Notes under the pieces: model-generated | The model's database searches: none | What the model was told of the DNA's origin: nothing | What the model saw: the letters and a program-made list of their open reading frames with translations, nothing else | Origin: an uncultured virus (IMG/VR IMGVR_UViG_3300021142_001411) | Taxonomy: Duplodnaviria; Heunggongvirae; Uroviricota; Caudoviricetes | IMG/VR virus record: IMGVR_UViG_3300021142_001411 | Strand: one strand, 5' to 3' | DNA: 64,000 nucleotides | Made by a program: the position numbers and the translations under genes | Part shown: one piece after another, positions 1-64,000 of the stretch | How positions within the stretch are numbered: the first letter of the stretch is position 1 | Layout: each line of letters begins with the position of its first letter

Positions 1-64
1 AGTTGGTTCGAACCACTGACCTAAAGGTTATGAGCCTTCCGAGCTACCGCTGCTCTACCCCGCA
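1..64 (-). tRNA. tRNA-Met(CAT), initiator-like D arm; 3' end cut by window edge
   Basis: Reverse complement GCGGGGTAGAGCAGCGGTAGCTCG-GAAGG CTCATAA CCTTT-AGGTC-AGTGGTTCGAACC. Confidence 0.85.
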
Positions 65-72
65 ATCTCTAT

Positions 73-522
73 TTATGTAAAACTATTAATTATTTCTTTA
101 ACAGTATTTGCATCTGACATACCAGGAAAAGATTTATTAAATAATCCAATTGCTTTTCCAATTTTCTTATTAATATTGGATTCATCACTTAAAGAATCCA
201 ATATCTTTTTTATTTCAATTTCCATTTCTTCTTTTGTTAAAGGTTTTGGCATATATTTTTCCAAAACTAACATTTCATTTTTTTCATTTTCAGACAAATC
301 TAAACGATTACCTTTGATGAATTCATCATAAGATTGTTTTCTTTGTTTGATACAATTTGAAATTACCTTCAAAATACTTTCTTCAGTTAATTCTTGATTA
401 GAATTTAACTTTTCTGATTCAGTAATTTTTGATTTTAAACTACTCAAAGCATTTTTTGTTACTTGATCTTTTGCTTTCATTGCAACAACAAAATCATTTT
501 GTATTTGTTCTTTTAATTTCAT
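73..522 (-). CDS. GatB/YqeY domain protein
   Basis: MKLKEQIQNDFVVAMKAKD...IKQRKQSYDEF..GNRLDL..E..VLEKYMP is typical of YqeY. Confidence 0.9.
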   Translation of the reverse strand: MKLKEQIQNDFVVAMKAKDQVTKNALSSLKSKITESEKLNSNQELTEESILKVISNCIKQRKQSYDEFIKGNRLDLSENEKNEMLVLEKYMPKPLTKEEMEIEIKKILDSLSDESNINKKIGKAIGLFNKSFPGMSDANTVKEIINSFT

Positions 523-589
523 TTCTTTATGTTTTTTAATTTAACAATGCAAATATAGATAAAAATTTTTAAATAAAAAAAAATATTTG

Positions 590-747
590 TTCCGTAACCA
601 GGAATCGAACCTGGGATCTCCGCCACATGCACGGCGGTGAGATTTAGCCTTTCTTCACTTGATATGAGTAACTTTTGTTTTTGCGTTGCTCACCGCTCGA
701 ACATATAAACTCATTCATCCGATTTGCTTCCACTTCTCTACTACGGG
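590..747 (-). tRNA. tRNA-like gene with 92-nt D-loop and 8-nt anticodon loop (identity uncertain, possibly CAT)
   Basis: Acceptor CCCGTAG/TTACGGA, D stem GAGA/TCTC, anticodon stem CCGCC/GGCGG, T arm CCAGG-TTCGATT-CCTGG. Confidence 0.7.
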
Positions 748-757
748 AAAGTTATAG

Positions 758-830
758 TTGCTACGTCTGGGAATCGAACCCAGTTATTTTGGCTTATGAG
801 ACCAACGAAATACCTTACCTCCCACCAGCT
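758..830 (-). tRNA. tRNA (CAT; Met or Ile2), imperfect acceptor stem
   Basis: TTGGT CTCATAA GCCAA anticodon arm; CTGGG TTCGATT CCCAG T arm. Confidence 0.7.
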
Positions 831-843
831 ATTTATTGTACTT

Positions 844-920
844 TGGTAGCGTATATTGGATTTGAACCAATGAATGTATCCTTATGAGAGATATGTGTTC
901 GACCACTTCACCAATACGCC
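844..920 (-). tRNA. tRNA (CAT; Met or Ile2) with encoded CCA
   Basis: GGCGTAT/ATACGCT-A-CCA; TATCT CTCATAA GGATA; ATTGG TTCAAAT CCAAT. Confidence 0.9.
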
Positions 921-1000
921 AAAAGAGCCCCGATATTTTCATAAGTACTTAATCTTCATTTACCTGGCTCGGGGCCACACTGGTAAATTACTTCCTTACT

Positions 1001-1094
1001 TTGCGGAGAAGATAGGACTCGAACCTACACACCAGCTCATCACCGATGACCCGTTTTCAAGACGAGGCCGATACCAATTTCGGTTTACTTCTCC
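1001..1094 (-). tRNA. tRNA-Ser(TGA)
   Basis: GGAGAAG/CTTCTCC-G; CTCGT CTTGAAA ACGGG; long variable arm; GTAGG TTCGAGT CCTAT. Confidence 0.9.
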
Positions 1095-1122
1095 ATTAAA
1101 ACAAATACAAAAAAGTCCAAAA

Positions 1123-1200
1123 GGGTGATTAACCAGGTATGATCTGGCACTCTTCTGCTCCACAAACAGACGCTTTAATTCCATTTAAGCGATAACCACC
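1123..1200 (-). tRNA. tRNA-His(GTG)
   Basis: G-1 plus GTGGTTA/TAATCAC-C; TCTGT TTGTGGA GCAGA; atypical T loop ATCATAC. Confidence 0.8.
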
Positions 1201-1211
1201 ATGTATATATG

Positions 1212-1359
1212 TGTTGATAATGGGATTTGAACCCACAAGTTGGTGACTAAATCAACAATTATTTTCATTGTCATCTGGTTTACTAAAACAGGAAATCCAT
1301 AAATGGTCCAAATATTTTCCTCAAACAGTAATCATGTTTACCAATTCCATCACATCAAC
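1212..1359 (-). tRNA. Leu-type tRNA body with a 65-nt insertion in place of the anticodon loop
   Basis: GTTGATG/TATCAAC-A; Leu-like D arm TGATGGAATTGGTAAACAT; long variable arm; GTGGG TTCAAAT CCCAT; anticodon stem ATTA/TAAT encloses 1263-1327. Confidence 0.7.
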
Positions 1360-1453
1360 AATATAAAAAATAAACATTGCTATCAGGGTTTAAATGTCGC
1401 TCGGAATGACTTACTGACACCAACTGATTTTACAGTTTCTTAGTTTATTTTTT

Positions 1454-1536
1454 TGAGGCCAAGGTCAGATTCGAACTGACGTGTTTAATATATCGGGTTT
1501 GCAATCCGACCTCTTCAACCACTCGAGCACTTGACC
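1454..1536 (-). tRNA. tRNA-Cys(GCA), enlarged variable loop
   Basis: GGTCAAG/CTTGGCC-T; TCGGA TTGCAAA CCCGA; GTCAG TTCGAAT CTGAC. Confidence 0.85.
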
Positions 1537-1549
1537 ATGTTTTTTTTAG

Positions 1550-1623
1550 AAGTCTCAGAGGGATTTGAACCCATCAACCTCTCGTTTCGTAGACGAGTGC
1601 TCTTCCAATTGAGCTATGAGACC
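1550..1623 (-). tRNA. tRNA-Arg(ACG)
   Basis: GGTCTCA/TGAGACT; CTCGT CTACGAA ACGAG. Confidence 0.9.
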
Positions 1624-1626
1624 AAT

Positions 1627-1710
1627 TGCACACCACACCCGACTCGAACAGGTATTGAGAAACTCTCACGATTTTGGAGATCGCTGCATTACCAATTATG
1701 CTAGTGATGT
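1627..1710 (-). tRNA. tRNA-Trp(CCA) with a paired variable arm
   Basis: ACATCAC/GTGGTGT-G; GCGAT CTCCAAA ATCGT; variable GAGA-GTT-TCTC-AAT; ACCTG TTCGAGT CGGGT. Confidence 0.85.
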
Positions 1711-1790
1711 GTTTTTATTTTATTTCTTGTAATTGTTTTCTTAAATCTTGAATTTTTGTTAAGTAACCTGATACTGATATTTCAGCAGTG

Positions 1791-1982
1791 TTAGATATTT
1801 TTTGTTTCAGATTTGTTTTCATTTCTTCTTTTTTTATATAAATGATAATCAAATCCTACTTCATTACATAATTTTTTTATTTTTTCACAATTTCTATATT
1901 TATCATCATTATATAATTTTCTAGCACCATCATTTAATGATACACAATTATTTAAAAAATTTAAAATTTCATCTTTATTCAT
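1791..1982 (-). CDS. Short hypothetical protein (probable start MNKDEIL), possibly a truncated endonuclease N-terminus
   Basis: ATG 1982 preceded by a TATTTAT motif; the longer ORF-track start overlaps tRNA-Phe. Confidence 0.4.
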   Translation of the reverse strand: MNKDEILNFLNNCVSLNDGARKLYNDDKYRNCEKIKKLCNEVGFDYHLYKKRRNENKSETKNI

Positions 1983-2042
1983 ATAAATAAATATATGAAA
2001 ATGTGGTTTAAATGTAAATGGAACCACAATAAAAAAAATTTT

Positions 2043-2118
2043 TGTGTCAACAACCAGATTCGAACTGGTAACTACTAGGTGCTTCAAACCTAAGCTCTAC
2101 CATTGGAGCTATGTTGAC
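2043..2118 (-). tRNA. tRNA-Phe(GAA)
   Basis: GTCAACA/TGTTGAC-A; TAGGT TTGAAGC ACCTA; ACCAG TTCGAAT CTGGT. Confidence 0.9.
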
Positions 2119-2165
2119 ATTTTTATCCATATTTCAAAGAACATATATCGTTTCCGATTGTTCAG

Positions 2166-2196
2166 CAAAGATAATAATATTTTTGATTCTACCAAA
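2166..2196 (-). promoter_or_regulatory. Bacteroidota sigma-A-type promoter (internal to tRNA array)
   Basis: TTTG - 19 nt - TATCTTTG, matching the -33 TTTG / -7 TAnnTTTG consensus. Confidence 0.7.
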
Positions 2197-2203
2197 TTTA
2201 TTT

Positions 2204-2971
2204 TTATTGAATATTTTTATTATATTTTTTATCCCACATTTCTATTCGTTCTAATAATTGATTGTATGTTAAAATAGATTTTTTGTTTTTAGAAACATTT
2301 TCATTATGTATCATTAATTTACAATTTGCCGGATGTGATAATAATTTAGGATTAATACCTTTATTAAAACCATCTTTAACTGATAACATATGATCCCTAC
2401 TTACACCACTTAAATTATTACCTCTATTTTTAGGTTTATACCAACCATATTTTTCAATTAACGAAAAATCAAATTCATTTGGATAATCATTCAAACTAAA
2501 TTTAAAATTGGTTTCTTGTTTATATTTGGCAAATTCAGTCATATCTTTTTGATTGTTTTGTTTTTTACAATTATCTGAACAAAATTTTTTACGTATTTTT
2601 TTTTCTATTAGAATATCACAATTTTTACATTTAATAGTTTTATTTACTAATTTATTCTTATGTGATATAGACATTCTTTTTTTTGTTTCATTTGTAACTA
2701 CTCTACCTATATTAGTAAATGAAGTGGAACATGACTGAGAACAAAATGAATTTCTTCTTTTTTCGTAACTTAAAATTTTATTACATTTTGGATTTAAACA
2801 AAATTTTAATTTTTTTTCATAAAGTTCTTTTGTTTTTTCAGTTAACCCATTGCCATTTTTACTATAATCTCTTAAATTTTTATTTACATGATAATTTCTA
2901 CATTTAAAAGAACAATAAATTCTATTGTTTTCAATTTCTTTGTTACACTCAATATTTTTACATTTATTCAT
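2204..2971 (-). CDS. Putative homing endonuclease (CxxC..CSxxC repeats, NUMOD3-like segment, HNH-like C-terminus)
   Basis: Three C-x2/4-C...CSxxC motifs; TNETKKRMSISHK; SRDHM...HPANC...EN. Confidence 0.65.
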   Translation of the reverse strand: MNKCKNIECNKEIENNRIYCSFKCRNYHVNKNLRDYSKNGNGLTEKTKELYEKKLKFCLNPKCNKILSYEKRRNSFCSQSCSTSFTNIGRVVTNETKKRMSISHKNKLVNKTIKCKNCDILIEKKIRKKFCSDNCKKQNNQKDMTEFAKYKQETNFKFSLNDYPNEFDFSLIEKYGWYKPKNRGNNLSGVSRDHMLSVKDGFNKGINPKLLSHPANCKLMIHNENVSKNKKSILTYNQLLERIEMWDKKYNKNIQ

Positions 2972-3025
2972 ATTTATAAATATTAATAAAATGGAAAAAA
3001 GTAAAGACGAATTAAAAACAATTTA

Positions 3026-3103
3026 GTGGAAGTTACGGTGAACGATACCGTCTGATTTCCGCATTGCAAGTGCGGTGACCACACCAATGCAGTCCCAACC
3101 CCC
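3026..3103 (-). tRNA. tRNA-Ala(TGC)
   Basis: GGGGGTT/AACTTCC-A with G3:U70; CCGCA CTTGCAA TGCGG; atypical T loop. Confidence 0.85.
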
Positions 3104-3183
3104 ATTTAATTCCCCATATTTCAAAGATCAGATGCTCATCCACTAGAGCTTCACCCCCATTTTTTTTAAAGAACTATATAAAC

Positions 3184-3215
3184 AAAAAAACCTCGGAAGG
3201 TTATTCCGAGGTTTT
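3184..3215 (-). terminator. Intrinsic terminator (attenuator) upstream of the tRNA array
   Basis: AAAACCTCGGAA-TAACC-TTCCGAGG followed by T7 on the minus strand. Confidence 0.85.
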
Positions 3216-3239
3216 CACTTATAATGTTAAAATTAAAAT

Positions 3240-3341
3240 TTAACTTAAATCAGTATCAACAACTCGGAACATAATAATATCACGCTCATCCGCCCATTTT
3301 GAACAGATTGTAAACGACATCGTATGTTTGAATTGTTTCAT
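3240..3341 (-). CDS. Putative 33-aa leader peptide MKQFKHTMSFTICSKWADERDIIMFRVVDTDLS
   Basis: Hand-translated; lies between a promoter and the terminator and carries TGTTCCGAG complementary to the terminator 5' arm. Confidence 0.65.
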   Translation of the reverse strand: MKQFKHTMSFTICSKWADERDIIMFRVVDTDLS

Positions 3342-3403
3342 TGAAATTCTTTTATTTTTTTTACTTTATAATACCTCAGATACTATTTTCTCCGATTGTA
3401 TTG

Positions 3404-3435
3404 CAAATATAGATATAAATATTGGAATAAACAAG
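3404..3435 (-). promoter_or_regulatory. Bacteroidota sigma-A-type promoter of leader/tRNA array
   Basis: CTTG - 20 nt - TATATTTG. Confidence 0.7.
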
Positions 3436-3563
3436 AAAAGTTCAAAGTTTTTTAAAAATATTTTTTTTTATTTTATTTTTCCATATTTTTTTAAGATGTT
3501 TATATTGTGAAATTAAAAGATTAATAATTCAATCTTTTCTGAATTTTTAATATATTTATTAAT

Positions 3564-4370
3564 ATGAAAAAAACATTTTTATATATTAAAGAAACGCCAT
3601 TAGGATTAAAATATTTAGGTAAAACAACACAAGATCCTTACACATATAAAGGTAGTGGTATATATTGGAATAATCATTTGAAAAAAAATAATTTTACAAT
3701 AAATGACATAAAAACTACGATACTACTTGAAACCACAGATCGTAATGAATTAAAAGAAATGGGATTATATTATAGTGAGTTATATAATGTTGTAGACAAT
3801 AAAAAGTGGGCAAATTTAAAACCTGAAATTGGTGATGGTGGAAGTGGTAAAATGAAAGATGAGGTTAAAGAAAAAATAAAAAAAACAATGAAAGGTAAAA
3901 AATTAATATGGTCTGAGGAAACAATTAAAAAAAGAAATGAAAAATTAAAAGGTAGAAAAATGCCACCATGTTCAGAGGAAACTAAATTAAAAATAAGTTT
4001 GGCCAATAAACTATGGGAACATAAACCATTAACTGAAGAAACAAAAAGAAAAATTTCTGAATCAAATAAAGGTAAAATAGTCTCTAATGAGACTAAAATA
4101 AAAATCTCAATTAAACGAAAAGGAAAAAAACATACAGAAGAAACAAAAAACAAACTTTCAGAAGTTAATAAAGGTAAAATTGTTAGTGAAACAACAAAAA
4201 TAAAAATGTCAAAAAATAAAAATAATGTCAAAAAAGTATTGGATGTTAAAACAAATTTTATATATGATACAATTAAGGATGCTGCCAATTCAATAAATAT
4301 GAAACACACTACATTATGTGCAATGTTAAGAGGACAAAATAAAAATAAAACAAATTTAATATATTTATAA
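3564..4370 (+). CDS. GIY-YIG homing endonuclease with NUMOD3 repeats and C-terminal NUMOD1/HTH
   Basis: FLYIKE...KYLGKT, YKGSG; repeated (S/T)EETKxKIS. Confidence 0.85.
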   Translation: MKKTFLYIKETPLGLKYLGKTTQDPYTYKGSGIYWNNHLKKNNFTINDIKTTILLETTDRNELKEMGLYYSELYNVVDNKKWANLKPEIGDGGSGKMKDEVKEKIKKTMKGKKLIWSEETIKKRNEKLKGRKMPPCSEETKLKISLANKLWEHKPLTEETKRKISESNKGKIVSNETKIKISIKRKGKKHTEETKNKLSEVNKGKIVSETTKIKMSKNKNNVKKVLDVKTNFIYDTIKDAANSINMKHTTLCAMLRGQNKNKTNLIYL

Positions 4371-4382
4371 TAAAATAAAATT

Positions 4383-4658
4383 ATGTCAGAAAATTTAAGT
4401 TTTAAATCGTGGATTCAGGATCTCTTCAAAGATGAGAGAGGTTCTACATCAATTAAACCGGTTGTTGCTTTGATTGGTGCTCTTTTCTTATGTGGAACAA
4501 TGTTAGCTAATTCATTTAGTGCTGAGAATATCAAACCATCAAATGATTTGGTTAATGCTGTAATGGTAATTACTGCAATTGGTATGGGTGCAGATACTTT
4601 GGATAAGTTCTCATCAAAAAAGAAAGATGAATCTACTGACACACCACCAGTAAATTAA
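4383..4658 (+). CDS. Small two-TM membrane protein (holin-like, unproven)
   Basis: Two hydrophobic segments and a charged C-terminal tail. Confidence 0.55.
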   Translation: MSENLSFKSWIQDLFKDERGSTSIKPVVALIGALFLCGTMLANSFSAENIKPSNDLVNAVMVITAIGMGADTLDKFSSKKKDESTDTPPVN

Positions 4659-4686
4659 AAAAGGGGAGAATTAATTCTCCCCTTTT
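4657..4686. terminator. Bidirectional intrinsic terminator
   Basis: AAAAGGGGAGAA-TTAA-TTCTCCCCTTTT between convergent genes. Confidence 0.8.
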
Positions 4687-4994
4687 ATTTTTATTAATTG
4701 ATTATGTAAATCTCTTATTTCAGTACATTTTTCAAATAATTCATTTTGTTGATAATATGGTAAAAGATCATCTATAAGAATGTTTATTTTCATCTTATCA
4801 AATTTAAATTCAGTGTCCCATTCAAGATTTTGAATTTTTGCCCTAACTAATAAATTAACATTCTCAATAGATATATCTTCAAGTTGTTTAAAACATTCGA
4901 TGATTTCATTATATATTTTTTCAATATTATTATCATAGAAGTCTTTAAAATCTCCATGGTTTTCATCAATGGTTATTGTTTTTTCAAAATTCAT
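4671..4994 (-). CDS. Hypothetical protein
   Basis: Tightly packed in the operon downstream of the RNA repair genes. Confidence 0.6.
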   Translation of the reverse strand: MNFEKTITIDENHGDFKDFYDNNIEKIYNEIIECFKQLEDISIENVNLLVRAKIQNLEWDTEFKFDKMKINILIDDLLPYYQQNELFEKCTEIRDLHNQLIKIKGEN

Positions 4995-4995
4995 T

Positions 4996-5469
4996 TTAAT
5001 CTTTTATTGTATGTTTTATCTGTACTCTTATACAGGTTTGAGGTTTTCTACAATTTTTAAAGAAATTATTAACGAAACCAATGATATTTCCAGCACCGAT
5101 TGGATTTGCGGAATGTGTATAAACTGTTGGAAAAACAAATTTTTGGAATGGATTATCAATAAACACACCTTCTTCTGTTGGATGCGGTATTTGTAATCTA
5201 TTTTCAAAATAATAATTTATCAACCATTTTGCACAATCAAGACCGGTTTTTTCTTTAATATTATCATAATTAAGTGTATAATTCGGACCAACATTGTTAA
5301 AATATTCTTCCATTGCGGTATCACCTAAATCATGATCCAAAGAAATTATTTCAATATTATTCAAACCAATTTCTTTTATTTTTTCAACAAACTCATCATA
5401 GTTTCTTACTACAATCCAACCTTCTTCTGTGGGGGTTCTCACATCATCTAAATAAATTTTATTCATCAA
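4996..5469 (-). CDS. Cyclic-phosphate-processing receiver-domain protein
   Basis: KIYLDDVRTP...ISLDHDLG...TGLDCAKWL...HSANPIG. Confidence 0.75.
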   Translation of the reverse strand: MMNKIYLDDVRTPTEEGWIVVRNYDEFVEKIKEIGLNNIEIISLDHDLGDTAMEEYFNNVGPNYTLNYDNIKEKTGLDCAKWLINYYFENRLQIPHPTEEGVFIDNPFQKFVFPTVYTHSANPIGAGNIIGFVNNFFKNCRKPQTCIRVQIKHTIKD

Positions 5470-6559
5470 TATTATTTTTAAACGGTTTTGAATATTTTGG
5501 GTATATATAATCCCATATTATGTTATCATAATTTTGTCTATCATACATTTTAAACAAAATTGGTCTTAAATGTTTTTCTTGCATTAAAACCCATTCTGCG
5601 TATGTTTTTCTTATTGGTAATTCTCCATCATAAGATTCGTAGATATTATCAAACAATTTACCAGCATATTCTTTTATTGAATGGAAATTATATCTCAAAT
5701 CTCTAACAGTATCTTTCACCCATTTATAGAAGTCATCTGGTACTTTTTCCAATATTTCATCTAATGGTTTATCTTCTTTCAAATATTCCCATAAATCACG
5801 ATTAGAGATGTTTGTTAATATTCTATGTAATCTACAATATTCATCACCCTTTATCTTCATTCTAAAACCATTCTTAAAACGAATAACAAATCCTTCTGCA
5901 TCATTTGATATAATTAATTTTAATTTATCAAAATCATTGAATCCGTCATATTTTTTAACAATCTTAAAACCTAAATTTGTCATTAGGTTTTTGAATCTTA
6001 TACCACCATCATAATCTTCATCGTTATAAAGATTTATTTCTTCACCTGTTTTAGTTTCGATAATTCCAAGTAATATTAAATCTTCGTAATCGTAATTACA
6101 AACAATTTTATTTTCAGGATATATGATTTCAAATAGATAAGTGTGACCTTTTGGTAGTCTATTATAATCGTATTCCTTTAATAGTTCAGTACCTTTGATT
6201 GATTGTTCTGAAGTAAATGAACCACGAGTAGATAATACCCATTCGTCTTTATAATTAAATAAAATACCCAATGAACCATCCATTTTTTCAAACACTTCAA
6301 ATGATTCGTTTGGTATTATTTCTGGTGATATTTCCAAATATTCTTCATAGTTGAAGAACTTATTAAATGGACGAGCGATAATGTCACCATCTGAATTTGT
6401 TACAAGTCCACGGCATTGTCTTGTCACATCATCCCATAAACGATCATATTGGACTTTTGGTGAATAATTCCATGTAGTCAAATCCAGAACTGGATGAGTT
6501 TGTTTTAATAACAAACCATCATTGTGGTATTTTTCTAATAATTCAGTTGTAATTAACAT
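5459..6559 (-). CDS. RNA ligase, T4 Rnl1-like (probable start MLITTE)
   Basis: QCRGLV, ARPFNKFFNY, motif I EKMDGSL, STRGSF, FEII, EGFV, KIK. Confidence 0.9.
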   Translation of the reverse strand: MLITTELLEKYHNDGLLLKQTHPVLDLTTWNYSPKVQYDRLWDDVTRQCRGLVTNSDGDIIARPFNKFFNYEEYLEISPEIIPNESFEVFEKMDGSLGILFNYKDEWVLSTRGSFTSEQSIKGTELLKEYDYNRLPKGHTYLFEIIYPENKIVCNYDYEDLILLGIIETKTGEEINLYNDEDYDGGIRFKNLMTNLGFKIVKKYDGFNDFDKLKLIISNDAEGFVIRFKNGFRMKIKGDEYCRLHRILTNISNRDLWEYLKEDKPLDEILEKVPDDFYKWVKDTVRDLRYNFHSIKEYAGKLFDNIYESYDGELPIRKTYAEWVLMQEKHLRPILFKMYDRQNYDNIIWDYIYPKYSKPFKNNIDE

Positions 6560-6615
6560 TATTTTTTTATTTAAGTTTTCAAATATAGTTGTAATATTTG
6601 AAACTACCAAATAAA

Positions 6616-7038
6616 TTACAACTTTACCTCAAAACGGTTACGCATTTTTTCTATTGTTTCATCAGGTACATTGTGTTCGTTAACACCACCATGACGATTT
6701 TCTACAATTACAGAATGAACTCTATAATTATATCTTTCTGCCATTTCATAATATGTTTTCATTTCCCATTCTTGAGTGAATGTATTGGAAACAACAATTT
6801 TTGAAAGTTCATTTTTCATTTTATTTGCACATCTAACTTGACAATCGTTATGTGCTTCTTTTATTTTTGTTGCATCAAAATTATAATTACCTTTTTCATC
6901 CATGAAATAATCATCGGCAGATAAAACATCAGTTGTATCGCTAGTCATCCATTTTAATATAACATGTCCTAATGTTGTTTTCCCGCTACCTGGTATTCCT
7001 CTTAATAATATTAAGTCTCCTTTGAATTTATTTTCCAT
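6616..7038 (-). CDS. P-loop polynucleotide-kinase-like protein
   Basis: LLRGIPGSGKTT, SADDYF, VSNTF, HNVPDETIEKM. Confidence 0.85.
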   Translation of the reverse strand: MENKFKGDLILLRGIPGSGKTTLGHVILKWMTSDTTDVLSADDYFMDEKGNYNFDATKIKEAHNDCQVRCANKMKNELSKIVVSNTFTQEWEMKTYYEMAERYNYRVHSVIVENRHGGVNEHNVPDETIEKMRNRFEVKL

Positions 7039-7060
7039 GTTCTTTTATAAATAAATAGTT

Positions 7061-7096
7061 AAAAAAATTGGGGTCAAATTAATGACCCCGTTTTTT
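7061..7096. terminator. Intrinsic terminator hairpin
   Basis: GGGGTCA-AATTAA-TGACCCC flanked by A and T runs. Confidence 0.7.
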
Positions 7097-7259
7097 ACTT
7101 CTTGATGATAGTATCAGGTGTGTGAGTTGAATCACTTGTTTTAATACTATCAACCTTTACAGTTGTTGAGTCTGTTGTTCCATTTGTGGTTGACCCAGTT
7201 CCACATGCAGTCATTGCAACGGTTGCAATAAGAGCAATTACTAAAATAATTTTATTCAT
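7095..7259 (-). CDS. Small lipoprotein (54 aa), missed by the ORF track
   Basis: MNKIILVIALIATVAMTA-C-GTGSTTNGTTDSTTVKVDSIKTSDSTHTPDTIIKK; lipobox; own TTTG..TATATTTG promoter at 7264-7295. Confidence 0.8.
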   Translation of the reverse strand: MNKIILVIALIATVAMTACGTGSTTNGTTDSTTVKVDSIKTSDSTHTPDTIIKK

Positions 7260-7295
7260 AGTGCAAATATAAATAAAATATTCTATACTTCCAAA

Positions 7296-8516
7296 TTATT
7301 TTTTGGAGATGGTTAATTTGTCTGTTTTATAACGTATTGTTATTTGACCATCTTCAATAACATTACCTCTTAAAATTTCTTCACTCAAGAAGTCTTCGCA
7401 AAGGTTTTGTATGATCCTTTTGATTGGTCTTGCACCATATTCTTCTTGGGTATTTAATTCAAAAATCTTATTTGTTACACTTTCATCAAATTTAATTTTA
7501 TAACCCTTTTCTTTCAAACGATCATTTAATTTATTCAATTCGATAGAAATAATTGATTTGATTGTTTCATCATTCAATGGATTGAATAATATTAAATCAT
7601 CAATACGATTTAAGAATTCAGGTTTGAATTGTTGTTTCAATGATTTTTGAATCATTGTTTTTCTAACCTCATATCCTTGTTTTTCACTAGTGGCAGTTTT
7701 AAACCCTACACCACCACCAAAATCAGATACTTTCTTTGCCCCAACATTTGATGTCATGATAATGATGGTATTTGTGAAATTAACTTTTCTTCCAAAAGAA
7801 TCTGTCAAATGACCTTCATCTAATATCTGAAGAAGTAAATTAAACACATCAGGGTGAGCTTTCTCAATTTCATCAAATAATATAACTGAGAATGGGTTGT
7901 TTTTAACTTTTTCTGTTAATTGACCACCTTCATCATATCCAACATATCCGGGAGGAGAACCAATTAGTTTTGATACATTGTGTTTTTCCATAAATTCCGT
8001 CATATCAATCCTTATCATTTTATTTGGATCACCAAATAATATTTCCGCAATTGATTTTGCCAGATATGTGTTATGTGATAATATACCATTAGTATAATAC
8101 CTTCTATTAGAACCTTCTATTAATTCAAGGTCATACATAATTTCCTCATAACCTAAATTAGATATTTCTAACACTTCAGATTCAATCAATTTACCATCAT
8201 TATCCGATACCATCACAAATGAACCAAATTTTAAGTCTTTAACAAATACTTCGGTTAAACCAATTGGTTCAAATGTAGTTTCATCATAATCAATAAGAAA
8301 AATAATATGATTATCTGCACATTTAAGTTCTTTGCCGTCTTTTAATTTAAGATGATAAACTTCGTATGGTATTGTTTCATGAAGGGATTCTATATCAACA
8401 AACCCATCATCAGTTAAAACTTCATACTCACTAATTTTAGTTGTTTTAGTGATCTTTTTTAATGAATCAAGTTCATTTTTTACAATTAAGTTGTTTAATT
8501 TTTCTTTTTTTATCAT
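7296..8516 (-). CDS. clpC: ClpC-type ATPase, C-terminal fragment (C-intein + AAA2/D2)
   Basis: After ILSHN: TYLAKSIAE, RIDMTEF, LIGSPPGYVGY, LFDEIEKAHPDV, FKPEFLNRID, YGARPIKR. Confidence 0.9.
   Translation of the reverse strand: MIKKEKLNNLIVKNELDSLKKITKTTKISEYEVLTDDGFVDIESLHETIPYEVYHLKLKDGKELKCADNHIIFLIDYDETTFEPIGLTEVFVKDLKFGSFVMVSDNDGKLIESEVLEISNLGYEEIMYDLELIEGSNRRYYTNGILSHNTYLAKSIAEILFGDPNKMIRIDMTEFMEKHNVSKLIGSPPGYVGYDEGGQLTEKVKNNPFSVILFDEIEKAHPDVFNLLLQILDEGHLTDSFGRKVNFTNTIIIMTSNVGAKKVSDFGGGVGFKTATSEKQGYEVRKTMIQKSLKQQFKPEFLNRIDDLILFNPLNDETIKSIISIELNKLNDRLKEKGYKIKFDESVTNKIFELNTQEEYGARPIKRIIQNLCEDFLSEEILRGNVIEDGQITIRYKTDKLTISKK
8070..8516 (-). mobile_element. Split intein, C-part (149 aa) of ClpC
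   Basis: VLTDDGF, block B LKCADNH, block F MYDLE, block G YYTNGILSHN|T. Confidence 0.9.
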
Positions 8517-8542
8517 TTGTTTAATTTTTTACAAATATACGT

Positions 8543-9760
8543 TTATTTTTTTAAAAATAATAAACATTTTTTTAATACTTCTTCTTTATTACCCCATCTA
8601 TATTCGGAATCCCATATAACTAAAACATCAAACCCATTTTGTTTTGCACAATTTAATTTTAATTCATCTTTATCCCACATCTCTTGTGCTGTAATGGTTT
8701 TTATAAACGGATGTGGATAATCATCAGCTTTATATTTATTTGGATTTCCATGAAACATATCACCATGAAATTCAATTATCCGTTTATTTTTAATATCGGT
8801 AAAATCATATAACCAAACACCACCTTCTTTTTTAGTTAATTTAAACTCACTATTATGTGTTGCGAAATGAACTTTATCCCTATTACTAATATCATATGTT
8901 TCTAAAATTTTATAGAACAAATCTTGAGATATTTTAGAATATCCAATAACTATATTACCATTGGTTAATAACGATTTTAACCATTTATTTTGTCTTTCAG
9001 TAAAACGTTTTTTACCTTCTTCTTCACCATACTTTGCAATGCATTTTTCAAGACTAAAAGTTGACTGATGTTCTGATACATTTTGTTTTGCATCTTCTTT
9101 TGAATAACCTTTATTAACCCAATATTCTATATTGGATGGAATTAGTCTTTTTTCAAAATCAACTTGTTTCGCAGATTCAGTTTGGTTTTTACTAATAATG
9201 TCTTTTGCCTCATTTTCAGAACACCCCTTATTAACCCAGAATTCAGAATTTGTTGGTGTTAAACAAATACGTTTTATTTCTTCTTCGGTGTAACCTTTAT
9301 CAGCTAACATTTTTTTAGATTTACCATGATAAGTTTTAACACATTTAGATGATTTTTGTTGCTGTTTAGATATTTCTTTATTAGCTTCTTCTATAGAATA
9401 ACCCTTATTTATCCAATATTCCTTACATAAACGATTCCTTTGTTTTAATTCTTCATTACGTTTATCCAATTCAACCAAAGCGTCTTTATCATTCCAACCA
9501 CGTTCAATCCAATATCCTAATTCTCCCCATTTTTTAGTTTTAAAACCATAATTTTTAACCAACCAACCACGCATTAACGATAACGAAACAACACCTTCTT
9601 GTTCTTGTAATTTAATTATTAATGATTCCATTTCTTTTTTAATCGTTTCATTATCGTAGCGTATGTTTTTATCTAATTTTAAAACATGGTCTTTAAACGT
9701 TTCTAAATCTGGAAACACTTCAGTCACTTCTTTAATTCCTTTACTTGTTTTTATCTTCAT
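8543..9760 (-). CDS. Vsr-like endonuclease between ClpC split-intein halves
   Basis: YDF..IIEFHGDMFHGNP...MWDKD...GFDVLVIWDSE; N-terminal YW(I/V)NKGYSxEEA repeats. Confidence 0.8.
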   Translation of the reverse strand: MKIKTSKGIKEVTEVFPDLETFKDHVLKLDKNIRYDNETIKKEMESLIIKLQEQEGVVSLSLMRGWLVKNYGFKTKKWGELGYWIERGWNDKDALVELDKRNEELKQRNRLCKEYWINKGYSIEEANKEISKQQQKSSKCVKTYHGKSKKMLADKGYTEEEIKRICLTPTNSEFWVNKGCSENEAKDIISKNQTESAKQVDFEKRLIPSNIEYWVNKGYSKEDAKQNVSEHQSTFSLEKCIAKYGEEEGKKRFTERQNKWLKSLLTNGNIVIGYSKISQDLFYKILETYDISNRDKVHFATHNSEFKLTKKEGGVWLYDFTDIKNKRIIEFHGDMFHGNPNKYKADDYPHPFIKTITAQEMWDKDELKLNCAKQNGFDVLVIWDSEYRWGNKEEVLKKCLLFLKK

Positions 9761-9806
9761 GACATATATTTTATAATAAATATCATGAAGTTTTAAAAAG
9801 TTAGGA

Positions 9807-11144
9807 CTAATTGGTGTCGGGTACTATATTTTTTATATCAATCGTTTTTATCTCACCAGTTACTTTGTTTCTAACAGTTATTTTTGTATCACCACAAATA
9901 CACTTACCAACACCAGTAGAACCTAAGAACATAAATGAACCGATTGGTTTATTTGTATCTTTAATTCCCACTCTATTTCTTCTGATAGATTTTGCAATTA
10001 TTGAAATTGCTTCTTCTTGACCGATAACTTTCTTATTAAGAATTTCTTCCATCTTTAAAAGTTTTTCAGTTTCCTTATTGTCAAGTTTTGCAATCGGAAC
10101 ACCGGTCATTTCTGTTATGATATGATAAACATCATCAACTGAAATTACTTTTTTATTTAATTTACATTCTTCCTCAAATTTGGCTTTGATTTCAATTATT
10201 TTATTTGCCAATTTCTTTCCTTCATCTCTCAATCTTGCTGCATCTTCAAAATTCTGACTTCTTACAACCAATTTCTTTTGCTCATTGATTTTTTCAATTT
10301 CAGCATTAATTTTATCAACTTCTTCTGGTAGTTTTGTTGAGATCTTCTTTTCAGAACCCAATTCATCCATGATATCAATTGATTTATCAGGGAATTGTCT
10401 ATCTGTAATAAATCTACCAGACAATTTAACAATGGTTTCTATAACATTATCATTATATGATACCATATGGAAATTCTCATAAGAAGTTTTTAAGTTCTTT
10501 AAGATTTCTATTGTTTCCAATTCTGTTGGTTCATTAAGAATAATCTTTTGGAATCTTCTTACCAAAGCAGAATCTTTTTCGATATGTTTTTTATATTCAT
10601 CGAAAGTCGTTGCTCCGATGCATTGTATTTCACCACGTGCCAAAGCGGGTTTAAGGATATTTGCTGCATCCATTGCACCACTTGCATTACCAGCACCTAC
10701 CATTGTATGTAATTCATCAATGAATACAATAACGTTGGTAACACCTTCCAATTCATTTAAGATTGCTTTAATACGTTCTTCAAATTGTCCTCTGTATTTT
10801 GTACCAGCAACTAATGAGGTTAAATCCAAGGACATGATTCTTTTATCTAATAGATTAGAAGGACAATCACCTTTATATATCATTAGTGCAAGTTTTTCAA
10901 CTAATGCAGATTTACCAACACCCGCATCACCAACAATAACTGCATTGTTCTTCTTCTTACGAGATAGAATTTGTGCAATACGTTTAACTTCTAAATCTCT
11001 ACCTATAATAGGGTCAATCTTTCCTTCCTCTGCCAACTTAACAAGGTCTCTGGAAAAATTATCCAAAATAGGTGTGTTTGAACCCTTCTTAGTTTTTTTA
11101 GGGTTAGTGGGTTGTTGACCCTCTTCGTAATAATCTACTGACAT
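9807..11144 (-). CDS. clpC: ClpC-type ATPase, N-terminal fragment (AAA1, UVR-like linker, start of AAA2, N-intein)
   Basis: LDNFSRDL, GDAGVGKS, AGTKYRGQFEER, FIDELH, LKPALARG, FLGSTGVGK|C; likely start MSVDYY. Confidence 0.92.
   Translation of the reverse strand: MSVDYYEEGQQPTNPKKTKKGSNTPILDNFSRDLVKLAEEGKIDPIIGRDLEVKRIAQILSRKKKNNAVIVGDAGVGKSALVEKLALMIYKGDCPSNLLDKRIMSLDLTSLVAGTKYRGQFEERIKAILNELEGVTNVIVFIDELHTMVGAGNASGAMDAANILKPALARGEIQCIGATTFDEYKKHIEKDSALVRRFQKIILNEPTELETIEILKNLKTSYENFHMVSYNDNVIETIVKLSGRFITDRQFPDKSIDIMDELGSEKKISTKLPEEVDKINAEIEKINEQKKLVVRSQNFEDAARLRDEGKKLANKIIEIKAKFEEECKLNKKVISVDDVYHIITEMTGVPIAKLDNKETEKLLKMEEILNKKVIGQEEAISIIAKSIRRNRVGIKDTNKPIGSFMFLGSTGVGKCICGDTKITVRNKVTGEIKTIDIKNIVPDTN
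9810..9902 (-). mobile_element. Split intein, short N-part (31 aa) of ClpC
   Basis: CICGDTKITVRNKVTGEIKTIDIKNIVPDTN directly follows the Walker A lysine. Confidence 0.88.
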
Positions 11145-11297
11145 AATTAAAATTTTATTTGTGCAAACATAACCCAAAAAATAATCCAAACAAAATATTT
11201 TTTTATTTTTGTCAAATTGTCAAACATATATGTCAAAAAGTCCATTTTTTTTATTTGGTATTTAAATTGATAATTTATGAGAAAAAATTAATAAATT

Positions 11298-11669
11298 ATG
11301 TTAACAAGAATCAGAAGTCCATTTTTTGACACATTAGAGTCAATTTTAGAACAAACTAACTTCAATGAGAGAAGTTATAATTCCTCAATAACTAATGTAA
11401 CAGAGGATAATTATCAGGTTTTAGTATCAGTTCCCGGTTTATCTAAGGATGATATTAAAATCACGATTAAGGATGGTTTATTAACCGTTTCTTATGATAA
11501 ACCAAAGGAAAGTAAAAATCCATTTGTTGGATCATTTAAGAAGACATTCTCATTACCGGAGGATGGGGATGAGGGTAATATTACTGGAAAGGTCGAGAAC
11601 GGGGTGGTGGAAATTTCAATTCCTAAAGTTCAGAAAAAATCCACAGAACGTATAATTGTGGTTAAATAA
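11298..11669 (+). CDS. Hsp20 small heat-shock protein
   Basis: VPGLSKDDIKI, SFKKTFSLP, VENGVVEISIPK. Confidence 0.92.
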   Translation: MLTRIRSPFFDTLESILEQTNFNERSYNSSITNVTEDNYQVLVSVPGLSKDDIKITIKDGLLTVSYDKPKESKNPFVGSFKKTFSLPEDGDEGNITGKVENGVVEISIPKVQKKSTERIIVVK

Positions 11670-11734
11670 GTTAAAACCCTCAATAAAATGATGGTTTTTT
11701 TTATTTAATGGGATATTTATATAAAAAAATATTA

Positions 11735-12454
11735 ATGAAAAAATCTGCATTGAATGAGGAAATAGTTAGAATCAAGAGTATGATGTCTAAACTAATGAAT
11801 GAACAAAGTACACCTAATCCAACTATAGTAAAAAATTTGGGTAATATATTAAAATCAGTTCAAAGTAATAATGGTGTTATAAAAGACCCTAATAGTATGT
11901 ATAATGGTCAATCAATTGTGGATCTTTATAACAATAATACATTATCTGATGCTGATTTTAAAGCTGCATTAGAATATAATAAAACTGGTACAATACCGAC
12001 AACTACTTCAACACAAACAGCTCAAACAGAACCACAAGAAAAAGGTTATAATTATAAAGTTAAGACAATTGCAAAATGGTTAAAAACTGTTGGTGATACT
12101 AATGGAGTAATTAAAGACCCAACTAGTATTTACAATGGTAAGTCATTATATGATCTTATGAATAATGATAAGTCTTTTGCGGATGCTGTTTCAACTGCAT
12201 CAGATTATAATAAAACAGGAAATATTACCCCATATAATTCACCTGAACCTGAAACAATATATCAAGTAAGTGATAGAATTAAAGAAATTGCAGGATGGTT
12301 AAAAACAAATCCAGATGGTACTATGATAAGTGGTCCATTTAAAGGTCAGACATTCCAAGAAATGTTAGGTTCACCTAATCGTCCTTCTGGTGCTGAATTA
12401 AATGCCGCAAGTAAATATAATGAGTTAATAAAAAAAAGTAACATTAAAAATTAA
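11735..12454 (+). CDS. Hypothetical protein with internal repeats and LNEEIxRIKSMM N-terminus
   Basis: Repeats NGVIKDP.S.YNG.S..DL.NN...A..YNKTG. Confidence 0.6.
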   Translation: MKKSALNEEIVRIKSMMSKLMNEQSTPNPTIVKNLGNILKSVQSNNGVIKDPNSMYNGQSIVDLYNNNTLSDADFKAALEYNKTGTIPTTTSTQTAQTEPQEKGYNYKVKTIAKWLKTVGDTNGVIKDPTSIYNGKSLYDLMNNDKSFADAVSTASDYNKTGNITPYNSPEPETIYQVSDRIKEIAGWLKTNPDGTMISGPFKGQTFQEMLGSPNRPSGAELNAASKYNELIKKSNIKN

Positions 12455-12475
12455 AATAATCTAAATTAACATATT

Positions 12476-12502
12476 AAACCCTCCAATAATGGAGGGTTTT
12501 TT
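12476..12502 (+). terminator. Intrinsic terminator
   Basis: AAACCCTCCA-ATAA-TGGAGGGTTT followed by T run. Confidence 0.8.
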
Positions 12503-12541
12503 ATTTAATAATATTTTACTATCTTTATAAAAAACAAATTT

Positions 12542-12784
12542 ATGGCAATTTTAAAAGAAACAATTAATGGTGTTATGATTGAGGTTGATATTAATTCAAC
12601 TAACTTAAAAAATGGAAAATATAACACACAAACAGAGGATTTAACGATGACATTCAATAATGGAAGTATTTATGAATATAATAAAGTTCCTTGGGATTTA
12701 TTCACCAAATTTAGATTGGCAGAATCTCATGGTAAATTCTTTAACGAGAATATTGCAAGAAAATTTACTTATAAAAAACTATAA
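12542..12784 (+). CDS. KTSC domain protein
   Basis: STNL..GKYN...L.MTFNNGSIYEY.KVP..F..AESHGKFFN. Confidence 0.85.
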   Translation: MAILKETINGVMIEVDINSTNLKNGKYNTQTEDLTMTFNNGSIYEYNKVPWDLFTKFRLAESHGKFFNENIARKFTYKKL

Positions 12785-13530
12785 TGAAATTATTTGAAGA
12801 ATTAATAGAAGATAAGGAATTAGACAAGAAGATTGTTAATACATTTAGGATGAAGAATTCTTTATGTCAGGACATATTTAACGGAACATCAATGAAAGAT
12901 GATGTTAAAAATTCTCTTATAAAAATTTCAGATAATTTTATTGATTCTTTGGGTATTGAATTTTTCATACATGACGTTATTTTAACCGGGTCATTAGCAA
13001 ATTATAATTGGTCTGAGTATTCTGATGTTGATTTACATATTTTAATTGATTTTAAGGAAACTGATTATAATTTGGATATGTTAAAAGAATTCTTTGATGC
13101 AAAAAAAGATATTTGGAACGAACAACATAAAATAACAATTAAAGGTTTTGATGTTGAAATATATGTTCAAGATGTAAATGAGGAACACGTATCTTCTGGT
13201 GTTTATTCTGTACTTCATAATAAATGGATAGTTAAACCAAATAGAAAAAACCCTAATATTGACGATAATAAAATTCTTAACAAATCAGAGGAGTTAGCAA
13301 AGAAAATAGATGATTTAATTGATAAATCAAAAGAGGGTAAAGATGTGTCTAAAGAACTTGAAAAATTAAGAAAAAAAATAAAAAAGTTCAGACAAACCGG
13401 ATTAACTGATGGTGGTGAATTTTCTTATGAGAATTTAACATTCAAATTGTTGAGAAGAAATGGATATATTGGGAAACTTTTGGAATTAAAAAATAAAATA
13501 ACAGACAATAAATTGTCCATAACACAATAA
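12784..13530 (+). CDS. Pol-beta-superfamily nucleotidyltransferase
   Basis: LTGSLANYNW...SDVDLHI...FDVEIYVQ (GS, DxD, third acidic residue). Confidence 0.75.
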   Translation: MKLFEELIEDKELDKKIVNTFRMKNSLCQDIFNGTSMKDDVKNSLIKISDNFIDSLGIEFFIHDVILTGSLANYNWSEYSDVDLHILIDFKETDYNLDMLKEFFDAKKDIWNEQHKITIKGFDVEIYVQDVNEEHVSSGVYSVLHNKWIVKPNRKNPNIDDNKILNKSEELAKKIDDLIDKSKEGKDVSKELEKLRKKIKKFRQTGLTDGGEFSYENLTFKLLRRNGYIGKLLELKNKITDNKLSITQ

Positions 13531-13607
13531 ATATCTTATTTTTTCATATAATCAATGTATTTATATGATAAGAATAAATCTATTTATTTAATTAAAATTA
13601 AAAAAAA

Positions 13608-14786
13608 ATGGCAGAGTACAAACCACTAGGTAGTGAAAAGTTAGACGGAGATGATAAATTAAAAAGAATTCTCGAATTAACTTACTACAATACGAATAAG
13701 AAAACATCTTCAAATAAACCAGAATTAGTTGAGTCATCAGTTAAGGGTGGAATTTATGGTATCGTTAAAGAAAACGGTAGCTATTATATTAAACAAGGTT
13801 TAAATGAACAATCACTTGATTATATTGGTGGTATGTTTATGAAGAATAAGAACAGATTTAGTTCTTATGCTGAAGCATATAAAAAACTTGAATTTTTAAG
13901 AGGTCAAGAAAATTTGCAAGAAGCAACAAAATATGTTCTAAAACAATCTAAACCTCAACAAGAAGCTCCAATGGCAGCGCCATCAATGGACGCTCCACCA
14001 CCTCCTCCTCCTGCACCAACAGATGCACCTCCTGCAGCACCAACTGATACCGCACCTGATGATAGTATGGATACACCTCCATCACCTGAAACTGGTGATG
14101 AACCAACTGGTGATGAAGATAATCAAGAAAGTAAACGTTCTGACTATATGGCGGAAATACAAAAATTTTCAGGTAAACTTGGTCAAGAATTGAGAGATCA
14201 ACATCAAAAAATGGAAAGTGATGATATTAAGTATGTTCTTAATATGATTATATCTGCGGTTGATTTGGATAAATTACATGATAAAGATAGAAAAAAGATT
14301 GCGAAAGAATTTGAACCAGAAGAAGAGGATGATTATAGATCAAATGATACAACAACACCTGAAGAACCTGAAGATGATGTTCCAACTGAACCAACACCAG
14401 GTGGTGATTCAGAATTAGGTGAAGGTATTGATATGTTAGATGAATTTGTCAATACACCAATAGAAACTGATGAAATTGATTTATCAAACTATGCTTTTGA
14501 TGAGTTGGAAGAACAAGGTGAAGATAAAACCCATTATGATGATGAAGATGATTATGATGATTGGGAAAAAAATCCATATAGAGACGAACATGATATGTTA
14601 GGTGATAAAGAATGGGATGAAGATGAATTGGAAGACAATCCATTTATAGATAATGGATCAGATGATGAGGAAGATTATCCAAATCCAGACGAAGAGGATG
14701 ACATTCAAGAAATTGATTTAGATGAAATTAAAAATGAAATAAACAAACATATTACATCAACACTAGGGAAATACTTTAAATCATAA
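13608..14786 (+). CDS. Acidic/Pro-rich hypothetical protein (probable head-associated)
   Basis: Long ORF in the late operon; low-complexity D/E/P segments. Confidence 0.6.
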   Translation: MAEYKPLGSEKLDGDDKLKRILELTYYNTNKKTSSNKPELVESSVKGGIYGIVKENGSYYIKQGLNEQSLDYIGGMFMKNKNRFSSYAEAYKKLEFLRGQENLQEATKYVLKQSKPQQEAPMAAPSMDAPPPPPPAPTDAPPAAPTDTAPDDSMDTPPSPETGDEPTGDEDNQESKRSDYMAEIQKFSGKLGQELRDQHQKMESDDIKYVLNMIISAVDLDKLHDKDRKKIAKEFEPEEEDDYRSNDTTTPEEPEDDVPTEPTPGGDSELGEGIDMLDEFVNTPIETDEIDLSNYAFDELEEQGEDKTHYDDEDDYDDWEKNPYRDEHDMLGDKEWDEDELEDNPFIDNGSDDEEDYPNPDEEDDIQEIDLDEIKNEINKHITSTLGKYFKS

Positions 14787-15184
14787 TGAATTTATTATAC
14801 ATCAACCAAATTGGTTCAGATTATAAAGGTCAAAAACAATATGAGTTTATTTTCAGTAAATCTACTGAGATTGAGGTTGAGGAATGGTTTATAGTGCCGG
14901 CATCATCTTCAAGTTATCCAATGTCTCCGGGTGTTGAATATATAGATCTTGTGGGTTTATTAAAAAATACAGATATTGACTTAGAACTTATTCAAAACTC
15001 CGATTATTTCGGAGTTATTGATGCTGTGGATGGTGTGGTATCTTTAGGTTGGGAAAAATTTGATTTTGATTCTGAATATCAAAGATTAAGTTTTAAATTT
15101 GGAGAATCTTTAGATTCAGTTACAAAAAAATTAAATTCAAGGGGACACGAATTAATAAAAGAAGAAATAAAAATTGAAATATAA
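14786..15184 (+). CDS. Hypothetical protein
   Basis: TAATG-coupled at both ends. Confidence 0.65.
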   Translation: MNLLYINQIGSDYKGQKQYEFIFSKSTEIEVEEWFIVPASSSSYPMSPGVEYIDLVGLLKNTDIDLELIQNSDYFGVIDAVDGVVSLGWEKFDFDSEYQRLSFKFGESLDSVTKKLNSRGHELIKEEIKIEI

Positions 15185-16470
15185 TGAAAAGAAATGAATT
15201 AGTTGGTATCCTTATGAATGAAGGATTTTCCGAAAAGACTTTGGTTAATTTTAGTGATAAACAACTTGTTACATTAGCAAGTAGAATACTATCAGAACAA
15301 ACAACAGTCCCAACATTAAAAATACCTAAAGGTTCTCCACAAGAAAAAGATGCAATGAATAAAAAACAATCTTTTATTGCATATGAAAATGAATTAAAAG
15401 GTGGACAAAAGAAATTAGATAAGAATCATAATGGAAAAATTGATGGTCAAGATTTTAAAATTTTGAGAGGTCAGAAAAAATCTGATATAGAAGAAGTTAA
15501 AAAAAATACACCAAAAAAGAAATCAGAAACAATTTATGATAAGGCGTTAAAACATTATGGTGGTGAAAAAGGTGTATTAAAAATGTTTGATAAAGAAGCA
15601 AAAAGAATTGGAATTAAATCTAAAAGTGAAGTAAAGGAAGATGAAAAATGGATTCAAAAGGCAATTAATCCTGCTAAGAAAGGTGCTTTGAAAAAGGCAT
15701 TACATGTTCCACAAGATGAAAAAATACCAGCAAGTAAATTAAATGCCGCAGCAAAAAAAGGTGGTAAATTGGGTCAAAGAGCAAGACTTGCAAAAACATT
15801 AAGAAAACTTGATGAGTCTAATTCTGAATTAAATGCTAAACGTAATTTACAATATGAATTAAGTGAAGCTGGTTGTTCTTCTGAAGATTTAAATACAAAG
15901 GATATTAATGAATTGGCAGATAAGTTTTCAAAAAAATCTCAAGGTGTAAAATCAGCACATGATTATTACAAGAGAGTTACTGGAAAAGATATGTCAAAAA
16001 TCAACGAAAATTTGGCAATTAAGAAATGGGTTCGTACATTAGCTGAAAATAATTATCATTCATTCACATCAAAAAAAGAAATTATGAATTTAATCAGCGA
16101 AAAAATGAACGGTGCGGAAACAATGCAACCAATGCCAGCAAAAGCAAAAAAAGGACACAATGGTATTCCTGAATTTATGACTTATGATGCAATTAAATCA
16201 TCAGGTAGTCCAGCAGTTGCTCCAACGAAACCAAAAACAAAACCCGGTACAAAACCTGCACAACCGACAAAACCAAAGAAAACCCCATTTAATCCAGGAC
16301 CAAAGGAAAACCCAGGACCTTCTGCAATGAGAGAAAACAGTCCAGCAGTTGCACCAACAAAACCAAAAACAAAGCCTGTTACAAAACCTTCAACTCCAAG
16401 TAAACCGAAAAAAACTCCGTTTAACCCAGGACCAAAGGAAAATCCAGGACCTTCTGCTCATAAGAAATAA
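15184..16470 (+). CDS. Modular basic protein (EF-hand-like DKNHNGKIDGQD; tandem PAVAPTKPKTKP repeats)
   Basis: Duplicated ~39-aa unit near 16207-16457. Confidence 0.65.
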   Translation: MKRNELVGILMNEGFSEKTLVNFSDKQLVTLASRILSEQTTVPTLKIPKGSPQEKDAMNKKQSFIAYENELKGGQKKLDKNHNGKIDGQDFKILRGQKKSDIEEVKKNTPKKKSETIYDKALKHYGGEKGVLKMFDKEAKRIGIKSKSEVKEDEKWIQKAINPAKKGALKKALHVPQDEKIPASKLNAAAKKGGKLGQRARLAKTLRKLDESNSELNAKRNLQYELSEAGCSSEDLNTKDINELADKFSKKSQGVKSAHDYYKRVTGKDMSKINENLAIKKWVRTLAENNYHSFTSKKEIMNLISEKMNGAETMQPMPAKAKKGHNGIPEFMTYDAIKSSGSPAVAPTKPKTKPGTKPAQPTKPKKTPFNPGPKENPGPSAMRENSPAVAPTKPKTKPVTKPSTPSKPKKTPFNPGPKENPGPSAHKK

Positions 16471-16495
16471 TGATAAAAAAAATATTTTTAGTAAA

Positions 16496-17944
16496 ATGCA
16501 CATAACTAAACAAAACTTACTATCTTTGCTGAAACAAAATTTAAATGAAATGGCAATGGACTTCGATTCGGCGGATAGACCACATAGTGATATTACCCGT
16601 ACATTATCAACTGGTAATACACCAATAAAGAAAGTACCTCTACCAAAAACCGGTAGAGAACCAAATCAAAACTTCCAAGAGTTATTAGCATCAGAACGTT
16701 ATAAAGAAGTAATTAGTAATGTTAGACGTTATACTGGTATTCAAGATACCCTTGGGTCTAATCCTAATATGAGACTAATGCGTATGATGATGGATGCTCA
16801 TAATCAGATTATTCGTATTGAAAGGGATCATAAACAAGAACTTACACAATTAGCAATTGATATTGTTAAAGAAGAAATGGGTATTGGTGAAGATGACGTT
16901 AATTTTGATGTTAAATTAGTTAACAACCAAGAAATCAATACAAATGATTTTGAAAGGGGTCAACCAAATGAAACAAATCCAGAGGAACTAAATCCAGATG
17001 AATATGATGATGAAGAAGAAGATGATGAAGATCAACCTCAACAACCTCAACAACAAGGTAATAGAGAAGAAGAACAAATTTTCTTTAGTCTTGAAAGATT
17101 AAATATTGAAAGAGCTAGACAAAGATTATTAAATGCTATTATGCAAGGTGCATCTAAAAGAGGTCATTATTTATATCATACCGTTGAAGAAAGATTAAGA
17201 CAAATTACTGGTTCAGATCAACTTATTAATCTTTATGGTATAATGATGTCAATTAATGATACAAATTATTGGCAGTTTGGTGATAATACAATATCAGATT
17301 TTCAAAGTTCTGTAGCAGGAACTGCAGATGTTATTATGCCAAGACCTGATAATGATGAAGAAGGTGAAGAAGGTGAAGAGGGAGAAGAAGGTGAACAACA
17401 TGACCCATCTAAACCAACAATTATTGTAAGAGGTGTTAATTTTCCGGTATTGGTTCATGAATTAATTAAAGGTGCATTAAAAGTACTTACAGCACATGGT
17501 CAACCTGATTATGATAAACATCCAGAAGAAAGAGAATTATATAGACAGGTTAAAAAACATGAAAATACTTTAGAAAAAGAAATATGGGATTTGAGATTAG
17601 GACCATCAATATGGGCTAGATTAAGAGATTCTTTTCCTGATGAAGTTTTAGAAGAAAATAATAAAGATTTACAGAATTATTTATTAATGAATATCTTCTC
17701 ACTTCCAGCAAAGAAATTCTTAGTGTTTATGAAAGAAGTCATATCTGGTTCAGATAGTGGAAAACGTTTAATCTCAACGATGGTAGAATCTATCAAACAA
17801 ATGTTTAGAGATGAAGATTACCAATCCGCAATTGAAGGTTTTAATGATGATTTAGATGATATTAGTGATGATACAGATGATGAAGATTTAGGTGACTTTT
17901 TAGGTGGTTTAGGAATATCTTTATCAGATGATGATGAAGATTAA
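16496..17944 (+). CDS. Conserved hypothetical protein upstream of terminase (probable start MHITKQ)
   Basis: Long ORF with genome-typical codon use; acidic segments. Confidence 0.65.
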   Translation: MHITKQNLLSLLKQNLNEMAMDFDSADRPHSDITRTLSTGNTPIKKVPLPKTGREPNQNFQELLASERYKEVISNVRRYTGIQDTLGSNPNMRLMRMMMDAHNQIIRIERDHKQELTQLAIDIVKEEMGIGEDDVNFDVKLVNNQEINTNDFERGQPNETNPEELNPDEYDDEEEDDEDQPQQPQQQGNREEEQIFFSLERLNIERARQRLLNAIMQGASKRGHYLYHTVEERLRQITGSDQLINLYGIMMSINDTNYWQFGDNTISDFQSSVAGTADVIMPRPDNDEEGEEGEEGEEGEQHDPSKPTIIVRGVNFPVLVHELIKGALKVLTAHGQPDYDKHPEERELYRQVKKHENTLEKEIWDLRLGPSIWARLRDSFPDEVLEENNKDLQNYLLMNIFSLPAKKFLVFMKEVISGSDSGKRLISTMVESIKQMFRDEDYQSAIEGFNDDLDDISDDTDDEDLGDFLGGLGISLSDDDED

Positions 17945-17965
17945 ATTAAAAAATAGATGGATATT

Positions 17966-17997
17966 AAAAGGTGGTAATTTTTTACCACCTTTTTTTT
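17966..17997 (+). terminator. Intrinsic terminator
   Basis: AAAAGGTGGTAA-TTTT-TTACCACCTTTT followed by T run. Confidence 0.75.
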
Positions 17998-18009
17998 GTA
18001 TTTATCTAT

Positions 18010-20352
18010 ATGAATAGTAAAATAGAACAATTAAAGGAGTATGCTAGAATAATTAAAGATACCCCTTACGCATTAAGAACATATCTTCAGACATATGATA
18101 ACACGCAAAAGAAATATGTACCAATGGATTTGTTTCAGGATCAAATCCAATTGATAGAAGATTATGAAAATTACAACGAAAATATTACGAGAAAATATCG
18201 TCAGGCTGGGGTTACTACTGTAACTGCGGCATGGTTATCTAAAAAACTACAATTAGCAAAACCTGAAAACCCTGAAAGAGTTCTTCTTATTGCAAATAAA
18301 CGTGATACTGCCGTGGAAATGGCAAATAAGATAAGAAACTTTTTAGACCAATGGCCATCATGGATAAATGTTGGTTTTTCACCTGATAAGAATTCTGAAA
18401 GTAGATTTAAATTAAATAATGGTTGTGAGGTTAAAGCGGTTGCAACATCTCCCGATGCGTTACGTGGTTATACACCAACAATACTTGTATTTGATGAGGC
18501 TGCGTATATTGAAGCCGGTGAGGACTTTTGGTCAGCATCAATGGCATCCCTTTCAACAGGTGGTAAGATTATATTAATATCTTGTGTTACAAAAGATACA
18601 TATGTTTTTACAAAAAATGGTTTAGAACAAGTGTCCGATTTTATAGACGAAAATAAAACTATTGGTGATGGTTATATTGTTGATGATTATGAAATATTAG
18701 GAAAAGATAAAGTACGAAAATCTAACTTAATGTTAAATAACGGTAAACAAAAAACATTAAAAATACATACTGTTAATTCAATTTTAGAAGGTACTGAAAC
18801 ACATAAAGTATGGGGTTTTTCTAATGAATTAAATAAATATGATTGGTATAAATTATCCGAATTAAAAATTAACGATTATATCAATGTAAATTTTGGTATG
18901 AACATGTGGGGTAATCAAGATGAAATTAATTTTGAATATGATCCATCAAATAAAGAACATAATATTTTTAATCCGGGTAATAAAATAACAAAAGAATTAT
19001 CATATTTTTTAGGATTATTTATTGCTGAGGGTTCAACATATAAAAAATTAGATGAGAATGGTAAACATATTGGGAGTTCGATTACAATTACTTGTGGTGA
19101 TGATATAAGTGAATATATTAAATCAATAGGTTTAACCTTTTCATCCCACGATAATTTACACTATACCATTGGATCAAAAAGTTTTTATAGTTTTTTAGAA
19201 TATATTGGATTTGATTTAAATTTAAAAGCAAATCAAAAAATTATTCCAAAAAGATTATTAAAGATGAGTAAAGAAAATATAAAATTTTTAATAAGAGGGA
19301 TATATGATGGTGACGGTTATGTTGATAAAATTAGAGGTAGGGTTGGAATTGGCTTATCGTCTGCGGAATTGATAAACCAATTACGTATGTTACTTATTAA
19401 TTTTGGTATTTTAACTGATTTTAATATTATGAATACAAAACCAACCAAAAAAGTAAAAGTATTTTCTGTTAATTATAGAATTGTTTCAGATTCGATTAAC
19501 TCCAAAATATTCTTTGATGAAATTGGTTTTAATTTTGAACGTAAATCAAAATATTATTTTTTACACGAAAATAAAGATATTAATTATAATAACCCAAAAG
19601 ATATTATTCCAAATGGTTCTAAATTAATAAAAGAAATTTTAGTTAAAAACAATTTAAAAAGAAAAAATTTAGATAAAAAATTTAAAAAAATTTATGATGA
19701 TAATTTAAGAAAAAAAAATATTTCAAGAAAAACATTTAAAGATTTTATTGATTATTTTATTTTAAATAATTATGTGGTTAATGATATTGATAAAATTTAT
19801 TTTGAAAATTCAAAATGGGTATCAATAAAAAAAATAGAAGAGAATGAAAACGAAACCTATGATTTTTCTTTATATAATGATGATTCTGATTTTTGGTGTC
19901 ATTCTATCATTTATAATGGTATTTTAGGTCACCAAACACCAAATGGTTATGACCCAATATATTATGGTGTTTATGACCAAGCAATTCGTAAAATAAATGA
20001 TTTCCATATTACCGATTTAAGATGGTTTAAAGATCCTCGTTATACAAAAGATTTAAGATGGGTTAAATGTACTGATATTGTTCATTATATGTTAAATCGT
20101 GAATTATATAATGATGATGAAATTGTTTTATATGATTATGATATTGAAAAATATGTTGAATATATTGAGGATGGATATAAACCATTTTCAAGTTGGTTTG
20201 AATCAATGTCAAAGAAGTTCAAATATGACAAAAGAAAGATTGCACAGGAGTTGGAGTGCTTATCAAAAAACACAATTATAACCGTTAAAGATAAACAAAC
20301 AGGAGAAATAAAAAAAATGAAAATTGGTGAACTTTATAATGAATTAAAATAA
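18010..20352 (+). CDS. terL: Terminase large subunit (gp17-like), N-terminal ATPase fragment with one contiguous intein and a terminal N-intein
   Basis: KYRQAGVTT, LRGYTPTILVFDEAA, ILIS|TPNG, KIAQELE|C. Confidence 0.92.
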   Translation: MNSKIEQLKEYARIIKDTPYALRTYLQTYDNTQKKYVPMDLFQDQIQLIEDYENYNENITRKYRQAGVTTVTAAWLSKKLQLAKPENPERVLLIANKRDTAVEMANKIRNFLDQWPSWINVGFSPDKNSESRFKLNNGCEVKAVATSPDALRGYTPTILVFDEAAYIEAGEDFWSASMASLSTGGKIILISCVTKDTYVFTKNGLEQVSDFIDENKTIGDGYIVDDYEILGKDKVRKSNLMLNNGKQKTLKIHTVNSILEGTETHKVWGFSNELNKYDWYKLSELKINDYINVNFGMNMWGNQDEINFEYDPSNKEHNIFNPGNKITKELSYFLGLFIAEGSTYKKLDENGKHIGSSITITCGDDISEYIKSIGLTFSSHDNLHYTIGSKSFYSFLEYIGFDLNLKANQKIIPKRLLKMSKENIKFLIRGIYDGDGYVDKIRGRVGIGLSSAELINQLRMLLINFGILTDFNIMNTKPTKKVKVFSVNYRIVSDSINSKIFFDEIGFNFERKSKYYFLHENKDINYNNPKDIIPNGSKLIKEILVKNNLKRKNLDKKFKKIYDDNLRKKNISRKTFKDFIDYFILNNYVVNDIDKIYFENSKWVSIKKIEENENETYDFSLYNDDSDFWCHSIIYNGILGHQTPNGYDPIYYGVYDQAIRKINDFHITDLRWFKDPRYTKDLRWVKCTDIVHYMLNRELYNDDEIVLYDYDIEKYVEYIEDGYKPFSSWFESMSKKFKYDKRKIAQELECLSKNTIITVKDKQTGEIKKMKIGELYNELK
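18583..19935 (+). mobile_element. Contiguous LAGLIDADG intein (451 aa) ending His-Gln
   Basis: S|CVTKDT...LGLFIAEGS...RGIYDGDG...YNGILGHQ|T; removal restores ISTPNG. Confidence 0.9.
20257..20349 (+). mobile_element. Split intein, short N-part (31 aa) of TerL
   Basis: E|CLSKNTIITVKDKQTGEIKKMKIGELYNELK-stop. Confidence 0.88.
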
Positions 20353-20540
20353 TTGAATTTGATGGGATTTATTGGCATAGAAATTCAAAAGAAAAAGATG
20401 AAATAAGAGATGTAACCTATAAAAATTTAGGATATCAGATATTAATCATAAGTGAAAATGATTTAATAGATAAAAAAAATAAAATTAGTGATGAATTAAT
20501 TAGTAAATGTGTAAATTTTATAAAAAATGAAAATAAATAA
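20343..20540 (+). pseudogene. Start-less remnant of a Vsr/DUF559-like endonuclease
   Basis: IKIIEFDGIYWHRNSKEKDEIRDVTYKNLGYQILIISENDL...CVNFIKNENK-stop; in-frame TGA immediately upstream. Confidence 0.75.
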
Positions 20541-20850
20541 TAAATACGAAATATTAACACCAAATGGTTTTGAAGATTTTGATGGTGTACAAAAATTAAA
20601 AAAGAAAACGATTGAAATATTTTTTAATAATGATTTAAATCTTAGAGGATCATTTAATCATCAAATATATGATTATGATGGAAAACCAATTAAATTATCA
20701 AACATAAAAATTGGTGATAAAATCAAATCACATAATGGATTTTTAATAGTAAAAGACGTAAAGAAACATTATAATAAAACAAATGTTTTTGATATTATTA
20801 ATTCAGGTAAAGACCATCTTTTTTATTCAAATGATATTATTTCACATAAT
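20527..20850 (+). mobile_element. Split intein, C-part (108 aa) of TerL
   Basis: EILTPNGF, RGSFNH, VFDI, FYSNDIISHN|C. Confidence 0.9.
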
Positions 20851-21726
20851 TGTGATTTCTTAGGTTCAGGTGATGGTGTGATTTCTAGTGATATTCAAGA
20901 GAATATTAGAAAAAACATGATTAGAGTACCAAATGAAAAATATATGACAGGTACTTTATGGCAATGGAAAGAACCAATTGAAGGTCATAGATATATAATG
21001 GGTGTGGATGTTAGTAGTGGTCAAAGTGATGACTTTTCATCATTTAATATTATTGATTTTGATGATAGAGAACAAGTAATGGAATATATCGGTAAAATAC
21101 CACCAGATGATTTGGCATCAGTAGTATATAAATGGGCAATATTATATAATGCATTTATTGTTGTTGATATTACAGGTGGATGGGGTGGTGGAACTTCCAA
21201 AAAACTTAAAGATATGAATTATAAAAACTTATATTATGAGGGTGTAAACACTCAGAATATTTGGGATTATAATGCAAAGGCAATGGAAAAATTACCGGGT
21301 ATTAATTTCAATAATAAACGTGTTCAAATTGTATCTGCATTTGAAGAACAATTAAGAAAAGGATTTATTGTAAGGTCATCAAGATTATTAAATGAACTGA
21401 ATACATTTGTTTATATGAATGGTAGACCTGATCATATGAAAGGTGCACATGATGATGCAATTATGAGTATGTCAATTGCAATGTATGCTGGTGATATTTG
21501 TTTTAACCAATTACAAAGAACTGAACAAGTTAATAAGGCTATGATGGAATCATGGACAATGAGTGAAAGAACATATGAACCACAAAGATCATTATATTCT
21601 TATGGTGGTTCTTTTGATCAAATTAGTGGTATGTATATGGATAATTCACAATATGGTAATGGTTTTAATTCACCAACATTAGACCAATATAAGGAAAACG
21701 CATGGTTATTTGGTAAACAAAGATAA
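20527..21726 (+). CDS. terL: Terminase large subunit, C-terminal nuclease fragment preceded by C-intein
   Basis: SHN|CDFLGSG; YIMGVDVS; HDDAIMS. Confidence 0.92.
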   Translation: MKINNKYEILTPNGFEDFDGVQKLKKKTIEIFFNNDLNLRGSFNHQIYDYDGKPIKLSNIKIGDKIKSHNGFLIVKDVKKHYNKTNVFDIINSGKDHLFYSNDIISHNCDFLGSGDGVISSDIQENIRKNMIRVPNEKYMTGTLWQWKEPIEGHRYIMGVDVSSGQSDDFSSFNIIDFDDREQVMEYIGKIPPDDLASVVYKWAILYNAFIVVDITGGWGGGTSKKLKDMNYKNLYYEGVNTQNIWDYNAKAMEKLPGINFNNKRVQIVSAFEEQLRKGFIVRSSRLLNELNTFVYMNGRPDHMKGAHDDAIMSMSIAMYAGDICFNQLQRTEQVNKAMMESWTMSERTYEPQRSLYSYGGSFDQISGMYMDNSQYGNGFNSPTLDQYKENAWLFGKQR

Positions 21727-21779
21727 ACCTTTATTAATCATTAAAAAAGATTTATATTAATAGAAAAGTATTTATATAT

Positions 21780-24700
21780 ATGGCAGAACAAAATAACATG
21801 ACAGTATTTCAGAAATTAACTAGAATGTTTGGTTATCCCGGTCAAACTAAATCAGACGAGAAACCGGTATCACCTTCGTTTAATTTCTCAAAAGATGAAT
21901 TATTAAAAACAAATAGTAGGGAAGAATTTGAAACGGCATTATTACAATCACAACAAAGTAATTATATTGCCGATAAATGGTCAAAATTAGATCAATCAAT
22001 TTATAATCAATCAATCTATTATGAACCAAATAGAATATCTGCATATTATGATTACGAATCTATGGAATTTTGTTTGGCTGGTGATACAAAAATTGCAACT
22101 CCAAACGGTTTTATAACAATTAAGGAATTATCGGATATGGGTAAAGATCATGAATTTATTGTTTATTCATATGACCATAATTTAAAAAAAGTTGTACCTG
22201 CATGGGCACGAAATGCTCATCATACAAGAGATGAAATGACATATAAAGTTATTTTTGATGATGGGACACATATTATTGGTACATATGATCATAGACTTAT
22301 GAAAAGAGATGGTTCATTTAGTAGAATTTCTGAATTAAAACCTGGAGATTCTATGATGCCATTTTATAGAAAATCTTTTTATAATAATAAAAAATATAAT
22401 TGGGTTTATGTATGTAATTCAAATGAGGGTCATAATGGGTGGATTTCTGAACATAATTTAATTGCTGAATGGTTTTATGAAAGAAAAATAGAAAAAACTG
22501 AAGAAGTTCATCATTTAGATTTTAATGGTAAAAATAATTTACCTGAAAATTTAAAAATTATGGATATTAATGAACATCGCTCATATCATGCAAAATTAAA
22601 TAATGAAAAATTATGGTCAAATCCAGATTTTAGACAAAAAATGTCTGAAGTTGCCAAAAGAAAAGGTAAATTAAGTTGGAATGGAAAAAGAAGTGGTAAA
22701 AATAATCCCGCTTATTTTCATATGCCTTTTGATTTGATAACAGAAACCGCTAAAAAATGTAAAACATTAAAAGGAACGTCAAAAGCATTAAATATTGCAC
22801 ATACAAAATTACAGAGAGAAATAATGTGGGCTGGATATAAGGATTGGTCAACATTTTGTGACGCTTATGGTATTGAAAAATCAAAATATTCAACAGCAAA
22901 GGTAAAAGGAGATAATTATGTTTTAAATCATAAAGTAGTTTCGATTGAGCAGTATAAGATTATTCCGGTATATGATTTAACTGTTCCAGGGTATAAAAAT
23001 TTTGCAACTGATACTATTTTTTCACATAATACGCCAGAAATATCTGCAGCGTTAGACATATATGCAGAGGAATCTACAACAATGTCTGAAAAAGGTGAAA
23101 TTCTTACAATTTATTCCGAATCAAAAAGAGTTAAACATATACTTGAGGATTTATTTAATACAAGATTAGATATTAATACAAACCTACAAATGTGGGCAAG
23201 GGGATTGTGTAAATATGGAGATGATTTTGTTTACTTAAAAATAGACCCTGAAAAAGGAATTGTGGGTTGTCAACAATTACCAAACGTTGAAATAGAAAGA
23301 GTTGAGGGGGCTTCATCTAAATCCCCACAACAAATGGATAATAGGGTACCAACTAGAGAACTAAGATTTATGTGGAAAAATAAAGATTTAGAGTTTCAAT
23401 CGTGGGAAATTGGTCATTTTAGATTATTAGGCGATGATAGAAAATTACCATATGGTACTTGTTTAAAGTATAATACTAGAATTGAAACTGAAAATGGTTA
23501 TTCTGAAATACAAAATATAAAAATCGGTGATTTGGTTTGGTCATTCGACACTATTACACAAACGAAAGTTTTATCAAAAGTATTAGATACAGTAAATTCT
23601 GGTATTAAAAAAACATATAAAATTTCAACTAAAAATAATTTTATTGATGTTTCTAAAGAACATAAGGTATTATATTATAACACTAATAGTAAAAATTTTG
23701 AATATAAAAACACCTTAGAATTTAAAATTGGTGATTTATTGGTGATTAATAAGACAAACAAATATAACGTTAATACAATAATAGATAAAACAAAACCAAT
23801 AAATAACAATAATGGGTATTGGAATAATATAGATTGTGTACCAAATGTTGTGACTCCTGAATTTGCAGAACTATTTGGTTATTTAATAGGAGATGGTTGG
23901 ATAAGTAATAATGCTGTTTATATTGCTCTTTCCGAACACAAAACAATTAATGAAAAATATGTTAAATATTTGGAAGATTTTAGTGGAAAATCAATTAAAT
24001 TTCATGGTGGTGAAAATAACACTTCTCAAGGTGTTTGTAATTCTAAAATGTTGAAAGAAATTTTAATACAATTAGGATTTTCAGGTAAGTTTAACGAAAA
24101 AAGAATACCAAAATGGGTTTATTCATCGTCATATGATGTTCGTAAATCATTACTTAATGGTATTATTGATTCTGATGGTAGTTTGTTTATTGATAAATGG
24201 AATTGTTTACGTTATAATATTGAACTTTCAAATGAAGAATTAATATATGATATTAAAATTTTGGTACAATCGTTAGGTTATAAAAGTGGTAAAATATCAT
24301 CAAGATTACGTAATGGTGGTAAAATTGGTGATAGAATGTTCAAAACTCAAAGTGAATCGTTTTATTTTTATTTTTATGAATCAATATTATCACAAAAAAA
24401 GAAATACGATATACAAAATAGATTAAATGATGATTTTATTATTGAACCAATCGTTTCAATTGAAGATTCTGGCGAACATGAGACATATGATATTTTTGTT
24501 GAAAACAATAACCATAATTTTTATGCAAACGGGATTGTTGTTCATAATTCAATGTTAGATAAAATTAGAAGAATTTGGAAACAACTTTTATTAGCGGAAG
24601 ATGCTATGTTAATTTATAGAACATCTAGAGCACCTGAAAGACGTGTATTTAAAATATTTGTAGGTAATATGGATGATAAAGATATTGAACCATATGTACA

Positions 24701-25643
24701 ACGTGTTGCAAATAAATTTAAAAGACAACCTATTTCCGATCCAACAAATGGTCAAGTTGATATGAGATATAATCAAATGGCGGTTGACCAAGATTATTTC
24801 GTTCCTGTTCGTGACCCAGCACAAACAATGCCAATTGAAACATTACCAGGTGCACAAAACTTAGGTGAAATTGCCGATATTGAATATATCCAAAAGAAAA
24901 TGTTAGCTGCTTTACGTATACCTAAAGCGTTTTTGGGTTTTGAGGAAGTTGTTGGTGATGGTAAAAACTTAGCCTTAATGGATATTCGTTTTGCAAGAAC
25001 TATCAATAAAATACAAAAATCTTTAATACAAGAATTAAATAAGATTGCATTAATCCATTTATATCTATTAGGTTTAGAAGATGAATTAAATGAGTTTAGT
25101 TTATCGTTGACAAACCCATCAGCACAATCTGATTTATTGAGATTAGAACAATGGAAAGAAAAAATTACATTATATAAAGATGCAACATCCGATCAATCTC
25201 AAATGGGTATATTACCAGTATCTCACACATGGGCTAAGAAAAATATCTTGGGTATGAGTGATAATGAGGTGATTTTAGATTTACAACAACAACGTTTAGA
25301 AAGAGCAATTGGATTTGAATTAACAAATACACAATTAATTATTAAACGTTCTGGTGTGTTTGATGAGATTGATTCTAAATATGGTATACCGGAAGAAGAA
25401 AGAGAAAAAATTGAAGCTCAAGGTGGTGGTGAAGCTCCGGGAGGAGGTGGAGGACCAATGGGTGGTGGTGGTGCACCTCCGGCAGGTGGAGGTGGTGAAG
25501 GACCATTAAGTGAATCAAAAAAACATAAAATATTAGGTATGTTGGGAGAAAGTGAAAATTTTTCTGATCTTTTTAATATGGAAAAGGCACAACAGAATAT
25601 TTATGAAATAGAAACAAAAATAAAAGATATATTAAATGATTAA
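21780..25643 (+). CDS. Portal protein (gp20-like) with two inteins
   Basis: PEISAALD, LLLAEDAMLIYRTSRAPERRVF, IETLPGAQNLGEIADIEY. Confidence 0.93.
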   Translation: MAEQNNMTVFQKLTRMFGYPGQTKSDEKPVSPSFNFSKDELLKTNSREEFETALLQSQQSNYIADKWSKLDQSIYNQSIYYEPNRISAYYDYESMEFCLAGDTKIATPNGFITIKELSDMGKDHEFIVYSYDHNLKKVVPAWARNAHHTRDEMTYKVIFDDGTHIIGTYDHRLMKRDGSFSRISELKPGDSMMPFYRKSFYNNKKYNWVYVCNSNEGHNGWISEHNLIAEWFYERKIEKTEEVHHLDFNGKNNLPENLKIMDINEHRSYHAKLNNEKLWSNPDFRQKMSEVAKRKGKLSWNGKRSGKNNPAYFHMPFDLITETAKKCKTLKGTSKALNIAHTKLQREIMWAGYKDWSTFCDAYGIEKSKYSTAKVKGDNYVLNHKVVSIEQYKIIPVYDLTVPGYKNFATDTIFSHNTPEISAALDIYAEESTTMSEKGEILTIYSESKRVKHILEDLFNTRLDINTNLQMWARGLCKYGDDFVYLKIDPEKGIVGCQQLPNVEIERVEGASSKSPQQMDNRVPTRELRFMWKNKDLEFQSWEIGHFRLLGDDRKLPYGTCLKYNTRIETENGYSEIQNIKIGDLVWSFDTITQTKVLSKVLDTVNSGIKKTYKISTKNNFIDVSKEHKVLYYNTNSKNFEYKNTLEFKIGDLLVINKTNKYNVNTIIDKTKPINNNNGYWNNIDCVPNVVTPEFAELFGYLIGDGWISNNAVYIALSEHKTINEKYVKYLEDFSGKSIKFHGGENNTSQGVCNSKMLKEILIQLGFSGKFNEKRIPKWVYSSSYDVRKSLLNGIIDSDGSLFIDKWNCLRYNIELSNEELIYDIKILVQSLGYKSGKISSRLRNGGKIGDRMFKTQSESFYFYFYESILSQKKKYDIQNRLNDDFIIEPIVSIEDSGEHETYDIFVENNNHNFYANGIVVHNSMLDKIRRIWKQLLLAEDAMLIYRTSRAPERRVFKIFVGNMDDKDIEPYVQRVANKFKRQPISDPTNGQVDMRYNQMAVDQDYFVPVRDPAQTMPIETLPGAQNLGEIADIEYIQKKMLAALRIPKAFLGFEEVVGDGKNLALMDIRFARTINKIQKSLIQELNKIALIHLYLLGLEDELNEFSLSLTNPSAQSDLLRLEQWKEKITLYKDATSDQSQMGILPVSHTWAKKNILGMSDNEVILDLQQQRLERAIGFELTNTQLIIKRSGVFDEIDSKYGIPEEEREKIEAQGGGEAPGGGGGPMGGGGAPPAGGGGEGPLSESKKHKILGMLGESENFSDLFNMEKAQQNIYEIETKIKDILND
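22071..23030 (+). mobile_element. Intein (320 aa) with HNH endonuclease
   Basis: F|CLAGDT...EHNLIAE...VHHLDFNGKNNLPENL...IFSHN|T. Confidence 0.9.
23460..24548 (+). mobile_element. LAGLIDADG intein (363 aa)
   Basis: T|CLKYNT...FGYLIGDG...GIIDSDG...ANGIVVHN|S. Confidence 0.92.
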
Positions 25644-26385
25644 TAAAATGAAAAAATTTGGTGATATAAAATCAAAAATGTTAACTAAGTTAACTGAATC
25701 TTATTCTAAACAAAATAAAGAAGAAATAAAATCAATATTAAATTTGATTAAAGAAAATAAAGATTTTAAAGAACTTTATTTATTTTACGAAGAAATAGAA
25801 AATAAACATTTTGAAGATAAAGAAGTTGCTCAATTATATGTTGAACAAATTGGTTCAATGTTAAAGGAAAGAAAACCTTTGGATGGTAAATTTATTAATA
25901 AATTATCATCGGTATTAAAAGATGTTGAAATTAATGAAAATGAAATTTATAATAGTTTAGATATATTATGTGAGGAAGATTCATTATTAAACATTGATAA
26001 AAAAGTAATATCAAAGAAAAAACTTGTAGACTATTTATTAATTAAGAAAAATGTTGTTGAAAATACCGGTATAAAATATGTTCAAAACGAAACTTTATTA
26101 CACTCAGTTTTAGCAAATAATTTTAATGTACTTTATGATAACACGTTGAGCGAAAGCGAAAAAGATGAATTAAAAACTATTTTATCCTTATCACAAGAAG
26201 AATTAACAAACAAAACTACTGAATTAAAAGAATCTATTAATTTACAAATTGAAAATTTATTAAAAGAATCATCTACTGACGAATTAAAAAACTCACTTGA
26301 TAAAGTGAAGGAAGAAATTAAAACGATGGATACATCGAAACATAATTATTACAGATTAACACAATTAAAAAATGGTCTTATTTAA
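25636..26385 (+). CDS. Hypothetical coiled-coil protein in head module
   Basis: Overlaps the portal stop; helical K/E-rich. Confidence 0.65.
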   Translation: MINKMKKFGDIKSKMLTKLTESYSKQNKEEIKSILNLIKENKDFKELYLFYEEIENKHFEDKEVAQLYVEQIGSMLKERKPLDGKFINKLSSVLKDVEINENEIYNSLDILCEEDSLLNIDKKVISKKKLVDYLLIKKNVVENTGIKYVQNETLLHSVLANNFNVLYDNTLSESEKDELKTILSLSQEELTNKTTELKESINLQIENLLKESSTDELKNSLDKVKEEIKTMDTSKHNYYRLTQLKNGLI

Positions 26386-26569
26386 GACCATTTTTTATTT
26401 TCTCAGTATGTATTGCCCTTAACTTACTATCTCTCTTTTCAACAGAAGGTTTAATATATTCCTTTCTATTTTTTAAATCCTGAAGTTGTCTTGTCTTTTG
26501 AACTTTTTGTTTATAAGTTCTCAATGCAGCATCAATACTTTTTTCTTTTGTTACGTCAATTATAATCAT
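26378..26569 (-). CDS. rpsU: Ribosomal protein bS21 (63 aa; start MIIIDV)
   Basis: SIDAALRTYKQK...KNRKEYIKPSVEKR. Confidence 0.88.
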   Translation of the reverse strand: MIIIDVTKEKSIDAALRTYKQKVQKTRQLQDLKNRKEYIKPSVEKRDSKLRAIHTEKIKNGLK

Positions 26570-26674
26570 AATATAAATAATTACTGCAAATATAATAATA
26601 AATTTTGTACTATGAAATATTTTGTTTAAATTTATTATTAACAATAAACAGAATATAAAATATGTGTAAAATTA

Positions 26675-27097
26675 ATGAAGACAGGAAAGTATATACCTTT
26701 AGGGTATTATAATAACGTAAAGATAGGTTATGGTACAGTAGACTTTAAGAACTTAAAAACAATTTATTTATCCTTTAATGCATGGGTACAACCAGAAGAA
26801 ATGGAAGATTTTGATAGTTGTATTTTTAAAACAAGAAGAAGAGTAAAAGAATACATTGGAGACTTACAAGATAAATATTTTAAACAACAATGTATTGTAG
26901 ATTTGGATGTGAGGACTAAAGGAATAAAATTAGAAAAAAGATCTTTTATGGATTTGGAAATAACTTTATTTGTTAATTCACATTTTGATGTTAAATCAAA
27001 AGACACAAAAAATAAAATCAAAAATATCTTAGAATCCGTTATTGACAATAGTTTTAGCGATAAAAAATTGTTCAATTTTCATAAAACTAAGAAATAA
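26675..27097 (+). CDS. Hypothetical protein
   Basis: 140-aa ORF divergent from bS21. Confidence 0.65.
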   Translation: MKTGKYIPLGYYNNVKIGYGTVDFKNLKTIYLSFNAWVQPEEMEDFDSCIFKTRRRVKEYIGDLQDKYFKQQCIVDLDVRTKGIKLEKRSFMDLEITLFVNSHFDVKSKDTKNKIKNILESVIDNSFSDKKLFNFHKTKK

Positions 27098-27136
27098 TAA
27101 GAATATCGACATATTTATAGTAATAACAAACTATAA

Positions 27137-27205
27137 ATGAAGGTATTAAAAGAAAAAAGATTATCTGCTAATGGGTATAAATGGAAATATTCTAATATTT
27201 ATTAG
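27137..27205 (+). pseudogene. Mini-ORF MKVLKEKRLSANGYKWKYSNIY; NUMOD1-like remnant
   Basis: SANGYKWKY resembles the C-terminal AxGYxWxY of NUMOD1-type domains. Confidence 0.45.
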
Positions 27206-27208
27206 GAT

Positions 27209-29056
27209 ATGGATAAGAATACAACATATAAAGATAATAGAATCCTTTTAATCGAATACGATGCAGGATACGTATCTCCTAAAGAAAATACTAAGATTAT
27301 ACAGGAAATGAAGGATTTGGACTATTCAGAAGACCTTATCCTTTATGCTGTGCTACAAAAATATGATACACCAAATAAGAATGGTAGAATTTATCCCGAA
27401 GTATTATTAAAGAGGGAAAACGAAAAATATCAATCTGTAATTAAAAAAGGTAGTGCTTTAAATGAATTAAATCACCCTTCATGTCACACGGGTGATGTTG
27501 ATATTTTAACAACCTCTGGTTGGAAAAATATCCAAAATTTAAGTGAGTTTGAAGAAATTATCACATTAAATGAAAATGGTGTTCAAGAGAACAAAAAAAT
27601 TTATTCAACGGTAAAAGAAAAATATAAAGGTAAGATGATTCGATTATATGGTCGTAACATTAATACTTTAGTAACTCCTAACCATAAATTTCCTGTTATA
27701 AACAATAAAAAATTTTCATTTATAACATCAGAAGAAATTTTAAAATCTTTTAATCAAAATAATAAACTTTCAAATTTTTATATACCTAAAGTAAGTAAAG
27801 TAAATGATTTGAAAAATGAATATTTTAAATTGGAAGGGGTTTTAGAAAATGAATTTGATATAAGATGTGAGGAAGATGTTAAATTTTTATATAAAAAAGA
27901 TTTATATATACCTATGGATGTTTTTATGTGGTTTATGGGTATATATTTATCTGAAGGACATGTTGGTTTAAGTAGCGTTAAAAAAAGAAAATCAATTCTT
28001 TCAAATGGTGAAACATGTTACTATGAATCATCCGATAATGGTTATATTGTTGGTATTTCGCAAAAAAAAGAAGAATCTACAGAATTAATTGAGGGATTAT
28101 TATCTTTTTTACCGTTTAATGTAAAAAAATATGTTAAAAAAAATGGTACAACTTCATTTATAATTAATGATAGACGATTGTGGAAATTTTTAAAACCTTT
28201 GGGAAAATCACATCAAAAATATATCCCTGAAATCTTAAAAAATCAATCACCTGAAAATTTAGAAAACCTTATTAAATGGTTTAAATTAGGAGACGGTAGA
28301 ACTATTGGAAAATACAACCAATCTGATATATTTTCAACATCAGAAAAATTAATTAATGATTTGCAAGAAATTCTAATAAAAACAGGTAAGTCTGGAAATA
28401 TTAGAAAAGAAATAAGAAATAAAGATAGGTTTATTATTGAAGATAATGGTAAAAAACGTCTAATAAAAGGTGAAAATACCAAAGACATGTGGTTTTTAAC
28501 ATTATCAAAAACAAATGGGATATATTTAGACAATCGTAGTCTTAAAGTTACTGAAGAAGATTTCGATGACTATGTTTATTCTGTTGACGTTCCAAACCAT
28601 ACGTATTATGTTAGAAGTAATGGTAAGTGTCATTGGACTGGAAATTCTTCACTTATCGACTTAGATAGAGTTTCACATTCAATATTGGAAACATGGTGGG
28701 ATGGAAAAATGTTAATGGGGAAAATTAAATTATTCACATCACCAGGTTGGAAAAAAATGGGCATTGTTAGTACCAAGGGTGACCAAGCTGCAATGTTATT
28801 AATGAACGGAGCAACACTTGGTATTTCTTCACGCGGTGTTGGTTCATTAAAGAATGTTAAAGGACAAAACATAGTTCAAGATGATTTTGAATTAGTGTGT
28901 TTTGACTTAGTATCATCACCATCTACACCTGGTGCATACATTTTTGCAGATCCATCTGAAAGAGACCAATATCAAGAATCTGAAGGAGAAAAACCTGCGG
29001 TAGACGATCGCATGAAAAAATTAATGGGTAATTTAAATAATTTTTTATCAAAATAA
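27209..29056 (+). CDS. Prohead core protease (gp21-like) with intein
   Basis: NKNGRIYP, ELNHP, RVSH, LGISSRGVGS, FDLVSSPS. Confidence 0.92.
   Translation: MDKNTTYKDNRILLIEYDAGYVSPKENTKIIQEMKDLDYSEDLILYAVLQKYDTPNKNGRIYPEVLLKRENEKYQSVIKKGSALNELNHPSCHTGDVDILTTSGWKNIQNLSEFEEIITLNENGVQENKKIYSTVKEKYKGKMIRLYGRNINTLVTPNHKFPVINNKKFSFITSEEILKSFNQNNKLSNFYIPKVSKVNDLKNEYFKLEGVLENEFDIRCEEDVKFLYKKDLYIPMDVFMWFMGIYLSEGHVGLSSVKKRKSILSNGETCYYESSDNGYIVGISQKKEESTELIEGLLSFLPFNVKKYVKKNGTTSFIINDRRLWKFLKPLGKSHQKYIPEILKNQSPENLENLIKWFKLGDGRTIGKYNQSDIFSTSEKLINDLQEILIKTGKSGNIRKEIRNKDRFIIEDNGKKRLIKGENTKDMWFLTLSKTNGIYLDNRSLKVTEEDFDDYVYSVDVPNHTYYVRSNGKCHWTGNSSLIDLDRVSHSILETWWDGKMLMGKIKLFTSPGWKKMGIVSTKGDQAAMLLMNGATLGISSRGVGSLKNVKGQNIVQDDFELVCFDLVSSPSTPGAYIFADPSERDQYQESEGEKPAVDDRMKKLMGNLNNFLSK
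27482..28645 (+). mobile_element. LAGLIDADG intein (388 aa) ending Gly-Asn
   Basis: S|CHTGD...VTPNH...GIYLSEG...YVRSNGKCHWTGN|S. Confidence 0.88.
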
Positions 29057-29135
29057 CCACTTTTTTATTGATTTTAATAGAGAAAAAATAGTTTTTCAAA
29101 AAAACATAATATTTATAATAAAATAAAAAATACAA

Positions 29136-30590
29136 ATGAGTCAAAAATCCATTTTAGAACAAGCTTTACTTCAAGTACAAAATCTTGAAGATGCAGTAAA
29201 AGTAAACGCAAAAGGAATACTTGAATCTACCATGAAACAAGAATTAAAAGATTTACTTAAAGAAAGTATGGAAGAAGAGGAAGATGTAACAACAGAAGCA
29301 GATGACGATGTTGATACGAATCCTGACGAAGAGGAAACAGATGATATGTCAGACGACACAGATGAAACAGATGTAGATGATACAGATGGTAATGAAGGTG
29401 ACGATACTGAAAATGATGAAGACCTTGATAAAGAACCTGATAATGATTCAGATGATTATGGAAATGATGAGGATTCTTTAGACGAAGAAGGTGAAGAAGA
29501 TGAACCATCAATTGATGATTCAGATGATTCAGATGATTCAGATGTTATGGACATGACTGGTGCATCACATGATGAAGTTTTGAAAGTTTTTAAAGCAATG
29601 AAACCAGAAGATGGTATTGTAGTTAAAAAAGATGGAAACAAAATTGAATTTAATGATGGTGAGTCAGATTACATTATCAAATTAGATGATGAAGGTGAAA
29701 TGGATGAAAATTGGGAGCACGATATGGCTGAAAACGATAATCCATTCGATAAAAAAGTTGGTAATCCAAAAATGAGACCTGGACATTCAGTTATTACTGG
29801 AAAAGGAGCTGGTTCACATAGTGAAACTTTTAATAAACCTTCAACGGAAGACCATGATCCATTCGATAAAAAAGTTGGTAATCCAAAAATGAGACCTGGA
29901 CATTCAGTTGCAATTGACGAAAATGATGAACCATTTTCTAAGAAAGTTACTGGTAAATTAAAATCAGAAAAAGGTCATTCAGTAGCAATGGACGAAAATG
30001 GTGATCCTTATTCTAAAAAAACAAGTCAACCAAAAATGAGACCTGGTCATTCAGTAGCAATGGACGAAACAGACGAAACTGTTTATGAAATTGAACTTGA
30101 TGACGAAGGTAAAGAAGGTGATCAAAATGAAGCATCAAGAACATTCGGTAATGGAGTAAGAGGACCAAGACAAAAATATACGTATCAAGCTGGTCGTCAC
30201 GAAATGAACGAAGAAATTAGTAAATTAAGAAAACAAAACGCTGAGTATAAGAAAGCTTTAGTTTTATTCAAAGACAAACTTAACGAGGTTGCAGTATTCA
30301 ACGCTAATCTTGCACACATGACATGTTTATTTACCGAACAAACAACAACTAAAAAAGAGAAATTGAATATTATTAAGAGATTTGATTCAATTTCTTCAAT
30401 AAACGAATCAAAAAATTTGTTTAGAATAATCGAAACTGAATTAACTGACAAAAAACCAATTAGTGAAGCAGTAGTAGAAAAAATCTCTATGACACCAACA
30501 TCTTCTTCTACGAATGTATTATCAGAAGCAAAAGCATATGAAAATCCACAATTCAAGAGAATGAAAGATTTAATGTCAAAATTAAAATAA
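29136..30590 (+). CDS. Prohead scaffolding protein (gp22-like)
   Basis: Acidic/coiled-coil ORF between protease and capsid. Confidence 0.75.
   Translation: MSQKSILEQALLQVQNLEDAVKVNAKGILESTMKQELKDLLKESMEEEEDVTTEADDDVDTNPDEEETDDMSDDTDETDVDDTDGNEGDDTENDEDLDKEPDNDSDDYGNDEDSLDEEGEEDEPSIDDSDDSDDSDVMDMTGASHDEVLKVFKAMKPEDGIVVKKDGNKIEFNDGESDYIIKLDDEGEMDENWEHDMAENDNPFDKKVGNPKMRPGHSVITGKGAGSHSETFNKPSTEDHDPFDKKVGNPKMRPGHSVAIDENDEPFSKKVTGKLKSEKGHSVAMDENGDPYSKKTSQPKMRPGHSVAMDETDETVYEIELDDEGKEGDQNEASRTFGNGVRGPRQKYTYQAGRHEMNEEISKLRKQNAEYKKALVLFKDKLNEVAVFNANLAHMTCLFTEQTTTKKEKLNIIKRFDSISSINESKNLFRIIETELTDKKPISEAVVEKISMTPTSSSTNVLSEAKAYENPQFKRMKDLMSKLK
29741..30067 (+). repeat. Tandem coding repeats (PFDKKVGNPKMRPGHSV) in scaffold
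   Basis: ccattcgataaaaaagttggtaatccaaaaatgagacctggacattcagtt twice plus two degenerate copies. Confidence 0.8.
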
Positions 30591-30630
30591 AAATAAATAA
30601 AAATAAAACAAAAATTAAAAAACAATTAAA

Positions 30631-32421
30631 ATGGGAGCATTATTAGAATCAGGTATGGTTGGTAATATAGGGTTAAAACACCTTAGAGTTATCAAAGAAG
30701 ATACCATCAGCAAATGGGACTCATTAGGATTCTTAGAGGGTCTTGATGGTCATCAAAGAGAAAACGTGGCGCAATTATACGAAAACCAAGCGTCATATTT
30801 GATAAACGAAGCAGCGACTGCAGATGCATCAGGTTCTTTTGAAACTGTTGTATTCCCTATCATCAGACGTGTATTCTCTAAATTATTAGCGAATGATATC
30901 GTATCTGTACAGGCAATGAACTTACCAATTGGTAAATTGTTCTTCTTCATTCCAAAAATACAAGATAGATATTCTGATCCTTTAACAGGACCAAACTCAC
31001 ACTACCACCCTTACGGTTATCCAAGTACTTCTTCTACATGGAACGAAGGTTACTTAAACCAAGCACAAAATTTATATGATCGTTTTTACACTAACGGTGA
31101 TGGTAACGATGCTAATTCAAGTTTATATGACTATTCTAAAGGTCAATATTCTGCAATCACTGGTATTGTACCAGCATCTGCAGTTACTTTTAGTAATGGT
31201 GTAGTTAGTTCATTACCACTTACTGGTATAACAGGTACAAGTGCACAACCTTACATAGTGTTAGCATTTACTGGTTTCACTACAACAGGTGAAGGTCAAT
31301 TAATCGGTCCAAATGGTAACATTATGGACACAGAAGAATTCTTAGCATCTATGGAAATTTTCATTGGTGGTTCTTTAAGTTCAAATACTTATCAAGGTTC
31401 TTTATCAAGAAATTTCTCTATCGTTACACAAAAATATGGTAAAGGTATTGTTGAGTACGGTCAAAAATTAACTTCAACATTCCCAACACAATCAAGTGGT
31501 CAATATTATGTTGATACTGTAAACCAACAAGGTACAATGTATGTTCAAGTGGATATGCAAAACTACACTACAACTGGTTTCACTAACATAGTACCAGGTA
31601 CAGGTTTCACATTATCTGATTTTTCACTAAGTTATAGAGTATACGATACATTGGAATTTGAAGATCAAATTGGTGAGGTATCTTTTGATTTGCAATCTGT
31701 AACTGTTTCTGTAACAGAAAGAAAATTAAGAGCATCATGGTCTCCTGAATTGGCTCAAGACGTAAGTGCTTTCCATAACATTGATGCTGAAGCTGAATTA
31801 ACCGCTTTATTATCTGAACAAATTGCAGCAGAAGTTGACCGTGAAATCCTTCGTGATTTGAGAAAAGGTGCAGCATGGAATGCTAAATGGGATTACAATG
31901 AGTGGAGATATGGTGGTGCTAACGGTGCTACTTTACAAGGTTACACTCAAAAAGACTGGAACCAAACATTGATTACAAAAATCAATCAGTTATCAGCTCA
32001 AATCCATAAAACTACTTTAAGAGGTGGTGCTAACTGGATCGTTGTTTCATCAGAAGTTTCTGCAGTATTCGATGATTTAGAGTACTTCCACGTTTCAAAC
32101 GCATCTCCTGAAGAAGATCAATACAACATGGGTATCGAGAAAATTGGTACTTTAGGTGGTCGTTATCAAGTTTATCGTGATCCATACTTCCCACCTAACA
32201 AAGTGTTAATTGGACATAAAGGTAAATCATTGTTAGATAGTGGTTACATATACGCACCATACGTGCCATTGCAACTTACCCCAACAATGTTTAATCCGTT
32301 CACTATGACACCGATTAAAGGTATCATGACTAGATACGCGAAAAAAATGGTCAATAACCGCTACTTCGGGGTTATTACCGTAAGAGGTATTCAAGTGTTT
32401 AACAATGACACATTAAGATAA
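30631..32421 (+). CDS. Major capsid protein (gp23-like)
   Basis: SVQAMNLP.G, RKLRASWSPELAQD, AEAELTALLSEQI, YAPYVPL, GIMTRYA. Confidence 0.95.
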   Translation: MGALLESGMVGNIGLKHLRVIKEDTISKWDSLGFLEGLDGHQRENVAQLYENQASYLINEAATADASGSFETVVFPIIRRVFSKLLANDIVSVQAMNLPIGKLFFFIPKIQDRYSDPLTGPNSHYHPYGYPSTSSTWNEGYLNQAQNLYDRFYTNGDGNDANSSLYDYSKGQYSAITGIVPASAVTFSNGVVSSLPLTGITGTSAQPYIVLAFTGFTTTGEGQLIGPNGNIMDTEEFLASMEIFIGGSLSSNTYQGSLSRNFSIVTQKYGKGIVEYGQKLTSTFPTQSSGQYYVDTVNQQGTMYVQVDMQNYTTTGFTNIVPGTGFTLSDFSLSYRVYDTLEFEDQIGEVSFDLQSVTVSVTERKLRASWSPELAQDVSAFHNIDAEAELTALLSEQIAAEVDREILRDLRKGAAWNAKWDYNEWRYGGANGATLQGYTQKDWNQTLITKINQLSAQIHKTTLRGGANWIVVSSEVSAVFDDLEYFHVSNASPEEDQYNMGIEKIGTLGGRYQVYRDPYFPPNKVLIGHKGKSLLDSGYIYAPYVPLQLTPTMFNPFTMTPIKGIMTRYAKKMVNNRYFGVITVRGIQVFNNDTLR

Positions 32422-32440
32422 TCTTATAAAAAACAAAATA

Positions 32441-32470
32441 AAAAACCTTCGAGAAATCGAAGGTTTTTTT
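32441..32470 (+). terminator. Intrinsic terminator after capsid gene
   Basis: AAAACCTTCGA-GAAA-TCGAAGGTTTTTTT. Confidence 0.88.
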
Positions 32471-32525
32471 ATGTCTTTTAATTGACAATTGATTTTTTGG
32501 TGTATTTATATTATATTTGTTTATT

Positions 32526-33212
32526 ATGAAGAAAAAAGAAATTACCGAAGAAGGGTTGAAAAATTTAATAAAAGATTATACTGATAATTTTTTAAGTTCA
32601 AACACATTATCTGAAAAATATGATTTACCTAAAAAAAGAGTTTTATTAATATTAAAAGAAAATAATATTAAAATGAGAAATTCTGGAAGATTAGATCTTG
32701 GTGGAAAAAAAATTGCAAATAAAAAATGGATTGAATTAAATAAAGAATATGTTAGTAAAAAACAAAAAGAATGGTATGAAGATAATAAAGAATATAGAAA
32801 AAATTATCTAAAAGAATATCGAAAAAATAATTACGAAAAAATAAAAGAAACAAAACGTAATTATGAAAAAACGCGTAAATCAAATGATCCGTTATATAAA
32901 TTAATTGGTAATTTTAGGACAGCAATTTATATTGTTCTAAAAGAAAATAACATAAAAAAATATGGACATTATTTTGATATATTAGGTTATAAACCGAAGG
33001 ATTTGATAGAACATTTGGAAAAAAAATTTACGGATGAGATGACATGGGATAATTATGGTGAATGGCATGTTGATCATAAATTACCAATAACATCATTTAA
33101 TTTTAAAGATATAAATGATGAGGAGTTTAAAAAATGTTGGTCGTTGGATAATCTTCAACCAATGTGGGGTTCTGAAAACATATCTAAATCTAATAAATTA
33201 TTTTTTGCTTAA
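32526..33212 (+). CDS. HNH-type homing endonuclease
   Basis: MTWDNYGEWHVDHKLP...CWSLDNLQPMW..EN..KSN. Confidence 0.8.
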   Translation: MKKKEITEEGLKNLIKDYTDNFLSSNTLSEKYDLPKKRVLLILKENNIKMRNSGRLDLGGKKIANKKWIELNKEYVSKKQKEWYEDNKEYRKNYLKEYRKNNYEKIKETKRNYEKTRKSNDPLYKLIGNFRTAIYIVLKENNIKKYGHYFDILGYKPKDLIEHLEKKFTDEMTWDNYGEWHVDHKLPITSFNFKDINDEEFKKCWSLDNLQPMWGSENISKSNKLFFA

Positions 33213-33238
33213 TAATTTTTTTTTATTATATTTGTGTT

Positions 33239-33547
33239 ATGGGAGAAATTGAATATGAAAAACTACGTTTAGATGTTTTACAAAAATTAATTGAAGAACG
33301 TGGAATTGAATGTAAATCAAACAAAACAGAAATAATAAAACATCTTATAATGGATGATGAAGGAAAGTATATTAGAGAAACGACATATGAGAAATATGGA
33401 AAAGATATGTTTCTTTGTGGTATTGATATAAAAAATCAAAAACACATTATGGATATGAGTAAACTAATAGAAAAAAAAGAAGCAAAAAGATTCGATATGT
33501 ATTCAAATAATAGAATACATTATATAACAAAACAAAAATTAATGTAA
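33239..33547 (+). CDS. Hypothetical protein
   Basis: Preceded by TTTG..TATATTTG promoter; TAATG-coupled to deaminase. Confidence 0.6.
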   Translation: MGEIEYEKLRLDVLQKLIEERGIECKSNKTEIIKHLIMDDEGKYIRETTYEKYGKDMFLCGIDIKNQKHIMDMSKLIEKKEAKRFDMYSNNRIHYITKQKLM

Positions 33548-33987
33548 TGGAATGGAATGAATATTTTTTAAGTATTGCAGAACAAGTAAAAGTAAAATCA
33601 AAAGATATTAATACACAGATAGGTGCGGTTATCGTTGGGAGTGACAGGGAGATACTTTCTACGGGTTATAATTCGTTTCCAAGGGGTTTGGATGATACGA
33701 AAGAAGAACGTCAGGAAAGACCTGAAAAGTACTTCTGGATGGAACATGCTGAACGTAATGCAATATATAATGCGGCAAGAGTTGGAACACCAATAAAAGA
33801 TTCATCAATTTATATCACATCTGGTGTTCCTTGTATGGATTGTGCAAGAGGAATAATTAATTCAGGTATTAAAAAAGTATATTGTAAAAGGGTTTGTACT
33901 ACTACAAATAAAGATATGTGGGATGAACACCAGAAACGTAGCATAGACATGTTACATGAATGTGGTGTGGAAGTTATATTTTATTAG
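33547..33987 (+). CDS. dCMP deaminase
   Basis: TGYN, HAERNA, PCMDC. Confidence 0.92.
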   Translation: MEWNEYFLSIAEQVKVKSKDINTQIGAVIVGSDREILSTGYNSFPRGLDDTKEERQERPEKYFWMEHAERNAIYNAARVGTPIKDSSIYITSGVPCMDCARGIINSGIKKVYCKRVCTTTNKDMWDEHQKRSIDMLHECGVEVIFY

Positions 33988-34474
33988 GTAATTGATCGTA
34001 ATAATTTTTTAATTGATGTTCGTATTTAAAATATTTTATATTATCCGGTGGATTATAATTAACCATTTCTCTACCTTTAATTACCAATCCATCATAACCT
34101 AAATTTAACATTTCAGTTCTTATATCAGTTTGATTAAAAAATTCAGTTGGATTATAAGACATATTGCGTTCTTTACACCAATTGTTAATTACATTTTGAA
34201 GAAAGATTTCTGCCAAATTTGCATCATGAACAACTTTTGGTGTTTTTGGAATAGCATTTAATACGAAATAAACTTTACCGTATTTGTTTGCCATACTTTT
34301 ATTACTTAGAAATGCAGTATATAATCCTGAACCAAATCTACCACCCGCATTATTTTCTTTACCGAGTTCATTAACACCACGTAACGTTACATTTTTACGT
34401 TTCCATTTAAGATAATCTTGGTGAGATTGTTCGGTTAATGTTTTTAGTTGTTCTTCTGTTATAATTATTTTCAT
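33974..34474 (-). CDS. Putative ADP-ribosyltransferase-fold protein with MKIIITEEQL leader
   Basis: LRG...RFGSGLYT...ANKYG...GYDGLVI..REMV pattern. Confidence 0.45.
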   Translation of the reverse strand: MKIIITEEQLKTLTEQSHQDYLKWKRKNVTLRGVNELGKENNAGGRFGSGLYTAFLSNKSMANKYGKVYFVLNAIPKTPKVVHDANLAEIFLQNVINNWCKERNMSYNPTEFFNQTDIRTEMLNLGYDGLVIKGREMVNYNPPDNIKYFKYEHQLKNYYDQLPNKI

Positions 34475-35010
34475 AAATTATTATTAGGTAATTTAGTGTC
34501 TTTTATGAATTTACTATGTGAATTTTTATAAGATTTTTGTGATTCATCTTCCACATCTTTTGTGTATTGCCAGTTCCAATATAAGTCATTGTTTGGTTTG
34601 AATTCGTAAAATCTATGTACTTCTTTTTGAAGGTTATTAACATTTTCACCATTCCAATTTTGACCAACACATATATAACCGGTTTCAATATCTTTAACTA
34701 AATTTTGTTCACCTAAAGTTGTCCTAATATTTTCTATCCAATTTAATCTTTCAATTAAATTTTGATAATACATATTGGTTTGTCCCCATCTTATTGAACT
34801 AAAAAAAATGACAGCATCAGATTCAAACAATTCTTTACTAATCTTCCAAAGTTCGTCTTTTGGGTTATTAAAACTTGCCCAACATCTGTGATGACCTGAT
34901 GGGTTTTTATCTTTATCTTTAAGTTTTGATTTTAATAAACCACAAGTATTATCATCTTTTCTTGATACATTTCCCTCACAAGGTAAAATATTTAATTCTG
35001 GAACATCTAT
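34471..35010 (-). pseudogene. 5'-truncated flavodoxin/NADPH-dependent FMN-reductase-like gene
   Basis: Open frame IDVPELNILPCEG...HRCWAS...ESDAVIFFSSIRWG extends to an in-frame TAA with no ATG. Confidence 0.6.
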
Positions 35011-35047
35011 TTAAAATATTTTTTATTCTATAAACAAATGCCATAAT

Positions 35048-35776
35048 TTACCAAAATTTACAGCTCCAGTATCTCGGAGAGGTTTTATCTTTAGCAGTAT
35101 CACAATGGTGTCTTGCTCTAAATGATTTACGATGTGATGGGATATGTTTTTTAATTCTCATATTTGGGTCACCAAAATTAACTTTTATAACATTACCCTT
35201 TTCATTTTTAACATAAACAGAACGTTTTTTGGGTCCATTTGGTGTTAAAAATGGTTTACCTAACTGAACTTTTCTTCCTTTATATTCTGCTTCATTCAAT
35301 AATTCATCAGGAATGAAATTAGTATTTTGAACAGAACCAAATTCATCTTCAAAAATAATATCATTATTCTCATCAAATTCATTTAATGAATGTATTTCTT
35401 TTAAAATTAAATTTGTAATATTACTTATAATTTCTTCATTATAATGAGTTAATTTAGGTGAGTTACCAGTACCACTTTTTGGGTGATCTTTTTCTGCATT
35501 TCTTTTTTGATTCGTCATTGCCTTTTTTTCTTTTTTTGTATATGAATTAGCTGTTTTTGGCGTTTCTTTTGAAACTTTTTTGGATGGTCTACATTTTGGG
35601 TAACTTCCATCTGCCGCCTTCTTTCTTCCACATGGTGGATGTTTTCCATTAACTTTTTTGCTAACGTCAACCCATTTTTCTTTAAACCATCTATTAAGAT
35701 CTTCTTTTAAAACCTCACCAGATTCTAAAGATTCTTGAATGTAATTAAAATCTTCTTTATTAACTAATATTTTCAT
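35048..35776 (-). CDS. Modular hypothetical phage protein (Cys/His-containing modules)
   Basis: RWFKEKWVD..CGR..YPKCRP and KVNFGDPNM..RKSFRARHHC..YWSC. Confidence 0.65.
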   Translation of the reverse strand: MKILVNKEDFNYIQESLESGEVLKEDLNRWFKEKWVDVSKKVNGKHPPCGRKKAADGSYPKCRPSKKVSKETPKTANSYTKKEKKAMTNQKRNAEKDHPKSGTGNSPKLTHYNEEIISNITNLILKEIHSLNEFDENNDIIFEDEFGSVQNTNFIPDELLNEAEYKGRKVQLGKPFLTPNGPKKRSVYVKNEKGNVIKVNFGDPNMRIKKHIPSHRKSFRARHHCDTAKDKTSPRYWSCKFW

Positions 35777-35784
35777 TGTTTATA

Positions 35785-36114
35785 TTATTTAACTGTTCTC
35801 CATCCACCACCTTTAGATTTATATCTTTTAGCAGCAGCACCATTACAATATGCACTTGGACAGACTTTGTATTTAGATCTTGCCCACGCTAAACAACTAG
35901 CCCATAATTTTGAGTTTGTTGGTTTGTGTTTTGCTTCATCTATTTCCATTTCTTCATTGTCTTCGTTTATTGTTTTATTTTTAGGAACACAATTAGGAAC
36001 TTCTTTTCCATTTTTCATTTTTTTACCAACCATTTTATAACCCTCCCAACAAGTACTATCCATTTTTTCATTAAGGATTGATCTTAATTGTTCTTCTGTT
36101 ATTATTATTTTCAT
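35785..36114 (-). CDS. Hypothetical protein with MKIIITEEQL leader
   Basis: CWEGYKMVG..VPNCVP module. Confidence 0.65.
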   Translation of the reverse strand: MKIIITEEQLRSILNEKMDSTCWEGYKMVGKKMKNGKEVPNCVPKNKTINEDNEEMEIDEAKHKPTNSKLWASCLAWARSKYKVCPSAYCNGAAAKRYKSKGGGWRTVK

Positions 36115-36120
36115 ATTTTA

Positions 36121-36666
36121 TTAATTAATATATGCGTTTAGTTCGTATTTTTTACCCAAGTCAGTTACTTGTATTTGTAATGCCTTTCTTTGTTCTCTAC
36201 CATTTTTGAAAAGGGTGATAGTAAATCTATTTGTTCTACCATTTCTTGGTCTAGCAGGACCAAAACCTATTTTAGTTGCTGTTTCATCTTTATCATATTC
36301 ATAACCTCTAGCTTCAGCATATTCCAATGCTGAATTTATTGCGGAAGTATATGTATCGTGATATACTTTATAATCAAATTTTGATTCATTTAAATTTTGT
36401 TGTTCAAAATAACCTTCCATAAAGTTTGCAACTTCTTCAATATCATCTTTTGATGTTGTGATATGGTCTGCGGCCCAAGCATGTTCACCAGTGATTAATT
36501 TATCAAAACCTGGATGATGTTTAAAATTCAATATTTTTTCAATATCATTTTTCAAATTAACTAAATTAGATAGAACCATATATGTACCATCATTTTTTTC
36601 TTTTTCAATTTGTTCAGAAATAATTCTTTTTAATTGAGCTTCACTAATTTTAATTTTTCTTTTCAT
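36121..36666 (-). CDS. Hypothetical protein (start MKRKIKISEAQL)
   Basis: TATTTAT motif precedes ATG 36666. Confidence 0.6.
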   Translation of the reverse strand: MKRKIKISEAQLKRIISEQIEKEKNDGTYMVLSNLVNLKNDIEKILNFKHHPGFDKLITGEHAWAADHITTSKDDIEEVANFMEGYFEQQNLNESKFDYKVYHDTYTSAINSALEYAEARGYEYDKDETATKIGFGPARPRNGRTNRFTITLFKNGREQRKALQIQVTDLGKKYELNAYIN

Positions 36667-36679
36667 AATATATAAATAC

Positions 36680-38050
36680 TTATTTTTCTGATACAATCTC
36701 AAATTTTATTTGATCTTTATAATAAATTTCTTCTGTATGTGTATGACCTTTAAATTCCATATAATATTCTCTTGGAATTAAATAATTGGTATCTAAATAG
36801 AAGGAGTTTTCGTTGGTTACATCTAATTGTGTCCAATCGTAAACAATAACGTCAGTGTGACCTTCTTTCACAAAAAGTCTATAATAAACTTCTTTAAATA
36901 ATTGTGTTTTTGGTACATCTATTGATCTAAATGAAACGACAATTTTTCTTATATCACCTTGTTTTATTTTATCAGATTGTTTGATTCCAAAATATTGTAT
37001 TGAATATCTTTGTAGTTCTGTTTGATTAGTACCAACTGTGAAATTTGCTGAGTATGGATTTGGAATAAATTTTTGTGTTACATCGTTAATTGATATACCA
37101 TCTAAACTTAATGATTTCCATTTATCATAGAAGAATCTTCTACCATCACAAATCTGACCTGATAGACCAAATGTGACTTTATAAATACCTTTTCTTATCT
37201 TTGTTGTAGTTAACCCAGTAAGTGTTGGGATTGGGGTATTTGATGAATCTAAAATATCAACAGTAGGAAGATAATCTAAATCATAAAAATTAGTTCCTTT
37301 TGTTACATATAAATATAAATTTTGGGGACTATTTTCTATAAATAAATTTCTATCATCATCTATTCTATCATCAAAAATTGTTTCAACAAATGGTTCAAAA
37401 AACGTTTGTGTATATTTTGTAAAGAAAGCAACAGATTGTTCAAGAGAGTTAGTTATACTTTGATATGGTACTGAGAATGCAAGTCCTAATCCATAATTTG
37501 TAGAATCACCAGTTAAAATACTATTAATATAAGATGTGATATCTACATTTATATTTTCATTTCCGTTATCAAAATGAATAGTATTGATAATTGTTGGGTT
37601 TGTATCATAGATACCAGGTGTTGTCCAACCACTTAATGTTGTTTTATTATACCAGTTAGATGGTTTAATATCATATGTGTGATTATCTATTGAAATATCT
37701 GCAGTATATTCGTAATCGTAACCTGTACCTTCATCCCAATATTCATCTATTTGAAATATAATCAAATCAAATGAGCTGGTTCTTTGTTTACCAGTATTTT
37801 TGATTTCATTTCTCATTGTTTCATCACCAAATATTGTGTTGGTCATGTTAAGATAATGTTTTGTATTAGAATCTATTACAAAATCATTATTATCTATTTT
37901 GTATTTTAAATCGGTTAAATCTACTTTAAAAATGAATTTAGAAAATCCATTACCATAGTATAATTCGGTAGCTGGAAATTTTGATGTGTTGACATCAGAA
38001 TTTTTAATTATTGTATTGTTTTTTTCAAAATATGAACGAAAATATGACAT
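36680..38050 (-). CDS. Putative structural protein
   Basis: T/N/Y-rich; WDEGTGYD...SNW motif; adjacent to gp5-like gene. Confidence 0.55.
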   Translation of the reverse strand: MSYFRSYFEKNNTIIKNSDVNTSKFPATELYYGNGFSKFIFKVDLTDLKYKIDNNDFVIDSNTKHYLNMTNTIFGDETMRNEIKNTGKQRTSSFDLIIFQIDEYWDEGTGYDYEYTADISIDNHTYDIKPSNWYNKTTLSGWTTPGIYDTNPTIINTIHFDNGNENINVDITSYINSILTGDSTNYGLGLAFSVPYQSITNSLEQSVAFFTKYTQTFFEPFVETIFDDRIDDDRNLFIENSPQNLYLYVTKGTNFYDLDYLPTVDILDSSNTPIPTLTGLTTTKIRKGIYKVTFGLSGQICDGRRFFYDKWKSLSLDGISINDVTQKFIPNPYSANFTVGTNQTELQRYSIQYFGIKQSDKIKQGDIRKIVVSFRSIDVPKTQLFKEVYYRLFVKEGHTDVIVYDWTQLDVTNENSFYLDTNYLIPREYYMEFKGHTHTEEIYYKDQIKFEIVSEK

Positions 38051-38073
38051 CTTTTTTATTATAAATATCTCAA

Positions 38074-39615
38074 TTAGTTGATTCTAATTGAATTATTTAA
38101 AAGATCATTTTCAATTGTTTCAACTAATTTAATTAACTTATCATAATTAGGGTCACCTTTAACTAATGGACCATGTAAATTATGTTCATGACTTAATAAT
38201 AAGTTAATCATCGCATATATTAATTTAATTAAATTTTCACCTCTTACTGTTGCAAATGTATTTGGTTCTATTTTTTCAATATAATCACTTTGAGTATAAT
38301 CATATGTGTTTAAATTATTGAAATCAATAGGTTTATTTGTTTCATTGGTATCTGTAGATAAAAAATAAATTCTATCAGATACTAAAGTTCCAAAACTTTG
38401 TTCCGGTGAATTATTATTAATTTTGGCGTATTCTATTGTTTTTTCTTTTGTTTTAGTTTTTGGTTTAACAGATTGTTGAGACCATATTAAACCATTTGTT
38501 GGTCCGACTTTAGAAACTTCAATATTACTTAAAATATTGGTTCTATTATTTTTTTCTGTATCAGTTAAACCATTTCTATGAACAAATTCATATGTTGGTC
38601 TAAAATAGAATGGGTGTAAATCTTCATTTAAATACTTACTATTTTCAGGAGTACTTAATTTGGAATCGGTTAATGTTTGTTTTAAACCATAATCATGTAA
38701 TAAACTAATTATATGTCTAATTTCAATTGTTGATATTTTTATTAGGTCACCATCTGCTGGGTCTAAAGGTACTGAAAATGTTGTGGTGCCTGATGGTGTT
38801 GTTATAAATTTACTAGTTCCACTGGTTATTGGTGTGTATTCATTGAAATTAGTTGTTAAATAAGTCGGTCCTACAGCTTTATTTTGATCTATTTTATATA
38901 AATAAAAATTAATTTTTGTTGGGGTTAATAAATCATCTACATCATATTCAACAACATATTTAATTATACCAGATTCAACATTACTTTCATTTGTTTTTTC
39001 TTGAACTAATTCCATTGTTTTTGAGAATTTCTTCAAGAATAATTTTGAATATTTTGATCCTAATATTGGTTGAGATAATAGGGTTTTTTTATCAACAACA
39101 CTTGCTGCTCCTTTGGATAGTAATTTACCTCCTCTTAATACGATACCATTTTCTGTGAATAAAATATCTGAACCATCTTTTCCATATAAAGCATTATCAG
39201 TATTTTTTGGGTGAGCACCTTCTGCTCTTTTATTAACATAGTTACCGTTAGTATCAAATATTGCTGGACTATGTTTATATGTCACACCATATGATAAGTT
39301 TTCAACTTGTTGTGAATATGTTTGACTATTAAAATCATGTAATGTTGTAAATGGTCCTGGTATATATTCTTGGTTAACAGTTTCTTTTGTTGTGTTATAA
39401 TTAATAAGTTTAACTGCTTGTTGTTTTGATGGTATAAAATTAATTGTTGGTGGTAAGAATGGTAGACATATAAATGGATCTCTATCTCCCCAAGGAGTAT
39501 AATCCATTGCCTTTTCTTTTTCACCAATATAATCATTATAACGAATTGCACGTATTCTCCCAATACCCAATGGGTCTACGTTATCAACACAAATTGCAAT
39601 ATCTATTATTTTCAT
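38074..39615 (-). CDS. Baseplate hub/gp5-like protein
   Basis: N-terminal CVDNVDPLGIGRIR like the gp5 OB-fold; C-terminal VRGENL...SHEH. Confidence 0.6.
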   Translation of the reverse strand: MKIIDIAICVDNVDPLGIGRIRAIRYNDYIGEKEKAMDYTPWGDRDPFICLPFLPPTINFIPSKQQAVKLINYNTTKETVNQEYIPGPFTTLHDFNSQTYSQQVENLSYGVTYKHSPAIFDTNGNYVNKRAEGAHPKNTDNALYGKDGSDILFTENGIVLRGGKLLSKGAASVVDKKTLLSQPILGSKYSKLFLKKFSKTMELVQEKTNESNVESGIIKYVVEYDVDDLLTPTKINFYLYKIDQNKAVGPTYLTTNFNEYTPITSGTSKFITTPSGTTTFSVPLDPADGDLIKISTIEIRHIISLLHDYGLKQTLTDSKLSTPENSKYLNEDLHPFYFRPTYEFVHRNGLTDTEKNNRTNILSNIEVSKVGPTNGLIWSQQSVKPKTKTKEKTIEYAKINNNSPEQSFGTLVSDRIYFLSTDTNETNKPIDFNNLNTYDYTQSDYIEKIEPNTFATVRGENLIKLIYAMINLLLSHEHNLHGPLVKGDPNYDKLIKLVETIENDLLNNSIRIN

Positions 39616-39815
39616 TATTTACCAGTTCGTTTACTTATTTCATTATTAACTTTATTATACAATTCCTCAACACTATCAAGATGTCTTGTTAGATCTATAA
39701 TTAGTTCTTTTGTTTTATTAAATTCATCAAATAATTCATTTTTTACTAAAAACAAATCATTATTTGATCTATCTTGGATATTTTCTACAATATCAATTAT
39801 TTTTTTCTTATCCAT
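39615..39815 (-). CDS. Small coiled-coil hypothetical protein
   Basis: Coupled to neighbours. Confidence 0.55.
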   Translation of the reverse strand: MDKKKIIDIVENIQDRSNNDLFLVKNELFDEFNKTKELIIDLTRHLDSVEELYNKVNNEISKRTGK

Positions 39816-39816
39816 T

Positions 39817-41706
39817 TTACATTGATTTTCCCGCTAATGTCATCATACCAGGTAAAATTGTACCAGGTCCAGATGGTGTTGCAACAATAATCGGTAAAGT
39901 ATTTGTTGATTTTGTAAAACCATTCATATCTTTTTCTTCTGTATGACCATCAATAATTGATTTTACCATTGCTTGAAGATTACTACTTTCCCCATAAATT
40001 GGACCCATATTTATTCCTGCTGCTGACATTCTTTCTGATATATTCATACTTGCTCTTTCAGGACTAAAACCCGGTTGTTTGTCTGCAAATAGTAATAATA
40101 AATTAGGTACTTGGTTTGATCCGTTTACTGCCAATGCAGTATTAATTGCAGTTATAATTGCATTAAATAAGTCATAACAATTATCTAATCCAGTTTCTAA
40201 AACTTTTAATAAAAATGAAATCAGTGCACTTATAATGACCAAATATCTTTTATTTTTTCCTTTAATAATTTTTTGTGCTGTTTTTAATAAAAATTTTAAT
40301 AAATCCGCTTTAACTAATTTCCAAAATGTTCTTATAAATAACCAAAATAAATCAGTAATTATTCCATTAAATAATTTAAATAATTTTTTCATTAAACTTT
40401 TTAAATCTAATGAACCTAAATTATTTTTAATTACTTTATACATTAAAACAATTGGATAAATAATTTTTGGTGATAATATTGAAGTGATTATTGCCTTTGG
40501 TATGTTTAATATAAATAAATTTTGTAAATTTAAATTAAAATTAATTGGTAATAAATTCCCTTCTGATTGTGCTGCAGCATCATTTGCAACTTTTGAGAAT
40601 GTCTCATTTATTGCAGTATTTAATGGTTTTTTATTTATATAATAAACAAAATCTTCAATCATTTTTCCATTGACTGGAACTTCAAAATTATTACAATCTG
40701 CAAATTTTAAAACTCTTCTTTTTCTTGTATCTTCATCATCTAAATCAATACCTTCAACATCATCAAAATTAAAATAAGCTTCGATATCTTCTTCGTTTTC
40801 ATCAAACATGTTATGTTGATTTTCTAACTTATTTTTATTTTTTGGTGAACCACATACTGCGAACAATTTTTTAATTATTCTTTGTATCTCATTCATACCA
40901 TCTAAGAAAAAAGAAGGTTCTGTACCATCACCTTGTATTGTCATTAACATTGCAGTTTTTGCAATATGTTTTAAATCGGGTAATTCAATTGAAGAGTAAT
41001 AATCCGAAAAAAATTCACTTACTTTTGGTTTTGTATTTTCTTGTGTTAGACCTGAAACAATAAAATACTGATTTGGTGCACTCCAATTTGCAGTAAATAA
41101 AGTTTTATTATTATTTGTATTAAATTGGTAAGGACCACTTGTAAATGATGTATAAAAATCTCTATTTAATTTTAATTTACCTTTATTTGGTGATGTTGCC
41201 TCATACATTATCTGACCTGATGAAGATGAAGGGTCAACAGTAAACATTTTTAAAAGATCAAATTCATTAGGTGTAATTGTTAATTGATCAATATTAATAG
41301 ATGTTAATGTACCACAAATACCATCTCCAGCAAAAAAAACTTTCTCAACATTACTAGATACTATTTGTTTCGCAGAATCTAATGTCGTTTTCCCTGCACT
41401 CATTGCATATTTCTTTAACTGACCAGTTATTGAAGTTTTATCATTCCCACCAGGTTTATTATTGTTACCAAAAAAACCATTTGCAATATCCATTAATTCA
41501 CCAAAAATATCTTTATTATTGGTTTTTTTTGAATTTGTTTGACCAAATTGACCTAGTTTTTTACCTAATAATTGATCTGTTGATGGTAAGTCTTTAAGAT
41601 ATTTATCTTCTAAACTATTTGCAAAGGCATTGGGGTCATCATTAATTTTTTTGATGGCCTCTAATTTTGATTGTATTTTATTTTTTACACTTCTTGTATC
41701 ACTCAT
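39817..41706 (-). CDS. Hypothetical protein
   Basis: 629-aa ORF, hydrophobic C-terminal helices. Confidence 0.65.
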   Translation of the reverse strand: MSDTRSVKNKIQSKLEAIKKINDDPNAFANSLEDKYLKDLPSTDQLLGKKLGQFGQTNSKKTNNKDIFGELMDIANGFFGNNNKPGGNDKTSITGQLKKYAMSAGKTTLDSAKQIVSSNVEKVFFAGDGICGTLTSINIDQLTITPNEFDLLKMFTVDPSSSSGQIMYEATSPNKGKLKLNRDFYTSFTSGPYQFNTNNNKTLFTANWSAPNQYFIVSGLTQENTKPKVSEFFSDYYSSIELPDLKHIAKTAMLMTIQGDGTEPSFFLDGMNEIQRIIKKLFAVCGSPKNKNKLENQHNMFDENEEDIEAYFNFDDVEGIDLDDEDTRKRRVLKFADCNNFEVPVNGKMIEDFVYYINKKPLNTAINETFSKVANDAAAQSEGNLLPINFNLNLQNLFILNIPKAIITSILSPKIIYPIVLMYKVIKNNLGSLDLKSLMKKLFKLFNGIITDLFWLFIRTFWKLVKADLLKFLLKTAQKIIKGKNKRYLVIISALISFLLKVLETGLDNCYDLFNAIITAINTALAVNGSNQVPNLLLLFADKQPGFSPERASMNISERMSAAGINMGPIYGESSNLQAMVKSIIDGHTEEKDMNGFTKSTNTLPIIVATPSGPGTILPGMMTLAGKSM

Positions 41707-42086
41707 TATATTGAATATGTTGTTTTTGATGTTCCTTTATCATCATCATTAACTAATTTATCTAATATAGCTCTATCTTCGTCAGATAATGTAAGTTTAC
41801 CAATTGGTCCTCCACCATTACCTTGACCTTGTGTTTGTTTTAATAAAACACTTTGTAATTTAACTAATGATATTTTCTTTTCAGCACATTCATTAAGGAT
41901 TTTTTGTTGTTCTTTAATTACAGGTCCAATCATACTCATATCCTCAGCATCTTTCATAAATGCAAGCATTTTTTTCATAATTAATGATGCTGTATTTTTT
42001 TGTTCAACAATATCATTATAAATTTCTTGCATTAAAGACAATGCAGAATCAACATCTAATGATATAATATTTCTTTTGTTTGCCAT
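41706..42086 (-). CDS. Hypothetical protein
   Basis: Coupled ORF. Confidence 0.6.
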   Translation of the reverse strand: MANKRNIISLDVDSALSLMQEIYNDIVEQKNTASLIMKKMLAFMKDAEDMSMIGPVIKEQQKILNECAEKKISLVKLQSVLLKQTQGQGNGGGPIGKLTLSDEDRAILDKLVNDDDKGTSKTTYSI

Positions 42087-42106
42087 ACTAATAAATAGAT
42101 GTTTTT

Positions 42107-42805
42107 TTATTTTATGACATCTTCTAATATACCATTATACATTTTTTTATAACGTTTTAATGATAATCTTATTTCTTTTGTTGATAAAGATGTCATTTCT
42201 CTCAATGATAAAAGTATTAGGTTCTTATTAAATTTATTACCTCCACCAATTTGAAATATTTTATTAAAATTGGTAAAAATTTCAAGTAATGCGTATCCTA
42301 ATTTTTTTTCATTTTCGTTCATTTCTTCATTTTCCATGAATTCTTCTAATTCTACCACTAATTTTGTAATAATATCAGAATAATCAACGTCTTCATGGTC
42401 TATTGTATATGATAAATGAGGACTTTCCTCTATTTCAGAAGAAATGTCCTCATATGATATACTTCTATTACTTTCTTTGGTGTCTTTTTGAATTGCACCC
42501 ATCAAGTAATTTTTACAAATCGTACCAAAATACGAATACGCCTTCGTATTTTTGGTATGATCAAATTTGTTTAATTTTGTAATTAGAAAAGACCATGTAT
42601 CGGTATGATTTTCATCAAATGATATACCTTTTCTATATAATTTATAGCGTCGAATAATTGATTCGATCATTATAATTAGGGGTTCTCTTAAATATTCATT
42701 GAATATCTTATTCCTTTCAGTTTCGTCTTCAGATTCTAGATATCTTACTACCGCTTCTTCTTGTTCAACCCCAAAATACTCTTTTTGGGTTCTTTTTTTT
42801 GGCAT
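42107..42805 (-). CDS. Phage sigma factor, gp55-like (late transcription)
   Basis: KFDHTKNTKAYSYFGTICKNYL resembles sigma region 2 of gp55-like proteins. Confidence 0.65.
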   Translation of the reverse strand: MPKKRTQKEYFGVEQEEAVVRYLESEDETERNKIFNEYLREPLIIMIESIIRRYKLYRKGISFDENHTDTWSFLITKLNKFDHTKNTKAYSYFGTICKNYLMGAIQKDTKESNRSISYEDISSEIEESPHLSYTIDHEDVDYSDIITKLVVELEEFMENEEMNENEKKLGYALLEIFTNFNKIFQIGGGNKFNKNLILLSLREMTSLSTKEIRLSLKRYKKMYNGILEDVIK

Positions 42806-43587
42806 TAAGCTGGTACATAATTAATTTCTCGTTTATTTTTAAAGAAAAATTCTTTTTTAGCTGAATCTATCCAAAACTTAACTTCATCCTCAGTTAATTT
42901 TTCATTTTCAAATGACCAAAATAATGAATCTTCTCTTAAATTCACGTGTTGATAACCAATACGTGGAACTGTCATTATTTTAACTTGATTATTAGTTAAT
43001 CTTAGTAAAAATTCATAACTAAATGTTAGTTTCATGTTTTCTTTAAACACCCCATTTTCTTTAATGGTTTTTGTTCTATAAAGACCACCACTAGTTTGAT
43101 AATTTTGGAATTCTAACAATGTACCATTATCAATATAACCTTGTTGATCTGTAAAACCATAAGCCCAAGATGATTCATTCGTAAAACTTAAAAAATTACC
43201 ATCTTTATCAACATCTTTAATGATTGGAAGAAATACATCAACATCTGTATATGTGTTAATATGTTCATTCATTGATTTCAACCATATTGGTTTAAATATG
43301 TCATCAATTTCCAATATTGCAAACCATTCGGTATCACATGTTTCAATACCTTTGTTAATTTGTGAACAAAAATCTGTTTTACCTAAATTAACGATATAAT
43401 TGATTTCTAATTTTTGTCCAAAATCTATTTTGGTTATTTCATTTTTAATGTCTGCTGGACAAATAATTGAAACTTTAACATCATTATAAAATGTGTTCAT
43501 AGAATCAATTGCAATTGTTAACATTTCTTTATAATCTTCATCTATTTTGTGTACTGCTAAAAGTACTGTTATATTCTTGTTCTCCAT
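42805..43587 (-). CDS. Glycosyltransferase, GT2/GT-A-like
   Basis: ITVLLAVH, INKGI..CDTEWFAILEIDD. Confidence 0.75.
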   Translation of the reverse strand: MENKNITVLLAVHKIDEDYKEMLTIAIDSMNTFYNDVKVSIICPADIKNEITKIDFGQKLEINYIVNLGKTDFCSQINKGIETCDTEWFAILEIDDIFKPIWLKSMNEHINTYTDVDVFLPIIKDVDKDGNFLSFTNESSWAYGFTDQQGYIDNGTLLEFQNYQTSGGLYRTKTIKENGVFKENMKLTFSYEFLLRLTNNQVKIMTVPRIGYQHVNLREDSLFWSFENEKLTEDEVKFWIDSAKKEFFFKNKREINYVPA

Positions 43588-44648
43588 TATATTGTTTCTT
43601 TATTTATATTTTCAATCCCTTTTTCGATTGCTTCTTTTCTTTTATTTTTTATTGATCCAAAAATAGATAATATGTTATTTTGTGTCACATGTGTATCATA
43701 TGGTAATAAAGTATCTTTCATTTTAGTTTTAACTTCGTCAGTTAAATCAATACCATCTAACCAAGATAATAAGAAAGTACCTAAAATATCTACCAATTTA
43801 TTGGTATCATCTGTCCACATACCATTTTCTCCTAACCAATCTGGTTCTGTATCAGGTATCTTACCAATAACAGGAACAGCACTTTTTAATGATTCAAGAG
43901 GAAATGTACCAAATGTAGATTCGTTATCCACCCATAATGATACAACACATTCTTTTAGTGCTTCACTAAAGTCTTTATAATTCATTTGAACCATATCTCT
44001 GAATGTGATGAATCTAAGTTGTGGATACCTAAGATAAAATTCAGATATTAATCTTCTATGGATGACTCTATCTCTACAATTAATCGCTACCAATGGTTTT
44101 ATTGGTTTTTCTGAAGGTGTGAAATTATCACCAATTATTGGTGGTATAATGAACACTAATGCTTCCGGAAAGTTTTGTAAAATATATTTTTTACTTTCTT
44201 CTGTTGTAGTAATTACCCTGTCAAATCCAAAATCAATCCATCTACTACCAACTGGTAATGTTTCAAAAATATAATTTTTTTGTTGAACTAACATTACTTT
44301 ACTACATTTAACATTAGTCAGTTGTTGTAAAACATTTGAATAGTATTCAGGAACGACAATAGTGTCATCAATTTTAATTTCTGGTCTGTCTTCTTTAATA
44401 GATACGACTTCTAATTTAGAATAATCGTCACCTAACCAAGGTACGCCACCATATGTTTTATCTTCAACAAGGATTTTTGATGGGAATCCATTATTATTTA
44501 ATGTTAAAGCCATATCATAGATATGTTTAACTGATGCTCTTGGGTTATTTTTTGTGTCATATGTTAAAAAATACGTAACACTTTGACCCCCCTCTAATCT
44601 ACCTATCGCTTCGATTAGTTTTTGTATTTGTTCTTCTTTATTCATCAT
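43587..44648 (-). CDS. Glycosyltransferase, GT-B-like
   Basis: IVVPE, STFGTFPLESLKSAVPVI. Confidence 0.6.
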   Translation of the reverse strand: MMNKEEQIQKLIEAIGRLEGGQSVTYFLTYDTKNNPRASVKHIYDMALTLNNNGFPSKILVEDKTYGGVPWLGDDYSKLEVVSIKEDRPEIKIDDTIVVPEYYSNVLQQLTNVKCSKVMLVQQKNYIFETLPVGSRWIDFGFDRVITTTEESKKYILQNFPEALVFIIPPIIGDNFTPSEKPIKPLVAINCRDRVIHRRLISEFYLRYPQLRFITFRDMVQMNYKDFSEALKECVVSLWVDNESTFGTFPLESLKSAVPVIGKIPDTEPDWLGENGMWTDDTNKLVDILGTFLLSWLDGIDLTDEVKTKMKDTLLPYDTHVTQNNILSIFGSIKNKRKEAIEKGIENINKETI

Positions 44649-44949
44649 CTTCTATATATTCAATTAAAATTTCACTTTTTATTAGACTATTCATCGCAAT
44701 TTGAAAGGATATGTCTTCGTTTTTAAATCCTTTTAATAATGTGTCGTCTTCTGATTCTTGAAAGTCATTGATGACTCTATCTAAACACATTTTCACCATT
44801 TCATATTTGAAAACGTTGATTTCTAAATCTGAAGGTACTTTTTCTTCATCTTTATTATCAGCGTCATCATCATTTATTCTTGTGATTTTGCATTTGTCAA
44901 TGATTTTGTCGAAGTCAATGTAGTACTGTTTTCTGAAAAATTGATCCAT
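44638..44949 (-). CDS. Hypothetical protein
   Basis: Overlapping ORF in operon. Confidence 0.55.
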   Translation of the reverse strand: MDQFFRKQYYIDFDKIIDKCKITRINDDDADNKDEEKVPSDLEINVFKYEMVKMCLDRVINDFQESEDDTLLKGFKNEDISFQIAMNSLIKSEILIEYIEDDE

Positions 44950-45563
44950 GTTTCTTTTATTTCTGTTAATTTAGTTATTTCTTCTCCAATTGTAAAGAAT
45001 TCATTGTATTTAGTATTAAATTTATAGACAAATTTATCAATAGGACATTTTTCTATTATTTTTTTATTATCCGTTATCCAATAATGACAATTTTTCCAAG
45101 CATCTTCAATTTCATTTGATTTAATAAACTTAATATTATTTGCCATTATACCATTTTTAGATAGAAAAAATAATGTTGCTGGTTTTGCTTTACCAAATTC
45201 ATCCAAACCAATTAAAGTAATATTATGTTCTAAATTTGAGGAAATTAATTTATTTAAATCTGTTATCACAGTTGAGTAACTAAGACCTGCATGACCGAAG
45301 ATTTCTATTGGAAATTCTAAGAATAAAAAATATTCAAATTCTTCTTTTGATTTAAATTTATAACTATTTAATATATTATCATTTTGAACAGGTAAATTTA
45401 TTCCATATTCAAAATTACTATCATTTGAATCAATAACTTCTCCAGTTTCAACATCAAGTTTATCACCGATTTCATCTGAGTTTAAATAATAATCTACGTA
45501 GTGGTAGTCGAATTTTTGTATGAGGTTTCTAATAACCCCGTCAATACTAATATATATTTCCAT
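44874..45563 (-). CDS. HAD-like 5'-nucleotidase-fold protein (motif I degenerate)
   Basis: IYISIDGVIRN, WITDN, KFNTKYN. Confidence 0.55.
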   Translation of the reverse strand: MEIYISIDGVIRNLIQKFDYHYVDYYLNSDEIGDKLDVETGEVIDSNDSNFEYGINLPVQNDNILNSYKFKSKEEFEYFLFLEFPIEIFGHAGLSYSTVITDLNKLISSNLEHNITLIGLDEFGKAKPATLFFLSKNGIMANNIKFIKSNEIEDAWKNCHYWITDNKKIIEKCPIDKFVYKFNTKYNEFFTIGEEITKLTEIKETWINFSENSTTLTSTKSLTNAKSQE

Positions 45564-45657
45564 GTCGACTAATATAGTATTAGTGTAAATATAAGTAAAT
45601 AATAAACCAATATCACTATAATAAATGATATGGGTTTATTGTACAAAAATTACTTTA

Positions 45658-47433
45658 TTACTTAGCTAAATGTGCTTTGTATTTTTTATATATCTTCTGT
45701 ATTAATGGATCTCTTTTTTGGAATGATTCATCTAATTCTTTAATACCGATTTCAGGTTCATTACCAAGTATTTCAATTAAATCAAAAATACCAGTATTTC
45801 TAATATCAGTTTGGAATGGATCTGCCATTAATATTAATTTTGATGAAGAACTTTTTCTTGTTATAAAAGATATTTGTTCATGTAAAACCGCACCTTGTAT
45901 TTCATCTGCAATAATACATGCATTTTCAAAACTAACACCTCTACAAAATTGTATTGGTTCAAATATTACAGTTTCTTCTCTGAATAATTTTTCTGTTTCT
46001 AACTTACCGATAATTTTTTCCATATTATCAATAAATGAACGTAAATAAGGTTCTATTTTTTCTTCTGAAGTACCGGGTAAAAATCCCATACTTTTACCAA
46101 TTTCAACGATTGGTTTTGTTAATACAATTTTCTCAATATTCTTTTTCCTTAATTCAGTTAAAGCATAATAAAGAGCTATTGTTGTGTTATGTGTAACAAT
46201 AAAATTATCGGTTAAATATAAATGTGATGGTGAATCAACATAAATACATTGACATTCTTTTTCACCAACATACTCAATTTTTTTAATTATTCTTTTAAAT
46301 TCATTACGTTTATTATTTAGTAAACGTTCTCTTTTTCTTGTTAATGTGAATAATTTATGATAATCTTCAAAATAAAGATATACATTATAATTTATTGATG
46401 TTTTAATAATATCACCATTATTATTTTTATATTTACTTTCTCTATGTTTTATTTTACCAACACCACCCAATGAAAATATTAAAAATAAAATATCATTAGC
46501 TAATTGTAAACTACTTGTACTTATGGATATTCTTTGATTTTTTTCTACAGTACCGTCAGTATCCAATAACCCATTTAATAATTTTAAACGATTATCAATA
46601 TTTGTGAAAATGTATTCTTTTGGAATAAATTTTTCTTTACTACCAACATTAATATTTAATCGTCTTATTTCATTTAAAATTTCATTTTTTTGTTTAACCC
46701 CATTTATTCGATAATCACAACTTTTCAAATCTTTTTTCTTTAATGAACAATTATGTTCTTTTATAATCTCATCAACAGAATTTAATATTTCTTTATCAAT
46801 TGTAGATAAAATTACGGAATTTTGTGTTAATCCCCCATCACCTAATAATACACCTATTAAATAAGGATCTATATTATGGTTATCTTTAAAATACTCCGAT
46901 TTTGAAAAATCAATAGGTTTGTGTTTTGGTAAATAATAATTATTACTTAATTTTGAAATAATTTCTTTTGTTGGTAATGTTTCATATTTCAAATAATTGG
47001 TATTGATATATTCTTTTCCATTTTTTTTATGGAATTGATTATACAAATTTTTCTTTTTTATAACACTCCATAAATGTTCTTCACAACATTCTGTGGTAGA
47101 ACCATCATTTAATGTTATTTTAACTATCTTTTTAACCCCTTGTGGATAAATACCTAAAATAGTTGTCTCATCACCATTTTCTGTAATTATTTTATCTCCA
47201 ACAATTAAATCCCCCATTAATTTATAACCATTAGATGTTACAACATTTGAATCTAATGGTTGTGCTTTACCACAACCCGGATCGGCAAGTAATAATGTTA
47301 TTTGATTATTTCTTATAAATTCGACTACTTCTTTTTGATTATCGTCTAATGTGATTTGAAACTTTGGGGGTGTTTTAGGAACTCTCTTCTCTTTGTAAAC
47401 ATTGTCTGTATGCGGTTTAGACGCCATATTCAT
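45658..47433 (-). CDS. phoH: PhoH-like ATPase with intein
   Basis: PGCGK|T, MGFLPGTSEEK.EPYL, CRGVSF, ADEIQ, MADPFQTD. Confidence 0.9.
   Translation of the reverse strand: MNMASKPHTDNVYKEKRVPKTPPKFQITLDDNQKEVVEFIRNNQITLLLADPGCGKAQPLDSNVVTSNGYKLMGDLIVGDKIITENGDETTILGIYPQGVKKIVKITLNDGSTTECCEEHLWSVIKKKNLYNQFHKKNGKEYINTNYLKYETLPTKEIISKLSNNYYLPKHKPIDFSKSEYFKDNHNIDPYLIGVLLGDGGLTQNSVILSTIDKEILNSVDEIIKEHNCSLKKKDLKSCDYRINGVKQKNEILNEIRRLNINVGSKEKFIPKEYIFTNIDNRLKLLNGLLDTDGTVEKNQRISISTSSLQLANDILFLIFSLGGVGKIKHRESKYKNNNGDIIKTSINYNVYLYFEDYHKLFTLTRKRERLLNNKRNEFKRIIKKIEYVGEKECQCIYVDSPSHLYLTDNFIVTHNTTIALYYALTELRKKNIEKIVLTKPIVEIGKSMGFLPGTSEEKIEPYLRSFIDNMEKIIGKLETEKLFREETVIFEPIQFCRGVSFENACIIADEIQGAVLHEQISFITRKSSSSKLILMADPFQTDIRNTGIFDLIEILGNEPEIGIKELDESFQKRDPLIQKIYKKYKAHLAK
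46186..47265 (-). mobile_element. Class 3-type (Ala1) LAGLIDADG intein, 360 aa
   Basis: K|AQPLDS...CCEEHLW...GVLLGDG...GLLDTDG...CQCIYV...VTHN|T. Confidence 0.88.
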
Positions 47434-47486
47434 ATCCTTTTTTTATAAATATGGCGTTAAACCTGAATACTTTATATATGTATTTT

Positions 47487-47792
47487 TTATTTACCAGAAC
47501 TACCAAATCCACCTGTACCTCTCTCAGTATCAGAGAGTGTTTCGGATTCAATAAATTTAATTTGAGGATAAGGTAAAATAATTATTTGTGCTCCTCTTTC
47601 ACCTAATTCATATTTGTTAAAAAATGGTGCGTTATCAGTAACTATTTTGAATGTGGCTTTAATTTCACCTCTATAACCACAATTATGTAAACATAAATTA
47701 TTTCCAAAGAAATTATGATTTTTTTCTACTGTTAAATGATAAATTGGTTTACTATTAGTTTTTTCAATTTTTTTTATTTTGGTATATTTCAT
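47487..47792 (-). CDS. dut: dUTPase C-terminal fragment with 37-aa C-intein (47682-47792)
   Basis: NFFGNNLCLHN|CGYRGEI...GERGAQII...RGTGGFGSSG. Confidence 0.9.
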   Translation of the reverse strand: MKYTKIKKIEKTNSKPIYHLTVEKNHNFFGNNLCLHNCGYRGEIKATFKIVTDNAPFFNKYELGERGAQIIILPYPQIKFIESETLSDTERGTGGFGSSGK

Positions 47793-48612
47793 TTACTTTA
47801 TTTTTAATCTTATTTAATGTTATTTTTTTTGTTTTATAATCATTTTCCCATATTATAATAACTTCATACCCATTATCGGTTAATAATTTAACCCGTTGAT
47901 TATCATTTTCCCATATTTCTTTAGCGGTTTTTCTAATTTGTTTATGGTAATAATCGGGATTAAAAAATAATGGATTACAGTGCCAATAATCACCATAACA
48001 TTCAATTAATATTTTATTATTTATTAAAATATCAGGAAATGTTTTTCTCATTTTTAAATCTATAAATCCATTTGAATCAACTGTTAAATTTTTAATTTTT
48101 AATTTTAAAAATTCAAATATTTCTTTTTCAAATTTAGATGTTCTTTTACCAACAAATTTAGACTTACACTCATTTGAACAATAACCTTCATCCTCCCAAT
48201 TTGAACTAATATATACTTTATCACAAGAATTACATTTTCTTTTTATTCTACCTGATAAGTGTTTACATTCATTTGAACAAAATTTAGAAACTTTTCGATA
48301 ATTCCAAGTTTCATATTCTTTACCACAATGATCACATGAAAATTTATTTTTTTTTAATTTTATAGTATTATTATTTTTCTGTTGATTCTTACTTGCACAT
48401 GATATTGAACAAAATCTTCTTTTAGTGTAATTTTGAACCTCAACTTCTTTATCACATTCTTCACATTTAATAATTTTTCTTTTTCTTAATGGATTTAATA
48501 TTGTTGACATTGAATTGATTCTACATTCATTTGAACAATATTTTGAATGATCTCTATTTGTTAAAAATTCTTTATTACATTGTAAGCATATTTTTTCTTG
48601 TTTTTCACACAT
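47764..48612 (-). CDS. Vsr-like endonuclease with CxxC..CSxxC repeats between dUTPase halves
   Basis: FPDI..LIECYGDYWHCNP...IWEND...GYEVIIIWE. Confidence 0.85.
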   Translation of the reverse strand: MCEKQEKICLQCNKEFLTNRDHSKYCSNECRINSMSTILNPLRKRKIIKCEECDKEVEVQNYTKRRFCSISCASKNQQKNNNTIKLKKNKFSCDHCGKEYETWNYRKVSKFCSNECKHLSGRIKRKCNSCDKVYISSNWEDEGYCSNECKSKFVGKRTSKFEKEIFEFLKLKIKNLTVDSNGFIDLKMRKTFPDILINNKILIECYGDYWHCNPLFFNPDYYHKQIRKTAKEIWENDNQRVKLLTDNGYEVIIIWENDYKTKKITLNKIKNKVNEIYQNKKN

Positions 48613-48668
48613 ATAACCACATTCTATTACAATAAATATCCAATAGAATGTAAAAGAATACGATATAT

Positions 48669-49373
48669 TTACATAAATCTTAAGATTTCGTCATTTTCTG
48701 TTAAATCAAAAACTTTTTTCCATCCTGATTTAGTAAAAACTTCTTTTTCATGTGGTAATTCTACAATATCTCCATCTTCTGTGGTAATTCTCAATAAATC
48801 TTTATTTTCTACTATCCACATATCTGTAACCATATCAGTTTCTATTGAATTTAATTCTTCGTTATATGATAAAATTGGTATTGATATATTTTCAAATAAA
48901 TCTTCAACATTAATATCCCCATTAATAGTTTTTATTTTTGTTCCAGATGGAACACAATCTACAACCCCAACTGCGTTACTTAATAATAAATCATATTCTC
49001 TAACAGAAGAACGTGGGAATATCAGTCCAACATATCCTCTAGGTATTTCCATGGCAATACCAAATCCATAAGTCACATCTCCATCAGTTTGATTAATTAT
49101 TTCAGTAATTGTTAAATCCATACCAGCATCACCATCTTTTGAATATGATGGTATAACTGCATTTGGATGTGTTTTTTTAACTTTAATTTCCATTGCTGAT
49201 GAATTTGTTACCATAGTTTTTTGTACGTCAGTATTTAACTTTAATAACAAATCATCTAATTCACTTATAAAACCTAAATCAATTTCTTCATCATCTGATT
49301 TTAATTGACTTTCAAAATTTTGTAACTTACTAATGTAGTCTTTAATCTCTTCTTTTTCCATGTTCTTTTTCAT
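48669..49373 (-). CDS. dut: dUTPase N-terminal fragment with 95-aa N-intein (48672-48956)
   Basis: GDAGMDL, GLIFPRSS, NAVGVVD|CVPSGT. Confidence 0.9.
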   Translation of the reverse strand: MKKNMEKEEIKDYISKLQNFESQLKSDDEEIDLGFISELDDLLLKLNTDVQKTMVTNSSAMEIKVKKTHPNAVIPSYSKDGDAGMDLTITEIINQTDGDVTYGFGIAMEIPRGYVGLIFPRSSVREYDLLLSNAVGVVDCVPSGTKIKTINGDINVEDLFENISIPILSYNEELNSIETDMVTDMWIVENKDLLRITTEDGDIVELPHEKEVFTKSGWKKVFDLTENDEILRFM

Positions 49374-49917
49374 CTATTATTGCCAATTCTATTCCTTGTT
49401 TAACAATATTTGTTAATGCTTCTGAATAGAATTTAGCTTGTTTATCGGTTTCGTCTTTATCCAAATTTACGATTGCTTGGAACTCGATTTCCTTCAATTT
49501 AACACCATAATTAATTGCATAATATGCAGATCTTTCACCTGTTCTTAATGAAACAATATCATCGTTAAATTCATACATTTTACCTAAGTTTTTTCTATGC
49601 CATTCACTTGCATTTGGTTTAAATAAAAAGACTTTACCTATTTGTGAAAGAAATACACACTTAATAATGGATTCTTTATTTTGTCTAATTGTTTCAGGTA
49701 ATAAATCATTAATTTGGACAGCGTATTTACACGCTTTAATCAAATGATTTAATAAACCACCCGGAAAACAACCATACATCTCCAATGTGGGAGATGCTGG
49801 TGAAATATAAAATCCATCACCTAAAAAATCTAATAATTCTGGTGTGAAAATTTCATATTTATTATTTGTTTCAATAAACTTTTGTTTATTTGCATCTAAT
49901 TGTTGTGTTGTTAACAT
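49342..49917 (-). CDS. HD-fold hydrolase-like protein (HD dyad absent)
   Basis: SPAS...FPGGLLNH...FLSQIGK. Confidence 0.55.
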   Translation of the reverse strand: MLTTQQLDANKQKFIETNNKYEIFTPELLDFLGDGFYISPASPTLEMYGCFPGGLLNHLIKACKYAVQINDLLPETIRQNKESIIKCVFLSQIGKVFLFKPNASEWHRKNLGKMYEFNDDIVSLRTGERSAYYAINYGVKLKEIEFQAIVNLDKDETDKQAKFYSEALTNIVKQGIELAIIDEKEHGKRRD

Positions 49918-49924
49918 AATTTTT

Positions 49925-50113
49925 TTATTTAATATAATCCCGATTTTCTTTTTTTGCTAAACTTAATTTTAGTTGTAGATGGTCAATTAATTTTTTGTAA
50001 TTAATTCTGTCAGAATCACTCATTTTTTTAGTATCTAACTCAAATTTTCTTTTAGCAATTAAACCTTCAAGTAATTCAATAAAAGTTATTACTTTAAATT
50101 TTTTTATACCCAT
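49925..50113 (-). CDS. Small hypothetical protein
   Basis: In-operon ORF. Confidence 0.45.
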   Translation of the reverse strand: MGIKKFKVITFIELLEGLIAKRKFELDTKKMSDSDRINYKKLIDHLQLKLSLAKKENRDYIK

Positions 50114-50116
50114 TAA

Positions 50117-50350
50117 TTAACCTTTATAAAATTCGGGAGTATTTTTTTTGTCAATAACACATTCAATTGGTAGTTTAACAATTGATAGAGTTTCGCTTGC
50201 TCTGATATCACCTTCTCTGTATTTTGCGGCAACTAACATTGCTTCCTCAGCAGATTCTGCTTCTAAAGCGTACTTTAATTTTTGAAGACGGTTATTTCCG
50301 TTTCTGTCTACTTGTTCGGTTTCATAACCGATTGTAACTAAATAATGCAT
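50117..50350 (-). CDS. DUF4494-like small protein
   Basis: Y.V..GYE...NG..K.KY..EAES..EA pattern; upstream TTTG..TATATTTG promoter (50371-50402). Confidence 0.55.
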   Translation of the reverse strand: MHYLVTIGYETEQVDRNGNNRLQKLKYALEAESAEEAMLVAAKYREGDIRASETLSIVKLPIECVIDKKNTPEFYKG

Positions 50351-50402
50351 ATTTTATAATTTTAATAAATCAAATATAATCAATATTTTTTGATTTACCA
50401 AA

Positions 50403-52766
50403 TTATTGGGTGATAGTTTTAAAAAACTCCACTCTATCTTTACATACATTCCTCAATGCAAATTTATCTTTAACAGTTTCATAAAGACGATTACCAAGAT
50501 CTTCAATCATATTGGGATTATCCACTAAACGTTTCATATGTTTACCCCAATCTTTATGGTTTCTATTAGGGTCTACTAATAGAGCATTACCTTTATCATT
50601 AAATTTACCACTATCTACCGCAGATATTAAATCCAAATTATATGGTTTAACATTACTAGCAATTAACGCCTTTTTATGGAAACCTGCTTCAATAACCTTT
50701 AATTGTGATTTATTTGCATTAAAATGAGACTCTGCTAATGGTGCTAAAGAAATATCAAAATAGTTATAATTTATGGCATATTTTGCAACATCCAATGTCC
50801 ATCTTCTTCTATATGTTTCATTATCATCTTTATATTCAGGGGATGGTGTAAATGATTTAAGATAAGTTTCGTATGTAGGATTAGTTACTCGATAATTATC
50901 GGTAAATATTTGTTCATACTTATACCAAACTGTTTCTTCTGGTTTTATTGGTCTTTGTGTTACTTGTTTTGTGTCTGGATTAAATTCACTAACAGTACCT
51001 CTAGTATCAAATCCACATAGTACAAATTGAGTATTTTCAGGTTTTTCATGTTGGATACTTGAAATACCATTTCTAAGTAATTCTAGGTCATGTAAGTGAC
51101 TATTACCTATCCAAAATGGTTTACCATTTCTTCTAACATAAATAATGTGATTAGTAACCTCAACACAATAAACAAATCCATTGTAGTATCTTTGATATTG
51201 TTCATTACTTTTTACTAATGGTGTTGATTTATTATGTTTACTAATATTTGGATTTTTTGAAAAATTAATTTGATAACTATCAAATTGATTTATAATTTGT
51301 CTACCTTTAATATATGATGTTCTTTTACCTCTATTTTTAATCGTACTTGGTAAACCAATTTTTAATGATATTTCTTGTAAATCGTCAATTAATGATTTAG
51401 AACTACTCCACGCTCTTTTTCTTTTATAAATATTATTTTCAATATTACCATCACCATTTATAAACCATTCTAAAAATATATTTAATTGTCTACTAGATAA
51501 TTCTTTTAAATCTTTTGGAATAAATTTATCATTTGCATAACCAAATTGTGAAAGATAATACCATAATTGTTTATCAAATATACGAATTTGTTTTTTATCT
51601 TTACTATATATTGGTTTAAATCCCATTTTTTCCAATAAATTAAACATCGTTTCAAGATAATTATTATCTTTAATTTGTGCAATACCAACCTGGTGTAAAC
51701 CTTTAGTTTTACTTGTCCAACCTTCTGCCATCCAAAAACCAAAAAATTTTAACCAATCATCCATTTCAAATTCTTTTTCATTTCCATATTTATTAAATAA
51801 ACGTGTTGTTTTAATAAATTTTTTAGATATGATATTATCTATTTCAGATGTTTCCAATTCTAATTCTTCATAAAATTCAATGCTAGGTAATGTAAAAAAT
51901 TCTTTTTCAATACCATTCCATATAGCATCTCTTTTAACGTGGAAATTTTTTCCATGTATTTTTTCCGATTGTACTAACCCCAAATTTAATTTTTTATGAC
52001 CCAAATGTTTTATTTCAGACGCATACATATTATGATTTGGTGTTACTTCGTACTCAATTAATTTATTTTTACCACAATTTAAATTACCTTTAAATGGTTC
52101 ACAAATATATCCAGATGGTTTATGATATTCAATTTCATTTGTATTTGGATTTAATGTTGCAACTTTTTCAGTTTTATCTAATTGATCAAATCTTATCCAA
52201 CCATTATCTGTTAATATTTCTGTATCAGGTGTCATACAACTTCCCCCTAACCATCCGAATCTAATTTTATCAGATTTAAATGGTTTTGGTTGGAATTGTG
52301 GTTCTTCATCATTAACCGCATTTGGAAATATTGTTGTATTTTTTAACCCTAATTTTTCTTTAATTGTATTTGCAAATATAGTTGTTGTTGTGGTAATATG
52401 GTCAACCAATCTTAACATCTCAATTTTTTTCTCACCAATTTTATGTTCTTTAACTTGGTGGTACATTGGGTGTCTCATATCAACAAACCAAAGGTCATCA
52501 ATATCCATTACTGTTTTAATTCCCTTTTCTTTTAACCATTTAATACGAGCAATATTTGCTTCATGGGTTGTAGGTACAACAAAACTATGGAAAACAACTA
52601 CATTATAATCTTTGAAGAAATCATCATTATCTTCAGGATTAAAAGAAATATCTACATGTATTTCATCTGAGTAGTTATCACCAATATATCTAAATGGATC
52701 TAAAATTCTAAATTTACCTACACCGAATTTATCTGATGGGATTGCTAATATCTTTATTTTTGACAT
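50403..52766 (-). CDS. GT-B glycosyltransferase with intein
   Basis: MDIDDLW, FPNA, RFGWLGGS|SHLHDL, DISLAPL..FNANKSQLKVIEAG. Confidence 0.85.
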   Translation of the reverse strand: MSKIKILAIPSDKFGVGKFRILDPFRYIGDNYSDEIHVDISFNPEDNDDFFKDYNVVVFHSFVVPTTHEANIARIKWLKEKGIKTVMDIDDLWFVDMRHPMYHQVKEHKIGEKKIEMLRLVDHITTTTTIFANTIKEKLGLKNTTIFPNAVNDEEPQFQPKPFKSDKIRFGWLGGSCMTPDTEILTDNGWIRFDQLDKTEKVATLNPNTNEIEYHKPSGYICEPFKGNLNCGKNKLIEYEVTPNHNMYASEIKHLGHKKLNLGLVQSEKIHGKNFHVKRDAIWNGIEKEFFTLPSIEFYEELELETSEIDNIISKKFIKTTRLFNKYGNEKEFEMDDWLKFFGFWMAEGWTSKTKGLHQVGIAQIKDNNYLETMFNLLEKMGFKPIYSKDKKQIRIFDKQLWYYLSQFGYANDKFIPKDLKELSSRQLNIFLEWFINGDGNIENNIYKRKRAWSSSKSLIDDLQEISLKIGLPSTIKNRGKRTSYIKGRQIINQFDSYQINFSKNPNISKHNKSTPLVKSNEQYQRYYNGFVYCVEVTNHIIYVRRNGKPFWIGNSHLHDLELLRNGISSIQHEKPENTQFVLCGFDTRGTVSEFNPDTKQVTQRPIKPEETVWYKYEQIFTDNYRVTNPTYETYLKSFTPSPEYKDDNETYRRRWTLDVAKYAINYNYFDISLAPLAESHFNANKSQLKVIEAGFHKKALIASNVKPYNLDLISAVDSGKFNDKGNALLVDPNRNHKDWGKHMKRLVDNPNMIEDLGNRLYETVKDKFALRNVCKDRVEFFKTITQ
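51102..52238 (-). mobile_element. LAGLIDADG intein (379 aa) ending Gly-Asn
   Basis: S|CMTPDT...VTPNH...GFWMAEG...YVRRNGKPFWIGN|S. Confidence 0.88.
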
Positions 52767-52816
52767 AAAATTTGTTTATACGTCAATAATAATATATATA
52801 ATCCAAAAAGAAAAGG

Positions 52817-53563
52817 TTATTTCGCCTTGTTAACTTTAGTAATTTTTCCTGAAAATACTGAATCACCAACTTTAACAACTAAATTTTCATTTATTGAAGT
52901 TGTTTTTTGTGCGGTCAATAATTGATTTAATTTTTCATCCATTATTTTACGAATAGTATTTTCAATGATAGGTGTTAACGCAGTTATAATTTCATTAACA
53001 TCTTGTTTTGAATGAATTACTTGTGTTTGTTGTGGTCTTGATGATGTTTTTGATTTACTTGGTCCAACACCTTCTTGTTCCATTAATTTTCTTGCTTTAT
53101 TAACAAAATTAATATCAAGTGAATCTGCCAATGATATTTGTTGTGGTTGTTGTATAGGATGTTCTATCATTAGTTTTTTTATATTTTCTGGTAGTTTAGT
53201 GTTTTGTATTCTATTAACGTCTAAAACATTTGAGCTAACTGGTCTTGTTGGGGCTGGTCTTGATTCTTCCATCATACCCATCATATCATATCCACCCATT
53301 TGTTGTGGCATATGTCTTTGTTGTGGTACCATTCTTTGTTGTGGTACCATTCTTTGTTGTGGTACCATTCTTTGTTGTGGCATCATTGGTTGGTTCATAC
53401 CCATTCCACTTGAAGCTAATTCTTCAGGTGCAGATCTTAAAACTTGTTCATTTACATTGCCAGTTTCATAATCACCATTATCCACTTTATTCATTATTTT
53501 TTTTGCTTGTACTAATCTCATCATTAAATCATTTTCTGAGATTACTCCATTTCCTTGTTGCAT
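52817..53563 (-). CDS. Hypothetical protein with (MVPQQR)n tandem repeat
   Basis: 18-nt units ttgttgtggtaccattct around 53300-53380. Confidence 0.7.
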   Translation of the reverse strand: MQQGNGVISENDLMMRLVQAKKIMNKVDNGDYETGNVNEQVLRSAPEELASSGMGMNQPMMPQQRMVPQQRMVPQQRMVPQQRHMPQQMGGYDMMGMMEESRPAPTRPVSSNVLDVNRIQNTKLPENIKKLMIEHPIQQPQQISLADSLDINFVNKARKLMEQEGVGPSKSKTSSRPQQTQVIHSKQDVNEIITALTPIIENTIRKIMDEKLNQLLTAQKTTSINENLVVKVGDSVFSGKITKVNKAK

Positions 53564-53594
53564 ATTTAATATATTTTATTAATTATAATTATTA

Positions 53595-54320
53595 TTATGA
53601 TAACATTAAAGTTTTAATTCTTTTAATATTTTCTTTTAATGTTTCATCTTCTGGATTTTCTTCCGGTTTTTCTTCGGGTTTTGGTTGTGGTAATTCAGTA
53701 GATGGTTTTATTTCTTTATTTGGTTCAACCGGAGTTGGTTCAGGTTTCACCTCTGGTTTTGGTTGAGGTAATTCTGTTGGTTTAGTTGGTTCAACAGGGG
53801 GTTTTACTTCGGGTTTTGGTTGAGGTAATTCCGGTTCAACTTTTTTAATTGGTTCTTTTATAGGTTTTGGTTTTGGTTCTTTTTTAACCGGTGTTGTTGT
53901 ATCCCAATTTGATTTAACATACGTAACTCTCATTCCACCATATCTTGGAGTTTCATCACCTTCTTTATAACCTGGTCTTTTTTCATTGAATTGGGTATTA
54001 TTATTAACTTGAACATTACTCATTCTACTAACCATAAATGTTCTCCATCCGTGTTCATTAAAACCTTTTTTTGAAACAGAAGGTGGTTGTACATACGCTC
54101 TAATCACTAAATTACCTTTACTATTAACACCCATAGCAACCGCCTCTGCGTTAATCCTTTTTCCTTGTTTAACACTTTTTTCTTTTGGTTTTTTTGGACC
54201 TGTATAATAAAAGGTAATAGGATTCCTATTAACAATTGCATCGACAATTGGTTTACTTTGTCTTGTTTTAAGAACATTTTGTTCTTCAAGTATTTTAAAA
54301 AATAATTTAGTTAATTTCAT
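53595..54320 (-). CDS. WYL-like domain protein with Pro-rich tail
   Basis: AI.NR.PITFYY...R...A.G......IRAY...WRTFMVSRM. Confidence 0.6.
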   Translation of the reverse strand: MKLTKLFFKILEEQNVLKTRQSKPIVDAIVNRNPITFYYTGPKKPKEKSVKQGKRINAEAVAMGVNSKGNLVIRAYVQPPSVSKKGFNEHGWRTFMVSRMSNVQVNNNTQFNEKRPGYKEGDETPRYGGMRVTYVKSNWDTTTPVKKEPKPKPIKEPIKKVEPELPQPKPEVKPPVEPTKPTELPQPKPEVKPEPTPVEPNKEIKPSTELPQPKPEEKPEENPEDETLKENIKRIKTLMLS

Positions 54321-54321
54321 A

Positions 54322-54765
54322 TTAAAAATCAGGATATGTTTTTTTTCCATTATATTTATTCGATGCAATTTCATTATTTCTATTATTTATGTCAAGTGGA
54401 GTTACTGCTTGATCATTATTTAATGTTGAATAAGCATCATTGGAGTTATACTGATTAGTTGCATTATATGTATTGATTGCTTCTTCTGTGGTTCTATTAG
54501 TAATATCCAGTGGAGTTACCGCCAAATCTTTATTTATTACTGAATAAGCAACATTAGAACCATATGGTTTATTAGGACCATATGTGTTAATTGACTGTTC
54601 AGTATTTCTATTATTAATATCAACGGGTGTTACTGCTTGATCATTATGTAGTGATGAGTATGCGTCATTACTATCATAAATTGAACTTGGGTTATACTTA
54701 TTTACCGCAATTTCTGTCGGTCTTAATTCATTTGCAATTGCTTCTAATGGTGAAATATTTGGCAT
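54322..54765 (-). CDS. Repeat protein (~37-aa units)
   Basis: AYS...DxAVTP(V/L)DIxNR..E...N.Y repeated three times. Confidence 0.65.
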   Translation of the reverse strand: MPNISPLEAIANELRPTEIAVNKYNPSSIYDSNDAYSSLHNDQAVTPVDINNRNTEQSINTYGPNKPYGSNVAYSVINKDLAVTPLDITNRTTEEAINTYNATNQYNSNDAYSTLNNDQAVTPLDINNRNNEIASNKYNGKKTYPDF

Positions 54766-54766
54766 G

Positions 54767-55264
54767 TTAATATGTTATTAATTTTTTTATTTTTTCAATT
54801 TCCTCAAATAAACCTAATGAAACTATTGGGGATATTGATGATTTATGTGAATTACTTTTAATCAAATTTGTTGGTACAGTAAATCCAAATTTTTTTGTAT
54901 GTTTTTTTAAATATGAATTTTTTCTTTCTCCAGTAATTGCTGACATTTCATCAGCATCTTTTCTTCCTTCTTTCCTATTATCAATTAAATCGCGTTCACC
55001 TTGTAAATGTTTTTTTGACCAATTATCCATTAATTGACCACCATAAAGATTATATCTAACTCTATCTTTAATTTTATCAATAGTTTGTAAATCATGGATA
55101 ATTCTTTTTAATTGTCCATAAGTTACTTTTTTATCGTTTAATATATTTTGAGCACGTTGAACACCATGTGTATTCTTATCTTGTAAACCAGTTATTGTAT
55201 GGTTAATTAGATTAAGAATATCTTGTGGGACATCAAAAACTCTATCTTTTAATTCTCTATTCAT
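54767..55264 (-). CDS. Hypothetical protein
   Basis: Coupled ORF; ends LFEEIEKIKKLI. Confidence 0.6.
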   Translation of the reverse strand: MNRELKDRVFDVPQDILNLINHTITGLQDKNTHGVQRAQNILNDKKVTYGQLKRIIHDLQTIDKIKDRVRYNLYGGQLMDNWSKKHLQGERDLIDNRKEGRKDADEMSAITGERKNSYLKKHTKKFGFTVPTNLIKSNSHKSSISPIVSLGLFEEIEKIKKLITY

Positions 55265-56010
55265 TATTTTAAATGTTTCAAAATATCCTTTAATGATAAA
55301 TTGTGACTATCCAAACTATTTTTTAATGATTTTAATTGTTTTAAAACAATTGGGTTAATTTCTTTTTCTTCATCCAAATCATTATCAAGAATATCATTTG
55401 GATCATTTTTTCTTGATAAGATACTTTCAAGATATTCTTCCATGAATTTTTTAGGATTTTCAACTAATCTAATTTTATCATCAGGTAGTTTTTGATCATA
55501 ACCCATTTGACCTAATCTTTCAATAGCTTCTTCATGTGTTAAACCTAATTCTTTTGTAAAATGTCTATAAGCTTCTTTAAAACTTTCATCATCACCTAAA
55601 GTATCTTCATAACCTAAAGATTTACTCAAATCTGCTTCTGACATACCAAAATATTTCATTGACACAGCACCATATGCACTAGATGACCCCATTTGTCCTG
55701 TTGACATTTTAACGACTTCATCAGTAGTTTTATTGTCTGTAACACCTTTGGTATTGAAATCTGTTGGTTTTTTACCTCTAGCAATGTTTCCTTCATCATC
55801 AACGATTTCATCAACCTCTTTTTTAGGTTTTTTAACTTTTTTTGGTAAATGTTTAAAATCTGTTTTATCTGAAAATTCATGAGCCATTTTACCCCATTTT
55901 TTCCTTTCTTTTGGTGAGGTTGATTTATCTCCCGCTTTTGCATAGAAAAATTTTTGTTGTGCTTTTGACACAAATTTCTCTTCTATTATCTGTTTTATAA
56001 AATTATTCAT
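55264..56010 (-). CDS. Hypothetical protein
   Basis: F.SKAQQKFFYAK...EF...TDFK.LP module. Confidence 0.6.
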   Translation of the reverse strand: MNNFIKQIIEEKFVSKAQQKFFYAKAGDKSTSPKERKKWGKMAHEFSDKTDFKHLPKKVKKPKKEVDEIVDDEGNIARGKKPTDFNTKGVTDNKTTDEVVKMSTGQMGSSSAYGAVSMKYFGMSEADLSKSLGYEDTLGDDESFKEAYRHFTKELGLTHEEAIERLGQMGYDQKLPDDKIRLVENPKKFMEEYLESILSRKNDPNDILDNDLDEEKEINPIVLKQLKSLKNSLDSHNLSLKDILKHLK

Positions 56011-56063
56011 TAAATATTGCTTTTATATAAATATCAAAAGTTATTAAAGATATTTATATAATT

Positions 56064-57380
56064 ATGGCAAGTCAAAATATTTTTAATTATTATGGTATTA
56101 AATTAGATGGTAAGGTGGATTTTTCTGAGGTATATGACTATGAAATCACAAAAAATGATTTAGATTATAATTCAGATGTTATCCAATTTAATTACGATAT
56201 CACATATACATCTCTTACAATAAATAGTGGTTTAAGTGGATTTACTTGTGTTAGAGACTCTATTACAATTAGTGATGGTACAAGTAATTATACCTTTGAT
56301 TACAATGATTTTATTAATTTTTTTGGTGATCAATATGAATATATAATATTAAATAATGATGTTTATGTCAATTTAGATGGTATTACATATTATAATATTA
56401 TTAGTTATAATGATATTATTAACACCCCTTCTTCATGGTTAATAAATAATTTATCAGGGTCAACAATAGAATGCGAAAGTAAAATAACCAATTCATCAAA
56501 TTGTTGTCCACCTTCTCCACAATTGGAAAATAAACCTTGGGCTTATAAATTTAATACCGGTGGTGGAAATGATTATTGTTCACCATATATTAAAAGAAGA
56601 ACAGAAAAAGGTTGGACTTTAGATTTTATTTTTAATAGAGAACATAGTGGTTGGACTGAAGGTTCTGTTTTTTATTATATTGGTGTAAGAGGTGAAGATA
56701 ATGTTGCAAATTATGCAGATAATAACTTATCTTTTCAATTTACACCTGATGGTAGAATAAAATTTATTTCTGTTAGATATTCTGGTGTTTGTGACCCGGT
56801 ATCAGGTTATAGTGATGGTTATTATATTGAAAGTGGTCAAACCCCAACTTTATGTACAACAGGTGATACAAAAGATTTTAATGTAACTATTGTATTTGAT
56901 AGAGATTATAGATTAACAGATTGTAATATTGAAAATGATGGTGGTTGGAATGATCTAATTGAGGAATATGTAATAACACCATTAGACACAACTGATTCTG
57001 AAATAACATCAACTCAAATTGCAACATTTAATACATATGAGATTTTGAATAAAAAATGGGAATCAGAAATAAAACAAAGATTGGGAACATTGAAAATATA
57101 TTTAAATGGTAATCCAATTTATAAAATAAAAGAATGGGAAGAGATTATACCATCAACAAGGGGAACTCAACCATTTATTCAATCTTGGGGTGGTGGAACA
57201 GGTTTAATGGGTGGTATTCATGAAGGTACATGTTGTTTTGATATAAAAAGTATTAAATATTATGAAGAACCTCTAGATTATTTTCATGTTAGACATAATT
57301 TCCTAATGTCATTAAAAAGTGGTGATTATGATTATTTCATATGTGGAAATAATTGTGTGGATAATGTAACCGCATTATAA
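56064..57380 (+). CDS. Putative structural protein (LamG-like beta-rich C-terminus)
   Basis: GTLKIYLNG...IKSIKYYEEPL..VRHNF. Confidence 0.5.
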   Translation: MASQNIFNYYGIKLDGKVDFSEVYDYEITKNDLDYNSDVIQFNYDITYTSLTINSGLSGFTCVRDSITISDGTSNYTFDYNDFINFFGDQYEYIILNNDVYVNLDGITYYNIISYNDIINTPSSWLINNLSGSTIECESKITNSSNCCPPSPQLENKPWAYKFNTGGGNDYCSPYIKRRTEKGWTLDFIFNREHSGWTEGSVFYYIGVRGEDNVANYADNNLSFQFTPDGRIKFISVRYSGVCDPVSGYSDGYYIESGQTPTLCTTGDTKDFNVTIVFDRDYRLTDCNIENDGGWNDLIEEYVITPLDTTDSEITSTQIATFNTYEILNKKWESEIKQRLGTLKIYLNGNPIYKIKEWEEIIPSTRGTQPFIQSWGGGTGLMGGIHEGTCCFDIKSIKYYEEPLDYFHVRHNFLMSLKSGDYDYFICGNNCVDNVTAL

Positions 57381-57399
57381 AAAAATAATATTTATTAAT

Positions 57400-57768
57400 A
57401 TGGAATTTTATATAAGACAAGGGGCAAGTGACCCAATTTTAAAGTTAAAGTTAATTGATGATGGTATAAATGATAAATCATCAATTAATGATTTATTGGA
57501 AAATTCTGATATTACATTTGAAATGTCAGAATATAAAACAAATATTCCTGTTATATTGAATGGTACTTGTTGGACAACATCAAGAACTAAAAAATATGAT
57601 ATGACTACTGATGAATATTACATTACATTTAGATTTACAGAAGAACAAACATGTCAAATAGGTAAATTTGAAGGTAAATTTATTGTTCAATTTTTAGATA
57701 CAAATCAAGACCCAACTACTAAGTTAATTCTACCTGTAAAAGAGAAACTATACATCAATATTTTTTAA
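57400..57768 (+). CDS. Putative baseplate/tail-associated small protein
   Basis: FYIRQG..P.L...GKFEGKF.V.F......LP. Confidence 0.45.
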   Translation: MEFYIRQGASDPILKLKLIDDGINDKSSINDLLENSDITFEMSEYKTNIPVILNGTCWTTSRTKKYDMTTDEYYITFRFTEEQTCQIGKFEGKFIVQFLDTNQDPTTKLILPVKEKLYINIF

Positions 57769-57855
57769 TCTGACTTTTTTTGACTATATTTATTTTTTGT
57801 TAAGACTAACTACGATTTACTCGTAAGCTAATGTGTCAATTTAAAAGTAAAATAT

Positions 57856-60800
57856 ATGTCAGAAGTAATCTCACAGGAACTTATCGAAAGTTTCCTTAAT
57901 GGTGGCGACCCCGAACAATTTATAGTCGGAGTAGAATTCAGTTACGCCACGAACAAAATTCACAAAATTATTCAAGACCCAGAAAAGGGTAAAATTGTAA
58001 AAATGGATTCATTTACACCATTCCTATGGGTTGGTGATTTGAATAATCAAAACTTTTACAACAACAATAAGTCACTTCAAAAACAAAAAATGGGTGAACA
58101 TGGTATTCTAATTGAAAAATTGAATACCGGTGGTAATGAAAGACTTGAAAATGGTCATAAATTTTTAGTAAAAAGTATTAAAGGTTATGGTGATTTAATA
58201 AATTTCTTTAAACAAGGTGGAATAGATCCTTGGGGTGAAAAACATAGACACTTATTTACCATATTATCTCCTGTTGAACAATATTTAGTTCAAACAAAGA
58301 AACGTTTATTTAAAGGTATTGATGAATATTCAGATGTTTATCGTTTTGTATTTGATATTGAAACCACTGGATTAGAACCTGAGACTTGTAATATCATATT
58401 GATTGGAGTTAAGGATAATCGTGGTTTAAATAGAACAATCTCTGCATTTGGTGAGGATGGTGAAAAGAAATGTATTGAAGAATTTTTCAAAATAATTAGA
58501 GATAAAAAACCAACAATTATTGGTGGTTATAATTCCGCATCATTTGACTTTCCATTCATATTAAAAAGAGCCGAGATATTAGGTGTCAATGTGAAAGATT
58601 TAACCAAAATATTTACGGATGATGGAATTAAACAAAGAGAAGGTGTTTTAAAACTCGCAAATGAAGTTGAACCATATACACAACATATTATATGGGGATT
58701 TAATATCATTGATATTTCACATGCGGTTAGAAGAGCACAAGCAATTAATTCAGAAATTAAGAAATGGGGATTAAAATATATTACCAAATATTTGGAAAAA
58801 GAAAAACCAAATCGGGTATATGTGGAAGGTGGTTCAATATCTAAGATATACTTGGATAATGAACAATATTATGTAAACCCAAAAACAGGTGGATATAGAA
58901 AAATGGGTTCTCCCGGTACTGAAAATTTATTAAGTAAATATCCCGGTAAATTTGAGATATGGTCAGGTTCAAGAATTGTTGAACAATACCTTGATGATGA
59001 CTTATATGAAACAATGTTAGTGGATGATTCATTTAGTCAGTCTACATTTCTAATATCAAAACTTGTACCTACAACATATGAGAGAATTGCAACAATGGGT
59101 ACTGCAACATTATGGAAAATAATAATGTTAGCATGGTCATACGAAAATAACCTTGCCGTACCATATAAGGCAGAACGTAGATCAATTACAGGTGGTCTTT
59201 CAAGATTATTAAAAGTTGGATATGCTAGGGATATTGTTAAATTTGACTATGCATCTCTTTATCCATCTATTCAACTTGTATATGATGTATTTCCTGAATG
59301 TGATATTATGGGTGTACAGAAATCAATGTTAAAGTATTTCCGTAACATTCGTATTAAGTATAAAAGACTTAAAGAAGTTCATGAAAAAACCGATCCTATA
59401 TTAGCGGAATCATATGATAGAAAACAATTACCAATTAAGATATTCATTAATGCTTACTTTGGTTCATTATCAGCACCACATGTATTTCCTTGGGGTGATA
59501 TGGATAAGGGTGAAACAATCACTTGTGTTGGTCGTCAATGTTTACGTATGATGATTATGTTCTATTTGAAAAAAGGTTATGTACCTTTGGTAATGGATAG
59601 TGTAGAATATGATACCCCTATTTATCTAAAAGATATTGACGATAATTTGGTTATTTTGCCTATATGTGATTTATTTGATGATACCAAAAAAATAACATCT
59701 GAAATTGGTGAAAGAGATTTTTCTGAAAAAGAATATACTGTATTAACAAGAAGTGGTTGGAAAAATATTAATTATGTTTATAGACATGAAACTAATAAAC
59801 CAATACATAAAATTGTAACTAAAAATAGATTAGTTAATTGTACATCAGATCATTCATTATTTCAAAATGAAATCCAAATAAAACCATCTTCATTAAAAAG
59901 AGGTGATAAGATTGATATAATTGACATACCTCTTTTAAAAAATGAAAATAATATGTCCACTGATATGGCGAAACTAATTGGTTTTTTTATTGGTGATGGT
60001 TCATCATATTATAAAAAGGTTAATAGGACATACTCAAGTAAAAAATTGGGGTTACGTTCATATAGTTCATTTAAAGGAGAGTTTACATTAAATAATTCTA
60101 ATATTGAACTATTGAATAGTATGGAAGATTTAATAAAAAAAGAATTTAACATAGACTGTCCAATTAAAGATTATCGTTCACATTCAAAAGTTTTTAAATT
60201 AAAAACATCTAAAACTCTATTATCTAAATGGTTTTCTGAAAAATGTTATACATCATATCGTGAAAAACAAATACCAAAAGAAATTTTAAATGGCAATATT
60301 GACATATTAAAATCATTTATGGATGGGTTTTATTTGGCAGATGGTTGGGGGAATGATTTCAATGAACCTAAAGATATTACACAGAAATCTAAAGTATGTT
60401 TAGCAGGAATATCTTATATTTTAAATAGATTAGGTGTCAATTATATAATATCAATAAGAAAAGATAAACCTAAAATAAGTTCCTTAATTTTAGGTACTGA
60501 AAAAAAAGATGTTTACTATAAATTAAACAATGAAAAATCAAAAAGAAAAGAAAACGAAGTATGGTTTAATGAAATACAAGAAAACAGTAATAAATTTGTT
60601 TATGATATCTCAACTGAAGATGGTACATTTGTTGGTGGTATTGGTGGTATTATATTAAAAAACACCGATGGTGTTAACTTTGAAACACCTGAAGATATAG
60701 AAGATCACGTTTATATAGGTAAGGGTTTAAATGAATTGGTAGAAGAAGGAAAAGAATATCGTGGTATTAAAGCGGATACTGCTGAGTTTAACGATATTTT

Positions 60801-61815
60801 TATGAGAAATGAAATGGGTTTAGATATTGACTATGTTGCAAAATCTTGTATTAATGTGTCAAGAAAAAACTACATTATTAAAATGGAGAAAAAAGGTAAG
60901 GAAAAAATTAAACTTACCGGTAATACCATAAAATCTAAGAAACTACAACAATATATTGTGGAATTCTTAGATGAAGGATTAAAATTTTTATTAAATGGCG
61001 ATGGATTATCTTTTGTTGAGTTGTATTATTCTTATGTGGAAAAGATATGTAATAAGGAAATCCCACTTTCCAAGATAGCAAATAAATCTCGTGTTAAACA
61101 AGGTGTTGAAGATTATAAGAAACATTGTAAAAAACAAACCAAATCAGGTTCTTTGATGTCAAGACAAGCACATATGGAATTAGTTATAATGAATAATTAC
61201 CCTGCCGGTCTTGGTGAAACAATTTACTATGTTAATAATGGTACTAAGAAATCTTCTGGTGATGTTCAAAAAATAAATAAACCAACTAAGAAACAGAACG
61301 AAGAATATCAAAATAAATATGGTGTTCCAATGCCGTCTGAATATATTGAAGTTAATTGTTATATGATACCTGAAAAGGAAATAATGGAAAATCCTGATAT
61401 GGTTGGTGATTATAATGTTGCTCGTTATTTGAATAATTTTAATAAACGTGTTGAACCGTTATTGGTTGTATTTAAACCTGAAATAAGAGAAGATATTTTA
61501 GTTGAAAACTTAGATGATAGACAATTCTTTACGAAACTTCAATGTGAATTAGTTAATGGTTTTCCATTAAAAGAAAGTGGTCAAGATAAGTTTGATGAAG
61601 TTATGACATTATCTGAAAGTGAAGTTGCATTTTGGAACAGAGTTCGTAGAGATCCTTATTTCATGTACATTGAGGATAGTTTAAAACTTGCTGATCCATT
61701 TTGGGTTGAACATAATAGACGAGTTGTAAATTATGAAGAAGTTTCGACAACTAGTAATGAAGATGAATTATTAAATGATGATTCAGATTTAATGTTACAT
61801 GCAAATCACGTTTAA
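57856..61815 (+). CDS. polB: Family B DNA polymerase with intein
   Basis: FDIETTG, GYNSASFDFPF, FDYASLYPSI, KIFINAYFG, MD|TDG. Confidence 0.95.
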   Translation: MSEVISQELIESFLNGGDPEQFIVGVEFSYATNKIHKIIQDPEKGKIVKMDSFTPFLWVGDLNNQNFYNNNKSLQKQKMGEHGILIEKLNTGGNERLENGHKFLVKSIKGYGDLINFFKQGGIDPWGEKHRHLFTILSPVEQYLVQTKKRLFKGIDEYSDVYRFVFDIETTGLEPETCNIILIGVKDNRGLNRTISAFGEDGEKKCIEEFFKIIRDKKPTIIGGYNSASFDFPFILKRAEILGVNVKDLTKIFTDDGIKQREGVLKLANEVEPYTQHIIWGFNIIDISHAVRRAQAINSEIKKWGLKYITKYLEKEKPNRVYVEGGSISKIYLDNEQYYVNPKTGGYRKMGSPGTENLLSKYPGKFEIWSGSRIVEQYLDDDLYETMLVDDSFSQSTFLISKLVPTTYERIATMGTATLWKIIMLAWSYENNLAVPYKAERRSITGGLSRLLKVGYARDIVKFDYASLYPSIQLVYDVFPECDIMGVQKSMLKYFRNIRIKYKRLKEVHEKTDPILAESYDRKQLPIKIFINAYFGSLSAPHVFPWGDMDKGETITCVGRQCLRMMIMFYLKKGYVPLVMDSVEYDTPIYLKDIDDNLVILPICDLFDDTKKITSEIGERDFSEKEYTVLTRSGWKNINYVYRHETNKPIHKIVTKNRLVNCTSDHSLFQNEIQIKPSSLKRGDKIDIIDIPLLKNENNMSTDMAKLIGFFIGDGSSYYKKVNRTYSSKKLGLRSYSSFKGEFTLNNSNIELLNSMEDLIKKEFNIDCPIKDYRSHSKVFKLKTSKTLLSKWFSEKCYTSYREKQIPKEILNGNIDILKSFMDGFYLADGWGNDFNEPKDITQKSKVCLAGISYILNRLGVNYIISIRKDKPKISSLILGTEKKDVYYKLNNEKSKRKENEVWFNEIQENSNKFVYDISTEDGTFVGGIGGIILKNTDGVNFETPEDIEDHVYIGKGLNELVEEGKEYRGIKADTAEFNDIFMRNEMGLDIDYVAKSCINVSRKNYIIKMEKKGKEKIKLTGNTIKSKKLQQYIVEFLDEGLKFLLNGDGLSFVELYYSYVEKICNKEIPLSKIANKSRVKQGVEDYKKHCKKQTKSGSLMSRQAHMELVIMNNYPAGLGETIYYVNNGTKKSSGDVQKINKPTKKQNEEYQNKYGVPMPSEYIEVNCYMIPEKEIMENPDMVGDYNVARYLNNFNKRVEPLLVVFKPEIREDILVENLDDRQFFTKLQCELVNGFPLKESGQDKFDEVMTLSESEVAFWNRVRRDPYFMYIEDSLKLADPFWVEHNRRVVNYEEVSTTSNEDELLNDDSDLMLHANHV
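59599..60663 (+). mobile_element. LAGLIDADG intein (355 aa), Ser1 ... Lys-Asn, inside the catalytic DTD motif
   Basis: D|SVEYDTP...CTSDHS...GFFIGDG...VYDISTEDGTF..GIILKN|TDG. Confidence 0.9.
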
Positions 61816-62933
61816 ATTACATTAATAGGTGAAGGCATTGCTCTGAACTTCAAAGATTTATTAAGATTCTCCGCCTCGTTAGCTTTACGTTCCATCATTT
61901 TATCGGGGCGGAGTCTTTCTAATCTAGTCATTAATTCTTCGGCTAATTTTAATTTTTCATCTTTTCCTTCAGTTAATAATGTTGTATAATCTAATTTAAT
62001 TTCACTATCAGGTACTTTAAGATCACCTGAATATTTACCCCAAATTCTACCTAAACCTTCTTTAGAGTATGCAATTAAGTATTTTCTAACCCAATTTTGT
62101 GATGGATTATTTAATTTATCCCAAGTTAATTGTTCAGTCATAACATCAGATGGTAATTTAATTACATCTCTATTAATATCCAAACAAGTATCTCTATCCA
62201 TCGTATCATAATACCAATACCAAACTTGATAATTACCATCATTTTCTTGATTTCCAAAATCAAATCTACCTCCTGGTACGTTATATAAATGAACATGTTT
62301 TGTTCCGTTTGGTCCAGCAGTAATTCTATATGTTACATCACCACCAATTAAACGGTTTTTAATATTTCTATCACCCATTCTTAATAATAAGTCATACGCA
62401 GGCATCATAAAATATGACCCAGATGAACCTTGTTGTGCAAAACCACCTATACCACCAAAACCTACTCCACCAAGGCCACCAAATCCACCTAAAAATGGAT
62501 CAATAATTGAGTCAGATAAAGTGGCTCGAGTAAACCATAATAATTCATTAATTTCACGTCCTGCGGGTATTTCATATACTTGTTGATTATCTACAAGAGT
62601 AAAATAATCTTTTTTTAGTTCCCAAGGACCATTCGACTGTAAACCAACAATTTTTGAATATGAATATGTGTATTGTGTTTCATAATCCAAACTTCTTGTT
62701 GTAAATGCACGAGTTAATGATTGGGTATCAACATTAAGACCCATTAATGATGACCATTGTGATTCAATCAACCAATCACTAACATATTGTTCATATTCTG
62801 CAATGGATAATTCTAAAAAAGTATCCATTTGTTCTTCTGTTAATTCAATACCACGAACTGGCATACCTAAAAGGTGGAAAACCTGTGTATATAATTTTTC
62901 TTTATCTATTGGACTAATGATGGTTGATGACAT
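61812..62933 (-). CDS. Neck/head-tail adaptor protein (gp13-like)
   Basis: LGMPVRGIELTEEQ...WVRKY..A..K..LGRIWGKY...EG..EK..L.EEL. Confidence 0.7.
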   Translation of the reverse strand: MSSTIISPIDKEKLYTQVFHLLGMPVRGIELTEEQMDTFLELSIAEYEQYVSDWLIESQWSSLMGLNVDTQSLTRAFTTRSLDYETQYTYSYSKIVGLQSNGPWELKKDYFTLVDNQQVYEIPAGREINELLWFTRATLSDSIIDPFLGGFGGLGGVGFGGIGGFAQQGSSGSYFMMPAYDLLLRMGDRNIKNRLIGGDVTYRITAGPNGTKHVHLYNVPGGRFDFGNQENDGNYQVWYWYYDTMDRDTCLDINRDVIKLPSDVMTEQLTWDKLNNPSQNWVRKYLIAYSKEGLGRIWGKYSGDLKVPDSEIKLDYTTLLTEGKDEKLKLAEELMTRLERLRPDKMMERKANEAENLNKSLKFRAMPSPINVI

Positions 62934-62973
62934 ATATTTGTTTTATTAAATAAATATTACTATATTTGGTATT

Positions 62974-63948
62974 ATGACATTTAATGATTTCAAAACATTT
63001 TTTTCAAGTAACCTAAAATGGGTATATAGAGATAAATGTGATGCTGTTCTTAAAAGACAATACACTAAAATTGGTAAATATCGTTTTTGTGATAAAAATC
63101 AAAAATATGGTATCCTTGATAATGATGGTAGATGGGGGTTTGAAAATACCATAAATACTAATTCAAGATGTGCATTAGAATTATATAATATTTATCTTGA
63201 GTTTGGTAATGAAAAATTAGATTTTTTTGATAATACAGAATATTCAATTAATAAATTATGGAATTTTATTGAAGAAAACTTTGAATTATTGTTAACTTAT
63301 AATATTGAAACAAAATACTATCATAGGTTTAGACTTATTTGTAATCTTTCTTGGTCAAGAGGTCAAATAACATCGGTTTTATTTTACCTAACTCATAAAA
63401 ATATATTTCCTGACACTATTAAAACGACTATTGAATTAGAAAGAGGTTTGTTTTTAGATTTAAAAGGAATTGATGGATTGTTAACACAAAAAGATGGGAC
63501 TGATATAACGTTACAAATAAAAAGTGGATCTTTTGAAAAGAAGAAACGATTTTATATAATTAATGGTGCTCAAAATGATTTTAATAGTCCCACTAATTAT
63601 TATTGTTATATTAATATCGGTGAAAATAATAACCAAATTATTGTTTTTGAAAATAAAAAAGAAAACATAATGTCAAATGGTAGTCAATGTATAATTGATG
63701 AAGAATTTGTAAAATATATAGATATGGAAAATAAAGAAAATATATCACAAAAATTAATGGAAATATTATTGTTTTGTTCAAAAAATAAATTTGTTTTTGA
63801 ATTAAAAAATAATGAAGATGAAAATGGATTTAAAATTGATACTGAACCTGAAAAAGTGGTAACAATTTCAATTAAAGATTTTGAAGATAAAGATTTATAT
63901 GATTTATTGGAAGAGAACTTTAACTTATTAAAGAATCTCCCCCAATAA
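62974..63948 (+). CDS. Hypothetical protein, possible PD-(D/E)XK nuclease
   Basis: DLKGIDG...TLQIKS; upstream TTTG..TATATTTG promoter. Confidence 0.45.
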   Translation: MTFNDFKTFFSSNLKWVYRDKCDAVLKRQYTKIGKYRFCDKNQKYGILDNDGRWGFENTINTNSRCALELYNIYLEFGNEKLDFFDNTEYSINKLWNFIEENFELLLTYNIETKYYHRFRLICNLSWSRGQITSVLFYLTHKNIFPDTIKTTIELERGLFLDLKGIDGLLTQKDGTDITLQIKSGSFEKKKRFYIINGAQNDFNSPTNYYCYINIGENNNQIIVFENKKENIMSNGSQCIIDEEFVKYIDMENKENISQKLMEILLFCSKNKFVFELKNNEDENGFKIDTEPEKVVTISIKDFEDKDLYDLLEENFNLLKNLPQ

Positions 63949-64000
63949 TTCTTTCGTAAAGGATTCTGAATATTCCCCGTCACCCATTACCTGATCTATA

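Follow-up and report, generated by a model that had tools for sequence, protein, structure and literature searches.

Engineered tRNA scaffolds consist of a tRNA body bearing extra folded RNA, and over-long tRNA genes of phages are usually dropped by annotation or called introns. Two stable RNAs of bacteriophage T4, RNA C (species 1, 139 nt; rnaC) and RNA D (species 2, 119 nt; rnaD), have roles that are stated to be unknown in PMC3014915 and PMC9697503. Like the gene described here, these are RNAs of 120-150 nt located in a phage tRNA cluster, and RNA C shares with it a canonical T arm, an acceptor-like stem and long hairpins where the anticodon arm belongs. There is no sequence match to our gene (T4 is absent from the hits at E ≤ 1) and, unlike it, RNA C has no U8, no Leu-type D loop and a mismatched acceptor stem. 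The T4 RNAs have been shown to be expressed, whereas the present gene is known from its sequence and from contigs that are possibly DNA. The "enigmatic" short tRNA introns of the Lak megaphages (10.1101/356790) are, also like our gene, found as over-long tRNA genes in very large phages of Bacteroidota (a predicted host in our case) and are not group I. They were defined by the tRNA predicted after one excision, in the case of Thr(TGT) also by intron-less relatives, and in the available text of that source their splicing is never shown; Lak over-long tRNA genes are also treated in PMC8346664. Our gene differs from them in that one excision fails, the nearest intact gene being two gaps and two edits away. 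Finally, aptamer fusions in the V loop (PMC5397188) likewise combine a tRNA body with extra folded RNA, but those were engineered with a working anticodon arm, while the gene studied here is natural and lacks one.

The window (the whole stretch of 64,000 nucleotides analysed here) makes up the first 64 kb of a virus record of 74.9 kb (27.6% G+C). The phage carries T4-like capsid, portal, terminase and PolB genes, several of them with inteins. Its bS21 gene is encoded on the reverse strand and sits between the portal and prohead protease genes. The same bS21 layout is described for freshwater phages of 293-331 kb with predicted Bacteroidetes hosts (PMC9723584), and it is by this layout match only that the host is predicted to belong to the Bacteroidota. 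All 7 runs containing at least half of the sampled words were freshwater or lake metagenomes. A second record of the phage, G001 (162 kb, estimated 52% complete), into which the tRNA array extends, is 99.97% identical to the window over 3148 nt.

The gene has 148 nt and lies on the minus strand, from G1 at 1359 to the discriminator A73 at 1212, with no encoded CCA (Table 1). Its neighbours in a minus-strand tRNA array are tRNA-Cys (1455-1536) and tRNA-His (1123-1199), both called by ARAGORN, which at default settings passed over the gene itself; Rfam recognised no more than the 3' 45 nt as tRNA, and with a score under the gathering threshold. An assembly chimera, one part of the condition under which the first-pass annotation would have withdrawn its proposal, is ruled out because contigs of the DNA runs X1 and X6 (540-1546) and X13 (1141-1384) run through the gene, with G001 nearly identical, although any of the four may share a sequencing campaign or source with the window. 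In the scan for promoters, 17 matches were obtained against 18.6 expected, which is the chance level.

Table 1. Coordinates of the tRNA-like gene, its parts and the repair-type module in the window
Feature	Position	Strand	Basis or remark
Whole tRNA-like gene	1212..1359	-	sequence and constrained fold
Acceptor stem, 5' strand	1353..1359	-	7/7 pairs with 1219-1213
U8, G9 and Leu-type D arm (A14, A15, G18, G19, A20a; A10-U25)	1334..1352	-	sequence
Putative 41-nt insertion preceding the former anticodon arm; predicted pairing covers the UAG of the remnant	1292..1332	-	repeat; pairing P 0.75-0.99
Predicted long hairpin in the place of the anticodon arm, two 6-bp helices around a 4x4 internal loop	1280..1331	-	constrained fold; stability z -0.89
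Remnant Leu(UAG) anticodon arm, UAG at 1285-1283	1275..1291	-	edit distance 2 to the intact L019 arm; not canonical 5-bp/7-nt
Enlarged variable region, 38 nt, with predicted 6-bp hairpin 1272-1254 and U48 at its end (1237)	1237..1274	-	fold, sequence
T arm with canonical loop (U54, U55, C56, A58)	1220..1236	-	sequence
Acceptor stem, 3' strand, and A73	1212..1219	-	strain variant at 1219: G7.U66 to G7-C66 in X1 and X15
Cyclic-phosphate-processing REC protein (PF20274), T4 Rnl1-type RNA ligase (PF09511) and AAA_33 P-loop protein (PF13671)	4996..7038	-	Pfam

The body of the gene is that of a class II tRNA-Leu, with a 7-bp acceptor stem that includes G7.U66, a Leu-type D arm proper at 1350-1334 and a 5-bp T arm with the conserved bases, the stem of which includes G49.U65. 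The earlier reading of a Leu-type shell with acceptor, D arm, T arm and A73 therefore stands, with the addition that it runs on the minus strand, which had been left unstated. What is absent from the gene is a 5-bp anticodon stem starting at position 27 with a 7-nt loop containing U33. All the leucine determinants of E. coli listed in PMC9976931 are present in the sequence (A73, U8:A14, A15:U48, G18G19, A20a, G18:U55, G19-C56 and U54:A58), in line with the proposal of an aminoacylatable mimic, and in the same source a tRNA-Leu without its anticodon arm is still charged. On these bases the unspliced transcript is likely to be leucylated by the host LeuRS. The C2-G71 antideterminant against SerRS is missing, with U2-A71 in its place. 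Two other kinds of tRNA-like RNA do not correspond to the gene, namely tmRNA, which is marked by a G3.U70 alanine identity and a tag ORF (our gene has U3-A70, and ARAGORN found no tmRNA in the window), and the allo-tRNAs, with an 8/4 or 9/3 acceptor branch (PMC5389517) where our gene has 7/5.

Between the D arm and the T arm there are 97 nt (1333-1237). When acceptor, D and T arms were held and the rest left free, the preferred fold of this centre was a hairpin at 1331-1280 (P 0.75-0.99) followed by a second one at 1272-1254. The first-pass annotation had placed a 65-nt insert in the loop of an anticodon stem ATTA/TAAT, but under the shell constraint this stem has a pairing probability of 0.000, and imposing it makes the ensemble 7.5 kcal/mol less favourable, so the centre is better described as a replaced anticodon arm plus an enlarged variable region. 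The AGGAAA/TTTCCT helix that it had proposed does form (1321-1316 with 1295-1290, P 0.76-0.99), as part of the long hairpin; the CCAT-TT-ATGG hairpin is impossible with its 2-nt loop, and a 3-bp version reaches P ~0.2. Compared with dinucleotide shuffles the folding energy of the centre gives z -0.05, the 65 nt of the earlier proposal z +1.47 and the hairpin 1331-1280 z -0.89. Because no part folds better than shuffles, the structure of the centre is a prediction that carries no energetic sign of selection. Folding both strands without constraint was uninformative (z -0.45 and -0.10). The spacer between tRNA-Cys and the gene (1360-1454, minus strand) also folds into a closed multi-stem structure of -16.5 kcal/mol, calculated with no null, and is partly covered by both RNA-library contigs described below.

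One possible interpretation of such a gene is a short intron of the Lak type, in which an unknown endonuclease would cut and the Rnl1-type ligase of the phage would rejoin the halves to give a decoding tRNA. We applied a strict test, in which one contiguous deletion must yield a canonical anticodon arm. It was positive in 19 of 73 long Leu-type shells (see below) versus 2.6 expected from shuffles and is therefore able to detect introns, but in our gene no single excision produced a canonical arm. A relaxed rule does allow a 60-nt excision within 1327-1264, which speaks for an intron; the 7-nt loop that it leaves contains C32 and U33 and carries an anticodon for Tyr, Phe or Asn, and the stem is one pair short. 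Such products arise in 221 of 400 shuffles, they duplicate Tyr, Phe and Asn genes that the phage has in intact form (G001 array), and across the non-restorable shells the relaxed rule succeeds in 17 of 54 versus 17.6 expected. They also need the ATTA/TAAT stem, with P close to 0 in the precursor. Registers resembling a bulge-helix-bulge number 3, compared to a null mean of 2.8, and 93% of shuffles have at least one. An Asn(GTT) with a 67-nt intron is reported by ARAGORN in intron mode at a lowered threshold only, and was rejected, since -ps80 gives 135 genes in the contig.

Group I self-splicing introns have a catalytic core and a length of ~200 nt or more. The centre has 97 nt, and no Rfam intron family was matched at E ≤ 1 over 1-12000. 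The two RNA-library runs agree weakly with the absence of splicing: each has contigs of the phage within 540-2200 only over the centre in its unspliced form (1221-1469 and 1247-1424), with no splice joint, at a depth of 2.2-2.6 and extending 65-110 nt beyond the 5' end, although these contigs may be DNA, and similarly short pieces are present in the DNA runs X11 and X13. A strain without the centre was not found in 8 runs, the nearest related contig (L327) stopping before the slot. In favour of an intron one can also cite the short tRNA introns of the Lak phages, including one in Tyr(GTA) (10.1101/356790), clean intron cases in other phages, and the tRNA repair-type module with ligase and end-healing-type genes, 3.6-5.7 kb upstream of the gene. 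We give the module as context only, implying no action on the gene, and the ligase has a known alternative role in the repair of cleaved tRNA (PMC10264068). Taken together, we regard an intron as very unlikely here, and with it this half of the earlier proposal, the strict test being negative, the relaxed product at chance level and its anticodons already provided by other genes.

Some of the restorable genes are of interest in themselves. Eight of the 19 have an inner segment ending in CCA just 5' of the 3' exon, and three of the 19 are intact arms with long variable regions and not introns. Eight loci (L024, L060, L091, L074, L270, L280, L302 and L320) are tRNA-Leu(UAA) genes with clean anticodon-loop introns of 47-51 nt, which one excision restores. 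By eye these introns look like minihelices, with an acceptor-like stem and a T-like arm, and end in CCA, which suggests excision by RNase P and 3' processing followed by religation. Our phage itself has a tRNA-Leu(UAA) split by a 945-nt intron (L407 11064-12096, minus strand, in G001); the ORF inside appears HNH-like by eye, and the intron has no Rfam intron match at the gathering score. At L407 1758-1829 (minus strand, G001) there is also a tRNA with a CUA anticodon, of the amber suppressor type; TAG is the stop of only 1 of the 44 long ORFs counted in G000.

The origin of the gene can be approached through the segment 1275-1291, which appears to be what is left of a Leu(UAG) anticodon arm. 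Its edit distance of 2 to the closest of 24 Leu arms of the ordinary set was equalled by 0 of 500 dinucleotide shuffles (6 of 500 reached 3), in a test that was post hoc, designed after the match had been noticed by eye. Among the 54 non-restorable shells the window copy alone comes within 2 of a Leu arm. The owner of the best-matching arm, L019, belongs to a phage whose major capsid protein is related to that of ours (40% identity), and it also ranks first of 39 ordinary tRNAs at the shell positions not fixed by the search pattern (20 of 32, versus 19 for the next). Arm and shell agree, the shell ranking by a margin of one base, and the likely ancestor, as judged from sequence, is a class II tRNA-Leu(UAG) like L019. 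With such phage genes (L019 and L040) ours shares the D arm, the T stem, the identity bases and the anticodon arm, here a remnant; it differs in its acceptor sequence, in the 41-nt insertion before the arm, in the damaged and predicted sequestered arm, and in the 38-nt variable region.

The 41-nt segment opens with a direct repeat of the remnant arm that matches it at 11 of 13 positions (1328 versus 1291), a degree of repetition reached by 8 of 150 shuffles, which suggests that the insertion is a partial duplication of the anticodon arm. The repeat also explains the heptamer resembling a Leu(GAG) loop that had been pointed out earlier. Loop-like it is, at 1324-1318, but it is not a probable ancestral anticodon: its register is off by 3 nt, it lacks a partner strand, and a GAG loop is not restored by any deletion. 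A Leu(GAG) ancestry was consequently rejected as improbable but not outright, since an ordinary Leu(GAG) with the same acceptor 5' strand as our gene exists (L219). In the predicted fold the UAG of the remnant is paired (P 0.94-0.99), and imposing the remnant arm makes the ensemble 5.3 kcal/mol less favourable; resistance to nucleases is plausible because this UAG is predicted to be paired. A motif shared by the centre and L039, noticed by eye, was unsupported by alignment.

The same data can be read in terms of a pseudogene, that is, a redundant tRNA-Leu(UAG) replaced by a class I-like Leu(UAG), inactivated by insertions and now decaying, with its shell intact because the event is recent. The phage does have a separate intact Leu(UAG) of ~75 nt in the same array, with a class I-like body and no long variable arm, and CUA accounts for only 82 of 1594 Leu codons in the long ORFs of G000. 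Redundancy, the two edits in the remnant arm, a centre with neither homologue nor excess folding energy, and the G.U pairs at 7.66 and 49.65 (the latter G-C in L019), which could be early decay, all fit this picture. Against it, the gene would have gained ~60 nt and been hit twice in the arm, yet no stem pair of the acceptor, D and T arms and no conserved base of the shell is broken, and the sole shell polymorphism (1219; X1 and X15) preserves its pair, turning G7.U66 into G7-C66. The centre is invariant in X1 and X6 while tRNA-His and tRNA-Cys vary, a difference that is not significant (0 of 19 differences in 97 of 1007 nt). Furthermore, intact shells of this pattern, together with compensatory changes, recur in dozens of phages unrelated to one another. 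We judge decay to be rather unlikely and prefer a maintained, unspliced tRNA mimic.

These other phages came from the IMG/VR collection, where Leu-type D-loop and T-loop pairs at long spacing were found at ≥120 loci (mostly two tandem tRNAs) in one collection and at 82 in another. Requiring at least 6 of 7 acceptor pairs and at least 4 of 5 T-stem pairs left 117 distinct shells, comprising 39 canonical ones, 73 of at least 105 nt and 5 intermediate; the long set ranges up to ~165 nt and a few of its rows may be mis-delimited (e.g., L027, with an inner T arm). The one-deletion test splits it into the intron-like cases (19/73) and a larger, maintained group that is non-restorable (54/73), to which our gene belongs. 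When long elements were picked by their D- and T-loop motifs and nothing else, 57 of 63 had 7 of 7 acceptor pairs. Within the non-restorable group, 52 of 54 have U48 (the T fraction in the centres is 0.26) and 50 of 54 a Watson-Crick pair 10-25, over 48 different acceptor sequences. A73 is present in only 39 of the 54, whereas all 39 ordinary shells have it, and leucine identity is therefore not class-wide.

The centres are much more diverse, forming 46 clusters of which 41 are singletons, ours among them. Outside this phage no homologue of our centre was found when viral, metagenome and genome collections were searched with exact and with degenerate patterns, by blastn of 50,697 phage records, at 80 loci around related RNA ligases, or among the best 30 blastn-short matches against 1.74 Mb of collected loci. 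Shells with the same acceptor 5' strand (90, 99, 121, 129 and 164 nt) share it by construction of the search pattern and were not counted as orthologues, and a swapped centre in the X15 contig was dismissed, the match stopping at 1250 with only 4 unaligned bases, too few. In one family, of 6 members, both sides have changed at 10 of the 20 predicted pairs, in related sequences and with kinship ignored. A literature search that left most subscription journals and the bioRxiv supplements (including Lak Table S6) uncovered found no paper on the non-restorable class, and the word "intron" is not in the main text of PMC7162821. Tandem pairs of long shells (L410/L223 and L405) have the same acceptor 5' strand and unrelated centres.

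A natural tRNA scaffold is another way to look at these shells, the tRNA body providing processing and stability and the hairpins of the centre being a working cargo that binds a protein or an RNA. It is illustrated by a family of non-restorable shells of 125-128 nt (L256, L266, L296, L309, L251, L322 and L324) whose conserved centre is a hairpin plus an A-rich stretch and whose acceptor, T and inner stems show compensatory changes; in L256/L266/L296/L309 and in L251/L322/L324 the centre is conserved while the acceptor stems change. No Rfam family besides tRNA was detected in the two members scanned. Further arguments are that an ordinary tRNA was present in the flank examined for only 14 of the 54 non-restorable shells, and that E. 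coli tolerates a large aptamer in a tRNA variable loop (PMC5397188). For the window copy, whose centre is a singleton, apparently built from the old anticodon arm and not unusually stable, a cargo seems unlikely.

The explanation that we favour, with a probability of about 0.4, is that the gene encodes an unspliced, probably leucylatable and non-decoding tRNA mimic, most likely a decoy. The shell and its leucine identity bases are intact and no single excision yields a canonical arm. From the statistics above, a class II tRNA-Leu(UAG) of the L019 type would have acquired the 41-nt insertion, an apparent partial duplication of its arm, together with an expanded variable arm; by prediction the insertion covers the old UAG through pairing, which would leave no anticodon loop open to ribosomes or anticodon nucleases. 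Up to this point, and with a maintained shell, we consider the scheme probable. If established tRNA biology applies, the gene would then be co-transcribed with the array, processed by RNase P and 3' trimming, provided with CCA by the host and charged by LeuRS. No CCA-adding enzyme (PF01743) was found in the 3 partial records, which as fragments are uninformative on the whole phage. In the weakest step, selection would act on the shell and not on the centre. This is compatible with a decoy for defence toxins or sensors that bind tRNA, the targets being host factors that would grip it by its acceptor end and elbow. A job in tRNA mimicry is the most likely because the shell is the part that is kept. 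Host tRNases have been reported to exert pressure on phage tRNAs (PMC10264068), with which a decoy for tRNA-gripping defence factors would fit. The whole chain, including the decoy role, is a tentative proposal, with somewhat less than even chances.

If the decoy reading is true, it would represent an RNA-based counter-defence. What seems particular to the window copy is a traceable likely ancestor and the predicted masking of its anticodon, and this makes it a concrete construct for the function of anticodon-less phage tRNA-like RNAs, a question that dates from T4 RNA C and D. More speculatively, and we think this improbable, anticodon-less phage tRNA mimics could be a widespread, unannotated anti-defence class. 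Our gene would then illustrate how a member arises, with a duplicated strand folding back to cage the anticodon of its own tRNA and so giving a chargeable, nuclease-proof decoy, a mechanism that may also explain T4 RNA C.

Other unusual sequences were seen in the same region of the window, all on the minus strand. A second over-long tRNA-like gene of the array, 158 nt long (589-748), has a folded insert of ~70 nt within its D loop and a mismatch at C1.A72; its anticodon stem is rich in G+C and closes a loop of 8 nt. At ~3020-3105 there is a tRNA-like sequence with an atypical T loop that was missed by both ARAGORN and Rfam. In the strains of X1 and X6 the tRNA-Cys region (1455-1546) shows differences that include a two-sided change at the anticodon-stem pair 31-39, and upstream these strains have other DNA, which in X6 amounts to 2493 letters in place of 265.

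Follow-up and report, generated by a model that had tools for sequence, protein, structure and literature searches.

The attenuators of the trp, his, thr, ilvGMEDA, pheA and leu operons in Proteobacteria combine a short leader ORF with an antiterminator and a terminator that share a strand, and their regulatory codons fit the output of the operon. Sensing in such leaders can be multivalent, as in the thr leader, which responds to Thr and Ile, and the ilv leader, which responds to Ile, Val and Leu. T-box elements operate free of translation: their specifier loop and T-box bulge contact the uncharged tRNA directly. Phage tRNA genes, for their part, are usually seen either as constitutive aids to codon usage or as decoys for defences that cut tRNAs and, to our knowledge, hardly anything has been described about the control of their expression. 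At the vmlR, msrD, bmrCD and lmrC leaders, a stalled ribosome is reported to favour an antiterminator and so to turn on a gene that remedies the problem in translation. Two further papers describe phage tRNAs that replace host tRNAs depleted by defence nucleases, including retron effectors, PARIS and anticodon nucleases (PMC11555353, PMC11464382). We found no report of an attenuator ahead of phage tRNA genes in the literature that we searched.

Here, we analysed a stretch of 64,000 nt of DNA from an uncultured Caudoviricetes virus (IMG/VR IMGVR_UViG_3300021142_001411), referred to as the window, and show that a layout of ORF, antiterminator and terminator upstream of phage tRNA genes is real, conserved and beyond chance. 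The parts of this layout, their conservation, the covariation of both alternative helices and a match between leader codons and downstream tRNAs were all observed directly. We consider it likely that the locus is a ribosome-mediated (leader-peptide) transcription attenuator heading phage tRNA genes, one that is multivalent and would be on when the cognate tRNAs become limiting.

All features lie on the minus strand, and their coordinates are given in the direction of transcription. As a sequence-only reading of this DNA had proposed, the leader is preceded by a host-type promoter (3435-3404), in which a −33 element CTTG with a TTG core (3435-3432, read directly) is spaced by 20 nt from a predicted −7 box TATATTTG (3411-3404) of the TAnnTTTG type, the Bacteroidota −7 promoter consensus. 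TATATTTGCA occurs in ten copies in the 162-kb record, every one on the strand of the promoter. The leader ORF (3341-3240) comprises 33 codons plus a stop and encodes the product MKQFKHTMSFTICSKWADERDIIMFRVVDTDLS. Its first 20 codons cover 14 amino-acid types, Met, Ser, His, Cys, Arg, Trp, Phe and Ala included, and the codons ACG, TCG, GCG and CGA are indeed rare in this genome, with shares of 5%, 3%, 10% and 3% in their synonymous sets (CGT, 15%); both points had been made in the sequence-only reading, as had the presence of the ORF itself. Codons 2-20 (3338-3282) form the proposed stall zone, a role suggested by geometry and by the codon-to-tRNA match. The antiterminator 5′ strand TGTTCCGAG (3271-3263) occupies codons 24-27 and is complementary to CTCGGAATA (3210-3202), in the terminator 5′ arm; the 9 bp of pairing announced earlier are present, one of them a G-U, with a duplex energy of −13.1 kcal/mol. 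Between the two strands, folding predicts a hairpin (3247-3222) that contains the stop codon TAA (3242-3240) and would form the apex of the antiterminator structure. The intrinsic terminator (3216-3184) consists of a 5′ arm (3216-3204), a 5-nt loop (3203-3199), a 3′ arm (3198-3186) and a T-run reaching 3184, with 13 pairs in the stem (3216-3186). A strong terminator therefore does follow the ORF as claimed, but not at the claimed distance of 25 nt: the gap from stop codon to stem is 23 nt (3239-3217), or 24 if counted to the 12-nt arm. Within 6 kb there are nine terminator-like sites, against 1.8 expected from shuffles.

Of 79 sequences that we examined from phage and metagenome contigs, 70 belong to the family (56 distinct, 55 complete) and the other nine match by chance. 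The ORF, the terminator and the ORF-internal antiterminator segment (codons 24-27) are kept in all 55 complete homologues, although such counts exaggerate the number of independent events because the homologues are mutually related. A conserved short ORF with a covarying antiterminator and terminator before the tRNA arrays of relatives, which the sequence-only reading had suggested looking for, is thus present, and the layout recurs in 55/55. The homologous ORFs have 31-34 codons and their terminators range from −10.0 to −17.7 kcal/mol (55/55). Start context, reading frame and stop-in-hairpin geometry are likewise preserved in every case: the leader frame is open in 55/55, and both alternative frames contain stops in 55/55. 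The stop codon lies 13-21 nt 3′ of the antiterminator strand and 18-28 nt 5′ of the terminator, and it is paired within the hairpin in 50/55 homologues. A TAnnTTTG box stands 5′ of the leader in 52/55, and a TTG is found 19-21 nt 5′ of the box in 49/55. Gap lengths in the MAFFT alignment of 46 sequences are unclean as a coding test.

Database searches returned little beyond this family. With the leader peptide, phmmer gave nine matches, five of them short homologous proteins and the other four longer (117-1048 aa), each matching over more than one segment; the peptide matched nothing in PHROGs or Pfam, and its five homologues matched no relevant Pfam family (E up to 10). Megablast with 8 kb against deposited phages gave no match, a more distant search gave matches to the tRNA-Ala and HNH pieces alone, and a scan of genome contigs gave five matches and no family members. 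One contig (L003) is 100% identical to positions 5000-2042 of the window and is hence uninformative. The 14-mer TCTTTGAAATATGG was rejected as a family probe, being unspecific (at least 119 chance loci). We also discarded the idea that the ORF-terminator cassette had been inserted between flanking ATCTGA sequences: judged by relatives, the cassette is ancestral, and the window instead has a deletion in its first tRNA-Ala.

Both alternative helices show compensatory change. Across the 46 sequences aligned with MAFFT, 94.0% of the 364 cells in the antiterminator columns are paired, compared with 13.0-47.3% when the partner is slid, and four pairs have both sides changed, in 35 cells. The observed paired share, the doubly changed cells and the covariation score were each reached in 0/500 shuffles. 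In the same comparison the terminator is 99.8% paired, with two pairs changed on both sides. Some antiterminator pairs extend into the terminator loop, which is unconstrained by the terminator itself. The mean energy of the cognate antiterminator duplex is −12.0 kcal/mol, compared with −6.2 (sd 2.4) for shuffled tails, with 19/55 sequences in which the cognate energy was reached by 6-31 of 200 shuffles; folding of the nascent RNA gives the antiterminator in 55/55. The stop-codon hairpin taken in isolation has a mean z of −1.35, not clearly above shuffles. Among the aligned homologues we found no conserved helix that would sequester the antiterminator strand in an untranslated leader. In the minimum-energy fold of the window, codons 2-4 pair with this strand, a pairing that by eye is unconserved in alignments of relatives, and the start region AUGAGAC was rejected as a partner since codon 2 varies (AGA, AAA, ACA) with no compensation.

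An equivalent layout, built around unrelated leader peptides, also stands before tRNA arrays in three other settings, which we call family 2, L029 and leader B. Family 2 comprises eight distinct sequences with one compensatory change and has a promoter resembling the sigma-70 type, and leader B lies between the array halves in 9/10 genomes. We compared leader codons with tRNAs in nine related genomes under strict wobble rules, taking codons 2-20 of leader A, the type found in the window. Leader A is cognate to sub-array 1 at 140/171 codons (82%) and to sub-array 2 at 38/171 (22%), whereas leader B is cognate to sub-array 2 at 162/220 (74%) and to sub-array 1 at 10/220 (5%); the phage-codon background is 44.7% for the sub-array 1 set and 43.6% for the sub-array 2 set. 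Fisher's test in one genome gives p = 4e-5. The split holds at the isoacceptor level (Arg CGY versus AGA, Ser TCR versus AGT, Ile ATY versus ATA), and Cys, His and Trp are exclusive to leader A, Pro, Asn, Tyr and Gly to leader B. The codons of each leader mirror the tRNAs of its own sub-array down to the isoacceptor. The earlier proposal that the leader senses many tRNAs gains independent support in that its codons match downstream tRNAs, but the general tRNA pool that it invoked gives way to the leader's own sub-array. In L029, 30/30 leader codons are matched (extended wobble), and in family 2 the match is weakly above background (P = 0.014-0.12; 22/32 codons in L023). The window is itself a weak example of the mirror: its array is rearranged, its first tRNA-Ala is truncated, a second promoter-like site is present, and by reading 12/19 leader codons have a partner tRNA in the first sub-array. 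Leader B was not found in the window's 162-kb record.

The conserved peptide raises the possibility that the same switch is worked by a nascent arrest peptide that stops the ribosome, maybe with a small-molecule cofactor as in TnaC or SecM, and with no sensing of tRNA supply. The block SF[T/I]ICSKWADER varies little or not at all, also in the five short phmmer homologues found without pattern constraint, although the invariance of CSKWADER in the scanned set says little because the search pattern contained it. Its conservation could stem from a role of the peptide as such; three of the four leader types contain Trp, and the peptide has what we take, as a lead only, to be a resemblance to the 'SKW' region of TnaC. 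However, four unrelated leader peptides share one RNA layout, leader B has no Trp, and codon content follows the tRNAs of each leader's own array, which an arrest motif does not predict. Pfam gave no matches (E up to 10), the tryptophanase leader family included. We regard an arrest peptide as very improbable and favour a switch governed by the supply of cognate tRNAs.

A further hairpin within the ORF, H1 (3308-3288; 9 bp, codons 12-18, ATCTGTTCA-AAA-TGGGCGGAT), was identified with RNAalifold and is conserved; its pairing-preserving changes are one-sided only, and its support is weak because most of its columns were set by the search pattern. It is possible that H1 acts as a pause hairpin for RNA polymerase. 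That a phage or host protein or RNA factor binds around H1 and controls whether antiterminator or terminator prevails, translation being irrelevant, is in our view very improbable, even though RNA-binding antiterminator proteins and tRNA-binding leaders offer models for it, phages with only 57% identity between their RNA ligases share about 36 unchanged nt around H1, and substitutions in H1 preserve pairing. H1 lies ~25 nt from the antiterminator strand with no overlap, the remaining leader types differ in sequence at its position, and the conservation of frame, start context and stop-in-hairpin geometry in 55/55 homologues also speaks against a switch independent of translation. Nor do searches for known regulatory RNAs point to such a factor: T-box gave 0 matches within 2980-3460 (E up to 10), His_leader (22.0 bits, threshold 49) and Phe_leader (21.9 bits, threshold 55) both align on the terminator hairpin, and the other Rfam matches to the leader region (MicC etc.) are sub-threshold and terminator-based.

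Behind the terminator of the window follow, in order, a tRNA-Ala fragment, an atypical tRNA-Ala(UGC), an HNH gene, a second promoter-like site, tRNA-Phe and the remaining array. A leader motif of the GTTCTTT[GA]A type occurs three times, first as GTTCTTTAAAA (3174-3164); it presumably resembles boxA, a likeness that we treat as a candidate. The fragment is the 5′ half of a truncated tRNA-Ala gene (3158-3128) that is intact in relatives L197 and L243. A spacer motif GATCTTTGAAATATGG lies at 3129-3114, and its 14-mer is repeated at 2140-2127. The atypical tRNA-Ala(UGC) (3103-3027) has G3:U70, GG at positions 8-9 and an unusual T-loop. It was identified by BLAST, with 86% identity to phage tRNA-Ala genes, was uncalled by ARAGORN and Rfam, and by reading shows compensatory changes relative to the copy in L171. 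The inserted gene (2971-2204) encodes an HNH-type homing endonuclease (phrog_23051, phrog_1271). The genes for tRNA-Phe(GAA), Trp(CCA), Arg(ACG), Cys(GCA), His(GUG), Ser(UGA) and Met(CAU) occupy 2118-844. The tRNAs are thus downstream of the terminator, as the sequence-only reading had it, but the HNH gene and the second promoter-like site intervene. Genes for a Pnk-like kinase and an Rnl1-like RNA ligase, which are tRNA-repair genes, lie upstream and adjoin the array; a tRNA array beside the RNA ligase is absent in the closer ligase relatives L005-L015.

The second promoter-like site (2195-2166; TTG, 19 nt, TATCTTTG; repeat family D19) stands ahead of tRNA-Phe and would bypass the attenuator, so that control over the whole array of the window is at most partial. 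The element is also found behind tRNA-Ala in L204 and L243, and a TTG-N19-TAnnTTTG site follows the leader B terminator in most relatives. Given these sites, attenuation may add to a basal level of expression and not gate it outright. In most relatives the first tRNA begins ~5-10 nt past the T-run, which leaves no room for a separate promoter. This first tRNA is tRNA-Ala(UGC) in 48 of the 53 informative relatives and tRNA-Trp in five; tRNA-Ala as a specific target was rejected, since five arrays begin with tRNA-Trp and family 2 with tRNA-Phe. Least probable of all, and also very improbable in our view, is that the ORF is simply a small phage gene of the usual kind, equipped with a separate promoter and terminator, the tRNAs arising from leaky readthrough or other promoters and the upstream complement of the terminator arm being non-regulatory: the conserved peptide, the calling of similar products as proteins in public data and the promoter-like sites before tRNA-Phe and past the leader B terminator would fit, but the terminator arm, and even the loop, covaries with a segment inside the ORF, the first tRNA of most relatives lies within ~10 nt of the T-run with no promoter of its own, and the codon-to-tRNA mirror is left unexplained.

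Returning to ribosome-mediated attenuation, we infer that the leader is translated, for which the frame kept open in 55/55 homologues is indirect evidence, and that stalling is what decides, and likewise the direction of the switch and its biological trigger. Host RNA polymerase would initiate at the TAnnTTTG promoter and transcribe the 33-codon leader, in which the RNA of codons 24-27 could pair with the terminator 5′ arm, the stop-codon hairpin sitting at the tip of the antiterminator. A fast ribosome would unwind the antiterminator strand and come to rest on the stop codon, so that the terminator forms and transcription stops. A ribosome held within codons 2-20 would leave the strand free, the antiterminator would form first, and transcription would enter the tRNA genes. 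Because the leader codons match the downstream tRNA species, the switch would report a shortage of those tRNAs, and newly made cognate tRNAs would relieve the stall and close a feedback loop. Two metatranscriptome runs contain 5-6% of the sequence words, and one 151-nt contig from them, at depth 2, covers 3440-3291; it also spans DNA 5′ of the promoter and is uninformative on transcript ends and on habitat.

A broader hypothesis, which we find about as plausible as its contrary, is that tRNA arrays of large phages are under codon-mirrored multivalent attenuation, with at least four leader types in many uncultivated phages, each sub-array being preceded by a leader ORF that lists its tRNAs at roughly one codon per species. 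Depletion of any one species, whether through host shut-off, codon mismatch or anticodon-loop nucleases, would turn on the sub-array, and the new tRNAs would turn it off. The phage would thereby adjust its own tRNA supply and have an inducible answer to defences that target tRNAs. A role against tRNA-destroying defences is a candidate suggested by gene context, namely the Pnk-like kinase and the Rnl1-like ligase, and would tie the sensing of tRNA supply to phage survival of tRNA-targeting immunity. The signature of short ORF, antiterminator, terminator and tRNA could be used to find regulated tRNA arrays in metagenomes.

The phage locus shares with amino-acid operon attenuators the leader ORF, the shared-strand helices, the match between codons and product, and multivalence. 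It differs from them in controlling tRNAs where they control biosynthetic enzymes, in its unrepeated codons, which cover ~12-16 tRNA species once or twice each, and in its carriers, phages with Bacteroidota-type promoters and without Shine-Dalgarno sequences. Also unlike those attenuators, it yielded no conserved 1:2 anti-antiterminator helix, so that readthrough may be the default state of a leader that is not being translated. As with the vmlR, msrD, bmrCD and lmrC leaders, a stall on the leader ORF would favour the antiterminator; those leaders are reported to answer antibiotics that act on the ribosome, in specific peptide or codon contexts, whereas the codons of the phage leader match downstream tRNAs and its output is tRNA. 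With T-boxes it would have in common that a specific tRNA state decides between antiterminator and terminator, but the phage leader has a conserved ORF and would read many tRNAs together. Like the phage tRNAs implicated in counter-defence, the locus consists of phage tRNA genes, here with tRNA-repair genes adjoining the array; the reports on those systems cover tRNA function and not the regulation of tRNA synthesis (PMC11555353, PMC11464382). If our reading is true, this locus would provide the first attenuation-based feedback control described for tRNA genes and the most multivalent attenuator known.

The window's record is a viral contig of 162 kb, with a G+C content of 27.6% and an estimated completeness of about half. 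On its minus strand, leader A comprises a promoter (CTTG at 3435-3432, 20 nt, then TATATTTG at 3411-3404, as read from the sequence of 3700-2000), an A-rich untranslated stretch, a 33-codon ORF with an ATG start (3341-3240) and, after a spacer of 23 nt, a terminator consisting of a 13-pair hairpin and a T-run (3216-3184). Within the ORF, TGTTCCGAG (3271-3263, codons 24-27) is complementary to CTCGGAATA (3210-3202), a portion of the terminator 5' arm, with a pairing energy of -13.1 kcal/mol. The sequence-only reading had proposed this promoter, ORF, terminator and pairing, all of which we recover, but its placement of the tRNAs straight after the terminator does not hold in the window. There, a GTTCTTTAAAA motif (3174-3164) lies just behind the terminator, followed by the 5' half alone of a tRNA-Ala gene (3158-3128), a spacer motif (3129-3114), an unusual tRNA-Ala(UGC) called by neither ARAGORN nor Rfam (3103-3027), a gene for an HNH endonuclease (2971-2204) and another promoter-like site at 2195-2166 (TTG-N19-TATCTTTG), behind which stand tRNA-Phe, Trp, Arg(ACG), Cys, His, Ser(UGA) and Met in that order, all on the minus strand. 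The sequence TATATTTGCA occurs ten times in the 162-kb record, always on the strand of the leader; we take a TAnnTTTG box to be a mark of Bacteroidota promoters.

Several features of this tRNA region are worth recording. The first tRNA-Ala ends inside its anticodon stem and is fused to a spacer that is found further downstream in loci L204 and L243, while the second, atypical copy has a G3:U70 pair, an odd T-loop and stem changes that are compensated relative to the copy in L171. The region also holds a gene for a YqeY/GatB-like protein (73-522, minus strand), with a TATATTTGCA promoter copy ahead of it at ~557. Outside the window, at the distal end of the tRNA region, the same genome encodes a tRNA whose anticodon, CUA, would decode amber stops (G000:C1:35257-35328); one relative, L277, has such a tRNA too. 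This could point to recoding or suppression of stop codons.

Searches of deposited phages returned no close relative. Among the records of RNA-ligase relatives, BLAST identified one (G003) whose ligase is 57% and whose leader ORF region is 79% identical to the window's, with a TATCTTTG promoter, a 32-codon ORF, a terminator with a different stem and then, directly, tRNA-Ala and the array. A 21-mer and then a degenerate CSKWADER pattern were used for scanning and matched 12 and 19 viral loci, plus 64 loci in metagenomes; inspection of 79 sequences left 70 family members (56 distinct, 55 complete) and nine chance matches in unrelated coding DNA. In bacterial and archaeal contigs, sampled at one genome per species, the CSKWADER pattern had five matches, none of them a family member. 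When 1.84 billion representative proteins were searched with phmmer, which is pattern-free, five short ones were retrieved, all containing CSKWADER.

The architecture of leader A is conserved across the 55 complete homologues. All have the terminator (-10.0 to -17.7 kcal/mol) and an open ORF frame with stops in both other frames; 52 have the TAnnTTTG box and 49 a TTG at -33. The peptide measures 31-34 residues, the antiterminator strand (the ORF segment pairing with the terminator arm) occupies codons 24/25-27, this strand stops 13-21 nt ahead of the stop codon in all but one homologue (24 nt in L204), and 18-28 nt separate the stop codon from the terminator arm. As the first gene behind the T-run, 48 homologues carry tRNA-Ala(UGC) and five carry tRNA-Trp, two contigs being too short to judge; since the tRNA starts within ~10 nt of the T-run in most homologues, there is no space for a promoter. 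The distant relative L020 (~7000-7340) represents a natural deletion variant, in which a promoter, spacer and terminator precede a partly decayed array with neither leader ORF nor antiterminator strand.

Comparative folding supports two alternative helices. Applied to all 55 sequences, RNAalifold recovered the terminator, with four two-sided pair changes, together with a hairpin of 9 bp within codons 12-18 (H1; 3308-3288 in the window). Because the register of the antiterminator helix differs between two groups, this helix was tested on the larger one, 46 sequences aligned with MAFFT without fitting to structure. Paired cells made up 94.0% of 364 (13.0-47.3% in slid controls), and four of nine pairs showed two-sided changes, in 35 cells, although such counts overstate independent events because the homologues are mutually related. 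None of 500 shuffles reached the observed paired share, doubly changed cells or covariation score. The terminator was 99.8% paired in the same alignment, with two-sided change in two pairs. Some antiterminator pairs extend into the start of the terminator loop, whose bases are free of any constraint from the terminator hairpin. Two neighbouring pairs, both compensated, distinguish the window type (GTTCCGAG with CTCGGAAY) from the L186 type (GTCTCGAG with CTCGAGAC) in the smaller group. Despite the relatedness of the sequences, a peptide subgroup does not go with a single terminator type, as L176 versus L214 illustrates. The antiterminator duplex averages -12.0 kcal/mol, versus -6.2 (sd 2.4) with shuffled tails, and in 19 of the 55 sequences 6-31 of 200 shuffles reach the cognate energy. 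Nascent RNA folded up to the 5' arm forms the antiterminator in every sequence, with the stop codon paired at the apex in 50 of 55, and the window's full-length minimum-energy fold keeps it.

In the arrays, examined up to 20 kb behind leader A in nine records of its family, tRNA order is conserved as two halves separated by a gap. The first (sub-array 1) reads Ala(UGC), Ile(GAU), Phe, Lys, Trp, Arg(ACG), Cys, His, Met, Met, Asp, Ser(UGA), Glu, and the second (sub-array 2) Leu(UAA), Arg(UCU), Pro, Asn, Leu(UAG), Tyr, Met, Val, Gly, Thr, Gly, Gln, Ser(GCU). The gap contains a second leader with an unrelated peptide, leader B, complete with promoter, ORF, antiterminator and terminator (for example MKNINNILTLTSRPVNNGNGYGVQPLYYLCSDINKG), in nine of 10 genomes; the sole exception is the window's own record, where we looked for it and did not find it. 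A further scan yielded 14 leader B loci with nine distinct sequences, in which the uppermost stem pair and the ORF strand covary (TGTTCGG with GAACA, AGTTCGG with GAACT). In L276, L277, L279, L282 and L284, the T-run of the leader B terminator provides the TTG of a TTG-N19-TAnnTTTG promoter-like site, well spaced and just ahead of tRNA-Leu(UAA); terminator and promoter appear to share sequence. Ahead of tRNA-Leu(UAA), at a distance of 14-18 nt, and ahead of some other tRNAs stands a GTTCTTTGA(C/A)AT-type motif (window 3164-3174, 3114-3129 and 2127-2142; loci L276-L284) that may be akin to boxA, the antitermination element of rrn operons. The motif is strand-biased, with 32 forward and 4 reverse copies in ten array regions.

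The codons of each leader mirror the tRNAs behind it. Under strict wobble rules, from codon 2 to four codons before the pairing strand in nine genomes, leader A codons are cognate to sub-array 1 in 140/171 cases (82%) and to sub-array 2 in 38/171 (22%); for leader B, the values are 10/220 (5%) and 162/220 (74%). The codons of this phage overall match the two sets at ~44.7% and 43.6%, respectively. The match extends to isoacceptors: CGY in leader A corresponds to Arg(ACG) and AGA in leader B to Arg(UCU), TCR corresponds to Ser(UGA) and AGT to Ser(GCU), and ATY corresponds to Ile(GAU), while leader B uses ATA, and here a tRNA with a CAU anticodon may represent Ile2. Restricted to one genome, Fisher's test yields p = 4e-5, and the probability of one or fewer of 25 leader B codons matching sub-array 1 is 8e-6. 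In a cross table, the best match of every leader is its own array. The window's own genome has a partner tRNA for only 12 of 19 leader codons; its first sub-array is broken up by homing endonuclease genes and lacks Lys, Ile, Asp and Glu tRNAs.

More distant phages, with ligases ~40% identical, carry different leaders ahead of their arrays. Family 2 (eight distinct sequences) has a GTG start, a TGnTATAAT-like promoter and tRNA-Phe first, and locus L029 encodes a third leader peptide. In both, a strand inside the ORF is complementary to the terminator arm, the stop codon lies in a hairpin and a terminator is present. The terminator, at about -12, is weaker than the antiterminator duplex, at -13.6 to -19.0; L269 shows one compensated change. 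Their codon match ranges from P = 0.004 (L029, 30/30, extended wobble) to 0.12 (L023, 22/32), a weak test because their arrays decode most codons.

Upstream on the same strand lie genes for a ClpB-like ATPase, a polynucleotide-kinase-type P-loop kinase (6616-7038), a T4 Rnl1-like RNA ligase (5459-6610) and a cREC_REC 'cyclic-phosphate processing' protein (4996-5469), the last three forming a tRNA-repair-like module (4996-7038) directly upstream of the tRNA region. The ClpB-like ATPase occupies two ORFs (9807-11189 and 7296-8516, minus strand), the second opening with intein/Hint-like matches, with an unrelated ORF (8543-9760) between them; the gene may have been split by an intein or endonuclease. 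An opposite-strand homing-endonuclease gene separates these genes from leader A, which is flanked by two such genes, one containing NUMOD3 (3564-4370, plus strand) and one of HNH type (2204-2971, minus strand). The nearest relative contig has a 93% identical ligase yet is 100% identical over 2,959 nt in the leader region, which suggests that sequence near the endonuclease genes was exchanged recently.

We propose that leader A senses translation. If a ribosome were held within codons 2-20, the antiterminator strand, which begins 10-12 nt past codon 20, would stay uncovered; the antiterminator would then form and the polymerase would read on. A ribosome reaching the stop codon would have to open the strand and would then occupy the spacer, allowing the terminator to form. 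We infer that the leader ORF is translated, that ribosome and polymerase are coupled, perhaps by a pause at H1, and that an untranslated leader defaults to readthrough. The promoter-like sites behind the leader B terminator and at 2195-2166 suggest that attenuation would add to a basal level of expression. Given the match between leader codons and the tRNAs under control, the simplest reading is that tRNA supply is regulated by feedback; the neighbouring repair genes, together with published phage-tRNA work, hint at a possible role against tRNA-cutting defences. A literature search, with subscription journals outside its coverage, found no report of an attenuator ahead of phage tRNA genes. The features of leader A fit those of a leader-peptide attenuator.
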